The notes: a model not told the origin generated them from the sequence alone. A stretch of 63,956 bases of DNA, filler included, from Reticulomyxa filosa (GCA_000512085.1; 25 parts of 25 records of this genome joined end to end with filler, not necessarily neighbours in it), one strand, 5' to 3'; shown: positions 1-63,956, counted from the whole stretch's first letter. Numbers and translations: made by a program.

Positions 1-533
1 CAATGTTTGAAGATAAAATTATCCAAATCTCTCAAAGTGAGTGATTCTGTACTTGGATTTTGAGGATCGTAAGTATTAAATACTTGATAACCAAATTTTG
101 TTTGAAATAGAGTTTGTATTAACTGAAGATCTTGTTTTATACTTTTAAAGTATGGACATTGCTCATATTTTATTGCTCCTGCTAGTAATACTAATGCATG
201 TTTTACTTGATATGATAACATTATTTCTTTACATTTGTTTTTTTTTAGTTCTATTATTTGTTGTTAAAATATGTGAATAATTAATTAATTTTTTCGAATA
301 AAATAAAAAAACTAACCTGATTGAAAATGAGAATTTTCAATTGCTTGTTGAAGATGATTATTCTCTTCAATTTGACGTCCATCCATATCGGTTATTGTGA
401 CTAAGATATTCTCTTGCTGGTCGTCTTTATTTATATCCAAAATTTGTTGTTTTAACTCGTCAATTGTCAAAGATATCAGTTTAAATTGATATTCCTTCGC
501 ATCAATTGTCACAAAGACCTCAAAGATGGACAT
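1..533 (-). CDS. PB1/ubiquitin-like N-terminal domain plus caspase-like (peptidase C14 fold) protein, 3'-truncated
   Basis: Exon 533-317, GT-AG intron 316-251, exon 250-1 in frame: HALVLLAGAIKYEQCPYFKSIKQDLQLIQTLFQTKFGYQVF. This resembles the first strand and helix of caspase/metacaspase domains. Catalytic residues would lie beyond the window edge. Confidence 0.6.
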
Positions 534-745
534 TTCAATTGATGTATTTCAATGTGAACGTATAAATTCTTGATCGTATGTTTCCCTTTTTTTTTTTTTT
601 TTATTAATATGGAACGAAAAAAAAAAGTTATTTTGTTGATAAAATCCAGCTGAGAACGCAATGAAATATAGATAATTTTAAAAAAATTTTACAAGCATGA
701 GTATAGTGCATGTTCTAAAAAAAAAATCAATTGATATAGTTTCTA

Positions 746-1756
746 TTATCCCCACAAACGGATTGTGCGATCAGCAGAACATGATACAATTTGATTGCCA
801 TCAGACGAAAAATCTACAGAATATACACAATTAGAATGGCCTTCCAATTTTTCTAATGCACATCCTGAATATGCGTCCCATAAGCGAATTGTTTTATCTT
901 TTGAGCATGACACAATAGTCTGAGAATCTTTTGAATATTTTACATCAGTTATCAAATCAGAATGTCCTTCTAATGTTCTTAGCTCCTTTCCGGATGTTAC
1001 GTCCCATATTCGAAGAGTATTATCAGTACCAACAGAAACAATAGATCGACCATCTGGAGAAAATGTTGCTTTCAAATGGCCATACATGATACGCGCCATT
1101 TCACCTAATTTTACATCCCATAACACAATTGATTGTTCACCCGATGCTGAGATCAGAAATTGACCATCTGGTGAAAATTGTACATCGTTTATCCATCTGT
1201 CGAGCGCATCAATTATTTTTATTGTTTGTCCAGATTGTACATCCCACAATCGAATTGTGCGATCAGGTGAGCCAGACACAAGTGTATTTCCATCTGGAGA
1301 AAATTGCACCGCATGTACATTCCACATGTGTCCAGCCAATACTTTTACAGCTTGTCCCGAATCAACATCCCATAATCGAATCGTTCTATCCCATGAACAA
1401 GACGCTATCATCTTTCCATCTGATGAAAATTGCGCGTCTCTAACATTGGCTACATGTCCTGTCAACACATGAATTACCTTTCCCAATTCTGCGCTCCATA
1501 TTCGAACTGTTGTATCGGCTGATGCTGTAACAAAGGTCGTTCCATCTGCTGCAAAATTCACACTTGTGGAACTGTAAGGGATTACTTTTCGCAGACTAAA
1601 AAATTTCGCCTATTTTCCAATTTTGCAAAATCAGTCATACATAAATACAAACAGTGGCAATACACAACAACAACAGCAACATGCAATTTTTTTAAAAAGT
1701 ACACACTATACGCAACGTATTTTGCGACGATTTTATCGAATTCCTCAATCCATCCT
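746..1756 (-). CDS. WD40-repeat protein (~7 blades) with N-terminal GWIxxFDKIV motif, 5'-truncated
   Basis: Repeats of GH...V..V.FSPDG..I.S.S.D.TIRLWD in ORF 746-1561. Upstream exon 1756-1717 (GWIEEFDKIVAKY) joins in frame via intron 1716-1610. Confidence 0.92.
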
Positions 1757-1856
1757 NNNNNNNNNNNNNNNNNNNNNNNNNNNNNNNNNNNNNNNNNNNN
1801 TTAATTAATTAANNNNNNNNNNNNNNNNNNNNNNNNNNNNNNNNNNNNNNNNNNNN
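1757..1856. other. Artificial contig-joining spacer (N44-TTAATTAATTAA-N44); first of 24
   Basis: Identical 100-nt spacer with stops in all six frames. Others start at 4896, 8338, 12070, 13451, 16601, 18769, 20076, 21183, 23809, 31596, 33211, 35261, 36408, 37530, 40696, 43377, 47428, 49793, 51118, 54003, 55685, 58649 and 60120. Confidence 0.98.
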
Positions 1857-1905
1857 ACCTTTTTTTTTTTTTTTTTTTGTTTGTTTGAAAAAAAAAAAAA
1901 ATAAA

Positions 1906-2484
1906 GGAATTCGGCCAAATTCTCATTATGATGGCGTTGTCTTGAATATTGATATTATGCCGACCCTGGTAGATCTGGCCAAAGGATTTGTCCCTGAACA
2001 TGTAAATGGAAGGTCAATCGTCCCGCTCTTGCTGTCTAAAACGGATATTAATGGTCAATTGAACTCGGTGGATGAAAGGTTTTTGGTTGAGTATTATGGC
2101 ATGGCAGACAACCACAAAACCATAACAACTAGCAATGGGGAACGGGGGAATGCCGGTTTTGAAAGGACTCCTCAAGATGCTTGGAATAATACGTATCAAT
2201 GCATTCGAGAGATTGAACGCTCGAAGGGTGACATCTTAGGCAAAATCTTTTGTCAATTCACTTGTTTTGATAACAAAATGCATAAGGCTGCTTGTATTCG
2301 GGGGACACCAGAATCGAAAGGGGAGTATTATCATTTAGATGTTGATCCATGGCAATTGCAGAATCAATGGCATACTCTCACAAAACAACAAATTTTGAAA
2401 TATCAAAAATTGATTAACATTTTTCTTTCTTGTCGCACAAATAGAGAGTGTAACCTCTATAGATATGGTAGCATTGAAGCATAA
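1906..2484 (+). CDS. GNS: N-acetylglucosamine-6-sulfatase-like sulfatase, C-terminal exon
   Basis: Motifs LNIDIMPTLVDLA, VNGRSIVPLL, FLVEYYG, NNTYQCIR and EYYHLDVDPWQLQN are typical of the GNS/SULF C-terminus. Confidence 0.8.
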   Translation, partial: GIRPNSHYDGVVLNIDIMPTLVDLAKGFVPEHVNGRSIVPLLLSKTDINGQLNSVDERFLVEYYGMADNHKTITTSNGERGNAGFERTPQDAWNNTYQCIREIERSKGDILGKIFCQFTCFDNKMHKAACIRGTPESKGEYYHLDVDPWQLQNQWHTLTKQQILKYQKLINIFLSCRTNRECNLYRYGSIEA

Positions 2485-3428
2485 TCTACTTATTTGTTTA
2501 TTTTAAATTGATACAAGCCGTTTCACAACTTCACTTTTACATTAGTGATTTGACATCTACATCAATCACATTATTAAACAACAAAAAAGATAGTCTCGGG
2601 TGACATCAATGGTGATTGTCTTCAAAGCAATCTCAATAATGCAGATAACAGACAACGAAAATCTAACTCAAAGAAACGATCAACGTGATACACACAAGTT
2701 ATGGCTTAACTATTCACAATATAAAATATTATTTTGGTTGATTGTAGAAATTTATTCTTTTTTTAAGAATTATTTGAATAAAATTTTACATTTCATCTTC
2801 CAATTGCAAAAAAGAATATTCTTTAAGCTGCTCCAATATATAAAAACTGTTTTGGCAGAATGTTTTGTATCAAAGAAAAAATATATCCACTTTCATGATT
2901 GGCAACAAGCAAATAGCCGAAAAAAGAAAATATTTTATGGTAGACTAAATGTTTCAAATTCACAAAAATATATATGTAACAGAAACATACTAAATGAAAT
3001 TCCGACTATCAAAAACGCTCTGCACAAAAGCAAAGCCTTGAATAAAAAAAATGCATTAACTATTAGCTATTGATGTGACAAATTGACAATGATAATACAT
3101 ACCAACGCTACAAATAAAACATAACATTTTTCTTGATGAAGTGTATATCGAAATGTTTCAATGTACGGCACGATAATAACTTTACAAAGCAGTTTTGAGC
3201 GATTGACTGTTTTTTTCTTTACTTTTGTTTGAATTTTAGCAAAAAAAAAATGGAAACCTCTAAATATAAATAATTGCCTTACTTGCACACCAAACAAAAT
3301 TTGTATATTTCTTCAACAATAACTGAATTCGACACAGTTGGAAAACTTTTTTTTATATGCAAGCGCAACAGAAAATTGCTTATGACATTGTCATAGTTTA
3401 ATTTGTCGTTAAGTCAAAAAAAACTTTT

Positions 3429-3463
3429 GGAAATTTCCTGACCTAGAAATTTCTAGACAGAAG
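3429..3463. promoter_or_regulatory. Heat-shock elements (nGAAnnTTCn) upstream of ClpB/Hsp78
   Basis: GGAAATTTCC (3429-3438) and palindromic CTAGAAATTTCTAG (3443-3456) lie 50-75 nt upstream of the ATG of a heat-shock chaperone. Confidence 0.6.
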
Positions 3464-3503
3464 CCAGTTACTAGTAAGAGCTAGAAAGCTGTTATCGATA
3501 ATC

Positions 3504-4217
3504 ATGCGTTCTCGCGCTGTGCGTTTTAATTTAATTCGTGCAGGAGCAATAAGAAGTCTTCATATTTCTTCATTGCAACCAATAATTCGAAACTCATTAG
3601 TATATTCCCAGCGTCTAGGCAAACGATACAATTCAAATGAAAACCGTATCGCCCAGCCTCAAGCCTGGGTAAATCCAGAAAATGTTCCAAGTGGTGAGCA
3701 TTTAAAAAAATATTGCCAAGATTTGACACAACTTGCCAAGGATGGAAAATTGGATCCAGTGATTGGTCGAGACATGGAAGTGAAAAGAACAATTCAAGTA
3801 TTGTCACGACGAACAAAAAACAATCCAGTATTAATAGGCGAGCCAGGAGTCGGTAAAACAGCAATTGCTGAAGGGTTGGCTCAATCGATTGTGAAAGGCG
3901 AAGTCCCAGACAGTATCAAAAACACCCGACTAGTCGCCCTCGATTTAGCGGCATTGATTGCAGGAGCCAAATACCGTGGCGAGTTTGAAGAGCGCCTGAA
4001 AGGGGTCTTGCGCGATGTCGCCGAAAGCCACGGCAAAGTCATTATGTTTTGCGACGAATTGCACATGTTAGTAGGAGCAGGCAAATCAGAAGGTTCCATG
4101 GACGCTGCCAACATGCTGAAGCCTGCACTAGCCCGAGGGGACTTGCGCTTTGTCGGTGCAACCACTTTGAACGAATACAGAAAATATATCGAATCGGACG
4201 GCGCACTGGCCCGAAGG
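3504..4217 (+). CDS. clpB: Mitochondrial ClpB/Hsp78 AAA+ disaggregase, first exon (NBD1); rest missing
   Basis: Arg-rich presequence with no N-domain (Hsp78-like). [25 protein letters not shown] (Walker A), [20 protein letters not shown] (Walker B), [34 protein letters not shown], then a GT donor. Confidence 0.95.
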
Positions 4218-4271
4218 TATTTAAAAAAAAAAAAGGGGGAAAGGAAAAAAAAAAAAAAAAAAAAAAAGTAA

Positions 4272-4895
4272 CAATGGGGTCGGATGAGGGGGTGTGCCGT
4301 TTCTGTGTTCCAATGCATTCATGATTGTATTTTTCAATTGCTTTTCTTTCAACTTTGCATACAAACCCGTCGATGCGTTCATAAGCGATAATTCCGCTTT
4401 CGGTTGTGCGTTGTCCTCTTGCACTGGTATTATTCTACCTTGCACTTCACCGCCCATTCTTCCACCATATACTTCTTGGGCTTTGAACAGACCCCATGCA
4501 TATACACAACATATATATGTAAATTATATATAAACTAAACTTATACAATATATATATATATTGATATAAACATATATGCATATACATACATGCATATAAT
4601 GATGTTCAAAATTAAATCTATATATATATGTATATATTGTACCCAACTTTCGGTCACCGTGATTTTGAAATTGCCCTGGGGGTTAGACAACTTATTCGAA
4701 TGGTGGAAACGATCGTGGATCTTTGTCATTCGCATTGAATTAGGGTACTGTGCGCTCGCATCATCGTTGTCGTTTTGCTCACTGTAATTGTCTTCGCTTT
4801 GGTACGTAGTGCGCGAATTTTTTTGCTTTGCACTATTCTGATCAGTTTTGCTTGACGATGCCAAAGGAAATTGAGTTGAAGCTGCTGTTTCATTC
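4272..4895 (-). CDS. Hypothetical protein, internal exons (~4895-4640 and ~4500-4272)
   Basis: Two GC-richer open segments separated by an (AT)n intron; no recognisable domain. Confidence 0.5.
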
Positions 4896-4995
4896 NNNNN
4901 NNNNNNNNNNNNNNNNNNNNNNNNNNNNNNNNNNNNNNNTTAATTAATTAANNNNNNNNNNNNNNNNNNNNNNNNNNNNNNNNNNNNNNNNNNNN

Positions 4996-6108
4996 ACAAA
5001 TGGTGAATATTCAACAGCAAACACACTACTTGTATGTCCATTGAACACTTGAATTTGTTGGTTAGATCGTATATCCCATAAACGGACACTTTTATCATTT
5101 GATCCAGATAATATTGTATTTGCACAGCCAATATTTCCTAATTCATTTGATCCATATTTTATACTCATTACTCCATCCTCATGTCCTTTGAATACAATAT
5201 ATTGTTTGGTTGTCTCAATATTCCATACACGAATTGTATTATCATATGATCCAGAACAAATTGTGTATCCATTACCACCAATAACACCAATATGATGAAT
5301 TTCATTTTTATTGTTATTACTCTGTAATGGTGAAATATCCACACATCGAACACAACCTTCATGTCCTTTGAGCGCATGCAATGATTTGGATGTTTCAATA
5401 TCCCATAAACAAATAGTTTTGTCTTCAGATCCAGAACACAAATATCTACCACCATTAAATGGTGAAAATTCAATTCCACCAATCCAACCTGTGTGTCCAT
5501 TAAATATTTGTAATTGCTTATTATCTTTGAAATCCCAAAAACGAATGGTTGTGTCAGCTGATGCAGAACAAATAACATTACGACAATAATTATGATAATG
5601 ATACTGTGAAAATTTCACGCAGGATACAGCATTTGAATGTCCATTAAATAATTGAGTTTGTTTGTTGTTCTGTAAATCCCATACACGAACTGTGTTATCA
5701 GATGATCCAGAACAAATGAATTGATCGTTATTCAATATTGAATAATCAATACTATATACAGTATTGGTATGTCCAGCAAATGTATTGATTAATTTGGATG
5801 ATGAAAGAAATGCACCAAATATGAAGACCGTACTTGCCTATGTTAAAATTATAAGTATGGATATATATTTGTGATTGAATTAAAATAAAAAACATAACAT
5901 AGTTGACAACAATTTTGTCAAAATCATGAATCCATCCGAGTTTAATGTGTAATATCCGAACCCAATGTTGAATAATGACTTGAATCTCTTCTCTTAACTG
6001 AAATAAATATGATAAGTACAATAAAAAAACTAAAAACAATTAGATTGAAATGAAGTTTACCAATGCTGGTCGTGTTGAAGGTTGTTTTTCATTAATATGA
6101 GCCGCCAT
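4996..6108 (-). CDS. WD40-repeat protein (Reticulomyxa-type family), 3'-truncated
   Basis: Exons 6108-6061, 5997-5899 (EEIQVIIQHWVRILHIKLGWIHDFDKIVVNY) and 5837-4996 join in frame. Repeats ICSGSxDxTIRxWD / FNGH. Confidence 0.92.
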
Positions 6109-6473
6109 TCGTTATTTTTTCTTTTGAATTAGTTTTAGATGATGGTGAGATGAAAAATGTTTGAACTTTTTTTCTCTCAAGATTAATGAAGGGGTTGTCA
6201 AAAACACTGAGGAAAATATTTGTATGTCAATACAAACTGAAGATATCATTAACTTTTATTTTATTTTCAAAATGATCTCAAAGATATCAAATTTATGAAT
6301 ATAAATAATGTTATTTTGAAATAATTTATAGTGAACACAAATGTTTGAATTTTTTTTCAAGCAACAAAATAAGACTAGTTCTTGCATTCAATCAACTCAA
6401 ACAAGTTTAATATCATTTTTACCTTTCTTTTAATCAAAATTTTCACTGTCATTTCTTTCTGAGCAAAAGTAAA

Positions 6474-7690
6474 TTATCCCCAATGAATAGGACCATTGCC
6501 TGAACCATAATATAACTTCAAATTATATGTTCCATTCTTTGCATCTTTGCTGCTCTTCTCTTTCTTTTTCAATCCAATAAATTTAAAACATGCTATTCCA
6601 TAATCTTCTTTCTCATCTCCTTTATTACATAAAATCCATTCTTATTTGATCGAATATCCCAAAATTAAATTGTATTATCGACAGACCCAGAGCATGTCAC
6701 ATCTGAATTACCACCAACAACTTCATATTTCTTATCCTCTTCGTTTATGACATTAATATTGCTATTATCATCGTTGTTGTATTACTTAATACATTTATTG
6801 GACATACTGAGACTGTATACAGTATTGATTATTTATCATTAGATGATGGACAATTTATTTGTTCTGGATCAATAGATAATACAATTCGTGTATGGGATAT
6901 TGAAAATAATAAACAAATTCAATCATTCAATGGAAATTCAAATGTATATTGTGTAAAATTTTCACGATATCATTATTATAATAATCATCGTAGTGTTATT
7001 TGCTCTTCATTACATAATGAAACTATTCATTTTTGGGATTTCAAAGATAATCAACAATTAAAAACATTAAATAAACATACAGGTTGGATTAGTGGTATTG
7101 AATTTTCATCATTTAATTGTGGTAGATATTTATGTTCTGGATCTGAAGATAAAACAATTCGTTTATGGGATATTGAAACAGATAAATTATTATATTTTTA
7201 ATGGTCATACAAAAAGCATTTGGTGTGTTGATATTTCACCATTACAAAGTAATAACAATAAAAATGAAATTAATAATATTGGTGTGATTGGTGGTAATGG
7301 ATATACAATTTGTTCTGGATCATTTGATAATACAATTTGTATATGGGCTATTGAAACAACAAAACAATTAATTATATATAAGGACATAATAATTGGATTA
7401 AAAGTGTAAAATATGGATCAAATGAATTAATAAATACAATATTATCTGGACCATCTGATAGTATTATTCGTTTATGGGATATTCGATCTGGTGGGCAAAT
7501 TCAAATATTTAATGGACATACATATAATGTAGAAACAGTTGAATATTCACCATTTATAATAAATAATATATGAATTAATGGTAATTCAAATATAATATGT
7601 GATCAAAATCGATATTCAACTGTCTCTATAGCATTTGTATATCTATTAAATATTTAATTATTTTGTTGTTTCAATATCCCAAAAGTATAC
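6474..7690. pseudogene. Rearranged WD40 pseudogene, paralog of the 4996-6108 gene
   Basis: The C-terminal part is on the minus strand at ~6474-6730 (GGNSDVTCSGSVDNTI*FWDIRS...YGSGNGPI). The central part is on the plus strand at ~6790-7600 with frameshifts. A further minus-strand piece lies at ~7615-7690 (WDIETTK*). Confidence 0.85.
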
Positions 7691-8501
7691 CTTTGCAATA
7701 AAAATTCATCATAGATTGCTTATTCATTATATTTTCCCATACAAATGTCTATTTTAAAAAATAATTGTAATTAGGTAATTTAAATAGATGTGGCTTTACC
7801 TACTTTGTTCAATTATCATTTGGCATTAAAAATTCTTGAAGCAGTTGCTTTAGTTCCATGGTTGTCAGTTGTGGCTAAAGTGATTTTCTCTGAGTTCACG
7901 ATTGGGTGTGAGCAATAATTGTTGGTCACAAAAAGACTTTTTTTTAATATTCCAAAATAGTCATATTTCTCAATTGAAAGCCTATACAAAGGCTTTCGTT
8001 TTGAAAACAAGAGACAAAACACAGTAAAGGTTTTGATAGAAATGAAAGATGAACCTTTGTATGAACAAAATTAAAGAGGCACGCTCAAATTAATCTTAGC
8101 TGTAAACGTTTCAGAAATAGCATAAACAAAAGCGAATACTAGCACTCTGACAAGAAGACTTGACACAAAAAAAAAAAAAGTGAAGGAGATTTTTCTTTGT
8201 AATAGCAAAGTGAATTAATATCATTGATAACAATAAAGTATTACACTACCAAAGTGAATGTGCTCTATAATGGGATATATACAAAAGAGGGGGGCCTCTG
8301 TTTAATGTTGTCCATGTATTTGCGATCATGGATACGTNNNNNNNNNNNNNNNNNNNNNNNNNNNNNNNNNNNNNNNNNNNNTTAATTAATTAANNNNNNN
8401 NNNNNNNNNNNNNNNNNNNNNNNNNNNNNNNNNNNNNTAATAATAATAATAATAATAACAATAACAATAATAATAATAATATTGATAATCATAATGGTGA
8501 A

Positions 8502-9479
8502 TTGGTGGGCTGCTATAATAACGGCCACGATCTCAACACTCTGCAGCCTGGTGGTAACGAGGAAAACAATAAAAATTGGAGTGTGTCGCACACCACTCCG
8601 ATTTTATTGCTGCCTTCCAATGCCACCTATGATTTAACTGCGCGAAATGTGGAGTCTGGGCTTTATCTGCCATTGGATGAACAAATGCGATTTCGCGTGA
8701 TGGATAATGTGATGATCAAAGAAAATGCAACTTCAACTTCAATTTCCAATCCAAATGCTAATGCTAATAGTAATGCCAATGTGAACACAAAACCAATGAT
8801 AGTCGAGTTCCCGGCAATTTGGGAGCGTGGGTATGGAAGCAACAACACGGCGATATTGATAATGAGCAAAAGTGTGCTTAAAAATATAAATACCATGTAC
8901 CGCGATTTGGGTAGGAAAGAGCGCGAAATGAGCGTGAGACAGACGTTTTGGATTATGCACTGTGACATGAAACTGTTGCAAAAGGGCTGGCGCTTGGACG
9001 GAATGGATTATTGTTGCTATCCTTTCATTCGTATCATGGTCGACTTGGTGCATGACCAGATACTGCATGTTGCACCCATTTATTTGAAAGGAAAAGCCAC
9101 GAAAGAAGGTAAAGATCAAAAGACTTACTTGTCCAGTACCTTGTGGGTCACGGGCAAGGAATCGCGCTTAAACAAGTCCAAAGATAAGGAAAAGTATATT
9201 GGCGACATTGTCGAATTTCGATATGAATTTGTAAAGACCAAGAAAAAGTTTAACTATAAATTAAAAAAAAAATGTTTTTTTTTGGGGGGTATTGTTGTTG
9301 TTATTCCATGGTTTTTTTTTTGCTGTTTGTCTCACAGATATTTGGCCAGGGACTATTGTCCGACAAATACCGATATTACTTACTGCTTGTGTGTCTCTGC
9401 ATTCACAAGCGAGAGCAAAAAATCTTCAAAAGACACTCGTGAGCTGGAATTCCAAGCGTGGAATATCCACACTTCGTAA
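8502..9479 (+). CDS. Hypothetical protein, 5'-truncated, probable intron ~9231-9338
   Basis: Long ORF with coding-like composition; an in-frame A/T-rich GT...AG segment is read through by the ORF track. No domain recognised. Confidence 0.65.
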   Translation: MVGCYNNGHDLNTLQPGGNEENNKNWSVSHTTPILLLPSNATYDLTARNVESGLYLPLDEQMRFRVMDNVMIKENATSTSISNPNANANSNANVNTKPMIVEFPAIWERGYGSNNTAILIMSKSVLKNINTMYRDLGRKEREMSVRQTFWIMHCDMKLLQKGWRLDGMDYCCYPFIRIMVDLVHDQILHVAPIYLKGKATKEGKDQKTYLSSTLWVTGKESRLNKSKDKEKYIGDIVEFRYEFVKTKKKFNYKLKKKCFFLGGIVVVIPWFFFCCLSHRYLARDYCPTNTDITYCLCVSAFTSESKKSSKDTRELEFQAWNIHTS

Positions 9480-9856
9480 TTATACGGTTTATTTCACAAA
9501 AGTGTTTTTGTTGCTTTTTTTTTTTTTTGCAATTCACCATATTTTATATACGGACCAAATGTAAAAAAAAAAATCACTATCTTTTGTCTTCTTTTTTAAA
9601 CGACCCTTGAAAACAACGGAATGAATGACTTTGAAGCAAAAACATTAAATGTTTACTTAAAAACGAAACTAATAACAATTCCAAACAATAAAAATATTTT
9701 GCAACTAATGTTGCACGAAACTGATCGATTGAATAATTTTTTTTAAAACAACGCTAAATCTAATTCATCTCCAGACCACATATCTAAACGGAAAAAAGCC
9801 TCAAATTAAATAAGAGATCAGAATAATGAAATGAAAAGTGACATTTGTCTCAAAGA

Positions 9857-11636
9857 TCAAAGCAGTTTCTCGGCTTCAACTCTTTCCCACATACCCTCTT
9901 CTTTCTTTTCTAACATGATCAGTAAGTTGTATTCATTTGCATTGAAATAAGATTGTTCAGGAATGATTTCTTTGTGGAGATACAATTCTTTTTCAAAGAT
10001 GTAATATTCCGTTTCAAAATGAATGAAAACATGTGTGGAATCAACAAAGCGAACACTCATTGTAGTTTGATCAATATTGCAAACATTGTATTTAACAACC
10101 ATTTTGGACAACTTTTCACGAAATTCATAGACACAAGAATTGATAATGGGTTTATTGGAAGAAGATTTGGGAGGCGTTGCCAAAGACATATTTTGAAAAC
10201 TTGTTTCTAAATTGTGAACATCGTCTTTATTGGAATCGGTATTGACATTGGTACCAGATACCGTTAAAATGACTTTCAATTCATGTTTGGATTTGATCCA
10301 CTGGATTTTCATGCTTTTTTTGTTGGAGATCTTATCGTTTGCGTGGGAGATAACAAACGGGTAATTGGGCAGCTCAATCGTAATATCATTATACATTGTA
10401 CTGCTTTTATGTTGAAAGTTGATACTTAACAACAATGTTTTGCATTTGTCGGCATGATTGACCGTCGTTTTATCCAGTAAGTTGCATTTGATATCAGTGG
10501 AGAAGTTGTCATCAACCCGCGGCAGCTCAACGTAAACGAAGACATACTTTGGATAGCACCGACTTTTCTTGGCCAACTCAAGTTTCGGGTCGTTCCAGCA
10601 ACGTTCCAACCGAGTTTCGTCCATGCTTTCAACGATCCAATGTTTGGGTGTTTCTTTTGTCATCACTTCATTTTGCTTGGATTCTTTGACTTGGGTTTTA
10701 TCTTTAGTTTTTGTTACTCTTTTGTTCTCTTTATCTTTGTCTTTATTTTTATCTTTATCGTTGTCGTTTTCATTGCCAGTGACGACCACGCTCATAAGTG
10801 CAGGTTCGCTTCCTTTGCATGTAACGTTTTTCAACACTTTAAACCGACACTTATCCAAAGCATAGCCTTTATGACTTTCGACAGCTTCGATTGCGGTTTG
10901 GATGACCACGTCTTTAAACAACGTATCCATCGTCGAGGTTGCAATCGTATTACCGGAAAACGCGATATCGAAGATCTCTTCATACCGCGTTTCTGAAACG
11001 TTCTCGTTATCGGATATCGGGTTGCTTGTCAGATTTGATGAGTCAGCCAAAGGTTCCTCGTTTTTCCTCTTGTTTGAACTCGTTTGCTCTTTGTTTTCGT
11101 AGCGCACATGGCCGAGCACGTATGGAATTTGCCAACATAAACCACTGTGCACTTTGTCCCCTGTGCAGTTGCTCGGCCTTTCTTTTTTCACTTGACTCAA
11201 CGTTGCATCACCTACCAATTTACCTTGACAGATGTTTATATATACCTAGTTTATTTGTTATTTAATCTTCACATTTCGATGGTCAACCAATCAATCAACG
11301 TACAAAGTTGAACACACTTACTTGATTGGGTGAGGCTTCGTCGCTGTTGGTCTGACTGAACTTCGCGACTTTAACACAAAACACTGGTATTGGCTTCATC
11401 AACTTACGATTCTTTGGCTGTTGATTTTCGGTCTCGACTTGTTTTAGATATTCTTCATACGCTAACTTGTGCTGAGGATCTGAAATCTCTTTCACATACT
11501 CGGCGAGCATGTCTCGAAACTCTCGGTCTTTGAAACATTGTTCAAGTCTTTCTAGCTCTTCTTTTGATATATCAACCACTTTGTCGCTTGCGTCCATCAC
11601 TGATATCTGAGCGATGTTGCTCTTCTCAAATTCCAA
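9857..11636 (-). CDS. DNAAF2: Kintoun/PF13 axonemal dynein assembly factor (PIH1 + CS-like domains)
   Basis: EELERLEQCFKDREFRDMLAEYVKEISDP...YEEYLKQVE and KPIPVFCVK. Intron 11321-11246 restores VYINICQ. Also CWQIPYVLG, FDIAF and TAIEAVE. Confidence 0.9.
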
Positions 11637-12814
11637 GATGGACCCTTTCCTTGTTTGAAAATTTTAGTTTTTAGGAAGCAAATAATATCACTTCACATTT
11701 AGTTTTTTTTGTATAATATTCTGCACTCAATCTAGTTTTGAAATTATGGCTATTCTTTTGGCATAAATGGCAATCTTGTACAGTAGATTGCAAAATGTCA
11801 TATTTAAATGGCTCCTATGAATACAGTGTTAAATCAAAATCATTTGCTGTCAAATCCTCATTGTTGGAAAAAGAAAAATGTTCCACAAGCTCATTTTCAA
11901 AACGCATAGATTTCCACGCTAGCAGGTCGTCACTTGCTGACAGTTTTCAAAAGGGCTAACGTCGAAACTGTAAAAACACTTTGGGCTATATGAAAAGTGT
12001 GTTAGTACTTTCAGCACACAAATTATGCAGTGGCAACTAAATAAATAGTAAAAAAGTGCGCAGAAAAAANNNNNNNNNNNNNNNNNNNNNNNNNNNNNNN
12101 NNNNNNNNNNNNNTTAATTAATTAANNNNNNNNNNNNNNNNNNNNNNNNNNNNNNNNNNNNNNNNNNNNCTTCTCCATGTTCCTTTACGAATGTAAGCAG
12201 AAAACGTAAAGCTTCGAAACTAAGAAAAACGAACTGATATAAAACATTTTCAATTGACAAAATAACTAAATAATTAATAAAATTGAATGAATAAATAAAG
12301 AAAGAAATATTTAAATTGAAAAATTATGACTAGTTGAAGAGTTCGTTAAAAAGGGTCTAGTTCCAGATTTTTTATTTTTTTATGTTACATCATTTGTTTA
12401 AATCCTTGTTTTCAAAGTTTTCAAGGATAAAAATTTTATTCCAGGATTGCCGAAGAAATTCCCTGCAAGAAAGTGGTTGAGATAATCAAAACAGACTAAA
12501 TCGTTTTTTTTTTTCATTAAAAAATTTTTGATATAAAAGTCTGATTAAATAATGATATGACAACTAATTGGATATTTGCATATTATGTATTTAAAAAAAG
12601 CATTTTGCTAGTTTGCTTCTTTTAAAAAAAGAAATTGCATGAGCACAGCCCCAATCATTAAAGATACTTGCGTTGAGAGAAGAACAACTTTTTTTACAAT
12701 AATGTCAATACCACTTTTGTCAACTTCCGAGACATAACCTTCAGGAGTGACAACAATAAAAAAAATTGAAAAAATACAAACTATTAAAGTGAGGAAGGAG
12801 GCACAAAAAATTAA

Positions 12815-13450
12815 TTACTTCCAAAGAGTTTTTCCAATAGAATTGACTCTTCGAGTAAATCCAACTTTTCGGTTTTGCATTTTTCTTTGGTTCATCAATT
12901 TTGGTTTTTTCGCTGGTGGCGCTAATTCGTCATCAGCACTTTTGTGTTTATCGCCCAGAGCAATCACATCATCTGCAGCAACAGCCCCGGAATCTTCTTC
13001 TCCATCACTTGGCATAAACGCTTCCAAGTCTTTATTTTGAGCTTTTTGTGCCATGTCAATAATATCTTTTCGTGTCCTTTTAGAAGGAGCCATAGGCCCA
13101 AATGTATCTTTTAGCTCTTGAGATTTTTTGATTTGCTGTTTAAAGTAGTTGGCTTGTTTATGTGCCTCCGAAATTGCTTTTTCAAATTTTTTGCGTTCGA
13201 GAATACGCATTTGTTCTTTATGTTCTAACAAATGATGCCATTTGAACCCTTTCAAATATTTCATATTCCACATGTGTCCCTTTGCCATTCTGTTATTCAA
13301 ATACTTTTGTGGGACTTTTGTGCCATTCAAAATTCTCGCCACTAACTTTGCCATTTTTTTATCTTCAAACTCGACCCACGCTTCCGCAAATTCCGTCCAT
13401 TTGCCGTATATCTTTTTTACCTTTCCTTCGCTATTCTCTTTTTCACACAT
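12815..13450 (-). CDS. ESF2: Pre-rRNA-processing protein ESF2/ABT1 (RRM-like), 5'-truncated
   Basis: [23 protein letters not shown] and [16 protein letters not shown] are diagnostic of Esf2/ABT1. Confidence 0.9.
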
Positions 13451-14128
13451 NNNNNNNNNNNNNNNNNNNNNNNNNNNNNNNNNNNNNNNNNNNNTTAATT
13501 AATTAANNNNNNNNNNNNNNNNNNNNNNNNNNNNNNNNNNNNNNNNNNNNAAAGTTATTAAAAAACCAATTTCATATTTAAAAACTACAAGATTTTTAGA
13601 TATTTTTTTTAAAATAAAAAAAAAATTAGGTATAAATGTTGATTTTCATAACGCTTCATCTTTTTTCCCACTCTTGAACAAATTTTTTTTAGTCAGTTCA
13701 TATTCGCTGTCTTTTATATTAATCAAACTCAATGAATACATCTTTCATATTCCCCGTCAATGAAACATTATCGCAGCAACTCATCCTAATCTTTCCATCT
13801 TTTGATTATATTTGCCATCACATACACAAAAACGTGAGTTCAACCAATTGAGATTTTCACTCACTTTATTTGAATAAAAAACAGCATCTGCACACTTATA
13901 CAACTTAACAGTATCAGAAATTTCATTGCTGAAATAATAATCGTCAAATTTGCAGTTATTTATAAGGTTCAGAGCAAAGATACCAAAACCGTTTTAACTT
14001 AATCTTGAATATTGTGTCATTTTATGCTATCTTCTATTATTTACTCGTATCACGAATAAAGTTTTACTCGTTACAGTTGAGATTTCAAAAGATACACCAA
14101 AAACACACTTTTGTAGAACTTGGAAAGC

Positions 14129-14249
14129 TAAAAAAAGCAAAGGAAGACAAAAGCAAAAAGAAAGAGTTAATTGGGCGGCACCACGATGTTCCTGAAGGCG
14201 CCGCCTGATCTAACTTTTTTTTTCGCTTTTCCTTCCTTTGCTTTTTTTA
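14129..14249. repeat. ~120-nt imperfect inverted repeat (foldback hairpin)
   Basis: Arms 14129-14182 and 14197-14249. The outer 18 bp are a perfect match (TAAAAAAAGCAAAGGAAG / CTTCCTTTGCTTTTTTTA) and there is a GC-rich inner stem GGCGGCACC/GGCGCCGCC. Confidence 0.85.
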
Positions 14250-16294
14250 AAATTTGTTTTAGTACTTTTTATTTGGTTTGATAGTTTTTTTTTATGTGTC
14301 ATTAACTCGTGCAAATTTTATTTTTATTTTTAAAGATTTGTTTATTGAATGAAATTATGTTATTTTTTGAATCATTCCATTTGCAAACTTTCCGCACATT
14401 GTCGAAAAAACTTTAATTGTCATTTTTTTTTAATCAATTCAGTCTGTTATTTTATGCATTAAATCAAACGTACAATTTAAATAATTACGCAATTTATTCA
14501 CTTTCCCTTTGTTGCCTTTAGTTTGTATATTTTCTTTGAATCCTATTTAACAAAGTTCAAACATTCTCTGTGTTTTTTCATTTTTCTAAATTTTATTTTT
14601 TAACATGCAAGAGCTTTAAGTTCACAAATGTTCAACAAAAAAAAGTGTCAGTATGGAACAGTTGTAGAATATTTAAAAAGCTCTTGCTTTTATTTTTCTG
14701 ATTGTGAAATAAATATCACTTTTTTTAAAGATTTTAATAAAGCAAGCAAATACCAATTTCCTCGACGCAATTCAATATCGTAGCATTTTTACTGCTTTAA
14801 AGGATTTACATTTGAAAGACATGTGTTAAATTTTATTTTTGCAAAAGAAAAAAAAATCTTGGACTTAATGCCTTTTTAAGCTGTCTCGCTCAACTGGAAA
14901 TAAACATCTTTTGGTTAATTAAGACATGATGAATTGAATTCGCCGAGGTTGTATGCAAGACACTCCACCTCGGCGTCGTAATAGTCAGAGTACGTGTAGA
15001 TGATGTTGTCATGGGCCAGCGAAACTATTGATTCAGCTTTGTAATCATTTCTCGAATATGCAAATCGGGGTAAATGATCGAACGAGTTCGATTACAAATT
15101 GCATTTTTTTTCCACTTGCTCCCCTTTCCCTCCCCTTTTTTTTGCGACCACTTGCTCTTTTCTATAATCAAACAAGTAGTACTAAACTGCATGTGTAATA
15201 TACATCAAATAATCTAAAAACATCAACGTCAAATAAGTAATATCAAAAAAAGAAAATTTGTTAATGCAAAAAGGTGATTCACTGCCAAAGGGTGGATAGT
15301 GAGAAAAAAAATGGAAGGAAAAAAACAACAGCCAAGGGGAGGGATGTAATGCAAATATATTAGAAGTGCAAGACAAGACATTGATAACAAAAAAATTAGA
15401 AAATAAATGCATATACGTAGAGCATAAATAAAGTCGAAACTCCAGGAATTGTGATGATAACATAATAACTGCTCCCTATCAGTCACAACAAATAATGTAT
15501 CATAAATCACGTACTATAATATACTCCTCGATTATCCGGTTACAACAGGTAAAAGAATAGATGACAAAATAAGTGGCCTTTACAAATAATCAATGATATT
15601 ATGAATACAGTAGATTGCAAAAAAAACTGCCATACCTAAATGGCAGTTCTTTTTACAATCTACTATACTAATACTGATCCGATGTTTTGATAGCTTCATC
15701 GATTGCAACCTATTATGTGCCTCCAGTGGGATACATGAATACACGACAACGACGACAACGAAGACTGAACTGCTACGATCAAGCCAAAATACTATCGATG
15801 CAACCATCTATAACATACTTTGAATCAAGATCACTATTCCAATAATCTTGAACCAAAAAGTCGCTCCATAATAACTTTCGACGTCATTGGTTATTGAGGC
15901 ACTCCAAAGTTTTGACACAAAGGAAAAAGAAAGACGGTTGATTTACCTTTGCTTGGACGAAATTGTGGAGAGAATGGCGATATTTTCATTTGCTTTGTAA
16001 GCAAACACTTACGAAATAGGAACTGCACCATCATCATATCTTCTGATCATCTTTGATAACTTATCCCTTCTTTTTTATCTGTTGGTTTAAAATGAAAAAA
16101 GTATTTCATGAATTAAAATGTGTTGCCAAAATTTTAATATAAAAAGTATATCAAATGACACTTGAATTTTATAAATCTAAACACAAGAAACTTCTTTCTG
16201 TCCCCTCCGCTCATAAAAAAACACTTCAACTAAAAAAAAAAAAAACTCTATAAAATTAATAGCGTTAAAGGACTTTTGAAAGCTGAGAAAAAAG

Positions 16295-16600
16295 ATGAGT
16301 AAAGTGAAGGACGAGAAAACTACAAAAGGAACAAATACTGGAGTAACTCCAGTTTCTGTTGAAAGTTATATGTCCACTACAATTTGAACAGGAATCACAA
16401 GAACAGAATCAAAGAAATGAAGGAATAGTATGTGATTTCAAAGGAAAAATTAAAGAATTGAATGATCATTTGAATTATGTCTGTTCTTTGAAAATGTCAG
16501 ATTGTTGGTATAAACCATTTGGATGTGAATACAATTGTTACAAACACAAATTGAATGATCATTTGTCATCGGAATTCAAATTTCATTTTGATTTGGTTAT
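16295..16600 (+). pseudogene. TRAF-type zinc-finger protein with apparent internal deletion/frameshift, 3'-truncated
   Basis: LKVICPLQF...CDFKGKIKELNDHLNYVCSLKMSDCWYKPFGCEYNCYKHKLNDHL are TRAF Zn fingers. The N-terminus from ATG 16295 (MSKVKDEK...TPVSVE) is out of frame with them. Confidence 0.7.
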
Positions 16601-16789
16601 NNNNNNNNNNNNNNNNNNNNNNNNNNNNNNNNNNNNNNNNNNNNTTAATTAATTAANNNNNNNNNNNNNNNNNNNNNNNNNNNNNNNNNNNNNNNNNNNN
16701 ATATATGTATATGCATATTATATATACATATACATATATATATGTATATATATGTATATATATGTATATATATATACGCCTCAGAAAAA

Positions 16790-17672
16790 GTACCTTGCTG
16801 TTTTGGATCCACGATCGAGGGCATGCTTAACGGCTGAGTGGCGGAAGAGATCGTGGAATAAGTTATAGATTGTTGAATAGAGTCGTCCTGTGTGGAAGGA
16901 GTGTCGTCATGCTGAGATTGACGTTGACTTTGGTTTGGATCGCTTGAAGACGTGGCCGATACAAATCCCATCGTCTGAGTTCGCTTGCGTTGCGATTTTT
17001 TGTCTTTCAGTCTTCGCACGTCCGCTGACTTTGCTTCGCTACTTGCGTCATTGGTTTTTTCTTTTCTGTCACGTGCATAGTATCATATATTTACATATAC
17101 TGTATATGTATCAACATAATAAAATATATATGTATATATTTATTATTTGTTTGTTTGCTTGCTTATTGAAACTTTTGTGACTGTTTCTTTTTCAGAGTTT
17201 GCTTAGGCATCGATACTGCATGTTGCAATGGATCGGCATGTTGTAAGGTCGAGAGAAGATTCGAGTCAGGCTGTGACTGCGTTTGACTCTTTACTTTGTT
17301 TTGTATATATGTGTAGACAGAAAATACTTGAAATAAAGGGGTCCATTCTGCTATATCTGCTCCATTCCACACATAAGTTTGATCGTACACCTGACGAAAG
17401 TTTGATCATTTTTTTTTATATCTAGTTTTTTTAAAGTTTTTTCGTTTTTTTTTCCCTCAAATTTTCATCCATTACAAACAACACATTTCTGTTTTTACTT
17501 CGTGTCGTAAATATAACAGGCTCAGTTCTTCGACCGTGACAGGGCCTTTTGAACTTCCAAAACGATCGACGTAATACCACTCGTTATTTGTTAATTGTTT
17601 CTGAATATTTACGTTCAAATTATTTTTTTGTCCCGCTTTTGTCGTAGGGACACCATATTTTGGTAGATCCAT
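16790..17672 (-). CDS. GYF (GYF_2-like) domain protein, multi-exon, 3'-truncated
   Basis: EWYYVDRFGSSKGPVTVEELSLLYLRHE | VYDQTYVWNGADIAEWTPL matches W-Y-Y...GP...L...TxVW...W. Confidence 0.8.
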
Positions 17673-18121
17673 GTGTAACAGATGATAGCTGTTTAAAAAA
17701 AGGTAAAGGGGAACCAAAACAAATTGGAACTTTTTTGTAATCTCAAGACTGCAAGAAAAACGTAAGTCAAGACCTTGACGTTCATGCATCGAGAGTATCC
17801 CAGTGATACGATTTTGAAATTTTTACCACAAGTGTACGTCAACGTTGTTCTATGTTAAAATTCTGGTACACAATAAATTTGAAACCACAAGGTAAAGATT
17901 TTGAAAAAAAAAAATATTTTAAACGAATCAAGAACTGGGCAAGAAAGCAAATGCCACACCTTTTTTTTTATATTTTATTTTATTTATTTTTTTTTTACCA
18001 CGTTTCGTATGGATACATCATACACACATACAAATCCCCTTTCGCATCATCATTCCTCCTTACCAAAAACCAAAGTTACTTCTCATTAGTAGGACACACA
18101 AAAAGAAGAAACAAAACAACA

Positions 18122-18556
18122 TTAGACGGAAGAGAAAATCACAATGGCACTGTATACGACTGCCCAAATCATGAGAATAGAAAGCACCACACCCCATCGT
18201 ACAGCTTGTCTGGCTTTTTTGTCCCATATTTTAGCCAATTCAGCTTCCTCATCTACTTGATTTTTCTCCACATCTTTGTTTTCTGTCTGAGTTTTGTCTG
18301 CCTCTGCACTTTCATCTTCGATGACAAAGTCTTCCTCGTCCAACACATCAAAGTCGTTGATGAACACCTCATACATCCATTCATCGACTTCCAAAATAAA
18401 GAAAAACCCCAATGCCAATTGCAACTTGTCACTGATATTGTTCACTGTTGCCATTGCTAGCACACTCACTACCGAAACCGCGCAATGCAACAATATATCC
18501 AACCCGAAAAAAATTGAAATGAAATACCCCCATCTGTCACGTTCCAAGTATTGCAA
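18122..18556 (-). CDS. Multi-pass membrane protein, last exon
   Basis: Three to four hydrophobic segments with an acidic loop; family not recognised. Confidence 0.6.
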   Translation of the reverse strand: MQYLERDRWGYFISIFFGLDILLHCAVSVVSVLAMATVNNISDKLQLALGFFFILEVDEWMYEVFINDFDVLDEEDFVIEDESAEADKTQTENKDVEKNQVDEEAELAKIWDKKARQAVRWGVVLSILMIWAVVYSAIVIFSSV

Positions 18557-18941
18557 AGCAGCTTTTTATTATTATTTATTTCCATTTTTTTTTTTTTTAA
18601 ATATGTAAGTTACGTATGGCTGACAAAAAAAAAAAAAACCAGATAAGAAAATTTTTATTTTCGACCCCCCTTTTTTTTTAATTATTAAAAAAAAAAATGT
18701 CACGCTCGGGCGCAATATTTAAAAAAGAATAATTCAAATATAAAAAAAACCTTGAAAAGTACGAAAGGNNNNNNNNNNNNNNNNNNNNNNNNNNNNNNNN
18801 NNNNNNNNNNNNTTAATTAATTAANNNNNNNNNNNNNNNNNNNNNNNNNNNNNNNNNNNNNNNNNNNNTTTTTTTTTTTTTTTTTTTTTTTTTTTGTAAT
18901 TGAATTAAAAAAAATAATAATAATAATTTTGCAATCGAATA

Positions 18942-20075
18942 GGTTTGAAGAACTATTGGGACAAAACGACGATGGGACGACGAAGGTGATGTCAGCGCGC
19001 CACCGCGTGAGCGGCGAAGAAGTGGCAGTGAAGGCGATAAGCAAGCAGCGCTACGACGGCAACCAGCTGCGCAACGAAGTGCTGATTCTGAGAAGACTCG
19101 ACCATCCCAACGTCGTCAAGTTGTACGACCTGTTTGAGACTAAAAACACAGTGTACTTGGTTATGGAAAAGTTGAGTGTCAAAAAAAAAAAAGGGGGGAT
19201 CAAAAGATTACAAACTACTTTATATATATGCATATATATATATATATGTATATATTATATATATATGTAATATATTTGTACGAATAACAAAAGAACAGAT
19301 GTTTTGGCGGTGAACTCTTTGAGCGGATAGCGCGATTAGACGGACACGGGTTTTGCGAAAAGGAAGTGATCCCAATGATCCATCAGATCGCGAAGGCGGT
19401 GAAATACATGCACAGCCAAGGCATCGTGCACCGCGACTTGAAGCCGGAGAACATCCTGGTGTTGGAAGGTGGGGAAATCAAGACGATCAAAGTGGCCGAC
19501 TTTGGGATATCCAAGATCATCTTCGACCCAGATCGATATCGCGACTCGCACCGTCACTCGCACGTGCACACAGATTGTGAGGACAAAGAGAAGTGTAAAA
19601 TGGGTATTGTTATTGGCAGTAGCTATGATCACGACGACAATGACAATGACAATGACAATGATAATGATAATGATAATGATAATGACAATGATGCAGATGA
19701 TGAGAATGATAATAAGAAAAGAGCAAGAAAAGGGTCTGTCCAAAAAGACGCAAAAGCGGACTCGAGCAAGTCTCGCAGCAATGGCACGTCCACACGACCT
19801 ATTTCGTCGTCGTCGTCGTCGTTGCAAAAGAATGCAAGTCATCAAGTGAACAGCATTCTCACCATTGCCGAAGAGGAATCGGAAGAAAAGCAGGGCTTGC
19901 AGCTCCAGCAAAGCGAGCGTGAAAAGCAACGTCTGAGTTACACTTCGAATCACAACAGCATCGACACGACAAAGGATATGCCAAGTGGATCGTATTCTAA
20001 CGAAAGACGTCGTTCGTCCAAGCTAAATTCGAAGAAGCAGCATCGACACAACGGCAGTGGCAATGGCAGTGGCAA
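18942..20075 (+). CDS. CAMK-group Ser/Thr protein kinase with long low-complexity insert after DFG; partial
   Basis: VAVK, NEVLILRRLDHPNVVKLYDLFE..VYLVME, intron ~19172-19298, then CFGGELFERI, HRDLKPEN and IKVADFG. Confidence 0.9.
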
Positions 20076-20386
20076 NNNNNNNNNNNNNNNNNNNNNNNNN
20101 NNNNNNNNNNNNNNNNNNNTTAATTAATTAANNNNNNNNNNNNNNNNNNNNNNNNNNNNNNNNNNNNNNNNNNNNCGTTGTGCAAGAATATGAGGTGTCC
20201 CCCTCTCTTCATTCTGCTGTGACGTATTATTCTTCCTTAAGACAATAAAAAATAAAATTAATAACAATATCAACCCCCAAATTAACAAAACCAAATCAAA
20301 ATAAATTTGAAATTTAACAAATGTTGACGAAAAAAATTTTCCAGAAATAGATTGAGATATGAAATGAAAAATGAATTTAAATTACT

Positions 20387-20950
20387 GAAGTCCCTCAAGG
20401 ATCTGCTTTATCCCCAATATTATTCCTATTATATATTAATGACTTGCCAACCTATTCAATGTGGTATGTTTGCAGATGATGTACATCGATATTTACAAGT
20501 GATGTCAATGAAATGAGCGACCAACTAGTGTTATTACAACAAGTTTGGATGGAGTTTCCGCTTGGTCCAATAAATGGAAGATGTTGCTTGCAGCTGATAA
20601 TGCATCACATTCAGACACCGAACAAAAATAAATTCCCAAGGATGCAATTGCATTAAAGCAGTCAAATTTAAAAGAATGTGATCATCCGTCCCAGTCTCGA
20701 GTATGCATCTGCATTTTGGAATGGTGTAGCAGAGACGATTGGAGCGTATACAAAGGATTGCAATGTGTCTAATTCTTGGTGTCTTGAATGGCGACGAAGG
20801 CAATAAGAAGTGAAGTTGATAATCTTGTATTGGCATACAAGATTTGGAATGAATCGAGACCAAAGACACATTTGAATTACATATACATTCATCATCATTT
20901 TCAACTTGCTGAAAAAGTTGTTTTTTTTGGAAGGGACAAGCCAAGATACA
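20387..20950 (+). mobile_element. Degenerate non-LTR (LINE) retrotransposon reverse-transcriptase fragment
   Basis: Frameshifted translation gives (E)VPQGSALSPILFLLYINDLP, CGMFADDV (FADD at 20469-20480), LDGVSAWSNKWKMLLA, IRPSLEYASAFW and LERIQRIAMCLILG. Confidence 0.88.
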
Positions 20951-21288
20951 TCGACATCTGAAGTTTATTTTGGATATCAGTATTGGAGATTATCAAGAAA
21001 ATTTCTTTAGGAAATTTCCTTAAGAAAATTCGTTATTTTTGGACAATTATTTAAATTAATAAATTGGAAGATTTATTTGAAACCCTTGAAGAGGGTCATT
21101 GGAAAATCAAATAGATATCACAAATTTGTTATTTGGGAAGATTTTTTATTTGATTTTAATAGAATTTTGTTATTTTTTTTTTNNNNNNNNNNNNNNNNNN
21201 NNNNNNNNNNNNNNNNNNNNNNNNNNTTAATTAATTAANNNNNNNNNNNNNNNNNNNNNNNNNNNNNNNNNNNNNNNNNNNNATATAC

Positions 21289-21321
<33 letters not shown>

Positions 21322-21339
21322 ATATATATATATGTATAA

Positions 21340-23515
21340 GTAAAACAAAAACTGGAAGGTGGAGTGTATCTCCATAGCAAATCAGTTAGCTCAGGTCCGA
21401 GTATGTGAATGAATTGAAACTGAGCGTTGGAAACATCAAACAGGTCGACACAAAAATCTAGGATAACTTCATTCCAGCCCTCGTTAAAGATCATGTTTTG
21501 GGTTGGATCGCTTTCATGGTAAGTAATGGATTGATGTTGAGTGGAAGAGTGTTGTTGGGCTAAGATTAATTCAATGCGTTTTCCGTTGACCCACGCGATT
21601 ATTTTTTCGTTTGATTTTGAGTGTTGTGTCGTCGCGGTGGTGTCGTGAATGGGTTTGACGTTGGTAATGAGCAGAGAGACCTTACGATAAACTGGCGAGA
21701 AAACGTAGAGAGCACCCAGTCTCGGTCGATCGGTGGTCCTCGAGTCACCTCGTTTGTGTTGTTTTGAATATTTCCACTGAGATATATTGTTCAGCCGATC
21801 GGATCTGGAGGAGGAAATGGGAGAGTTTTCGACAAATTTCCAGCGATAATGGATATCATCCAAAAGAATGGTAGGTTCAATGGCCGAGTAATCCTTGGTT
21901 ATGTCAATATATTCTTTATTAATAGGAACTTGCCAAACGTGTTGAGGCGCCGCAAACCGTGTTTGTGCTCGTGTTCTTGTCATTGTTGTTGTCTCTGGCA
22001 CAAATGAGTTCAACGATGGCTTGTCTTTCGCGTTCAATTGGTCCACCATGAAAAAAAACGAGCTCTGTTCGTCGTTGTTATGCTCGTGAGAGTGGTCCTC
22101 GTCGTGGTCAACAACAACACCGTGGTCGTGATGGCGCTCTTTCACGTCGCTCGCGAATGCAACATCGTGAACAGGATAGAGAAATAGCATATGGACAACG
22201 TGGCCACTCAACATGGGCAGCGCTCCTTCCGAGTCTGGAGCCATCCGCCATTTTCTCAACGCGATTATGTATTTCGATTTTTTAGATTTGTTCACCGATG
22301 CCAATTTTTCCGGTGATTCGTGTTCTTCAAACCACTCCATCATTTCCGGTAATGGCTTGTTTAGTACACGCCAATTGTCCGTCACGCAATAAACCCTTTC
22401 CAAGCCTTTTGGTACTCTTTTCCATTTGTCCATTTGTATATATACATAATATATATTTATATACATATATATATATATATATATATTATATATTATTAAA
22501 AAAAAAAAAGAAATGCATAACTCGCTAGCATTCAAATCGATTCCCACTTGTGCGCATTGAAGAGAATTTGGAATGTGTTGCAGCTTGGAGTTAACAAAAT
22601 AGGACGGAGACCGTTGCGAGGGACTCCAAAATCGGGAAAAGCGAGCTAATCCTTGATACTGCCGCACGTTCAATTGAGAGAGAATGATTTGTTTGGGTGG
22701 CCCTCCAACTGTGCAAAGCGTTTTGTTTATCACAATGCCAAATGTCTTCGTGTATAGCGTCCATATTTTTGACGCCGCTTCAGGATTTTTCAGCACGATC
22801 AACGCGTCGCACTTGGCACGTTGGCACCATTCTTCTGCATTTTTCCATTGACTCTATTTGTGTGGAATTTATCAGTCAAAAGTTAAGCATAAGTACGGCA
22901 CACACACACACACACAAACAGAAGAAGTAGGAGTTAGAAACAATGGAAGTTTGGAGTTCAATGAGAAAGGGACAGACGCAGAAGAAGAAGAAGAAGGAGG
23001 AGATAAGATGGAGTCAGAAGACCAGCGAAAAGGTACATAGGGTTGAATATGAATTGACGAAGAAGAAGAAGAAGAAGAAGAAGAAGAAGAAGAAGGTATG
23101 ATGGAATTGATAATGTCACGAACAGCTAATTCGAAAACAGACTTCAAATGTACTTGCAATTCGTAACGCTGTAGCTCTTGATTTTTAACCTGTTCACGTG
23201 CTTCACCAACGCGTTAGCTTGAAGTATGTGGATTTGGTCTTCGGAAAAGCGACCTGGTTTATTGTCTTCTCCAGAAGAGAGAGGCGTGGCGACAAAATAT
23301 CCGTGGCTGCGATCGTATTCCAATTGGATATCCGAAAAGTGCTTTTGCAATTGTTTGATCGACGTTTCGAACGTCACCGGGACGCGCAGCACTTTTTTTT
23401 CTTTTTGCTCCGACGTCCATTGCATCTCCATTCCTTCAATCTCCAATTCAAACTGCAAATGCGCATACACCGATTGCAGCAATTCCAAGTGTTCTTTTTC
23501 TGCACTTATTTCCAA
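21340..23515 (-). CDS. Large hypothetical protein, internal exons; C-terminal part possibly a beta-sandwich
   Basis: ORFs 23144-23515, 22872-23159 and 21231-22802 with (AT)n introns. LYVFSP...IIAWVNG...FNEGWNEVIL weakly resembles a jelly-roll domain. Confidence 0.6.
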
Positions 23516-23908
23516 GTACTCTTGCTTTTATTTTTTTTTTTTTTTTACACGTTGGACTTCTGCTCCAAGCAAACAAACAAACAAACAGACAAGAAAATCA
23601 AATTGCACAAAACACAATAATCTTCAGCACATTTGCGCAACAAACTGCGCTCCATGTTACGTGATTGTCTTTCGTGTTCCGATTTGATCTCTCCAATCAG
23701 GTGCTGCTTTCTTATGTGCAAAGAATCGCATTAACAGTAAGGTTTACACACAACACATTCGCAATGTTGAGTATTTTTTTTTATTCCATTTTTTTTTTTT
23801 TTTTTTTTNNNNNNNNNNNNNNNNNNNNNNNNNNNNNNNNNNNNNNNNNNNNTTAATTAATTAANNNNNNNNNNNNNNNNNNNNNNNNNNNNNNNNNNNN
23901 NNNNNNNN

Positions 23909-23944
<36 letters not shown>

Positions 23945-23959
23945 AATAATCAAAACTCC

Positions 23960-24533
23960 AGTGACAGGTGCGAAGGAAGTAGCACTATGTGAAGCCCCAG
24001 CAGATGCACTCAAAATGCGCTTTTCCTTCAATTTGACATTGATATTCAATTGTTCTGGATTTTCACTGTCCGTGTCCAGCTCTGCGCGAGCGTGCTCAAA
24101 TAAATCCAATTCGTGCAATCTCTGCTCAAAAACATCATAATAATAATAATAATAATAAAAAAAGGACAAGAAATGTATGGAAATTTTTGATGTTTTTTTT
24201 TTCAATCCTGTGTATGTCTGAACGTGAAATGTGTCCACTCGAAACTTCAAGTCCGGCGTACACCTCTGCAGAACATTCTTCAATGGTCGAAGGGGGTTGG
24301 ATGTTTAATTCTTCGGCAACAAATTCCGGTAAAGTATATTGGTTCCCTTCAACTTTTACTTGGATTTTTTGGACAGTTTGCTTGAGAATACTGTCCAAAA
24401 TTATTTGCCTCTCTTTCTGACTTTTTTGTTTGTTTTGACTTGTTTGCTTGCGAAACAGAGATAAAAGATCGTCAAATTCAAGTGAGACTGATATGCGTTT
24501 TTTTGCTTCTTTTTGTGCTGAAGTGCTGCTCAT
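23960..24533 (-). CDS. SAM50: Mitochondrial sorting and assembly machinery component Sam50/Tob55, N-terminal POTRA region; 3'-truncated
   Basis: IQVKVEGNQYTLPEFVAEEL...QRLHELDLFEHARAELD...LNINVKLKEK..SASAG fits the POTRA domain leading into the Omp85 barrel. Confidence 0.7.
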
Positions 24534-25589
24534 TGTCTTCTTCTTCTATTTGTTTATCTTTGAGCAAAAAATGATCCAATGATCTGAAATGAGTTTTGAT
24601 TAATCCACCGATATGAAGGGGGAAAAAACAAAACAAATTTCACTAGAGTTAGTTAAGCGCACGCAAAGTACATGACGAGAAACAAATAAAAATATTTATG
24701 GAAAACTGTATAAAGATAACTACAATACATTATAATCAGTTTTATTGTCGTGAATATTTATTTTGTGTAATAAAACTAGCAAAGTTGTTTTTTTATTTGG
24801 GCGTAGACGATAAAATGTCTATCTTTTTTTTAAGAAATGCTTTTGTGTTGTCGTAAATCAATGCAGAGCAAATAAAAATAGAAAAAAGGGATCAGTTTGT
24901 ACAAGAAATTGTTTTCAACTACGTCAAAAACTGCTTTTTTTTGTTAGCATAAAAGGGACAGTGCCGTAAATGAAGATCAATTGGAGAATGATACAAATAT
25001 GTGTGGATCTGTTAAGCGTATGTGTCAGTGGATTGAACATCAAATCAGCACAAGTATGAATGGCCGTTCAAATGTATCAACCCAAGTAATACGGGGTATG
25101 TTCTTCAGTACAGTCGAAGCGTCAGCGATTGCTTTATGCAACGAGAAATACACATAGCGGAACGCATAATAAAGCTAGCTGTGGATGTAGGAGCTACAAT
25201 CATATCAAAGGATTGTATAAAGTCATTTTCATGCAATTTTGTCGACAAAGATGCAGTTGCTTTGTATATTTCCAAGTTAGATTTTTTTTTTGATAAAAAA
25301 ATTATACAAGATTATTAATCAATCGAATAAATAAATGCACATTATTTAAAAAAATCATTTAAAACTTTGATCAACTTTTGCATAACGAAAATAGATGAAT
25401 TCTTTGGTCATGATACACACATTAACGATTTTACAAATTTGCAAAATTCATTTAAAGTTAATGTTAATTACAAAATGACACAAATATAAATACATATTTG
25501 ATAAATACTTTAAATGTACTATATCATCGTTCAAATATACATTTAGAATAAAAGGCAATTGAAAACTAAAACAGACAAAAAACTCAAAG

Positions 25590-26950
25590 TGAATAAATGA
25601 ACAGTATCGCAAATGCAAACAGCATGAATACCGATCATTGTAAAACGCATAAAAGCAATTATATCTCTAGACGCCACTATGTTCGGATGTGTCATCAGCA
25701 TCCAAAGGCAACTTAAAAAAAAGGAAGTCGATAATCACTTCATATCTATCTGTAAAGTCGGGTGATGTCTCAAAGAGCATTGGGACAATCATAACAACAT
25801 GTCACACTTGGGCGATGGCAATCAAATCACAGACCGCTCGAACCTTGTGTTGGACCAAGAAATATCACGAGTAAGTATATGACAACATCTTACTAAAAAA
25901 AAAAAAAATCTTATAAAAAAAATGTATTGTTTTGAATCTGTTGATATTAATTTTCATCATCACCAACATAAACGACAAAATCATATTATCATTTGGTTCT
26001 TTCAAAATTGTACAATGTATTAAAAAAAGAATATTTTTGTTTTTTTATCTTTATATTGTATGTTAAATGAAAAATGTAGTAGTTTGAATATGTGATCAAA
26101 TAATGAATATATTTATATATTGAATAACTACTTGTATATGTGCACATACAAATTTCTCTTTGTTGTTATATCTATACTTGCTAAAGTCGACTGTTTGTAC
26201 GTAAGTAGTTTTATCAGATTATGTATCATTTCAATAACAAAACAAGAAAATTTAATTTACATTGATCAAAATTACAACAAGTTAGCTGAAGAAATTGCGA
26301 AAGATATAAATGCAATAATATATGACAATGACTTAAAAAGAAATAAATATAGTCAAATAGTATAAGATTAGATGAAAAAGCTGAATATATTAATGCAGAA
26401 CTGTAAAGTGAATGACGTAATATTAAACCATTATATCGTTAGTCAAAATCTACTCCAGTAATTCAAATACGTTATAATTCAATTGAATAAGTATATCAAC
26501 AAAAAGAAAATGGAAAAGTAATTGGTTTTCTGCAAGCAACAGTAGTCAGTTCAATTAAAATTAAACAAAACAACAAAAATTTATTAAAAATATATTTAAA
26601 AGACCAAAGTGAAATAATCTAGATAATTATGTTTCTTTGAAAAAAATAAAAGAAAAGCTAAGTTCAAAACTAAAAAAAAATATGTTAGAAAATAAACTTA
26701 ACATGTAGTCAAAAAGAAAAAATGTAGCAAAAATGAAACGGAAATTGGACAAAGTACAAGAATATCTAAAACGACCAAGCATCAAATTTCAAATTGTTGC
26801 TCATATTGTGGTAAAACAGTAGAAGTTGTTATATGTAATATATTCAAATAGATAACTTAATGTTCAAGAAAATATTAACTTGATGATTTAGAAGATAATC
26901 AAGAATACTTTAAACAGATTGAAAATATTGAACTAAATAATTTCAAAAGT
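25590..26950 (+). pseudogene. Highly degraded gene relic, possibly RING/TRAF family with coiled coil
   Basis: Fragments CHQHP...GD(V)CLKEHW.NHNN recall a RING/TRAF N-terminus; many stops. Confidence 0.3.
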
Positions 26951-27647
26951 ACTACGTCAACACAACAAATATTACATCACGAAATAAATTTTCTCTTTTT
27001 TGTAAATCGTTGGACCAATTAATATGTTTTGTGCGCGCTATGTCCTTATAGGACAAGTCCCTACTATAAATACTTGAACACAAATGGAACTGAGGAATCC
27101 CCAGTAGGCTAAACTTCCTCAACCAACTACTTCCTTGCTTTTCTTACTTTCCTTTTTGTCATTTTGATTTATTATTTAATTTACTTTGTTTTATTGAAAG
27201 TCACTCTCATTCGAGTAAAACCTTTTCGTATTCATTTAGTGTAGCTCTTCACAGTAGACTCACCACATCCTTTTGGATAAGGTGTGCAAACTTTTTAAAA
27301 AAATTATATCTTTCCTTTAAGTTGTAAAGAATTGCAAAAACTTTATTTTTCTATTAAAAAAATGTTCGAAATCTAATGATATTTTTTTCCTTTTTTAAAA
27401 AATTTCGAACAATTTTTAGTTTGACTTTTGCTGATTTTTTTTCAGTTTGATTACATTATGTTATATTATATAAAACAACTAAGGTGAACAAAAAAAAAGA
27501 TAAAAATTTTAAACAAAATCCAAGCACAAAGATGACCCCAAAAAAGACTTTGTGCGTTTATTACTATTAACCCATCAAAACGGCCAGAGTTTTAAATTTT
27601 GTGCTTTTTTTTCGTTGGTCATTACGCCCTAAACAAACACAATTTTT

Positions 27648-29340
27648 CTACTCAGTTGTGAGTTGCTCTGCGTTTTCAAATGCGGCTGTGTTGCTCAGTT
27701 GATCGTTGTCCATTGAATTAACAACGTCTTCATTGATGACAGTTTGATCAAGTTGCACTTCTTGACTTGGCTCTTTTTCTTGGTGTAGTTCCATTTGTTG
27801 CTCCAACTGTTCGTCGTATTCTAACTCTTTTTCTTGGTCTGGCTCCTCTTGGTGATGTTCCACTTCAACCGGAAAGTGCTCGCTACCATCTTTAGTCTCA
27901 TTGAGACTGTCGTTCACTTCGCAGTTTTCTTCTACTGCCACTTTCGCCTCTGTTTCTTCATTGAAACTTTCGATTACCTCGTTTTGGTCACTTTGACTTA
28001 AATTGATAAAAGTGCTAGCTTCACAGTTGAGTTGCAGATTATCATCCAAAAAAGGAGCGCTTGGGTCGGTATTCGGAGGGGAGAAAGTTTCATGTTTGTT
28101 TTCCGGAGTTTTGTTTTCAGCTTCTGTTTTGGGCTCTGGTGAAATGAAATTGATTTCTTCAGTTGTAGGTGCTGGTGACATGTGTTCCTCTACGTCTTTT
28201 TCTGGAACTTGAGGGGTCACTTCACGTTCAGCCGGCTAGGGTTTTGATCAATTTCTTCAACCACACAATCAACAAGTTCGTTTTTGGAAGCATTTTCTTG
28301 CATTTCAACAACATTTGTTTGAATTTCAGCTGTAGTGGTTTGGAGTACAGGTTCCGGCACTTCGTTCATACTCTCCACTACTTTAGGCTCGTCTTCAACT
28401 GGTTCATCTATTTCGTCTTTGGTTGATGGGGTTTTTTCATCATTAATCAGAAGATCGTTTGCTTCACTTGATTGAACCTTTGTTTCATTTAATTGAAGCT
28501 TTGTCTCACTTGGCTGAGCTTTTATTTCACTTGGTTGTTCTTTCATTGCATTTGACTCAACTTTTGTCTCACTTGGTTGAGACTCTATCTCGTTTGGCTT
28601 GGCTTTTGTCTCGCTTGGTTGAGGTTTTGTTTCAGCTGGCTGAGGCTTTGTTTCACTTGATTGAGGTTTTGTTTCAGTTGGCTGAGCCTTTGTTTCACTT
28701 GATTGAGACTTTGTTTCGCTGAGCTGAGGCTTTGTTTCACTTCGTTGAGGCTTTGTTTCAGTTGGTTGAGGTTTTGTTTCGCTTGGCTTAATTTCTTTCT
28801 CAGTTGGTGGCAGAGTATCATTTGGTTGATTTTTTAACCTCTATTTTCTCCTCTGCTTTGGCAGTTGTCTTTACCTCGGTAACGCTTTCTTGTAGCACTT
28901 TTTTTTCTTCCTCGCACACAGTATCGTTTTTACAGTTGATATTATATTCACCATTTTCACCGATGTCACACATCTATTTTAAGTTGTTGTTTGTTTTGTT
29001 AAAGCATTTCCAAATTAAAGAAGCAGCCTCTATTTAAAAAATACAAACCTTTGCGTTAACATCGTCTGTTGGCGCTTGTTGCGTTTTCGATTCCTTTTGT
29101 TGCTCTGGAATTAGCACTGAAGACTGTTTTGAGTCTAAATGATGGTTTTCAGAATCTTTTTTAGACACTGCTGTGGCTGCTGTTTGTTCCGAAGAAGAAG
29201 ACTTCATCTGACTCTCTTGTTGTGGAGCTTCAGAGTTCTGCTTGCCATCAGCTTGGTTTGATTTGCATTTCTTGCTCGTTTTTTTCTTCTTTTCGGTGTT
29301 TGCTTTGGATTGGTCATCAGTAGCGACAGCTTGATGACTA
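27648..29340 (-). CDS. Acidic, low-complexity repetitive protein (E/Q/P/T/K-rich) with one apparent frameshift at ~28225
   Basis: ORFs 29034-29360, 28217-28546 and 27648-28220 share composition. The repeat region reads (TKPQPSE)n in the frame of the 28217-28546 ORF. Confidence 0.65.
28455..28795. repeat. 21-bp coding minisatellite (~16 units, 7-aa TKPQxxE repeat)
   Basis: Recurrent tttgtttcacttgattgaggt / tttgtttcagttggctgaggc units at a 21-nt period. Confidence 0.85.
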
Positions 29341-30334
29341 AAGCAATGAAAAAAAACCATTTTTATATTGACGGCTTTGAAATGCTAAAACACGGAAAAA
29401 ATTGTTAGTGTTGTGTTTTCTTGCTGAGGTGTTTGTGCTCAAAATATGTAATAATTATGATCTTATCGGAGCAATGGTAGACTAAAATTATTTTAAAATA
29501 GCCAAACTAAACTAATTTTTGAAATTGCATAACCTCGGAGAACAATTGCAAAATCGAAATACAAGAAAATTAAGATTGATATAGTTTATTGGTCATTCAG
29601 GCAAAAAAAAAGCAAAAAAGAAAAATTTGACAAATTTACTAAATACAGTAAACATTTAAATTTTATTTGTAAAGTCAGTGAAAATTACGTTAACCCTTTT
29701 TTAAAAAAAGCTCATGCTGAAGTCAAGTGAGATCTTTAAAATTTACTTCTCAGTATCAACACTCAAGCAACGCCCTCACACTCTGTTATTTCATTTTATT
29801 CATCACGTCACTCAAAACATGACCAACAAAGTAAAAACAAAAAAATACTTCATGTTATATTTGACAATTTATTTTTGAAAAATGTATATTTCGATTTTAA
29901 CATTTTTTTATTGAGAAATTGAATAAAAGCATAATATTTTTCTAATATACAAAGTTGCTGAAAGATTTGATTGCAAAAAGAGCCACCTGATAATTAGTTC
30001 ATTAACTCCTCACAAACCTTCAACATAGTAATACTTTATACAAATTATCACATAACCCTATACGAAGACATGCTCTCTGATACTTCTTTTTTTTGTGACA
30101 ACAAATAAACATTAAGAATAGTATTTCATTGAAGTAATTTATGCTTTTAAAAATATATTAAATAATAGAGTGATGAGTTCGTGATTTGTATTATTGTTTC
30201 TGAGTTAGAATCAAAAAACTTAAAATTGTTCTCTATCACTCCTTACATTTAGGCGAGACTATTTTGGAAGTTAACGAGATAAAGGCAAAAACAAAACTAA
30301 ACAAAAAAAAAAAAAAGAAGCAATAAATCAATGT

Positions 30335-31368
30335 TTATCTTCCTTGAATAGCTAGTTGATATTTTTGCTGGAACTCATTTCCGATATCTTTCCCGCGGAA
30401 ATTTTCCAGAACACCCCGAATATCGTGGACATCAGCCTTTTGTAAAAAGTCTAAGAAAATGAATAGTTTTCGTAATTCCTCGTCATTGGGATTGGAAGGA
30501 TCCCATTTATTAATAATAATAGCATTTTCCGGGAACATTTGAACATTTCTGGGATCACTATCAATAACCAAGACGCGATTCAAGGATCTATCCAAGCGAC
30601 TCAAATCTTTGCAATGATGGCCATTGAAATAATAGCAATCCTTTCTCCACAAGTAATGTGAGACCATTCCCCCCATTTCGTCTAGCTTTGGAAAATCAGG
30701 ACTTTCCATCCAATCGATATCTTCATCCGTGGAAAATAAAACAATTTCCCAACCTGCCATGGCCGCACGTGTGATCATTTCTTTGTAAAAAGGTCTCATC
30801 ACTCTCGTGATCCCCCCTGTCCTCGACCAAGACACATGACAAACGGTATGCAAATCAAGCGCCAAAGTGCGTCCTGCAAATTGTTGTTTGATCGGAGGTA
30901 GCAATTGCGCATTTGGAGTGTGTATCAAACGCCACAATTTACTAATGAGTGACTCGCTATTGTAATAAATCGTGGTGTTTTTGGGCTCGCCTTTGATCCA
31001 ATACACGACGCCAAGGACTTTATTTTTGAAATGGTCCCACACGATTCGTCCGACACCCCAGTTATCTGGAATTATATGTAATCCTTCTTTCCGAGACTGC
31101 TTGATTTGCAGATAGTCTTCCAAGCTCAGCACTTTGCCCTTCCAAAGCCGATTGCCGTCCAAGTTATTCCAATCCGTTTGATCCATTTTGTAAATTATGT
31201 AAAACGCGAGTGAACTCAGTAGTACAACTGCGATTCCACCAATCGAAAATGGATCAATATCTCCTTCCTCTCGATTCTTTTTATTTATTACAATAAGATA
31301 ATTTTTAAAAAAAAATAAAAATAAAAATACATTATATGTATATATAATTTATATATTTATTTATAATC

Positions 31369-31407
<39 letters not shown>

Positions 31408-31595
31408 CTTTCTGTGGCGATGCGCGTCAAATGTGGCTTGCAAATTAGTGTTTAATTTTGCTTTGTCATCCAATTGTGTTTCTGGTTTTTCTTTTTCTTC
31501 CTTTATTTGTCCTTGCGGTTGTGTCTGCAATTTTGATTGGGTGACACCACCAGCAACATTGGGAGTTGTTGCTGTTGTTGTTGTTGTTGTTGTTG
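30335..31595 (-). CDS. TIM50: Mitochondrial import inner membrane translocase subunit Tim50 (TM + NIF/FCP1-like domain), 5'-truncated
   Basis: Intron 31407-31277. TM segment FSIGGIAVVLLSSLAFYII, then LLPP...RTLALDL..CHVSWSRTGG....RP, WEIVLFS, HCKDLSRLDRSLNRVLVID, PENAIIINKW and DVHDIRGVL. Confidence 0.88.
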
Positions 31596-31706
31596 NNNNN
31601 NNNNNNNNNNNNNNNNNNNNNNNNNNNNNNNNNNNNNNNTTAATTAATTAANNNNNNNNNNNNNNNNNNNNNNNNNNNNNNNNNNNNNNNNNNNNAAAAA
31701 AAAAAA

Positions 31707-31934
31707 TTAATAACTTAGTTCATCTGTATTGCCATGTAAATCAATTGGTTTTATTATTCGTGTTCGATGACGTTTTTTTGTTGCAAGAAGGGTAGTGAAT
31801 TTTTGTACTGCTTCTGCTTTTCTTTTTTCTTCTCGCTCAGTGGAAATCGCACCGATCATGTCTAAGCCCATCCCATCGTCACGGTGGATGTGTGAAGTAT
31901 CGGTTGCATCACCTCTCGTTTCTTCGGACATCAT
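31707..31934 (-). CDS. Hypothetical protein, N-terminal fragment
   Basis: Short hydrophilic ORF (MMSEETRG...KKRHRTR) running into the contig end. Confidence 0.35.
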   Translation of the reverse strand: MMSEETRGDATDTSHIHRDDGMGLDMIGAISTEREEKRKAEAVQKFTTLLATKKRHRTRIIKPIDLHGNTDELSY

Positions 31935-32278
31935 CAATATTTCTTTTAATTGGCTAAATAAAATAATGTTCAAAGATATCCCTAAATAAAGTGAAAATAG
32001 GTGTTTTTTAAGGGGACCTTTTTAAAAATTTGTTTTTGGATGAGTATTTTGTAGTTGCTTTACTTTTGTAAAAGATGCTCAAAAATTGGCAAAAATCTAG
32101 CAATTGGAAATGATATTGTTGTATGTAACGGGATGACCAAACATCTTTGGTTACATTTAATAATTTCGAATTATGGGAAAAAGCGTTTTAACAACAAGGC
32201 ATAATTTTTTCTCGACCTCTGTCATTGCAAAGATTGACACTGTGGCGATATATCATCACAAAAACATGATTTGAGAGA

Positions 32279-33109
32279 TCACAGCAAACGAATGAGCAAA
32301 GAATGACAGATTGGGCATGTCATCCAAGGAACATGAGCAAAAACGGACTGTTTCCATTCTTCAAGAGTGTTATTTTCACTCCACTGTTGAGAAAGCAATT
32401 GGCACCAGAGTCGATTAGCTACACATCCATTGCATCCAGGACAAAACCACTTTTGGTGAGTGGTAATCACTTCAAAGGTAACACAATCTCTGTAAATTAA
32501 ATGAGGTGTAGTCAAGTCACAAGCAGGATTGACGTCTTTATTGGTGTTGTCATCATTAGTGACATCGACAACATTTTGACGACGTTCACCACAAAAGGAA
32601 GTGGGCATGCAATCCACAGCTGCCATGGCACCACACACCATACACCTTTCTAAGCTATTCAAACTAATATCGATATTATCTTGTTGTTGTTTGGTCGTAT
32701 CATTTTCTGCTTCGTCATTATTCTCGGTGTCATTCTCAAACAACGCTTTGTAAATTTTTCCCACTTCCAAAGACATTTTGCGTTCTCCAATTCGTTCTAG
32801 TAATGTTAATAGCATACATAAGTTTTGTTGATGAATGCAAGTCTTTATAGCACTGGCCGAAAATTGATAAAATTGATTCACAGTCAAAAATACTAGCCAT
32901 TGACTCATTAACATTAAGCTGACGTATTCACATTTGTCCTTTTTCGTTTTATCCGTTTCACTGTCATTTTCTGATGTATCATTATCATTGTCTTCCTTTT
33001 TTAACTGCAAAAAATTGTGAAATGATTGAAGTACGTGGCATTGCAGTAAAACATCCATTATGTATAACATATTTTCTTCCATAAATTCTAATGTCTCATT
33101 TTCGTACAT
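32279..33109 (-). CDS. C-terminal exon with Cys-rich zinc-binding domain (zf-TFIIIC/Tfc8-like)
   Basis: ERCMVCG...C....HLIYRDCVTFEVI...WFCPGC...TCPICHSLL* resembles the C-terminal Zn domain of TFIIIC90-type proteins. Confidence 0.5.
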   Translation of the reverse strand: MYENETLEFMEENMLYIMDVLLQCHVLQSFHNFLQLKKEDNDNDTSENDSETDKTKKDKCEYVSLMLMSQWLVFLTVNQFYQFSASAIKTCIHQQNLCMLLTLLERIGERKMSLEVGKIYKALFENDTENNDEAENDTTKQQQDNIDISLNSLERCMVCGAMAAVDCMPTSFCGERRQNVVDVTNDDNTNKDVNPACDLTTPHLIYRDCVTFEVITTHQKWFCPGCNGCVANRLWCQLLSQQWSENNTLEEWKQSVFAHVPWMTCPICHSLLIRLL

Positions 33110-33136
33110 TTCACGATACTACTTTTAATGATATAA

Positions 33137-33185
33137 ATATATTATGAAATATATTATGAAATATATTATGAAATATATATTATGA
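33137..33185. repeat. 12-bp tandem repeat (ATATATTATGAA) x~4, intronic
   Basis: Directly visible. Confidence 0.8.
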
Positions 33186-33329
33186 TTGTTACAAAAAAAA
33201 AAAAAAAAAANNNNNNNNNNNNNNNNNNNNNNNNNNNNNNNNNNNNNNNNNNNNTTAATTAATTAANNNNNNNNNNNNNNNNNNNNNNNNNNNNNNNNNN
33301 NNNNNNNNNNAGCACATAACAATCTATTT

Positions 33330-34910
33330 TCATTTGTGTTTCTTTTCCATATATGTATATTATATCATCCATAATCATTCATAGTCTTGGTGAAACACAT
33401 GTCAAATCATTTTAGGGATTTATTGTGTTGGCCATCTTCACTCACGTTATCTCCTTTGTTCCTCGATAATTTACACTCATTGAACGATCCATCGCCACTT
33501 GTTATATTTCTTGATATGGCCAATATGTCTACATTTTTTTTGCTTCTTTTTTCCTCTTTTCTTAATATTCTGTTTTTCTTTTCTTCTTCTTTTTGTGCTC
33601 CTTCTTCTTCTTGTTCTTGTTTTTGTTCTTTTCTTCTTTCATTCCAAACCTAAAGTACATTATTCTACAGTGAAAAGAGCCATGTTTATATTGTTTTGAT
33701 CAAGACATACTACGACAACTTAAAATATGATAAAAACAATATATACCTTCAAACAGAGCACATCGTCTTTATCATCCTCGGTATATACTCGTAACGCGGG
33801 GTACATTTTGATTGGTGATGTAATTTGCGGATTGACTCTCGTATGCTAATTGATAATTTGTGAAGCCGATCTCAAGATTGTTAAGCGCGATTTGGATTTT
33901 TTTGTTTTCTGGACATTGTTAAATACATTCGTATTCATGTCTTTTCCAGCGAAATGATAAATTTACTTGACGACGGCATTAATAAATTGGAAGCTGCGCT
34001 AATAAGTCGATTAGCCATATTCGATTTTATTATTTGTGGCAGCACTATTTAAAAAGGTAAATTAAGTGGCACTGCTATTTGAGGGCCCATGTTGCTCACA
34101 AATAGCACTGATATCATCTGCTACCAATGATAAGACGTTCCATGCTTTGATTCAACAATGACACGGTCAGCAACGGAATATGTATACATGCCAGCTGTGC
34201 TCAGGACGAAATGTTCATAATCTCTAACGGATTAACATTTCTTGTTGTTTGAGATCTATACATATACAAAAATAGTATATCAATTGAAGACAATTGAAAA
34301 AAGATTAAAGTAGCCACTTGCTCCCAATTCACATCAACTTGTTGTCCTTTCAATTACGCCGGCGTTCCCTTTGATGACGATATTGCAAATGTAGGATTTG
34401 GTTTGCATTGTTTCGATATTAGATCTTAGAGGCAACTTTCAATTTGTAAAAATGAAATATCGATTTTGTGGAATACTTCTTCACGTTCACATCAACCTAT
34501 GTTCAATAACGAATATTCAGATGAATTTTTATCAATGGAACTAATGATGCGATATTGTCACTGGTGCTTGTATTATTTTTGAGCCAACGTCACTTTCAAG
34601 AATAGCATGTATGTTGATTATAGTTTTAGATGATGTCAGAAACATATTATTGATTTATTGTAGTGCATCGCTTAATTCTTGCAAATGGTCCAATTTATAT
34701 ATTCACCAATCCAATAGTATGAATAAATGATTGAATTAGAGTAGCTGATCCAGGAATGATTTGCTAAATCTGATATTTGTATTTTGTCTTTGTCCTTCAG
34801 CTCGCACCATTTGTATCCAATGTCAATTTCTATAATGTTATAATACATTTTTAGATTTGTTTTTTTTAACAAACCAAATAAAAAAAGAATAAAGAATAAA
34901 TACTTACCTT
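33330..34910 (-). pseudogene. Degraded multi-exon gene of unknown family
   Basis: Coding-like fragments (DIGYKWCE...HSWISYSNSII..YYWIGEYINWTICKN; K/E-rich 3' part) broken by many stops. Confidence 0.4.
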
Positions 34911-35360
34911 TGTTGTTATCCTCGTGTTGGATCCCAACATTAAAAAAAATTATAATACATTTTATTCTTTTTCATTTCATTTTTATTTTCTTTATTATTT
35001 ATTTTCATTATAAAAATACTATTTTTAAATTTTTTTCCCATACTTTTTTCTTTTCTTTTTTCTATTTTATATTTTCTTTCTTTTTTTCTATTATTTTATA
35101 TTTCTTCTTTCTATTTTCTTTTTTCTTTTTTATCATCCTCTTTTTTTCTTCTTACTTATTCATTTCCCCCCTTTTTTTATTTATTATTCTATTTTTTTTT
35201 TATTACTACATTTTTTTTATTATCTCATCATCTACAACACCCACCACCACATCTTATCCCNNNNNNNNNNNNNNNNNNNNNNNNNNNNNNNNNNNNNNNN
35301 NNNNTTAATTAATTAANNNNNNNNNNNNNNNNNNNNNNNNNNNNNNNNNNNNNNNNNNNN

Positions 35361-36360
35361 TGCAAGAGCGTTCTCACAAAAGGAAAGGGGGATGTTCGTT
35401 GTCAGGCCGTCATTCCGAAGGGCACAAATGCGACTGTCCCGATCCGTCATAGCCACCTAGAAAGCAATGGTAGTGTTGGAGTGATCAAAAACTTGGGCCT
35501 GGCCAAAACTCTTCCCTCCAGTTGTCATCAATGCAAAAAAAGAAAAGAAATACCTCAATTGGCATTTTGCACTCGAAATTGCAACAACAAAGTTTTTTTT
35601 TTTTTTTTGAAAAAAAAAATTGACTATTTGTATATGTTTTTTTTGTGTCATGTAAAGTTTGGCAAATGCAGCAAAAAGTTTTGCGATAATTGCTTAAAAA
35701 AGTATTTACATACGAATCTTATTAAGAAGTTGATCAAAGCTCAAACAAAATTTCGAGAACAATTCCAGAAAAAGTTTGGTGGAAATAATAACATTTAAAA
35801 AAAAAATTGGATACAATCAATAGCATTGTTATACACTATTGTTGTTGTTGTTGTTGTTGAATTTGATCCAGTGATAACATGGCAAACGATGACATAATTA
35901 AGGACTGCACATTTGTGTGTCCGGCATGCCAAGGCACGTGCGAATGTGGAAGTTGTAAACAGCAAAGGTTGGAAATTGCAAAGGACGAAGCTCTAGGACA
36001 AGAGGGAGCACTTGACGGAAAAAACATCGAGCGCAAATTTGGAAGGAAACAAGGAAGAAAACAAAAGAAAACGAAACAGAATAGCAACGCGTTATTGTTA
36101 TTATCATCGTCATCGTCATCGTCATTATCCAACGTTGATTTGCAGTCTACAACTAGTTACAGCAATTCAAGTGATAACAAAACAAGGAAAAACGAGCGCG
36201 TGAAAATTGACACAATTGTGCAAAAAAAAAAAAAGAAAAGAAAAACGTGATTGTTACCATCGTGAGCCCTTCTCTCCCTTGTCCTCCTCTTCTCCCTTCC
36301 TCTCCACTTCCCATACACAGACAGCTTCTGGATATCTTGTTGCTCCTGAGATGGAGTTCT
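35361..36360 (+). CDS. zf-4CXXC_R1 (CDCA7/R1-type) zinc-finger protein, partial
   Basis: SSCHQCKKRK..LAFCTRNC [intron 35592-35657] GKCSKKFCDNCLKKY ... FVCPACQGTCECGSCK matches the Cys spacing of zf-4CXXC_R1. Confidence 0.82.
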
Positions 36361-36507
36361 TTCCGAGTTGTGTCGTCAAAGGAAAATCTTCACTTTTTTT
36401 TTTTTTTNNNNNNNNNNNNNNNNNNNNNNNNNNNNNNNNNNNNNNNNNNNNTTAATTAATTAANNNNNNNNNNNNNNNNNNNNNNNNNNNNNNNNNNNNN
36501 NNNNNNN

Positions 36508-37529
36508 TTTGATTTGTTTACTTGAAGCTTGTCATTCGCGACACTTGTTTCGTTTTCGAGCACGATATCGTTCAAGAAATCCATTGCCTTGAAAAGTTAA
36601 ACAGAAAATTTGTTAACTTCTCTCAAGTAAAGCTTTTTATTCTGAAGACAAGTTTTGCTCAAAACTTTTTCAAACCAACTCGCAAACATCTTGACATGAT
36701 TTTCCAAATCTTTGTTATCATAAAGAATTTTACCTAGATAAAAAATTACAGCCAGGTTATCAAAATTTTCCTTGGAAAGAAAAAAGAAAGAAAGAGAGGA
36801 TTATAATGTAAATGATGTTTTGCAGAACCAATTTCAAAAGCCATTTGCGCCAACTCAATCATAGAGACAGGATTACATTATCTACAACATTTCCATAGCT
36901 GTGTCATCGCCTCTAATGCCTTAGTTTGACGTTGTGTATTTCGTTTAGACATACATGAGATGTTTTATTTGTTTTTGATTGGTTGAAAAGATATACAACA
37001 ATGGAAATAAAATCATAAATGTAAAACGAAAGTAAAAAAAAGAAACATATCCAACTTTGTCAAAATGATTTGCACCAACTAGCAATTTGAATTTTCGTCG
37101 CAGTGCATTGGCATAAAATATTTGCATTTCCTTATTGCCGTTTCCAGATTCTTCATACCATTCTGCCAACACGTCAATGTATTGTAATGCTTTCGTCGAA
37201 TTGCCTCCAACTCTCAAATTCATCACAAAAGTATCTTTTGATTGAGTGTACAGAACAAAAAAAAAAAGTTTCGATTACCTGAATAAGCATTAACAACACT
37301 AAGGAATTTCAACATTAATTGGTGATAAATCTCTGGTGATTGATTTTTTGTGGTGGTGACAAATGACTGGTAAATGCGTGCACAAATTTCTAGGAGTTTT
37401 CCATTTGCTTCATTCCACTGCAAAAAAAAAAGCAAATCTGTATCACAAAGAAAAGCAAATAAACACAAAAAAACCTTCACATATGCTGGAACAGCACTCT
37501 GTAATCTGTCAATCCGTGTTAACGTAACA
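36508..37529 (-). CDS. Alpha-helical (TPR/HEAT-like) protein, internal exons; possibly disrupted
   Basis: Several short exons with amphipathic helices (KALQYIDVLAEWYEE, YANALRRKFKLL); family not identified. Confidence 0.4.
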
Positions 37530-37720
37530 NNNNNNNNNNNNNNNNNNNNNNNNNNNNNNNNNNNNNNNNNNNNTTAATTAATTAANNNNNNNNNNNNNNN
37601 NNNNNNNNNNNNNNNNNNNNNNNNNNNNNGTTATTATATTTTTTCCCCCCCCCCCTGTCCTTCCCATACAACAAAAAAAAAAAAAAAAAAAGAGCTTGGA
37701 AAGCGTATCCACTGTATCCG

Positions 37721-38218
37721 GTGTTTGAATGGAACAAAGACACGACGACAACGAAACACGAAAAGAAATATACTCGGACAGACAAGAGAACACACGAGTT
37801 CCCAATAGACGCAGGATATCCGATCAAGGACAAAGCGTATAGCGTGGAATATCACCCTCGGAAAATGACGAATGAACACTATGCGGTTGTGATTGCGCGC
37901 GACACGAAATGGCAAAGGGACTGCTTTCGCTTCGCGTCGCATATCGACTTGCGCAAATATCGCGATGCCATTTATAGCGGACGTCAAGACAGAATGGCCA
38001 ATTTCATTCAAAACAGCATTGCCACATTGCCACCCGCTTACTTTGCCAGCGCCATTATCTCTTATTCCCATCGCACCACTGCTCCATTCCACTTGGCCGC
38101 TCGTCGTGGCTATGTGCGTGTTCTCAAAGATATTTACAAAATCTTTCAGCAACAATTCATTGTCAGCAAATGTTGGCCACCGTGTTTTCATTTGTTTTCT
38201 GACAATGATAACGATAGC

Positions 38219-38253
<35 letters not shown>

Positions 38254-40640
38254 TAATAACAATAATAACAATAACAACAATAATAACAATAATAATAATA
38301 ATGAAAATGAAACTAAACAAGAAAACAAAAAGGATGACAGCTTGTCACAAAATTCATTTATCATTTGCAACTATTGGCATTTGTCAGATCAACGATTGCG
38401 AGTGATAATTGCACAATATCGTGAGAAACACCACATTACACAAAGCACTCAATCACGGCCGCTGGGATACGAAAACTGGTCCGGTTCGGACACGATCCAT
38501 TCGGAGAGCACTTCAGATGAAGACAGCGCCAATGACAATGACAATGACAATGAGGCAATGGATGGAGGGTCACTGCCTAAACAAGGAGATGGGGCAACTG
38601 AAGAGGACGGCGAAGAGGAAGCAGAGATTCGAGACAACAGCAAAAGCAATCCCTCGATTTACAATGAAAAACAACCGCTCGATTATTTGATGCTGTACGA
38701 CCGCACAAACGAAGGCGACAATCACAGCGACAAAGAAAAAAATGTGGTCGAAATACCTTTTGTGTTGTCTGAGGCACCTCATCATAACAGTAATAAACAT
38801 GAGCATGCACGCACTTCCTCCAACAAACTGATTAGCAAATTTAGTGTTGAAAGAACCAACTACTCTTCCACCGCCACCGATCAAGTCGATGCTAAAAAAA
38901 CAGGCAATGACAAATTTGTATTGCACAGTCTGTCAGGCAAACATCAATCACAGAGTGAGACAGTCTCGTCAAAGTCAGGCAATAAAAAAGAGAGGAGCAA
39001 AACGACGGCGATGAAGCCACAAATCCAATCGCAATTACAGTCGCAATCGCAATCGCAATCGCAATCGCAATCACATACATCACCACAGCAAGGGCAGTCG
39101 TACGTTCATCACGACGAAAAGGGGTCCAAACGCAAACAATGTTTGATCGACCTTGCCCGAGGCAAACTGCGCTTTGACGTGAAGAAGCGAAAGGTGATCG
39201 ACCCTACACAAGTGCCTCTAGAAGAAGAAGAAGAAGAAGAAGAAGAAGATGATGATGATGATAATGATGATGATAATGATGATGATGAAAATGATAACAA
39301 CAACGTGGAAGACGAAGAGGAGGATAACTATGATAACAATGATGAAGAGAGCAATATTGAGGACGAAAGAAAGATGGATCCCTATGCATTGAGGAAACTC
39401 GAAGCGATGGGATCAGGGACCATCCCAAAACGTGCTTCAACAAAGGCGAAACAAAGCGACAAGAATAAAAATAAAAATAAAAATAAACACAAAACGAAAA
39501 ATAAAATAAAAACCAAAAGCAAAAAGAATAAAAATAAAAGCAAAAGCAAAAGTCATCGAAAAAGTAAACGTGACAATGAGAGTGAATCGTTTTTCGTGAA
39601 AGTGGAAAAAGTGCGATTGCTAGAGATTGGCGACGACGAGTTTGAGATTGTCGAATACGAGGACACGGTGATGGACCTGCGTCATATCCCCGACGACATG
39701 GGCGTGTATATGATCAATTACTTTGTCAACGCATACGATTGCTCCACGCGCACCGCATTGTCTCACGCCGTCGAAAAGGGACACATTGACGTCTTGGAAT
39801 GGCTGCTGTCGCATCCTGGAATTAACATTGAAAAGGGCGGTGAGCACCACGACGAATACTGGACCCCTTTGCACTATGCCGCGAGATATGGTCATGTCGA
39901 CATTATCGAATTGTTATTGCGTCGAGGAGCTAATATCAATGCTTTGACCTCAAAGAAGAGTTTTGTTCATTAAAACAAATTTTTTTTATTTATTTATTTA
40001 TTTTGTTTTTTATGCATATATACATAGAATCAACGGCATTACATTTGGCCTGCGCCACTGGCAATGCCGAGTCAGTGAACACACTGCTGAAACATCATGC
40101 CAACACGCAATTGGAAGACATCTACCAATGTACTCCGCTGTCATTGGCCATTCATTTCAATGAAAAGCTGGTCCAAGAAGCGCTCTTTCAATCCAACATT
40201 GGCATTTCTCAACATGACACGAGAAGATTGAAACGTGATGACCATATGTTCCGACGCTTCCATTGGATCAAATTAGCACGACCAGTGACTTGCAATCAAT
40301 TGTTTCATTTTATTTTTTTGTCTGTGTCTGTGTGCAAGTTTGTGAAGTGAAATGCAACATCTCAAAAAAAAAAGGTTGTGTTTGGAATAATTGGTGGGAT
40401 TGAAACAAACAGGCCTCCATTCCCTGTGGACCTGTGGTGCATCATATGTGGCTTCATGTCGTGCAGAGACTTACTCTTGAATGTCCGACTGACGTGCTAC
40501 GGCATGTTAGTTGCTGTGCATCACCCGGCCATTCGCAAATTAGTTGCTTACTTTGAATGTTTGCCGTCACGAATCGACCATGTCCATTACAACAAGGCTC
40601 AGAAATCTTTCTATCTCAAAAATACTTCCAAAACGTTTGG
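37721..40640 (+). CDS. Ankyrin-repeat + F-box protein with long low-complexity region; partial at both ends
   Basis: ANK motifs TAPFHLAARRG, TALSHAVEKGHIDVLEWLL, WTPLHYAARYGHVDIIELLL, STALHLACATGN and CTPLSLA. F-box-like PFPVDLWCIICGFMSCRDLLLNVRLTC at ~40415-40500. Confidence 0.85.
38218..38302. repeat. (AAT/AAC)n coding microsatellite (poly-Asn)
   Basis: Directly visible. Similar tracts: (GAYAAT)n 19635-19690, (GAA)n 23059-23094 and 39221-39249, (AAT)n 31369-31406 (intronic). Confidence 0.9.
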
Positions 40641-40656
40641 GGTTGTATCTCTCCCC

Positions 40657-40695
<39 letters not shown>

Positions 40696-40802
40696 NNNNN
40701 NNNNNNNNNNNNNNNNNNNNNNNNNNNNNNNNNNNNNNNTTAATTAATTAANNNNNNNNNNNNNNNNNNNNNNNNNNNNNNNNNNNNNNNNNNNNAACAC
40801 AA

Positions 40803-41108
40803 ATGATGGGTTTTTTAGGAAATATCACTGCTGTAGCAACAATGGCCTCACCGTTGATTGTCATGAAAAGAGTAATTCAAGAACAAAACTCAATTTACTT
40901 ACCTATTCCAATTACTGCAACGGCTGTGATTAACTCTTTGTCATGGGTGTTGTATGGGTTGATGGTTCAAGACTTTTTTGTGGTCTTCCCAAATGTCTTA
41001 GGATTAATCGCTGGATTGGTTCAAGTGTGTTTATTGTTAGCTTATCCTAGAAATGTTACCACAAAGGTAAATGGTGCAAACTCAATTGAGATGGAGTCTT
41101 TTGTGTAA
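40803..41108 (+). CDS. SWEET: SWEET (MtN3/saliva) sugar transporter, C-terminal triple-helix bundle
   Basis: MASPLIVMKRVIQEQNSIYLP...WVLYGLMVQDFFVVFPNVLGLIAGLVQ. Confidence 0.92.
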   Translation: MMGFLGNITAVATMASPLIVMKRVIQEQNSIYLPIPITATAVINSLSWVLYGLMVQDFFVVFPNVLGLIAGLVQVCLLLAYPRNVTTKVNGANSIEMESFV

Positions 41109-42082
41109 AAGAACCAAAAATAAAATCAAAAAACAATATTCATTGAAAATAAATAATACATTGTTTCCCGTGTCACAACCTAGTTACATCATATGTTTGT
41201 TGTCTCAAACGATCAATCTTTGTCATTTTTACTATTTTATTATCACTGAAGAAAAGGTTTAGCAATGATGAAAAATCTAGTAACATAAATTGCTAAATGG
41301 AAACTTTTTTTTTTTTTGCTATGGCGTCCATGTTCTGTTATGGAACAATTATTTAATATGTTAAGTTTTTTTTTGGCAGGTTTTCTCAAACCTGTCCAAT
41401 AAAAAAACCTCAGCTAAAAACACTGCCAAAACTCCATAACCAACAAAAAACTGTCACAAATTAGCCCTTACAGCCTCGAGTGAAAGTACATTGCTTGATC
41501 TCTCTCCTAACGAATCAGGAAAGAAACAATGCTCCATAAATGAATTCAACAAGGCGCCACACACTAATTCTGCTACAACTAAAGAAACAATGCTAAAGGA
41601 AAAAAAAATCTTCTTAGAAAAACATCAACAAAAAAAAGAAGACACCTAAATACTAAACACACAATAGCAGACATTCGCATACAACAGACCCTAATGAATG
41701 AGGAAAGAGTAACAAAACAAAAAACAACCAAAAGCAAACACAAAGAAACATAAGAAAGAATAATATTGCAATACAAGACCTCAATCCTCATCCCTCAAAA
41801 CAGGGTAATATTTCAAACAAAAAAGCAAATGAATATACACACCACCACAACAAGGCTTACCGCTTTATTAAATGGATACTGTTGATTTCAATTTTGTAAA
41901 GAAAAAAAAAACTACGATTGATAACATAACACCAACAGAACCTCTTTTTTTAAAGGGGAGAATCTAATACTTGTCGTTGTGGGGTTTTGTGTCCACAAAT
42001 TAGAGGAAAAAAGAAAATAAAAAAAAAGCTAGAAACAAACCACACCAGAAAGAAACCAAGACAATAAATATATGTTAGCTTT

Positions 42083-43132
42083 TCACGCGTTAATATTTTT
42101 GGCAAAATTAGGTTGATACACAGTCCATTCGGAAACGTTAGTGACATTCGAATTCCACGCTTCAATCAATGAGCACTGTACTTGAAGATCGTTGCATTCT
42201 GAAAGCCAAGGATGTTGCAGTGCAAACTCAGCCGTCGGCCTGTGTTTGCTCTTAACCGTCAACAAACTTCGGATGAAATGACAACAAAGATTGGAAGGTT
42301 CTAAGTTCTCTGGGAACTTGTAAGATCCTTTCTGAATTTTTCGAACCAAATCTCGATCTGACGAACCATAGAAGCATCGCTTCCCCGTTACCATTTCGAA
42401 GGTTAAAACCTTCGATAACAAACAAAAAACACAAGTGAACATATGTATCAATCCGAATATTTTATTACAATTAAAAGAAACATACTCCAATAGCCCAAAT
42501 ATCAGCAGCCTTGAGTTCCCTATCCATCCAAAACAAATAAAAAAATTTTGTATAGTGACAACGACAACAAAAAAATAGTCAAAATGCATGACTGACCATC
42601 CATAATGTTGTCTCCATCGCTCTGGTGCCAAATAGCATTGAGTTCCAACCAATTCGGTATAAATGCTATTATCTTTGACCACAATTGCGTCACCGAAATC
42701 GATTAACTTTGGAAAATTTGATTTCTTGTCAGTGAACACAACATTTTCGGGTTTGATGTCTCTGTGAACCTGATGATATTGTGTAAAGTGTAACACAATT
42801 CGTTTATAAGTACATTTTTCCTAAATTAAACATAATAAAAAAATTTGCAAGATATTTGCATTTACCATGTTGCGTTGATGCAACTCTTTCACAGTTTCTA
42901 ATAAACCACGGATCACTTGTTTTGCAATACGCTCAGATATTCTCTGATTTGCTTTAATTTTTTCTAAGTGTTTTTTTGTTAAAAAAAGCAATAACACAAA
43001 AATATTCGTCCATCTATTTTATACGTACATCAAATACAAAGAGACAATCTAGTTAACTGAATAAGTCACTGACACCAAGTTCGTTTAATACATAAAAATA
43101 ATTTTCATCAGCAAAGGCATCCACAATCCTAT
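42083..43132 (-). CDS. CAMK/CDPK-like Ser/Thr protein kinase, multi-exon, 5'-truncated
   Basis: IVDAFADENYFYVLNE, VHRDIKPEN, KLIDFG, GTQCYLAPE, ADIWAIG and RPTAEFALQHPW. Confidence 0.88.
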
Positions 43133-43338
43133 TATTCAAAGCAATACACCAAACATCAGATATACGTATAAAAGGGTAAAAAAAAAAGATTATTGGATAC
43201 CATAAAAAAAATTGACAAATATCTGCTGGTTGTTTTAATGTAAGACACAAAAACATACCGAATCACCCCATGACATTTCAAAACGTTCAAAAACTTGCAC
43301 TCGCCAACAAACAATAAATCCGAATGATTTTGTGCTCG

Positions 43339-43376
<38 letters not shown>

Positions 43377-43748
43377 NNNNNNNNNNNNNNNNNNNNNNNN
43401 NNNNNNNNNNNNNNNNNNNNTTAATTAATTAANNNNNNNNNNNNNNNNNNNNNNNNNNNNNNNNNNNNNNNNNNNNAAAAAAAAAAACAGATTTCAATTA
43501 ATATAATAAAAACTTAAAAAGTTTTTGCTTTATAATTTATATATAATTTTTGTAGAAAGACAGTGATACATACGAAGCACTATATAAGTTACATACCAGC
43601 CGTCAAAAAATTAGAATTTAATTGAACAGAGAGGTTGTTTAAAAAAAAAAGTCACGTCGCACGTCAATATTTTTAATACTATCTCTTATCTCTTTATTTT
43701 GCTTCATATTACTATAATGTCTTTGAAAATGTTACGTTGGAACGTATC

Positions 43749-45072
43749 AATGGACAGACGCGAAGAATTGACAGCCATGAGAAAAGAGACATGTTCACCT
43801 TCGGCAAACGAGAAAAGAAGAGACAATGAAAGCTACGGCTACGTCACGTTGAACGGTAAACACTTCGTGAATCCGTGGATTCCTTGGGTCCAGCTGTGTT
43901 TTATCGAAGGCCTCCAGTAATTCAGAGAACCAAAACCTCAATACTCAAAATCCACGTTTAGAAAAGTACGGCGATACAACAGAGCACGAATGCGTCCAAC
44001 ACCTCACCACTAACACAAACACTAGTACTAACACACCTTCGGATACTGCGAGTGATGGTGGTAGCATTACAAACGACGCTCTTTTACAATCTCCTCACGA
44101 AGCACTCAATGAAGATTTTCATCTGCATGTTGCGTGTCCAGGATGTCGTGAGTCGGTTGCAAAAGATAAAAAGGCCATTTTAGATCACAAGAAAAAATGT
44201 TTTGACAAAAACTGTAAGTTATTTTTTTTTATACAATCATTATGCATACGTATACTGTCACACCACGTTCAAATGAAACTTTACACGGCGTAAAATAGTT
44301 AGAACATAAAACTTTTGAATATTGTTTGTTTGTTTGTTTGTTGATGTCTGACTTAAAAAAGGGAGGACATGTTGGGATTGCTTACAAATGTTTTCGTCAC
44401 TAGCTGATTGCTTGAGACACAAGACTAAATGCACAAATTCGGCAGTTTATAAAAATCAACACAAAGACTATGTGTGTATTGTTTGCGGCCTTGTTTGTGC
44501 GACACAAAAAACTAAGTTAAATGTTTTAATCTTTTGTCTGCTTGTCAATTAATTTGAATTGTGTGGATTATCTCAAGATGTTCATGTGATGTTTTTTTTG
44601 TCATTGTCGGGTGCAACTTATATAGCCACGCATATACGCATTGTTCACCAAAAACCATTCGTCTGTACGGTCAAAGGCTGTTCAAAACGTTTTGGTCGTC
44701 CGTCCGTGTTTCGAGTTCATGTGATGAAACATGCCACGGATGAGCAACTTGAAATAATATGTAAACACTGCAATCTTGCATTTACATCAAAAAAGTCGCT
44801 GCAGCAACACACAGAATCATTTCACGTCAGGCTGAAGCCCTTTGTTTGTTTACATTGCAACAAAGCGTTTTCCAGGTGCGTATTTACTTTTTTTTTTCCC
44901 CTTCTTCTAAAGATAGCCTTTTTTTTCTGAACAGAAAGTGGACTTTGCTGTTGCACATCGAGAGTCACACGCCCAAACAAGAACAGTCACGTTTTGAATG
45001 TCCTGAATGTCTCAAAGTTTTACACGAAAGACAAACCTAACTAGACATGTTCGAACCCAACATTGCAAATAG
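43749..45072 (+). CDS. C2H2 zinc-finger transcription factor, multi-exon
   Basis: CPGC...HKKKC, KPFVCTVKGCSKRF...HVMKH, CKHCNLAF...HTESFH, KPFVCLHCNKAFSR|KWTLLLHIESH and FECPECLK/FTRKTNLTRHVRTQH. The last finger needs +1 nt at a homopolymer (~45015). Confidence 0.85.
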
Positions 45073-45587
45073 AACTGAGAACCGAAAGTGTGGTGTTGAA
45101 ATACGCTGTGCCGTTTTTTTGGCTTTTGTTTTTGAGGTTTTGGAAACAATTATCTACGTTTTTTTACTAATTATTTCGTGCAAAATTTGCCTAACCGCAT
45201 TATCTCCGCATGAAAAATAAAAAGGTATCGTTGTCCACACAGATATTAATTTGAGAATATACCAAGAACTTATCAGTTCATTAAGTTCTCCAAGAGGGAT
45301 TAATAAAATGTTCACGTTGGAATAGACTTGACTTTGTGGAACGAGGATGCGAACTTCTTCTCTGATTATTATTTTTACCCAAAAGAGTATATACCTGTGT
45401 TACACGTAGTGCCATTACATATATGACACTTTGATATTTGACCTTTTAACTCTTTTATGAACAGTACAGAGCAATTTTTAAACTGATTTCTTGCACAAAA
45501 TGCCCACTTTAAAAAAAAAGACAGGTTTCAAAAGGGGTCTACTTGATTTTTGGGACTGATATAATCTTATTTTTTGGAGAAAGAATA

Positions 45588-47093
45588 ATGAAGCGTTTTG
45601 TCTTGAGGGCGTCCAATCGCGATGATAGACTTAGTGAATTGAATATATCGTCGATTTTGAGTGAACCTTGTAAACTGGAGTTGATGCACAACGTGTTGTT
45701 AGGGATAAGCATAACGACAATGCTCTCGGAGAAAAGCGTGATAGAAGCGAGCAAGGACGAGTTGAATCTATCAAAAGGATTAGAAAAAAAGCCAATAAGC
45801 TATTCGTTTCCATCAGAAGGGACACCAAACACAACGCCTGCTCATGAAATGAATCCATTTGTTTTTGAGATCTATCACCCACAGATATTCGCGAAGTTGC
45901 GAGAGCATTTCGGTTGGGGTAAGACATGTGGCGAATATTTGAAAAAGTTATTGTACAATACAGGATCATTGGAAAAGGACAATCAAGATGAAAAAAAAGA
46001 CAATGTTAGTCAAAACGAACAGTTAAGTGATCCAAGCAATTGTACATTTCTTCGAATCCCTCGAACAAGAGAAGAATTACCAGTCAAAGAATTCGATGTC
46101 AACAGCAAATCAGGCAATTTTTTTTTGACAACCAAAAATGGTCAATTGTTGATTAAATCGATGTTGAAAGTGGAGTTTGATAGTTTAAATGAAATCCTTC
46201 CCTCGTATTACCAGCATATGATGGCGAATAAAGAAAGTCTGTTACCCAAGTATTTAGGATTGTTCCATTGGAGACAAGCATCCTACAAAACGACTAGTGC
46301 TAGAAATAAAAAAGAGGAAAGAAATATTGACTTTTATTTGTTGATCACTCAATCGGTATTCCATCCGGATATCCACTCTTTGTCATCTTTCAATGTCACC
46401 ACCATCTATGATCTCAAAGGGTCCACACATGGGCGAAGGGGTACCATATCCAATCCGCAACAAGACCAACCTACATCCACAGTAACAAATACACTCAATA
46501 CTGTTAATGAAGAAAAGAAAGACAATCCCCAAGACAAAGACAAGGATAACAATACTGACAGTGACAAATACCAAGGCAAAGACAACACTCCGGTCATATT
46601 CAAAGACTTGGAATGGATTGACCACAAGGAAAAAATCCAGTTTACAAGCACTGAACTAAAAAACTTATTTTTAAGTGTTTTGAAATGTGATTTGGAATTT
46701 TTATTTTCTCATAATGTCATGGATTATTCTTTACTTATCGGCTTGCACTTTCCTCGCACTGTTTCTTCTTCCTCTCGTCCATCCATCACAGACTTCTCTT
46801 CTCAGCCACTGAAAAACAAGGACGATCAAGAAGCCAAAATGACCGAACGTAAATCTCTCGTTAGTGATCACAAGTGCTCCTATTTTTATGACGTCCTTGG
46901 AAAGAAAGTCTTTTTTGTCGGAATTATTGATATCTTGCAAAAATACAATAATAAAAAAAAATTGGAACATTGGCTGTTGGGATTCAAGGCAGATCAATCC
47001 CAAATTTCCACTGTCGAACCAGAGAGATACAAACAGAGATTGTATGATTTTGTTGTCAAAAATGTGGTCGGGGAAGATGTTGATATATCGTAG
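45588..47093 (+). CDS. PIP5K: Phosphatidylinositol-4-phosphate 5-kinase (type I PIPK), intronless
   Basis: SKSGNFF, LLIKSM, LLPKYLGL, YDLKGS, FKDLEW, MDYSLLIG, GIIDILQKY and activation loop KKLEH (Glu indicates type I). Confidence 0.95.
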   Translation: MKRFVLRASNRDDRLSELNISSILSEPCKLELMHNVLLGISITTMLSEKSVIEASKDELNLSKGLEKKPISYSFPSEGTPNTTPAHEMNPFVFEIYHPQIFAKLREHFGWGKTCGEYLKKLLYNTGSLEKDNQDEKKDNVSQNEQLSDPSNCTFLRIPRTREELPVKEFDVNSKSGNFFLTTKNGQLLIKSMLKVEFDSLNEILPSYYQHMMANKESLLPKYLGLFHWRQASYKTTSARNKKEERNIDFYLLITQSVFHPDIHSLSSFNVTTIYDLKGSTHGRRGTISNPQQDQPTSTVTNTLNTVNEEKKDNPQDKDKDNNTDSDKYQGKDNTPVIFKDLEWIDHKEKIQFTSTELKNLFLSVLKCDLEFLFSHNVMDYSLLIGLHFPRTVSSSSRPSITDFSSQPLKNKDDQEAKMTERKSLVSDHKCSYFYDVLGKKVFFVGIIDILQKYNNKKKLEHWLLGFKADQSQISTVEPERYKQRLYDFVVKNVVGEDVDIS

Positions 47094-47833
47094 ATTACAT
47101 ATACTTATCATTTTGTTGCTATATTTTTTTTTTTTGTGTTTATAAGAATTGTGTTTTTTCTTGTTCTTGTTCATGCCCTCTCATCTTCTCTGTACTCTCG
47201 GTTTCAATATTTGCTGCTTCTTCCTCACTTTTTTCTCTCTTAACTTGCTTTTGTACAGTTGTTAAGAGAGGATAGGGAAGAAATTGTTGTTCTTTTTGTT
47301 TATTTTCTACTTTTTTTTTGCATGTCTTTTCTTGCTTAGACCGTTTCTCGTATGTGTCTGTATGCAAACACAGCACTTCTTCGGCAGCGGCTTCGCACCC
47401 CCCTGAGGAATGATAAAAAAACTATTTNNNNNNNNNNNNNNNNNNNNNNNNNNNNNNNNNNNNNNNNNNNNTTAATTAATTAANNNNNNNNNNNNNNNNN
47501 NNNNNNNNNNNNNNNNNNNNNNNNNNNAGCTGCTAATCACTGATCAAAATAAGACATCTACAAGAGCATAGATTTGCGCACGCTTTATTATCACTCTCTC
47601 CATCTTTTTTGTGAATTAAAAATTGATATATACATTGACCAAATCCAAATATCGAGAAATGATATAATAAACAAACAAAATTGAAGCAAAATACTGATTT
47701 CAATTTTTTGTTTTTTTCCATTAGATACTGAATGATTTTACTTGAAAAAAAGCATAAAACATCAAAAAGACTTTAAGTCGCTTGAGATTTAAAAAAACCC
47801 CTTGCATCATCGAGCCTATCATAAAAAGACAAG

Positions 47834-48560
47834 ATGTCGCCATTCAGATCATATGTTACCCCAGAAGAAATGGAAGATGAATTTATTCACAAGGAAAAAG
47901 ATATGAACAAAGAAAAAGAAGAAACGAAAGAGACAAGCACAGAATTATCTCATAACTTGAAAGAAGAAAAAAATAGTGAGAATAAGCATTTGATGAAACA
48001 AACAAATAAAAACGTGCTGAAGCAAATGTGGAAAGAAAAGAGACGAGGCTATGTCGATCATCATTTTTTCCATGGAGATGTGACAATGTCGATTGCTTCG
48101 AGATGTTACTACTGTGGTGATCACCTCTTACTTGACTATCTCATGCAAGTGATCTGAGTCAAGATAATAATTATCAAGGCGATTTTAGTCAAAACAAAAC
48201 AATAGTGATAATGGAATGAAAGTAAAGATGATTGATATTATAATAATGGTAAATAATCATCAATGCCAACAGGCAGACGAGATAGAGAGAGCCTCCTCAC
48301 TACAAATGTATCGCGACACTGGCCCATTTCCATCGACAGCGTGTGTGTGAAGCAGCTGACAACGAATCAAAAAGTACATGTTTTGTGGTATATACATGTT
48401 CGATGACAATAGAAAAAGCTTTAGAATTTGGTATGTTTTTTGGTTTTGAATGAAACCACATAGGCAAAAGTGAAGACATGGATGAATGGGTGATCACAAC
48501 AACAACAACTTCGCTCAATGAATGTATTATTACTGTCTCGGAACCAAATGGAAAGCTCTT
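47834..48560 (+). pseudogene. Degraded hypothetical gene with Cys/His motifs
   Basis: ORF 47834-48157 (CYYCGDH) and downstream HYKC fragments interrupted by stops. Confidence 0.3.
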
Positions 48561-49893
48561 ACATTAAAAAAAAAAGACCACAGCAAAGAGACAGCTGCCA
48601 AATATACTCGAGTGAATATGTAAGTCCAATCATCTCCAAATGTGCAAATGATCGCCAATATCATTAAATATCAGTACTATTTCTCTTTTGCTACATAGAC
48701 AGCATATTATCATTTCGATGTGCATGTAGTCTATGTAAAATGATATATGTACTTTTGAATGCATGGCAGCATCCATTGTAAGTAATATACATTTAGTTTT
48801 TTTGTTTTCATTGATTTGAGTAAAATATTTGAAAGATAAAAAAGTGGAGTTTGAAACATTAGTTTGGTTTGAATGACAATATCAAGTGTTTAGGCAGCTA
48901 TTTTAAAAAAAAAACGTGTAATCATATCTATGAACAATTGGTGATCATACTGCAATCTCGAAAATTAATTGAAGTGTGCAACTTTATATGAAAAGAAGAA
49001 TATCGTATGGATCATTATCAATATAATTATCTAAAATTAAAAATCAATTTATAAATACAACTTTGAATACGATAAATTAAAAAAGAAAACACACACACAA
49101 AATGAAATCCAATAAAATGAATAATGCAATATGGAATCTTGGCTTGTTGAATTTGGTTCAAGCTATTTCAGACAAGCAAAGATGAGATTGAATTAGGACA
49201 CAATGGAAAACAAGATATTATAAAGATGAAGTAAAAACTAAACTGGAACCATAGTAGAACTGCGCTTATGACGGCCGTTTTCCATGGTAGTGCTGTTGTA
49301 GATGATTGGAGGCAATTACACCACCCAAGTGGTTGCTCTCACATCATCTATTATTTCATAAATGCAGGCCACTGAAGGGGATGCAATGCATCCCTAAGCG
49401 CGTGAATATCTACTGGCACCAGCCACATGGCTGTCCATAGATAAGCTGCGTCTATTGAGGTCGTCGTCGTCGTCGTAGGACTCTTTTGCTTGCAGGACTG
49501 GTGGCGTCACGACCCCCTGAATGATGCAAACATTGCATCATATAATCGGCCTGCTATGCGTGCGAAATAAGCACTACAACTAAAATGTTATTGCAGGAAT
49601 CAGGAACAACTCAGCACCATTGCTGCGACCATAGAATAGCACCAATCAATCCAAAAGTAAAATAAAAAAAAACAAACGTAGTAAAAACAAAAAAAAAAGC
49701 TGGAATAAAATACACACGCCAAACAAGCAAACACAAATGGTAAACCCCTCCGACTAATCTCTCAACAAAAAAAAAAAAAAAAAAAAAAAAAANNNNNNNN
49801 NNNNNNNNNNNNNNNNNNNNNNNNNNNNNNNNNNNNTTAATTAATTAANNNNNNNNNNNNNNNNNNNNNNNNNNNNNNNNNNNNNNNNNNNNG

Positions 49894-49990
49894 CTTAAAA
49901 CCAGAAAATATTTTATTGGATTACTCTGGCTATGCGTGTTTGATCGATTTCGGCTTGTTCAAGGAATTGACTGATGGAGAAAAAGCAATA
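49894..49990 (+). CDS. AGC-group protein kinase exon fragment
   Basis: LKPENILLDYSGYACLIDFGLFKEL followed by a GT donor. No downstream kinase exons recognised, so possibly a pseudogene. Confidence 0.7.
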
Positions 49991-51558
49991 GTTTGTTTTC
50001 ACTTTGACGATATCTTTTTTGTTTGCTCGCTATGTTTTGATCTTTTTCAGAATTATTCTTTATCTTGTTTCTGATTTGTTTTTAGATGTTTGTTGGGCCC
50101 CAGAGAATAAGAGAGTAAAGATATGGCACATTGTACATTGCATTTGACAAAAAAAAGCCAAGAAACATAAAAATGCTCATGAAATGACTTGAGTCGAGGT
50201 AATGTGGTACCCGGTGTTTGTTTATATATTGACATATGTAACGTTGTTTGAGCGCTAGTTATGTATTTTTATATGTGTGTATATTACTTTGTACAAATCA
50301 ACAGAAGGCAGTGATTGCGAAGATAGTGAAAGTGAAAGCAGCAGCTATTCGAGCGATGAGATATGAGACATATGGAACAGTACAATAAACGCAAGCAACA
50401 AAACCTACAAAACAGGAAAAAGCGAGTCAGCAAAAGCAAGAACACGAGCAAGTGGATATTCAAACTTTTTGGGACGAAGGAGGATTGGACACTGAAAAAG
50501 ATGATGTTCAAAGAGCTTATGGTTACTACCACTACACGTTTTGAATTTTTTTTTCTTCAGTCGTCTTTATTATTTTCCAAAAAAAAAAAGTGTACGTAAT
50601 CGAGTGTGAATTGGAAAAAAAAACAAAGCAAACATTACAAGTGATGTCTCATACTCGAAAAGCAACGCTGTCGAAATTAGTAGACCATATTCCGACTGGC
50701 GGAGACAACAGTGATGACATTTGATATGGCTGAACTGGGCAATGGAGATGACGAACATGGCGCACCACACGATCCGGAAATCCTTCAATATTTGCAAGAT
50801 TTGGTGGGCAGTGAAGACAATAGTCTTTCGAGATTAGCATCTTCGGCTGCAGGTCGTGCGTGACATCATGACGACTTGTCACACGAGAACCACAATCATC
50901 TGTTCGTTCATTTCGTGTCTTTAGAAAATACTCATGGAGACACAACTTTGAAAGACAATGGTGATGTGTTATCTCAAACAAAAGAAGGCAAGACTCTGGT
51001 TCGCTTCATTTGTGTTTTTATTTTTTATCTGTTTTGTCTATTGAAAGCCATTGTACTCATTTGCAAATATAATGTATGAACTGCACTCTCGTCGATAGCA
51101 AATTTGGAAGTGGCTGGNNNNNNNNNNNNNNNNNNNNNNNNNNNNNNNNNNNNNNNNNNNNTTAATTAATTAANNNNNNNNNNNNNNNNNNNNNNNNNNN
51201 NNNNNNNNNNNNNNNNNGATGTTTCACCTCTTTATTTGTTGTATTTATTATTCTTAAGAAAACTGGCTCTGGACTGGATTCTTTGTGAGCTTAGTGCAAA
51301 TATCAGTTTTTCCTGATTAGTTTGCAGCTGTTGTGAGATACAGTTTAAAACAAATGAAATTGTTATATTAATCATACAAATACTGAACAATTGCTATAAC
51401 TTTAACAAATATTTTATTCAATGAAAATTACGTGTACTTACTAATTGATATTGGAAGCATACAAAATAAAAAACACTCGAATTATTACTTGTGGCAATCA
51501 ACAAAAACAACTGCCAACAATTCTAGTTCAACAGTGTTTCAAGTAAAACGAAGAACAA

Positions 51559-53314
51559 TTAATCAGTGACGTTCTCGGATTTGGAATTGTCAGTTTGATG
51601 TGAAGCAATCATCGGATTTGAGTTGATAGAGGCAGATCTGCTCAAATGTTGATGTTGGATTCGATCATGGGATTGAGTTGGTGCGGTTGTGCTTTTTTTC
51701 ACAAATAAGTTCACCAAACAATTGCCGCAGCAACCATCCGAACCACAACACGAACACAAAAACTGTTTTTTAACAAACGGATAGCTCAAATATACGACAA
51801 ATGAATTCATAACATTTTGCGTGGCCAACACGGTTTGATAAATATCCAGTCGATTTGTTGATTGGGTATTGTCGTCTGTGTGATCATCAAATAAATTATT
51901 TGGATGGACGGATTCACTTTCATCGTTTACAACATTCCAATCTCGAAATGATTGCAATCGATTTGTTTTTACCAACAATAAAACACAGACGTCTCTCATG
52001 ATAATACATGCAAAGCCTTTCGTATTTCCATACCCCCCAGGAGAAAAAAAGTACAAACCAACTCCAAACTTTTTCCTCAAACATTTTTGAGTGATTGATA
52101 AAAAAAAATGAACAATATTGCAATATAAAAAAAAAAATCAAAGTTGAACAGACTAAAACAAACATATAATTGCCAGCCAAGTGTATTTCAAGGTGTCATC
52201 AATCAAAATGCTATGCTTTTCATAAATGACTCCAAAGAGAGAGCCATAGCGAATATCTTCATTCGTGTTCATAGTATATACCGTTTGGGTTCCATCACTT
52301 GAAACAGAGGTTCGCTTGTGTTCTTGCGAGCGTGCATTTTCAATTATTTCCATCTTGGATCTCACTAATTGCACACAGTGAAAGAGCCATATTGCTATCA
52401 TCATCATGGCTGTCATCATTTGGTACGAGTATATCGCCAATACCCACACATACAATCGATTCTTGTTTGTGATGCCTACACATATATGAAAGCAATAACA
52501 ACACCAACCTCTCTTTTGTCACTTCGTCCAATTGTTTCAGTTTATAAGTAAACACACACCAAACACCAGATATGTTGCACATTCGATAAATCAGCAAAGT
52601 GAAAGAAACAAAAACGAGCCAATAATACAACTATATTGCACTTTCACAAAAAAAATAAAATTATTTCCTAGATCATACCAATTAATCGAAGCCAATTGTG
52701 TTTGTGGTCAACATTGTCACCACTGAAGTTCGTAAATACTAATAGAAATTCGTCCAATACAACTAGTACAATAAATCCGTAAATAAAAATTTGTTTGCAG
52801 TTATAAGCATTATTGAGAACTTGCCGAAATGAAATATTAATTCGTGATAATTGCAACACACGCAAGCAAAACAGTACAAATAGTAACAATATTGATATGC
52901 CATGTGTCATATCACTCATCACTGTCATAAAGTGAATGTATTTATTTTTTGTCGAATACCATACTACATTCAATGCGATATACAAACCATTACATAGCAA
53001 CACAAGTATAAAAATGATAATTCCTAATCTCGTGTAAGAATAGTATGAAACCTCGAAATATTGAGTGAACGAAAAACGATCTCTCAAATTTGCTTGTGCT
53101 GTGGCTGGTACCAGAATAGAAGGTGTGGACAAGAGAGATTTAACGCTTGTGCTTGGCTTGTTGGTGTGCGCCGTTGATACTGCAGCTCGACTGGAGACAG
53201 TCTACGAGATTTGCTGCAATATCGCTGCTTTAAAAAGAAAATAAATAACCCAAGACAAATAAGAGTGGAAAGGCAAATAATAATACTGCATACATTATGT
53301 CCAGCACTTGCCAT
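51559..53314 (-). CDS. Multi-pass (approximately 7-TM, GPCR-like) membrane protein, multi-exon, apparent frameshift(s)
   Basis: Successive hydrophobic segments in ORFs 53084-53446, 52668-53132, 52340-52630, 52153-52455 and 51559-52080. Cys-rich (CSCCGSDGCCGNC) and Ser-rich cytoplasmic tail. Confidence 0.6.
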
Positions 53315-54922
53315 AGTCACGAATATGAATTCTGTCAAAAAGAAAATTCTGCAAAGTTCTTCAACGTTCTTTCTTGTGGTTAAGTTATTATGGAATAATA
53401 ACGTGCGAGTTTGTGCTATTTTAATGTAACTTTTCAATATATTCAATGATTAGATTATTAATTTCAAAAAAATCAATTAAACGCAGGTATGGACAATAGT
53501 CATGATACACGAAAATGACACCTACCTAATGGTGAGATTTATTTTTTACGTGAATGATAAGCCGTTTTCAAATTTTTAAAAATATCTACAAATCTTCAAG
53601 TGCTCAAGATGTATTTAATTTTTTGTATATTTTTGTTAATTACAGCCATTTTATGTTTCGTGATCACTTTTCTCAAATCGATACTAGCTGTCTTTTATAT
53701 TATTTAGTATATCATATAATGCTTTTTGTTTTCATTTATTTAATACATAAATACAAATAAATTTGCGTTTATTTGCATGTTATTTAACCGCATTTTGTTT
53801 AGATAGTCGCATTCTTTCAATTGTGGACACACCAGCATGTAAAATTTGGTTTCTTCTTGCATGCAATAATGTGAAGTATACAGTAGATTGCAAAAAAACC
53901 GCAATACCTAAATGGCACTATATGAAGAGAATCGATTTTCTCCACTAAAGATTTAAATCTAATTTTTTTAAAAAAATATCTACTAATCTTGTAGTTTTTA
54001 AANNNNNNNNNNNNNNNNNNNNNNNNNNNNNNNNNNNNNNNNNNNNTTAATTAATTAANNNNNNNNNNNNNNNNNNNNNNNNNNNNNNNNNNNNNNNNNN
54101 NNATACCAATCTGCACTGGCAGAAGATAATATACGTTTATCTTCACGAGTATTTGTGTGTGGGGATGCTTACTTTGAGTTGTAGCAAGATCTTTTTTTAA
54201 AAAAATGCTGTGTTAGATTTTGGCTAAAAATTAAGATACTTCCAGTTTGCAACGCTAACGTGTACAGCGTATACTGCTCCAGGACATAATTTGAAGTACA
54301 GTTTTGCATGTTCTTGACATGTATCAATTAATTCAAATATATTAGAAGTAAGAATTTTTTGTCATCTTTTTTCGTGCAAACCCTGGAACTTTTTTCAACT
54401 TTGAACGCCGTTACTTTATAACCTGTTACGGCTGCAACCTTTTTCTCAACTTTTAAGTTAAAATAAGCAAATACTCTACAATATATCATTTCAGTCAATT
54501 TTTCTGATGGGTGGTAAATATAAAGTTTAACGGACGAGGATCGTGATGTATTGTTGGCGAATCAGCAAAATTGAATGATATTTCAACGAAAGCAACAAAA
54601 CAAAAGTTACACAACACAAAAAGCCCTCAAACTGAACAAATGTTTCCCTCCAATAAACAAGTTTTCTTCAAAATTTTAATATACTCTATCTCTCTCCCCT
54701 CCCCGTCATCATCTCCCTTTTTTTAAAAAAAAGAACTCGCACACAGAAGTAGGAGAAAGGGGAAGGGGAAAACGAAGAAATGAGGATTAGAAACAAAACA
54801 AAAACAAAACAGAACAGAACAGAGCAAAACAAAACAATAAAAGACAGAAATAATATATGATGACACACAGTAGAGACAATTGAAATGAAAAAAAGACAAG
54901 CAAAAAAACAAAAGGAAAATAA

Positions 54923-55196
54923 CTATGTCATTTGAAGGATTTGATCAAGTTCATTATGCCCAACAAGACCCTTTTTGGCAATAAAGAAAGTCTTGCAGAG
55001 TTGGATCTGTGTTAAATGTTTTAAGACGGCCTTGTGGCAGTCAACATATAAGAAGTTGTCATGTGGACAGTGTGTCACTTGCATGATTTGCAGTAGGATG
55101 GTCTGTAAACTTGTTCCGCTCCTTTGGCGAAGAGGACAATCACGTCCTTGAATGCGAAGATCTAAATCGATCTCCATTTCGTCATCATCATTATAA

Positions 55197-55228
<32 letters not shown>

Positions 55229-55580
55229 GTTATGATTGGCATTGGCCAGATTTACATTTTCATGATTATCATCGTCATCGATGGTAATGGACTTGGCGGA
55301 AAGGACCTGTCGATCGGTGATGATACGACGACAGTCGTATGTGACATGCGACTGACATTGAATGTCGCCAAGGAGCCGATACAACTCCAATGTGTCCATA
55401 TTCGTGAGGAAATACACAATCACCTCCTTTCGGTGGAGCGCTTCCATACACTGCCGGAATTGCGTTATCCACTCCTGTTCGCTCATCACATACTTACCGA
55501 ACACATTCTCCCAAAAGAACGCGATCACCACAACATTTGATCGCGTATCCACCGCTGTTCTCACAACAAACGCATACTTC
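54923..55580 (-). CDS. HAD-fold-like protein lacking the catalytic DxD, last exon
   Basis: VVVIAFFWENVF / IVYFLTN / FLYVD are spaced like HAD motifs I, II and IV; poly-Asn insert. Confidence 0.4.
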
Positions 55581-55592
55581 CAAAACTCGAGT

Positions 55593-55623
<31 letters not shown>

Positions 55624-55784
55624 CAAATATATTATGTATACGTATGCGTATATGTATATGTGTTAGACATCAAAAAAAAAAAAANNNNNNNNNNNNNNNN
55701 NNNNNNNNNNNNNNNNNNNNNNNNNNNNTTAATTAATTAANNNNNNNNNNNNNNNNNNNNNNNNNNNNNNNNNNNNNNNNNNNN

Positions 55785-56180
55785 CAATACTGGAATCGAT
55801 ATGCCATATCCAGATAATAATTCTGGGTTGTTTTTAAAACCCTTGTAAGTGTATCCCAATATCAGACACATACACATTACACAACATAAAAAGGTTATTG
55901 CCACACACAATAGTAGTTCGTCCGTTGTCTTCATGTGGTATAATTGAGTCATCTTCCAAATAGTGAGTCAAATTATTGACCTTTTTGTTCCTCAAACTGG
56001 TCCAAAAATCAAAACGACACAATCCACAAAAATATTGTTGCAAGCTTTCAATCTTTCTTTTATTATCTCGGGTTATTACTACCTTTCCACTTTTGGCATC
56101 GAAGAGGCAATTATAATGGACAATTTGCTTTGTCCCCTTTCTGTTGAGGTTGTCCCCGTACTGTGCAATTGCTGTGTATA
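55785..56180 (-). CDS. Membrane protein fragment
   Basis: Hydrophobic segment LLLCVAITFLCCVMCMCLILGYTY running into the contig end. Confidence 0.35.
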
Positions 56181-56518
56181 AAAACGAGTTTTTTGTTTAG
56201 TTGGTTTTTTTGGCAGGAAAATGCTCGATGTGAAAAATGTAAGTGTGGTACTGTTTATTATATGAAAAAGATATCAAACGAATTACTTTTGCATGATCGA
56301 TAAAGTCATCACGTGTGTTGCTAATAACACGACACACCACCAGCCTTTTTATGGCAAGGTGAACCAATAAAAGACACAAGTTTCCCTCAATAACACAAAA
56401 CGCGAAAGAAAAACCAGCTGAAAATAAAAAGGCAATAAGGCTTTTACATGTTTATTTTTCAACAAGAAAACGGATGTAGATCCATGGTACTCATCTGTTT
56501 ATTCTCATTGATTGACGT

Positions 56519-58627
56519 TTACATCACAAAACACGATTCAGGAGTCTATGCAAGTCACAAGATTAGTTACAATTGATTATTAAAAAAACAGGGAAAAGAG
56601 TAAAAAAAAAAGTGTTGTCATGGTTTCACGAAACAAATCCTGGAGTATTTGCAGGAATTGGGATGATAGCAAGTTTATGTCGGAAATTTAATTCATCTTC
56701 GACCCAAAGTTCATGTTTGTCTCCTTTCTTAAGTTTTAAGCCTTTCCACAACAAATCCGTTTGCTCTTTCGCGTTGTCGGTCAAACAAACACGAATAATG
56801 TCCTCTGTACACAAAACATAATATAACATTTATCAATACATTAAATATTTCGACAAAGCGGAAAAGCGAAAGGGGAAAGAGGAAAAAAAAGAACGTGATG
56901 AAGGTACGAATAATATTTGTCATGTAAAACAGTTTAATATAACTCGGGTTTAATCTCTTTTCCGGCAAAGACAAGCGCGATGTTTGTTCCGTGTCTGTCA
57001 ACGACCAGCCTTTCAAGATGATTGGTTTATTCCATTGATTTTGCAATTCAAATCCAATCCAATCACCTTCGTACTGTCGAGTTATGCACTCCAATGGGAA
57101 AATAAGATTACTGTCAATTATAGGTCCTTTCACTGATTTCAACACTTTCGCTTCCTTTTTTTGTCATTTGCGCATTTTTTTTTTTTTTACAACCTCGCCC
57201 GCAACATCCATGTGAATATACATCCCCTCCTTTTTTTTTTTCACAACACAAACCATCAGAGTTGAATCAGTACGCCGACGTTTTTTTGAAGGGACAGGAC
57301 TTCTAATGTGATACTTTTCTTCGAACATGTCCAGTTTTTCTTTCAATTTCTGTTATTGACAAAAAAAGTGCATAACACAAATAATATGATAAATGTATAC
57401 ACTTACATAGACATATATTATCTATATTCGTTGGGATGTATATAGAAATTAATGTGATATTCACCTTTTTTTTTTTAAATGTTTGAATTTGCACAAAATT
57501 ATATAATATACGGACAAGCTCAATTATTTACCTCAATTTCATTTCGTAAATCGATATTGCCTTTTTCCACTGTAGTTTTTTCGTCTAAAATTTTTGCTTT
57601 TCTTTTTCTAATTCGTCTACTTTGCTCTTCCAATTTTTCGCATCAGTCTTTTGTTTGTCCAAATCGCTTTTGAGGGCTTCGCGAAGTGGTTTCTAGCGTA
57701 TTTGTGTTTGTTTATTTTTGCAGAGATAAAGTGTACATTATATGTATATTGCGGTGCATTTGTTTAAGGTTTTAGCGTTATATTGTGTTTGTTTGAGTAT
57801 TTAATTTGTTCCCTAAAGACAAAAAAAAATTCCCGAAATTTCGCGTATGGATTGGCGGCAAAAAAAAAAAAGACCTCTCTTTCCAAGTCTTTCAAAGCCT
57901 GTTCTTTTTCTTGCTCAGTTTTTTGTAAATCCTTTTCCAAGTCGGTGATTCTTTTGGTTTGATCATCAACCGTAATGGTCAAGTCTTTGATTTGTTTGGC
58001 CAAGCCATTTTCCAAATTATCCAGTTTCGTTTGGTACATATCTTCCATTTTTTTTTTGAAAAGGTTGTGGTTCTCTTCTTGCTCTTCTAATGCCTATCAA
58101 AATTATATTATTTGGCAATTTGAGCACCAAAGATTCGTGTTTCAAAAAAAAAAAAAAGTCGTTTATCTTTAAGCAACACAAACAAGCAAATAATTCACAC
58201 CTCAGCCAATTGGGCAGCATATTTTTTCTGCAAAGTGCCTTCCGAGTCACCCAACCCTGATTTCAATTGCGCGTTTTCATTGGCCAGTGCTTTGTTTTCT
58301 TCTTCCAAAGCCTTCATTCGCAAGTCAGTCGCGTATTTCAAGTCTTGAATGTCTTGCGCAAGCTTTTACCATTTACAAACAGCCAACGTCTCATCCCATT
58401 TGTATTTCGTTTTAGAGGGGAGGGATTGTAGTGGCATCCAAATTTGGACACCATTTTACATTTGCACACTCAAAAAAAAAACAAAAACAAAACGCAACTC
58501 GGTCTTTTTCTCGAAGGACGTGGCCTTTCTCATTTTTTAGAGTAGCATTATCTTTTTTCACATTATTAAGTTTGGAGTTTGTATCTTGTAAATCCTGTTC
58601 CAATAGCAAAGTTTTTCTATTTGCCAA
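56519..58627 (-). CDS. Nuclear lamin-like protein (coiled-coil rod, SP site, NLS, lamin-tail-like domain, CaaX), 5'-truncated
   Basis: Spliced: rod exons 58627-57532, 57349-57254 (KLKEKLDMFEEKYHIRSPVPSKKRRRT), 57154-56944 (FELQNQWNKPIILKGWSLTD), 56804-56635 and 56545-56519 (TPESCFVM*). The last four introns are GT-AG and frame-compatible. One +1 homopolymer correction is needed at ~57593. Confidence 0.85.
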
Positions 58628-58801
58628 GTAATTTTTTTTTTTTTTTTTNNNNNNNNNNNNNNNNNNNNNNNNNNNNNNNNNNNNNNNNNNNNTTAATTAA
58701 TTAANNNNNNNNNNNNNNNNNNNNNNNNNNNNNNNNNNNNNNNNNNNNTCTTGCAAAACCAAAATAGAAACATCTACATACATATATACTTCATTTTAGA
58801 G

Positions 58802-60050
58802 CTAAATGCATCTAATTGAACCCACGATAGGCAAAACACCGAAATAAACTCCGACGGCGTAAATGAAGATAGCGATGATCAAAAAGGAAAACATGCTGTA
58901 GAGCACATTTAAGAGCGATTTATGCCGTGAAGGATACGTGGAGTTGATCAAGGTCGAGGAGTACGTGTCATCGAAGTACTGTTCCGGAGTCAACATGCGA
59001 TCAAACCATGCGCTCAAAAAGATGTTTTTGGTATCGAGAATACTCCTGATGGAATCGAACTTGCGCCAATAAGAGGCATTGGTGGACAGCACGTAGTTGC
59101 GCAATGGGACAGATCTTTCAATCACTGTCCCTTGTCAAAGCCAGTTTCCTTCATTCGACGTGAGGTCAGCATTGGGATGGTCCACTGGCGGCTCCATTTC
59201 CAAGTCTTCCGGGATTGTCTCGGCTCTTCATCTTCCTCGATTTCCAATTCGCTGCGCGGCTTCGCTATCGATTCCACATCGTTGGCACGAGCAAAGTAGA
59301 CATGGTCGCGTTTGCAATCAAAATATCTTTTGTTGTTGTTTTTGTTTCATCACATTCAACACCTTCCTTCCCCTTTCTCTCTCTCTAATGTCTCATCAAT
59401 GTTCCTATTTCGACAAGAAAGAAGACAACACAAGTTCGTTTTGGCCTACTTTTCGCCTCCAAAGCGTCCATCGCTGCCATGTTCGATGGGATCATCAAGT
59501 TCCAATCCGACCAGTATGGCATTTACCATTGGCGTCTTGCCGATATATTTCACAACGCCTGTTTAGTTTTGTTAATTGTTAATTGTTACTTGTTATTTGT
59601 TTTTCTTCAAGTCATTGCAATGTCTCCTTCTTTTAATTTGCATGTGCGTGTTTGCCCAATGGACACGGCCAAGCAAAGAAAGACATTGTCAAACCTCTCA
59701 AATGAATGATGTAGGGGGGGAGTTTACCAATTTAAAAAAAAAACATATTTTTTTTCTTTAAGCATAACGCGATCCCCAATGTCAAAGAAGGAATCTTCAG
59801 TGCCTATTTTTTCCAAGCGCTTGATGATCATTTCTTTTGCCATAGTTATTTTTGCACTCAAAATAAGCTTGTCCGCCGACTGTCCCATTATGTCCTTTGG
59901 CGCTGGCTTCGTCCAGCTCAATGCCATATCTGACATCTTTGGCAAAGTGGACTTTTCCAATGTATTTGATCGATATTGCTTTTGATATGAGCTAATTGCG
60001 ATCTGATGCAACAATTGAAGGACAGATTTCAATGCCCAAGCAAACTGATA
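58802..60050 (-). pseudogene. CAP-Gly domain protein with C-terminal transmembrane segment; carries frameshift and in-frame stops
   Basis: GDRVML...GVVKYIGKTPMVNAILVGLELDDPIEHGSDGRFGGEK|YFDCKRDHVYFAR is a CAP-Gly domain. TM tail LYSMFSFLIIAIFIYAVGVYFGV. In-frame TGA at ~59136 and a frameshift at ~59220. Confidence 0.75.
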
Positions 60051-60219
60051 GTATTGATATTCACTGGCACAATAAATGTTTAATTATAACTTTTAAAAGA
60101 AAAAATTTTAATTTTTTTCNNNNNNNNNNNNNNNNNNNNNNNNNNNNNNNNNNNNNNNNNNNNTTAATTAATTAANNNNNNNNNNNNNNNNNNNNNNNNN
60201 NNNNNNNNNNNNNNNNNNN

Positions 60220-60668
60220 ACGCGAAATTGATTGAAACAGACGAAGATGTTATTCAAACTTTTAAAACATCAAAACAGCCATTGTTTCAATTGAGTTGGA
60301 AACCTTCACTCTCTGCCAATTTAAACACTACTGTTCGGGTTGTCAGAAATGCTTTGGTGGCAATGATTGGGATTAGTGAGTACGATGACAACAGTGGATG
60401 GCCTAATCATCCCAATATAAAAAAAAATGACATTGTGAATTTCAAAAATCTATTTGAAAAGGAATTGAATTATGACTTTGTTCATAATCAAAAAGCTCGT
60501 ATGACAAAAGAAGACGTCCAAGAATTTTTTGATGATTTGATGCGCAGTCGCAAACTGCATAAAAACTCCATGTGCACATAAAATGACAATCAAAGCATCA
60601 TAATTCATGGAGATACAGGAGACATACTTGTTTTAAATTCATTCGTATTCAGTGGAGATAACGTATAA
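60220..60668 (+). pseudogene. Caspase-like (C14 fold) gene, truncated/pseudogenised
   Basis: NALVAMIGISEYDD...NIKKNDIVNFKNLFEKELNYDFV. After the stop at 60579-60581 the same frame continues SIIIHGDTGDILV (His-Gly motif at 60606-60611). No catalytic Cys region follows. Confidence 0.75.
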
Positions 60669-61277
60669 GAATAAATATTAGAAAAACTAATTATTCCAAT
60701 AAAATATTTAAATTTTCAGTAAAAAGTATATCCAAAAAAAAAATTTACTATTCCATATACACAAAAAATAGATTTCCTCTATAAAAAAAAACCTCGAAAA
60801 AACTTTTTTTGGAGTCGACAAGGATTTTTTTTTGTTTACTGTTTTAGCTTATGGAAAAATTATATTAAAATTTTTATTTGTATGGAAACACTAGGAAATC
60901 GAGAATAAGTCAATAATATTGACTTATAAATGAATTTTTAATGAATTGTCTTCATAGATATCAAAAACAATGATATAATTTCAATTTATAACCCACTTTT
61001 AATAGTCTTGAGAAAGGACATGTGTAGTCAAGAAAAAAACTAAATTCCTTTCCGAGTTTGATGGATTTGCTCTCTTTACTTTGGTAAGCTCAATATGCGG
61101 CACATAAACACGAAACTGCCATTTGTGAAAGTCTTGTTGAAAGATATTATTATTATCATAAAATCTTTTTTTTTTTGAAGCAAAGTGACTTTTACAAAAA
61201 CGGAAAAAATTTTAATATGCAGTAGTTTGCAAAAAATAGCAACATACTGTGCTACTTTATGACATTATAATAATTTA

Positions 61278-61935
61278 TCATACAACTTTGAAACTGAGAT
61301 TTGCAATTTCATCAAATCCATCCAATACTAATAACAATCCACTGTTTGTGTTCATTATACATTTTGTGTCATCTGTATTCCATTGTGGAATATTCAATTT
61401 TTTCATTATCTCTAACCATTGTTTTTTAGTCTTGTCATTATCTCTGTTCTTTAGTTTTTCGAACATGTTTGCAATTTTCCTTAAGGGAATGTGCAATAAT
61501 AATTGAAATCTATCATTCCACATTTGTTTACTTGATCATAGACATGCCATTCTTTGTGCCAATACACTTTTCTCAGTTTCTGCTTCTTCATGAATACTAA
61601 TATGATGCAATTCTAATTCACTTTTTTCTTCTTTCTCTTCCTTTTCTTCAAGTTTTTTGTCCTCAATATCTTCTTTTTTTTTACTTTTTTCCATTTTCCA
61701 AATATCTTCTAATTCTATTGTTTTTTGCTCTTCATGACTTAATATTTGTTTTTCATAAATCGACTTTTGCTTGTGAGCAATAAGTTCTTGCAGGCCATCA
61801 ATTAGACCGGCCATTCTTGATATATTTCTGATTTTTCTTTTTTCTTTTCGTCGTTTTTGTTTGACATTTTATCTTTTCTTTCTTGAAACTGTTGTTGAGT
61901 TAAAAGGACCAATCGAACATAACAGTCGTCAAGTG
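61278..61935 (-). pseudogene. NACHT (STAND NTPase) pseudogene
   Basis: YVRLVLLTQQQFQERK, degenerate Walker A HISIHEEAETEKSVLAQRMA, in-frame TGA at 61536, WNDRFQLLLHIPLRKI, Walker B LLLVLDGFDEIA, then truncation. Confidence 0.85.
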
Positions 61936-63956
61936 CTTGTGAAGTGTAATCTTAAATTTCAATGATAGTCAACCACAAATATTACAAAATCAAATTTTCT
62001 TTTTGAAAGGACGTATCAAATGCGTTTGGCTATTTCAAGTCTCTTCATAAACATTATTTTTCAGATGCTAGTAACACAAAACAAAGAGTTATTATTTTTG
62101 CAATCACAAAAACATTATCTATAAACAATCTTTTAAATTAAAAAAAGTGCTATGCATGTGCTTTTTTCTGTGCATTGGTCATTTGTTTATATAATTATTT
62201 TTTGAATCAATTTTATTGATTCAATTAAAAATCTCAAACATCAATCGAAGTATAAAAGTTTGTAAATGATATTTTCGACATTAAGATATTATTTTAAATC
62301 AAATTGTTGGTATTTATTGTTGTTCATCAGTAACACTTTTTTAAAATAATAATATTTATAATTAATAAGTTTTTTATTTTCTTAAAAAATGAAATACCGA
62401 AAAATGTTCAAAAAGCAAAATAAAAATAAAATTTCAATGATGAAACATAATTATGACTGTTGATGTATTTATCATTAAGGCGAGCTCATAATTGTCATGT
62501 CTAAAAATAATATAATGTTTTTTATCACTTTTGCTTCAATCACAGTTAAAAAATGCATTGGGATATTGATATGTGTTTTGCAAAATAATTTTTGCAATAG
62601 TTTTATTTATTTATGACATTAATACAAAAATGCAAAAATAAAGAAATGAAAAGTTACAAGCAAAACAAATCTTGATAATAAAATAATGTTGTGATAAAGA
62701 AATTTTCAAACAAAAAAGGACAAAAATTAAAATTTATTCATCATATAATTTGATTATTTCCAAATAGGAACTCAAAACATTGGATCAATTTCTTCATTTG
62801 AAACATTCAAAATAAAAATATACCTGGTCTTATCTAGATAATATTATATCAATTAGCATTCTAAAATTTAATGACAGAAAATAATGGATAAAATATAAAT
62901 AAACTTTACCTTTTATGTTAAGCAACTATGTAATGAAAAGATGATATTTAATCATTTGGTTAGTTATTTACATTGAATGAAAAGTACTTGAATATAATCC
63001 AATTATTAATTTGAAGAAGTATAAAAATTAGAAGATATATCTTCAATAATTTAGACTAACAATCAATTAATATGCAAGGCTATTCTTTATTCAAATGATA
63101 ATTTATTTCTTGTTCATATTATTTTAAATCAGCAATATTTCGGACAGAATTATAACTATCGTAAGAAATTGAATAATAGTTCTTTGATGATAGTAAGTCT
63201 AGATGAAACTCTATATGCAAAGTCCACTTGTAAAGATATTGTACTTCATTTGATAGGCATTTTGATGGTAATTTAATTATTTTCTTTCAAAAATCAATAT
63301 ACTTTTATTTGAATATAATTATTAACAAAAAGTTATTCTATCATCCTTTTTTTAATTGTTTTGACATTGATTTGTTCATTATTCTTTGTTTTGATGGACA
63401 CTGGCCAATTGTCCATCGAATGAAGTACTTGAAAATCATCCAAGTGTAGACTCCCTTAATTACTTAAAAACTCTTTCAAACGACCAAAAAATTAAATAAA
63501 TTTCTTTTTTGAACCGCCTTTCGCAAAATTATTTTGGTGTGACAAAATTATCGTTTTTGTTTTCTCCATCAAATATTGGGGTAAAAAACCTTTTTTTTAA
63601 GAAAAAAGTCATCAAAACATTTGTTTTATATTCTATTTTTAATTGATGCACACGTCCGAAAATGGATAAATTATCTTTTTTTGAAATCCGAAAAACGCTT
63701 TTGTTAAAAATGTATGTTTCATATGATGTCACTTTTTTTTAACTATTCAAAAGAATTTTGTAATATAATAGCTTATGATAATCAATTTTAGAAAAATGTC
63801 AAAATTCCTTTTTTTTTTTTATGCACGTGATCAAGAATTAAAAAACTGTACGTCTTATAAAAAAATTTGTTTTTATGACTTTTTAAAAATCAACTAATAC
63901 AAAATCTATATCATTCGCAGCCACGTGTTTGTTTGCTTCAAGAATTTTTTTAGTAT

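What the first reader, a model, noticed from the sequence alone, without database searches (positions are those of the whole stretch)
56519..58627. Hidden lamin-like gene in a probable rhizarian (foraminiferan), with a CaaX box on a 27-nt terminal exon
The ORF track shows only fragments. Manual splicing gives, in order: a heptad coiled-coil rod; a rod end NIDLRNEIE|KLKEKLDMFEEK that aligns with the lamin/IF consensus LDMEIHAYRKLLEGEE; an SP site right after it (RSPVP, CDK1-like); a basic NLS KKRRR; an Ig-like lamin-tail motif (FELQN...IILKGWSLTD...IRV...DLLWK); and, across an 89-nt phase-0 intron (56634-56546, branch-like CTAAT), the tail TPESCFVM*, a CaaX farnesylation box. This is the full B-type lamin arrangement. 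Non-metazoan lamins are known (e.g. Dictyostelium NE81 and some SAR lineages). An automated annotation would probably miss this one or lose the CaaX because of the tiny exon and a homopolymer frameshift. It bears on the origin of the nuclear lamina.
Basis: partly seen in the sequence, partly recalled or inferred. Interest (0 to 1): 0.9.

Follow-up and report, generated by a model that had tools for sequence, protein, structure and literature searches.

The report
Mis-annotated lamin-like gene in Reticulomyxa
The piece is a whole small contig of the foraminiferan Reticulomyxa filosa carrying most of a real, spliced lamin-like gene (coiled-coil rod, nuclear-import signal, lamin-type Ig tail, lipid-anchor CaaX box on a 27-base last exon) that GenBank holds as a garbled "viral A-type inclusion protein" without the CaaX, and that belongs to a compact foraminiferan family absent from the published lists of protist lamins.

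Summary
On the minus strand, eight exons (58630-56519) separated by seven GT..AG introns of 89-182 nt tile an alignment of intron-free relatives with no gap at any junction.

The piece is the entire 2,864-bp R. filosa contig. Its deposited model, ETO12114.1, reads through three introns, loses most of exon 4 around a homopolymer frame break, and stops at GFVS without the CaaX.

The tail is a lamin-type Ig fold. In Foldseek, 16 of the top 17 PDB hits are lamin A/C, B1 or B2, and hhalign against Pfam-verified LTD segments gives 96.6%. Pfam's own LTD threshold is not reached. A relative's model does show a three-part rod like that of an IF protein.

Rhizarian lamins, including seven R. filosa fragments, were published in 2016, but neither this gene nor its three paralogs are among them. 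The verdict is a new, divergent member of a known kind, of moderate interest. The 5' third of the gene lies off the contig, and no transcript of this exact gene was found.

The parts
58632..58648 (-). A17 homopolymer at the contig edge. The assembly ends here. The deposited model translates it as KKKKK, but it is probably not coding.
58499..58630 (-). Exon 1 (partial; 5' boundary undetermined). It encodes part of coil 1B of the rod. About 130 residues upstream of it are off the contig.
58201..58362 (-). Exon 2: end of coil 1B, the Gly/Ser-containing L12-like linker and the start of coil 2. Introns 1 (58498-58363) and 2 (58200-58094) flank it, both GT..AG.
57875..58093 (-). Exon 3: coil 2. Intron 3 is 57874-57693.
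57532..57692 (-). Exon 4: coil 2. It carries a 1-nt frame break inside the A5/T4 run 57595-57587, with an in-frame TAG at 57587-57585 as the sequence stands. The family alignment runs through the break without a gap. Intron 4 is 57531-57350.
57254..57349 (-). Exon 5: rod end, the SP site (Ser-Pro codons 57301-57296) and the basic NLS KKRRR (57286-57272). Intron 5 is 57253-57155.
56944..57154 (-). Exon 6 (ends in phase 1): first half of the lamin-tail-type Ig domain. The beta-sandwich core starts at about 57094. Intron 6 is 56943-56805.
56635..56804 (-). Exon 7: second half of the Ig domain (core ends at about 56659), ending in the conserved Gly-Phe. The deposited model reads on into intron 7 and stops at GFVS (TGA 56628-56626).
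56546..56634 (-). Intron 7: 89 nt, phase 0, GT..AG, with CTAAT 21 nt before the acceptor. At 29% its GC matches the intron average of 30%; the exons average 38%.
56519..56545 (-). Exon 8: a 27-nt terminal exon of eight codons plus TAA. The CaaX box Cys-Phe-Val-Met is at 56533-56522 and the stop at 56521-56519.
56498..56503 (-). AATAAA 16 nt after the stop of exon 8. It is a candidate polyadenylation signal, by motif only.

Best explanation
This is the 3' two-thirds (about 392 codons) of a functional, seven-intron R. filosa gene for a compact lamin-like protein. Most likely the protein dimerises through its coiled-coil rod. It would be imported into the nucleus through the KKRRR signal that follows the rod, then farnesylated on the C-terminal Cys-Phe-Val-Met box and so tethered to the inner nuclear membrane, with the lamin-type Ig domain facing chromatin or partner proteins. 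The conserved Ser-Pro next to the rod end is a candidate mitotic-kinase site for disassembly.

Shown here: the gene structure, family conservation of every motif, the LTD-type fold of the tail, and the mis-annotation. Inferred only: nuclear-envelope location, prenylation, phosphorylation and filament formation.

The frame break in exon 4 is most simply a homopolymer miscount in the draft assembly. The gene belongs to a family of at least four R. filosa paralogs and at least six intron-free environmental relatives. This family is distinct from the long-tailed foraminiferan lamins already published.
For: - Exons and junctions.
- Identity of the contig and of the deposited model ETO12114.1.
- CaaX continuation in six relatives (P0002, P0041, P0042, P0003, P0031/P0004, P0045). 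Its statistical distinctness.
- SP, KKRRR and the CaaX residues Cys, Phe and Met are invariant in A7.
- Tail fold: AF2 of the relative P0002:370-523 gives pLDDT 76.6 and a beta-sandwich. In Foldseek, 16 of the top 17 PDB hits are lamin Ig domains, with E 3e-4 to 4e-3 and TM by target 0.49-0.61.
- The exon-6 phmmer search hits many-LTD bacterial proteins. hhalign of the tail family against Pfam-defined LTD segments gives 96.6%, E 6e-10.
- Rod layout in the relative: helices 48-80, 90-200 and 214-369 with two short breaks, then a disordered linker.
- Intron positions are shared with paralog loci L001 and L002.
Against: - No sequence-level link of the rod to IF or lamin rods.
- Pfam LTD scores are 13.3 and 18.8 bits against a 34.3-bit threshold.
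- The best non-family hits of exon 6 are bacterial LTD proteins, not eukaryotic lamins.
- As deposited, the sequence has a frame break with a stop.
- No transcript of this exact gene was found.
- The N-terminal third is missing.
- The paralog loci show no intact CaaX exon.
- The structure was predicted for a 64-69% identical relative, not for the joined window protein.
Confidence: 0.78

Rival explanations
1. This particular copy is a young pseudogene of the family. On this reading the frame break in exon 4 is real and only other copies are functional.
For: There is an in-frame TAG at 57587-57585 as the sequence stands. The R. filosa paralog loci show what look like decayed CaaX exons: L001 has a ...CFMM stretch that is out of phase and without a stop (shuffle P = 0.036), and L002 has a Ser in place of the Cys (P about 0.1). 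The family therefore seems to tolerate decay.
Against: This is the only defect in about 392 codons. It sits in an A5/T4 run, and the alignment resumes with no residue lost. All seven introns keep GT..AG. This copy alone keeps an intact in-phase CaaX exon, 7 of 8 residues identical to P0041.
Confidence: 0.12
2. It is a coiled-coil plus LTD protein that is not a lamin by descent. The same domains would have been assembled independently, and the protein may work at another prenyl-targeted membrane rather than as a nuclear lamina filament.
For: The rod has no detectable sequence similarity to IF or lamin rods. The nearest sequence neighbours of the LTD outside the family are bacterial. Coil 1B in the relative is about 111 residues; from my own knowledge a lamin's is about 143. 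R. filosa already has canonical lamins (PMC5630835 supplement).
Against: The order rod, SP, monopartite NLS, Ig domain, CaaX is the lamin order. The fold hits are specifically lamin Ig domains rather than generic Ig folds. The rod in the model has the 1A / L1 / 1B / L12 / coil 2 layout, with about 33, 111 and 156 residues. An invariant NLS argues for a nuclear role.
Confidence: 0.1
3. The GenBank name is right and this is a relative of poxvirus A-type inclusion proteins.
For: Only the deposited names of ETO12114.1 and ETO36362.1.
Against: No poxvirus A-type inclusion family appears in any Pfam scan of the exons or of the relatives. Such names are commonly transferred through low-complexity coiled-coil similarity (my own knowledge). 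A third paralog is named 'GTPase' with no GTPase domain found.
Confidence: 0

Closest known systems
Published rhizarian/foraminiferan lamins: Koreny & Field 2016, Table S1 (R. filosa ETO28743, ETO24379, ETO09514, ETO02958, ETO17410, ETO27405, ETN99247; Elphidium; Ammonia), and Kollmar 2015 (Corallomyxa)
   Same: Same organism group. Coiled-coil rod, basic NLS after the rod, Ig-like LTD, and a C-terminal CaaX of similar type (CFIM, CFVM, CLFM and CLIM in the published ones; CFVM here).
   Different: The accessions differ, and none of ETO12114, ETO36362, ETO31167 or ETO14276 is listed. The published ones have a recognisable IF-type rod end and a long, low-complexity linker of well over 100 residues between the NLS and the LTD. 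Here the LTD follows the NLS within about 25 residues, and the CaaX follows the fold within about 15. A direct alignment with them was not run, because I had no tool-given reference for their sequences.
Metazoan B-type lamins (LMNB1/LMNB2)
   Same: The order of parts is the same: rod, SP/CDK-type site, monopartite NLS, Ig-fold tail, farnesylatable CaaX ending in Met. The predicted tail fold matches the lamin B1, B2 and A/C Ig domains best among all PDB chains.
   Different: Identity over the Ig domain is 13-17%. The rod is about 320 residues with a 1B of about 111, against about 350 and 143 in lamins (the lamin figures are my own knowledge). There is no Pfam Filament match. Pfam LTD is below threshold.
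Dictyostelium NE81
   Same: A non-metazoan lamin-like protein defined by rod + CDK1 site + NLS + CaaX, with experimentally shown nuclear-envelope location (PMC6406624 and PMC7464662, abstracts seen).
   Different: No sequence comparison was run here. The present family has a clear LTD-type fold in its tail. Nothing experimental exists for it.
Bacterial LTD-containing surface or secreted proteins (Pfam PF00932 repeats, some with CotH or Por secretion tails)
   Same: They are the closest sequence neighbours of exon 6 outside the family, with phmmer E values down to 4e-11 summed over repeats. hhalign gives 96.6%.
   Different: They have no coiled-coil rod, NLS or CaaX, and carry tandem LTD repeats in extracellular proteins. 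They share the domain, not the architecture.

Membership tests
Nuclear lamins (type V intermediate-filament proteins, as defined for protists by Koreny & Field 2016 and Kollmar 2015) | Long central alpha-helical rod with the IF segment layout (1A, L1, 1B, L12, coil 2) | tested here: inconclusive
   The AF2 monomer model of the full-length relative P0002 has helices 48-80, 90-200 and 214-369 with breaks of 9 and 13 residues. The window covers only part of 1B onward. Heptad periodicity on the window exons is weak in my crude test. No dimer model or coiled-coil predictor was available.
Nuclear lamins | Sequence similarity of the rod to IF rods (Pfam Filament PF00038; conserved motifs at rod start and rod end) | tested here: not met
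   No Filament hit for any exon (E <= 10) or any relative (E <= 0.1). Profiles of the whole rod, the rod end and the rod start retrieve no lamin or vimentin chain from the PDB. One keratin 2B fragment aligns at the wrong place with E = 0.013. The by-eye resemblance to the consensus motifs remains, but it is not a test.
Nuclear lamins | Nuclear localisation signal directly after the rod | tested here: met
   KKRRR at 57286-57272. K-R-R-R is invariant in the six relatives. This is a motif only; import was not tested.
Nuclear lamins | CDK1-type Ser/Thr-Pro site flanking the rod | tested here: met
   Ser-Pro is invariant nine to ten residues after the rod end in all members. The full S-P-x-R form occurs in P0002, P0003, P0041 and P0045; the window has the minimal S-P. 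The N-terminal flank is off the contig.
Nuclear lamins | Ig-fold lamin tail domain | tested here: met
   In Foldseek, 16 of the top 17 PDB matches are lamin A/C, B1 or B2 Ig domains, all with prob 1.00, on a model with pLDDT 76.6. hhalign against Pfam-verified LTDs gives 96.6%. This was done on a natural relative, with the window exons as separate alignment rows.
Nuclear lamins | C-terminal CaaX prenylation box | tested here: met
   Cys-Phe-Val-Met followed by TAA on exon 8. The splice is supported by six relatives that read straight through the junction. No transcript of this copy was available.
Nuclear lamins | Reverse search returns lamins as best hits (the criterion used in PMC5630835) | tested here: not met
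   With exon 6 alone as the query, the best hits outside the family are bacterial LTD proteins and no eukaryotic lamin is listed. This is a limited test, because the joined protein was not searched.
Nuclear lamins | Location at the inner nuclear membrane and assembly into filaments | not testable with these tools
   Needs localisation and assembly experiments.
Pfam LTD (PF00932) | Score at or above the curated gathering threshold (34.3 bits) | tested here: not met
   13.3 bits for exon 6 (E = 0.11) and 18.8 bits for P0003 (E = 0.0021). P0002 has no hit at E <= 0.1. The domain is split over two exons in the window, which lowers the per-exon score.
Poxvirus A-type inclusion protein (the deposited name) | Match to a poxvirus A-type inclusion protein family model | tested here: not met
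   No such family appears in the Pfam scans.

The most novel reading that the evidence does not exclude
Foraminifera carry a second, previously unrecognised lamin lineage. [quoted passage not shown] It sits beside the canonical long-tailed lamins. In R. filosa it has expanded into several paralogs, some of which have lost the CaaX exon. That would be a protist parallel to the metazoan path from membrane-anchored lamins to CaaX-less or cytoplasmic IF proteins.
Probability: 0.3. Interest if true: 0.65.

Novelty: new member of a known kind. Interest (0 to 1): 0.5.

Why it matters
Lamins outside animals are central to the argument that the last eukaryotic common ancestor already had a lamina. This gene does not change that argument, because rhizarian lamins are already on record.

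It does show three things. A whole compact lamin-like family in foraminifera was missed by the surveys. Draft annotation hid its defining CaaX box and gave its members misleading names ('viral A-type inclusion protein', 'GTPase'). And R. filosa, a giant multinucleate cell, may run two different lamin-type systems.

It also gives a concrete correction for ETO12114.1 and a set of intron-free relatives from which full-length constructs could be designed.

Tried and rejected
- A word-index search with exon 6 alone found nothing, because only candidates within the 38-122 aa length window are considered.
- Exact-sequence look-ups of two mechanical ORFs found nothing.
- phmmer of exons 6 and 7 against the PDB gave none and noise respectively.
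- The tail-family profile against PDB sequences gave only laccase noise at E about 0.2.
- The rod, rod-end and rod-start profiles against the PDB gave generic coiled coils or noise and no lamin.
- The search for a near-identical transcript-derived protein of this gene found none. The closest is 69% identical.
- The CaaX exon in the three R. filosa paralog loci is not intact in any of them. The two DNA-level remnants are only weakly above chance.
- The metagenome scan with the tail family returned only the contig of P0045. An earlier attempt failed because partial rows were in the alignment.
- The downstream open frame has no Pfam, PDB or metagenome relatives.
- Rfam, tRNA and tandem-repeat scans of the piece found nothing beyond homopolymer runs.
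- The R. filosa genome paper is not held, so the sequencing platform could not be checked.
- One phmmer hit, P0021 (E 9.8e-4), is a CLIP-domain protein, not an LTD, and was discarded as a false positive.

Full report
**What the piece is.** Positions 55785-58648 are AT-rich (GC 0.25-0.44 in 200-nt windows) and carry only short mechanical ORFs. An exhaustive HMMER search with exon 6 returned a 430-residue protein that is 100% identical over the exon (P0001). The cluster look-up identifies it as ETO12114.1, 'viral A-type inclusion protein, partial [Reticulomyxa filosa]', seen on one contig of 2,864 bp, which is exactly the length of this piece. The gene is not strictly hidden, because an automated model of it is public.

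**Gene structure.** On the minus strand I map eight exons:
- E1: 58630-58499 (5' end open)
- E2: 58362-58201
- E3: 58093-57875
- E4: 57692-57532
- E5: 57349-57254
- E6: 56944-57154 (ends in phase 1)
- E7: 56804-56635
- E8: 56545-56519

The seven introns are 89-182 nt long and all are GT..AG. Intron GC is 0.30 against 0.38 for the exons. tblastn of two intron-free relatives against the window breaks at the same coordinates, and the paralog loci L001 and L002 break at the same protein positions, so the intron positions are conserved within the family. In alignment A1 the exons, entered as separate rows, tile the relatives end to end with no gap at any junction.

**The frame break.** Exon 4 changes frame inside an A5/T4 run (57595-57587) and, as deposited, meets a TAG at 57587-57585. 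The family alignment continues on the other side without losing or gaining a residue. A single-base homopolymer miscount would produce exactly this. I could not check the sequencing platform, because the genome paper is not held. A real mutation, meaning a young pseudogene, remains possible, and I give it about 0.12.

**The deposited model compared with this map.** P0001 starts by translating the A17 run at the contig edge. It retains parts of introns 1, 3 and 5 as 13, about 33 and 21 extra residues. It drops the first two-thirds of exon 4 to get round the frame break. It reads through the donor of intron 7 and ends at GFVS (compared).

**The terminal micro-exon.** Six relatives encoded by uninterrupted ORFs (P0002, P0041, P0042, P0003, P0031/P0004, P0045) continue from the conserved Gly-Phe into eight more residues that end in Cys-Phe-Val/Leu-Met and a stop. 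P0002, P0041 and P0003 were checked to be encoded without interruption on 1.7-1.9-kb contigs. The window's E8 matches P0041 at 7 of 8 residues. E8 begins directly after an AG in phase 0, and it is the only one of the 24 stop-terminated 8-codon stretches downstream that matches better than 2 of 8. Only 1 of 2000 shuffles reaches 5 of 8. An AATAAA lies 16 nt after its stop. No transcript of this exact gene exists in the collections, so the splice is supported by comparison and has not been observed directly.

**The tail domain.** Per exon, Pfam gives only LTD at E = 0.11 on exon 6. On the relative P0003 it gives E = 0.0021. Both are below the 34.3-bit threshold, and P0002 shows no hit at all. 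Three other lines agree, however:
1. The exon-6 search also finds bacterial proteins that Pfam scores as strong multi-LTD proteins.
2. hhalign of the tail family (A2) against Pfam-delimited LTD segments of those proteins (A6) gives 96.6% probability and E = 6e-10 over 77 columns.
3. An AlphaFold2 model of the tail of the natural relative P0002, with window exons 6 and 7 as separate alignment rows, has mean pLDDT 76.6 and is a beta-sandwich. Foldseek against the PDB returns lamin A/C, B1 or B2 Ig domains as 16 of the top 17 matches, with prob 1.00, E 3e-4 to 4e-3 and TM by target 0.49-0.61. The non-lamin chains that follow (ranks 18-50) have TM by target of 0.13-0.53; the one non-lamin chain among the top 17, an archaeal pilin at rank 9, has 0.45.

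**The rod.** The exons are rich in Glu, Lys, Gln and Leu and poor in Pro and Gly, and they show a/d enrichment. My simple periodicity test gives P below 0.05 for only one exon piece. The AF2 model of full-length P0002 shows three helices of 33, 111 and 156 residues separated by breaks of 9 and 13 residues. These are followed by a disordered stretch of about 30 residues that holds the SP site and the NLS, then the beta-sandwich, then a floppy C-terminus. That is the 1A / L1 / 1B / L12 / coil 2 pattern of IF proteins, with a 1B nearer the cytoplasmic-IF length than the lamin length (the reference lengths are my own knowledge).

At the sequence level nothing ties the rod to IF proteins. There is no Pfam Filament hit. 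No lamin or vimentin chain is retrieved by profiles of the whole rod, the rod end or the rod start.

**Motifs.** Ser-Pro, K-R-R-R and the CaaX residues Cys, Phe and Met are invariant among the six complete tails. Four relatives have the full S-P-x-R form, while the window has a minimal S-P.

**Relation to what is known.** Kollmar 2015 (PMC4448529) and Koreny & Field 2016 (PMC5630835) established lamins in Rhizaria. The 2016 supplement lists seven R. filosa fragments plus Elphidium and Ammonia lamins. All have a long linker before the LTD and CaaX boxes such as CLFM, CLIM, CFIM and CFVM. ETO12114 and its paralogs ETO36362 ('viral A-type inclusion protein'), ETO31167 ('GTPase') and ETO14276 ('hypothetical') are not among them. 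No paper in the searchable library mentions Reticulomyxa or foraminifera together with lamins in its main text. The gene is best filed as a new, divergent member of a known kind.

**What was left out.** The joined protein was never built, searched or folded. The published foraminiferan lamin sequences were not typed into tools, so there is no direct alignment or tree with them.

**Verdict.** I put 0.78 on a real lamin-like, probably nuclear-envelope, prenylated protein gene that is mis-annotated in GenBank. Novelty is moderate and interest is 0.5.

Noticed in passing
window 55837-56196, minus strand: A 120-codon open frame lies downstream of the lamin-like gene and runs almost to the contig end. 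It has no ATG at its start. The frame upstream of it (56197-56379) is the same frame, separated by a single stop. No Pfam, PDB or metagenome relative was found. It may be part of a neighbouring gene, or it may be chance.
   Followed up: partly
L001:5288-5307, L002:4745-4760, L003: The three other R. filosa paralogs (ETO31167.1 'GTPase', ETO36362.1 'viral A-type inclusion protein', ETO14276.1) also have models that run past or stop before the family's C-terminus. L001 keeps the GQF|gt donor and has a ...CFMM stretch about 160 nt downstream, but out of phase and without a stop. L002 has a similar stretch with Ser in place of Cys. Both are only weakly above chance (P = 0.036 and about 0.1). This could be CaaX loss in the paralogs or errors in the draft assembly.
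   Followed up: partly
window 58632-58648 and introns (e.g. 58471-58493): The contig ends in an A17 run, and the introns are full of A/T homopolymers of 10 or more bases. The assembly probably broke in one, which is why the 5' third of the gene is missing.
   Followed up: no
P0002 model, corresponding to window exons E1-E2: Coil 1B of the family is about 111 residues, nearer to vertebrate cytoplasmic IF proteins than to lamins. The L12-like break falls in the Gly/Ser stretch that exon 2 encodes.
   Followed up: partly
L006:2-463 and 535-1572: The JGI contig that encodes P0003 has a second gene call of 153 residues just upstream on the same strand. This is probably the same transcript split by a frameshift in the contig.
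   Followed up: no
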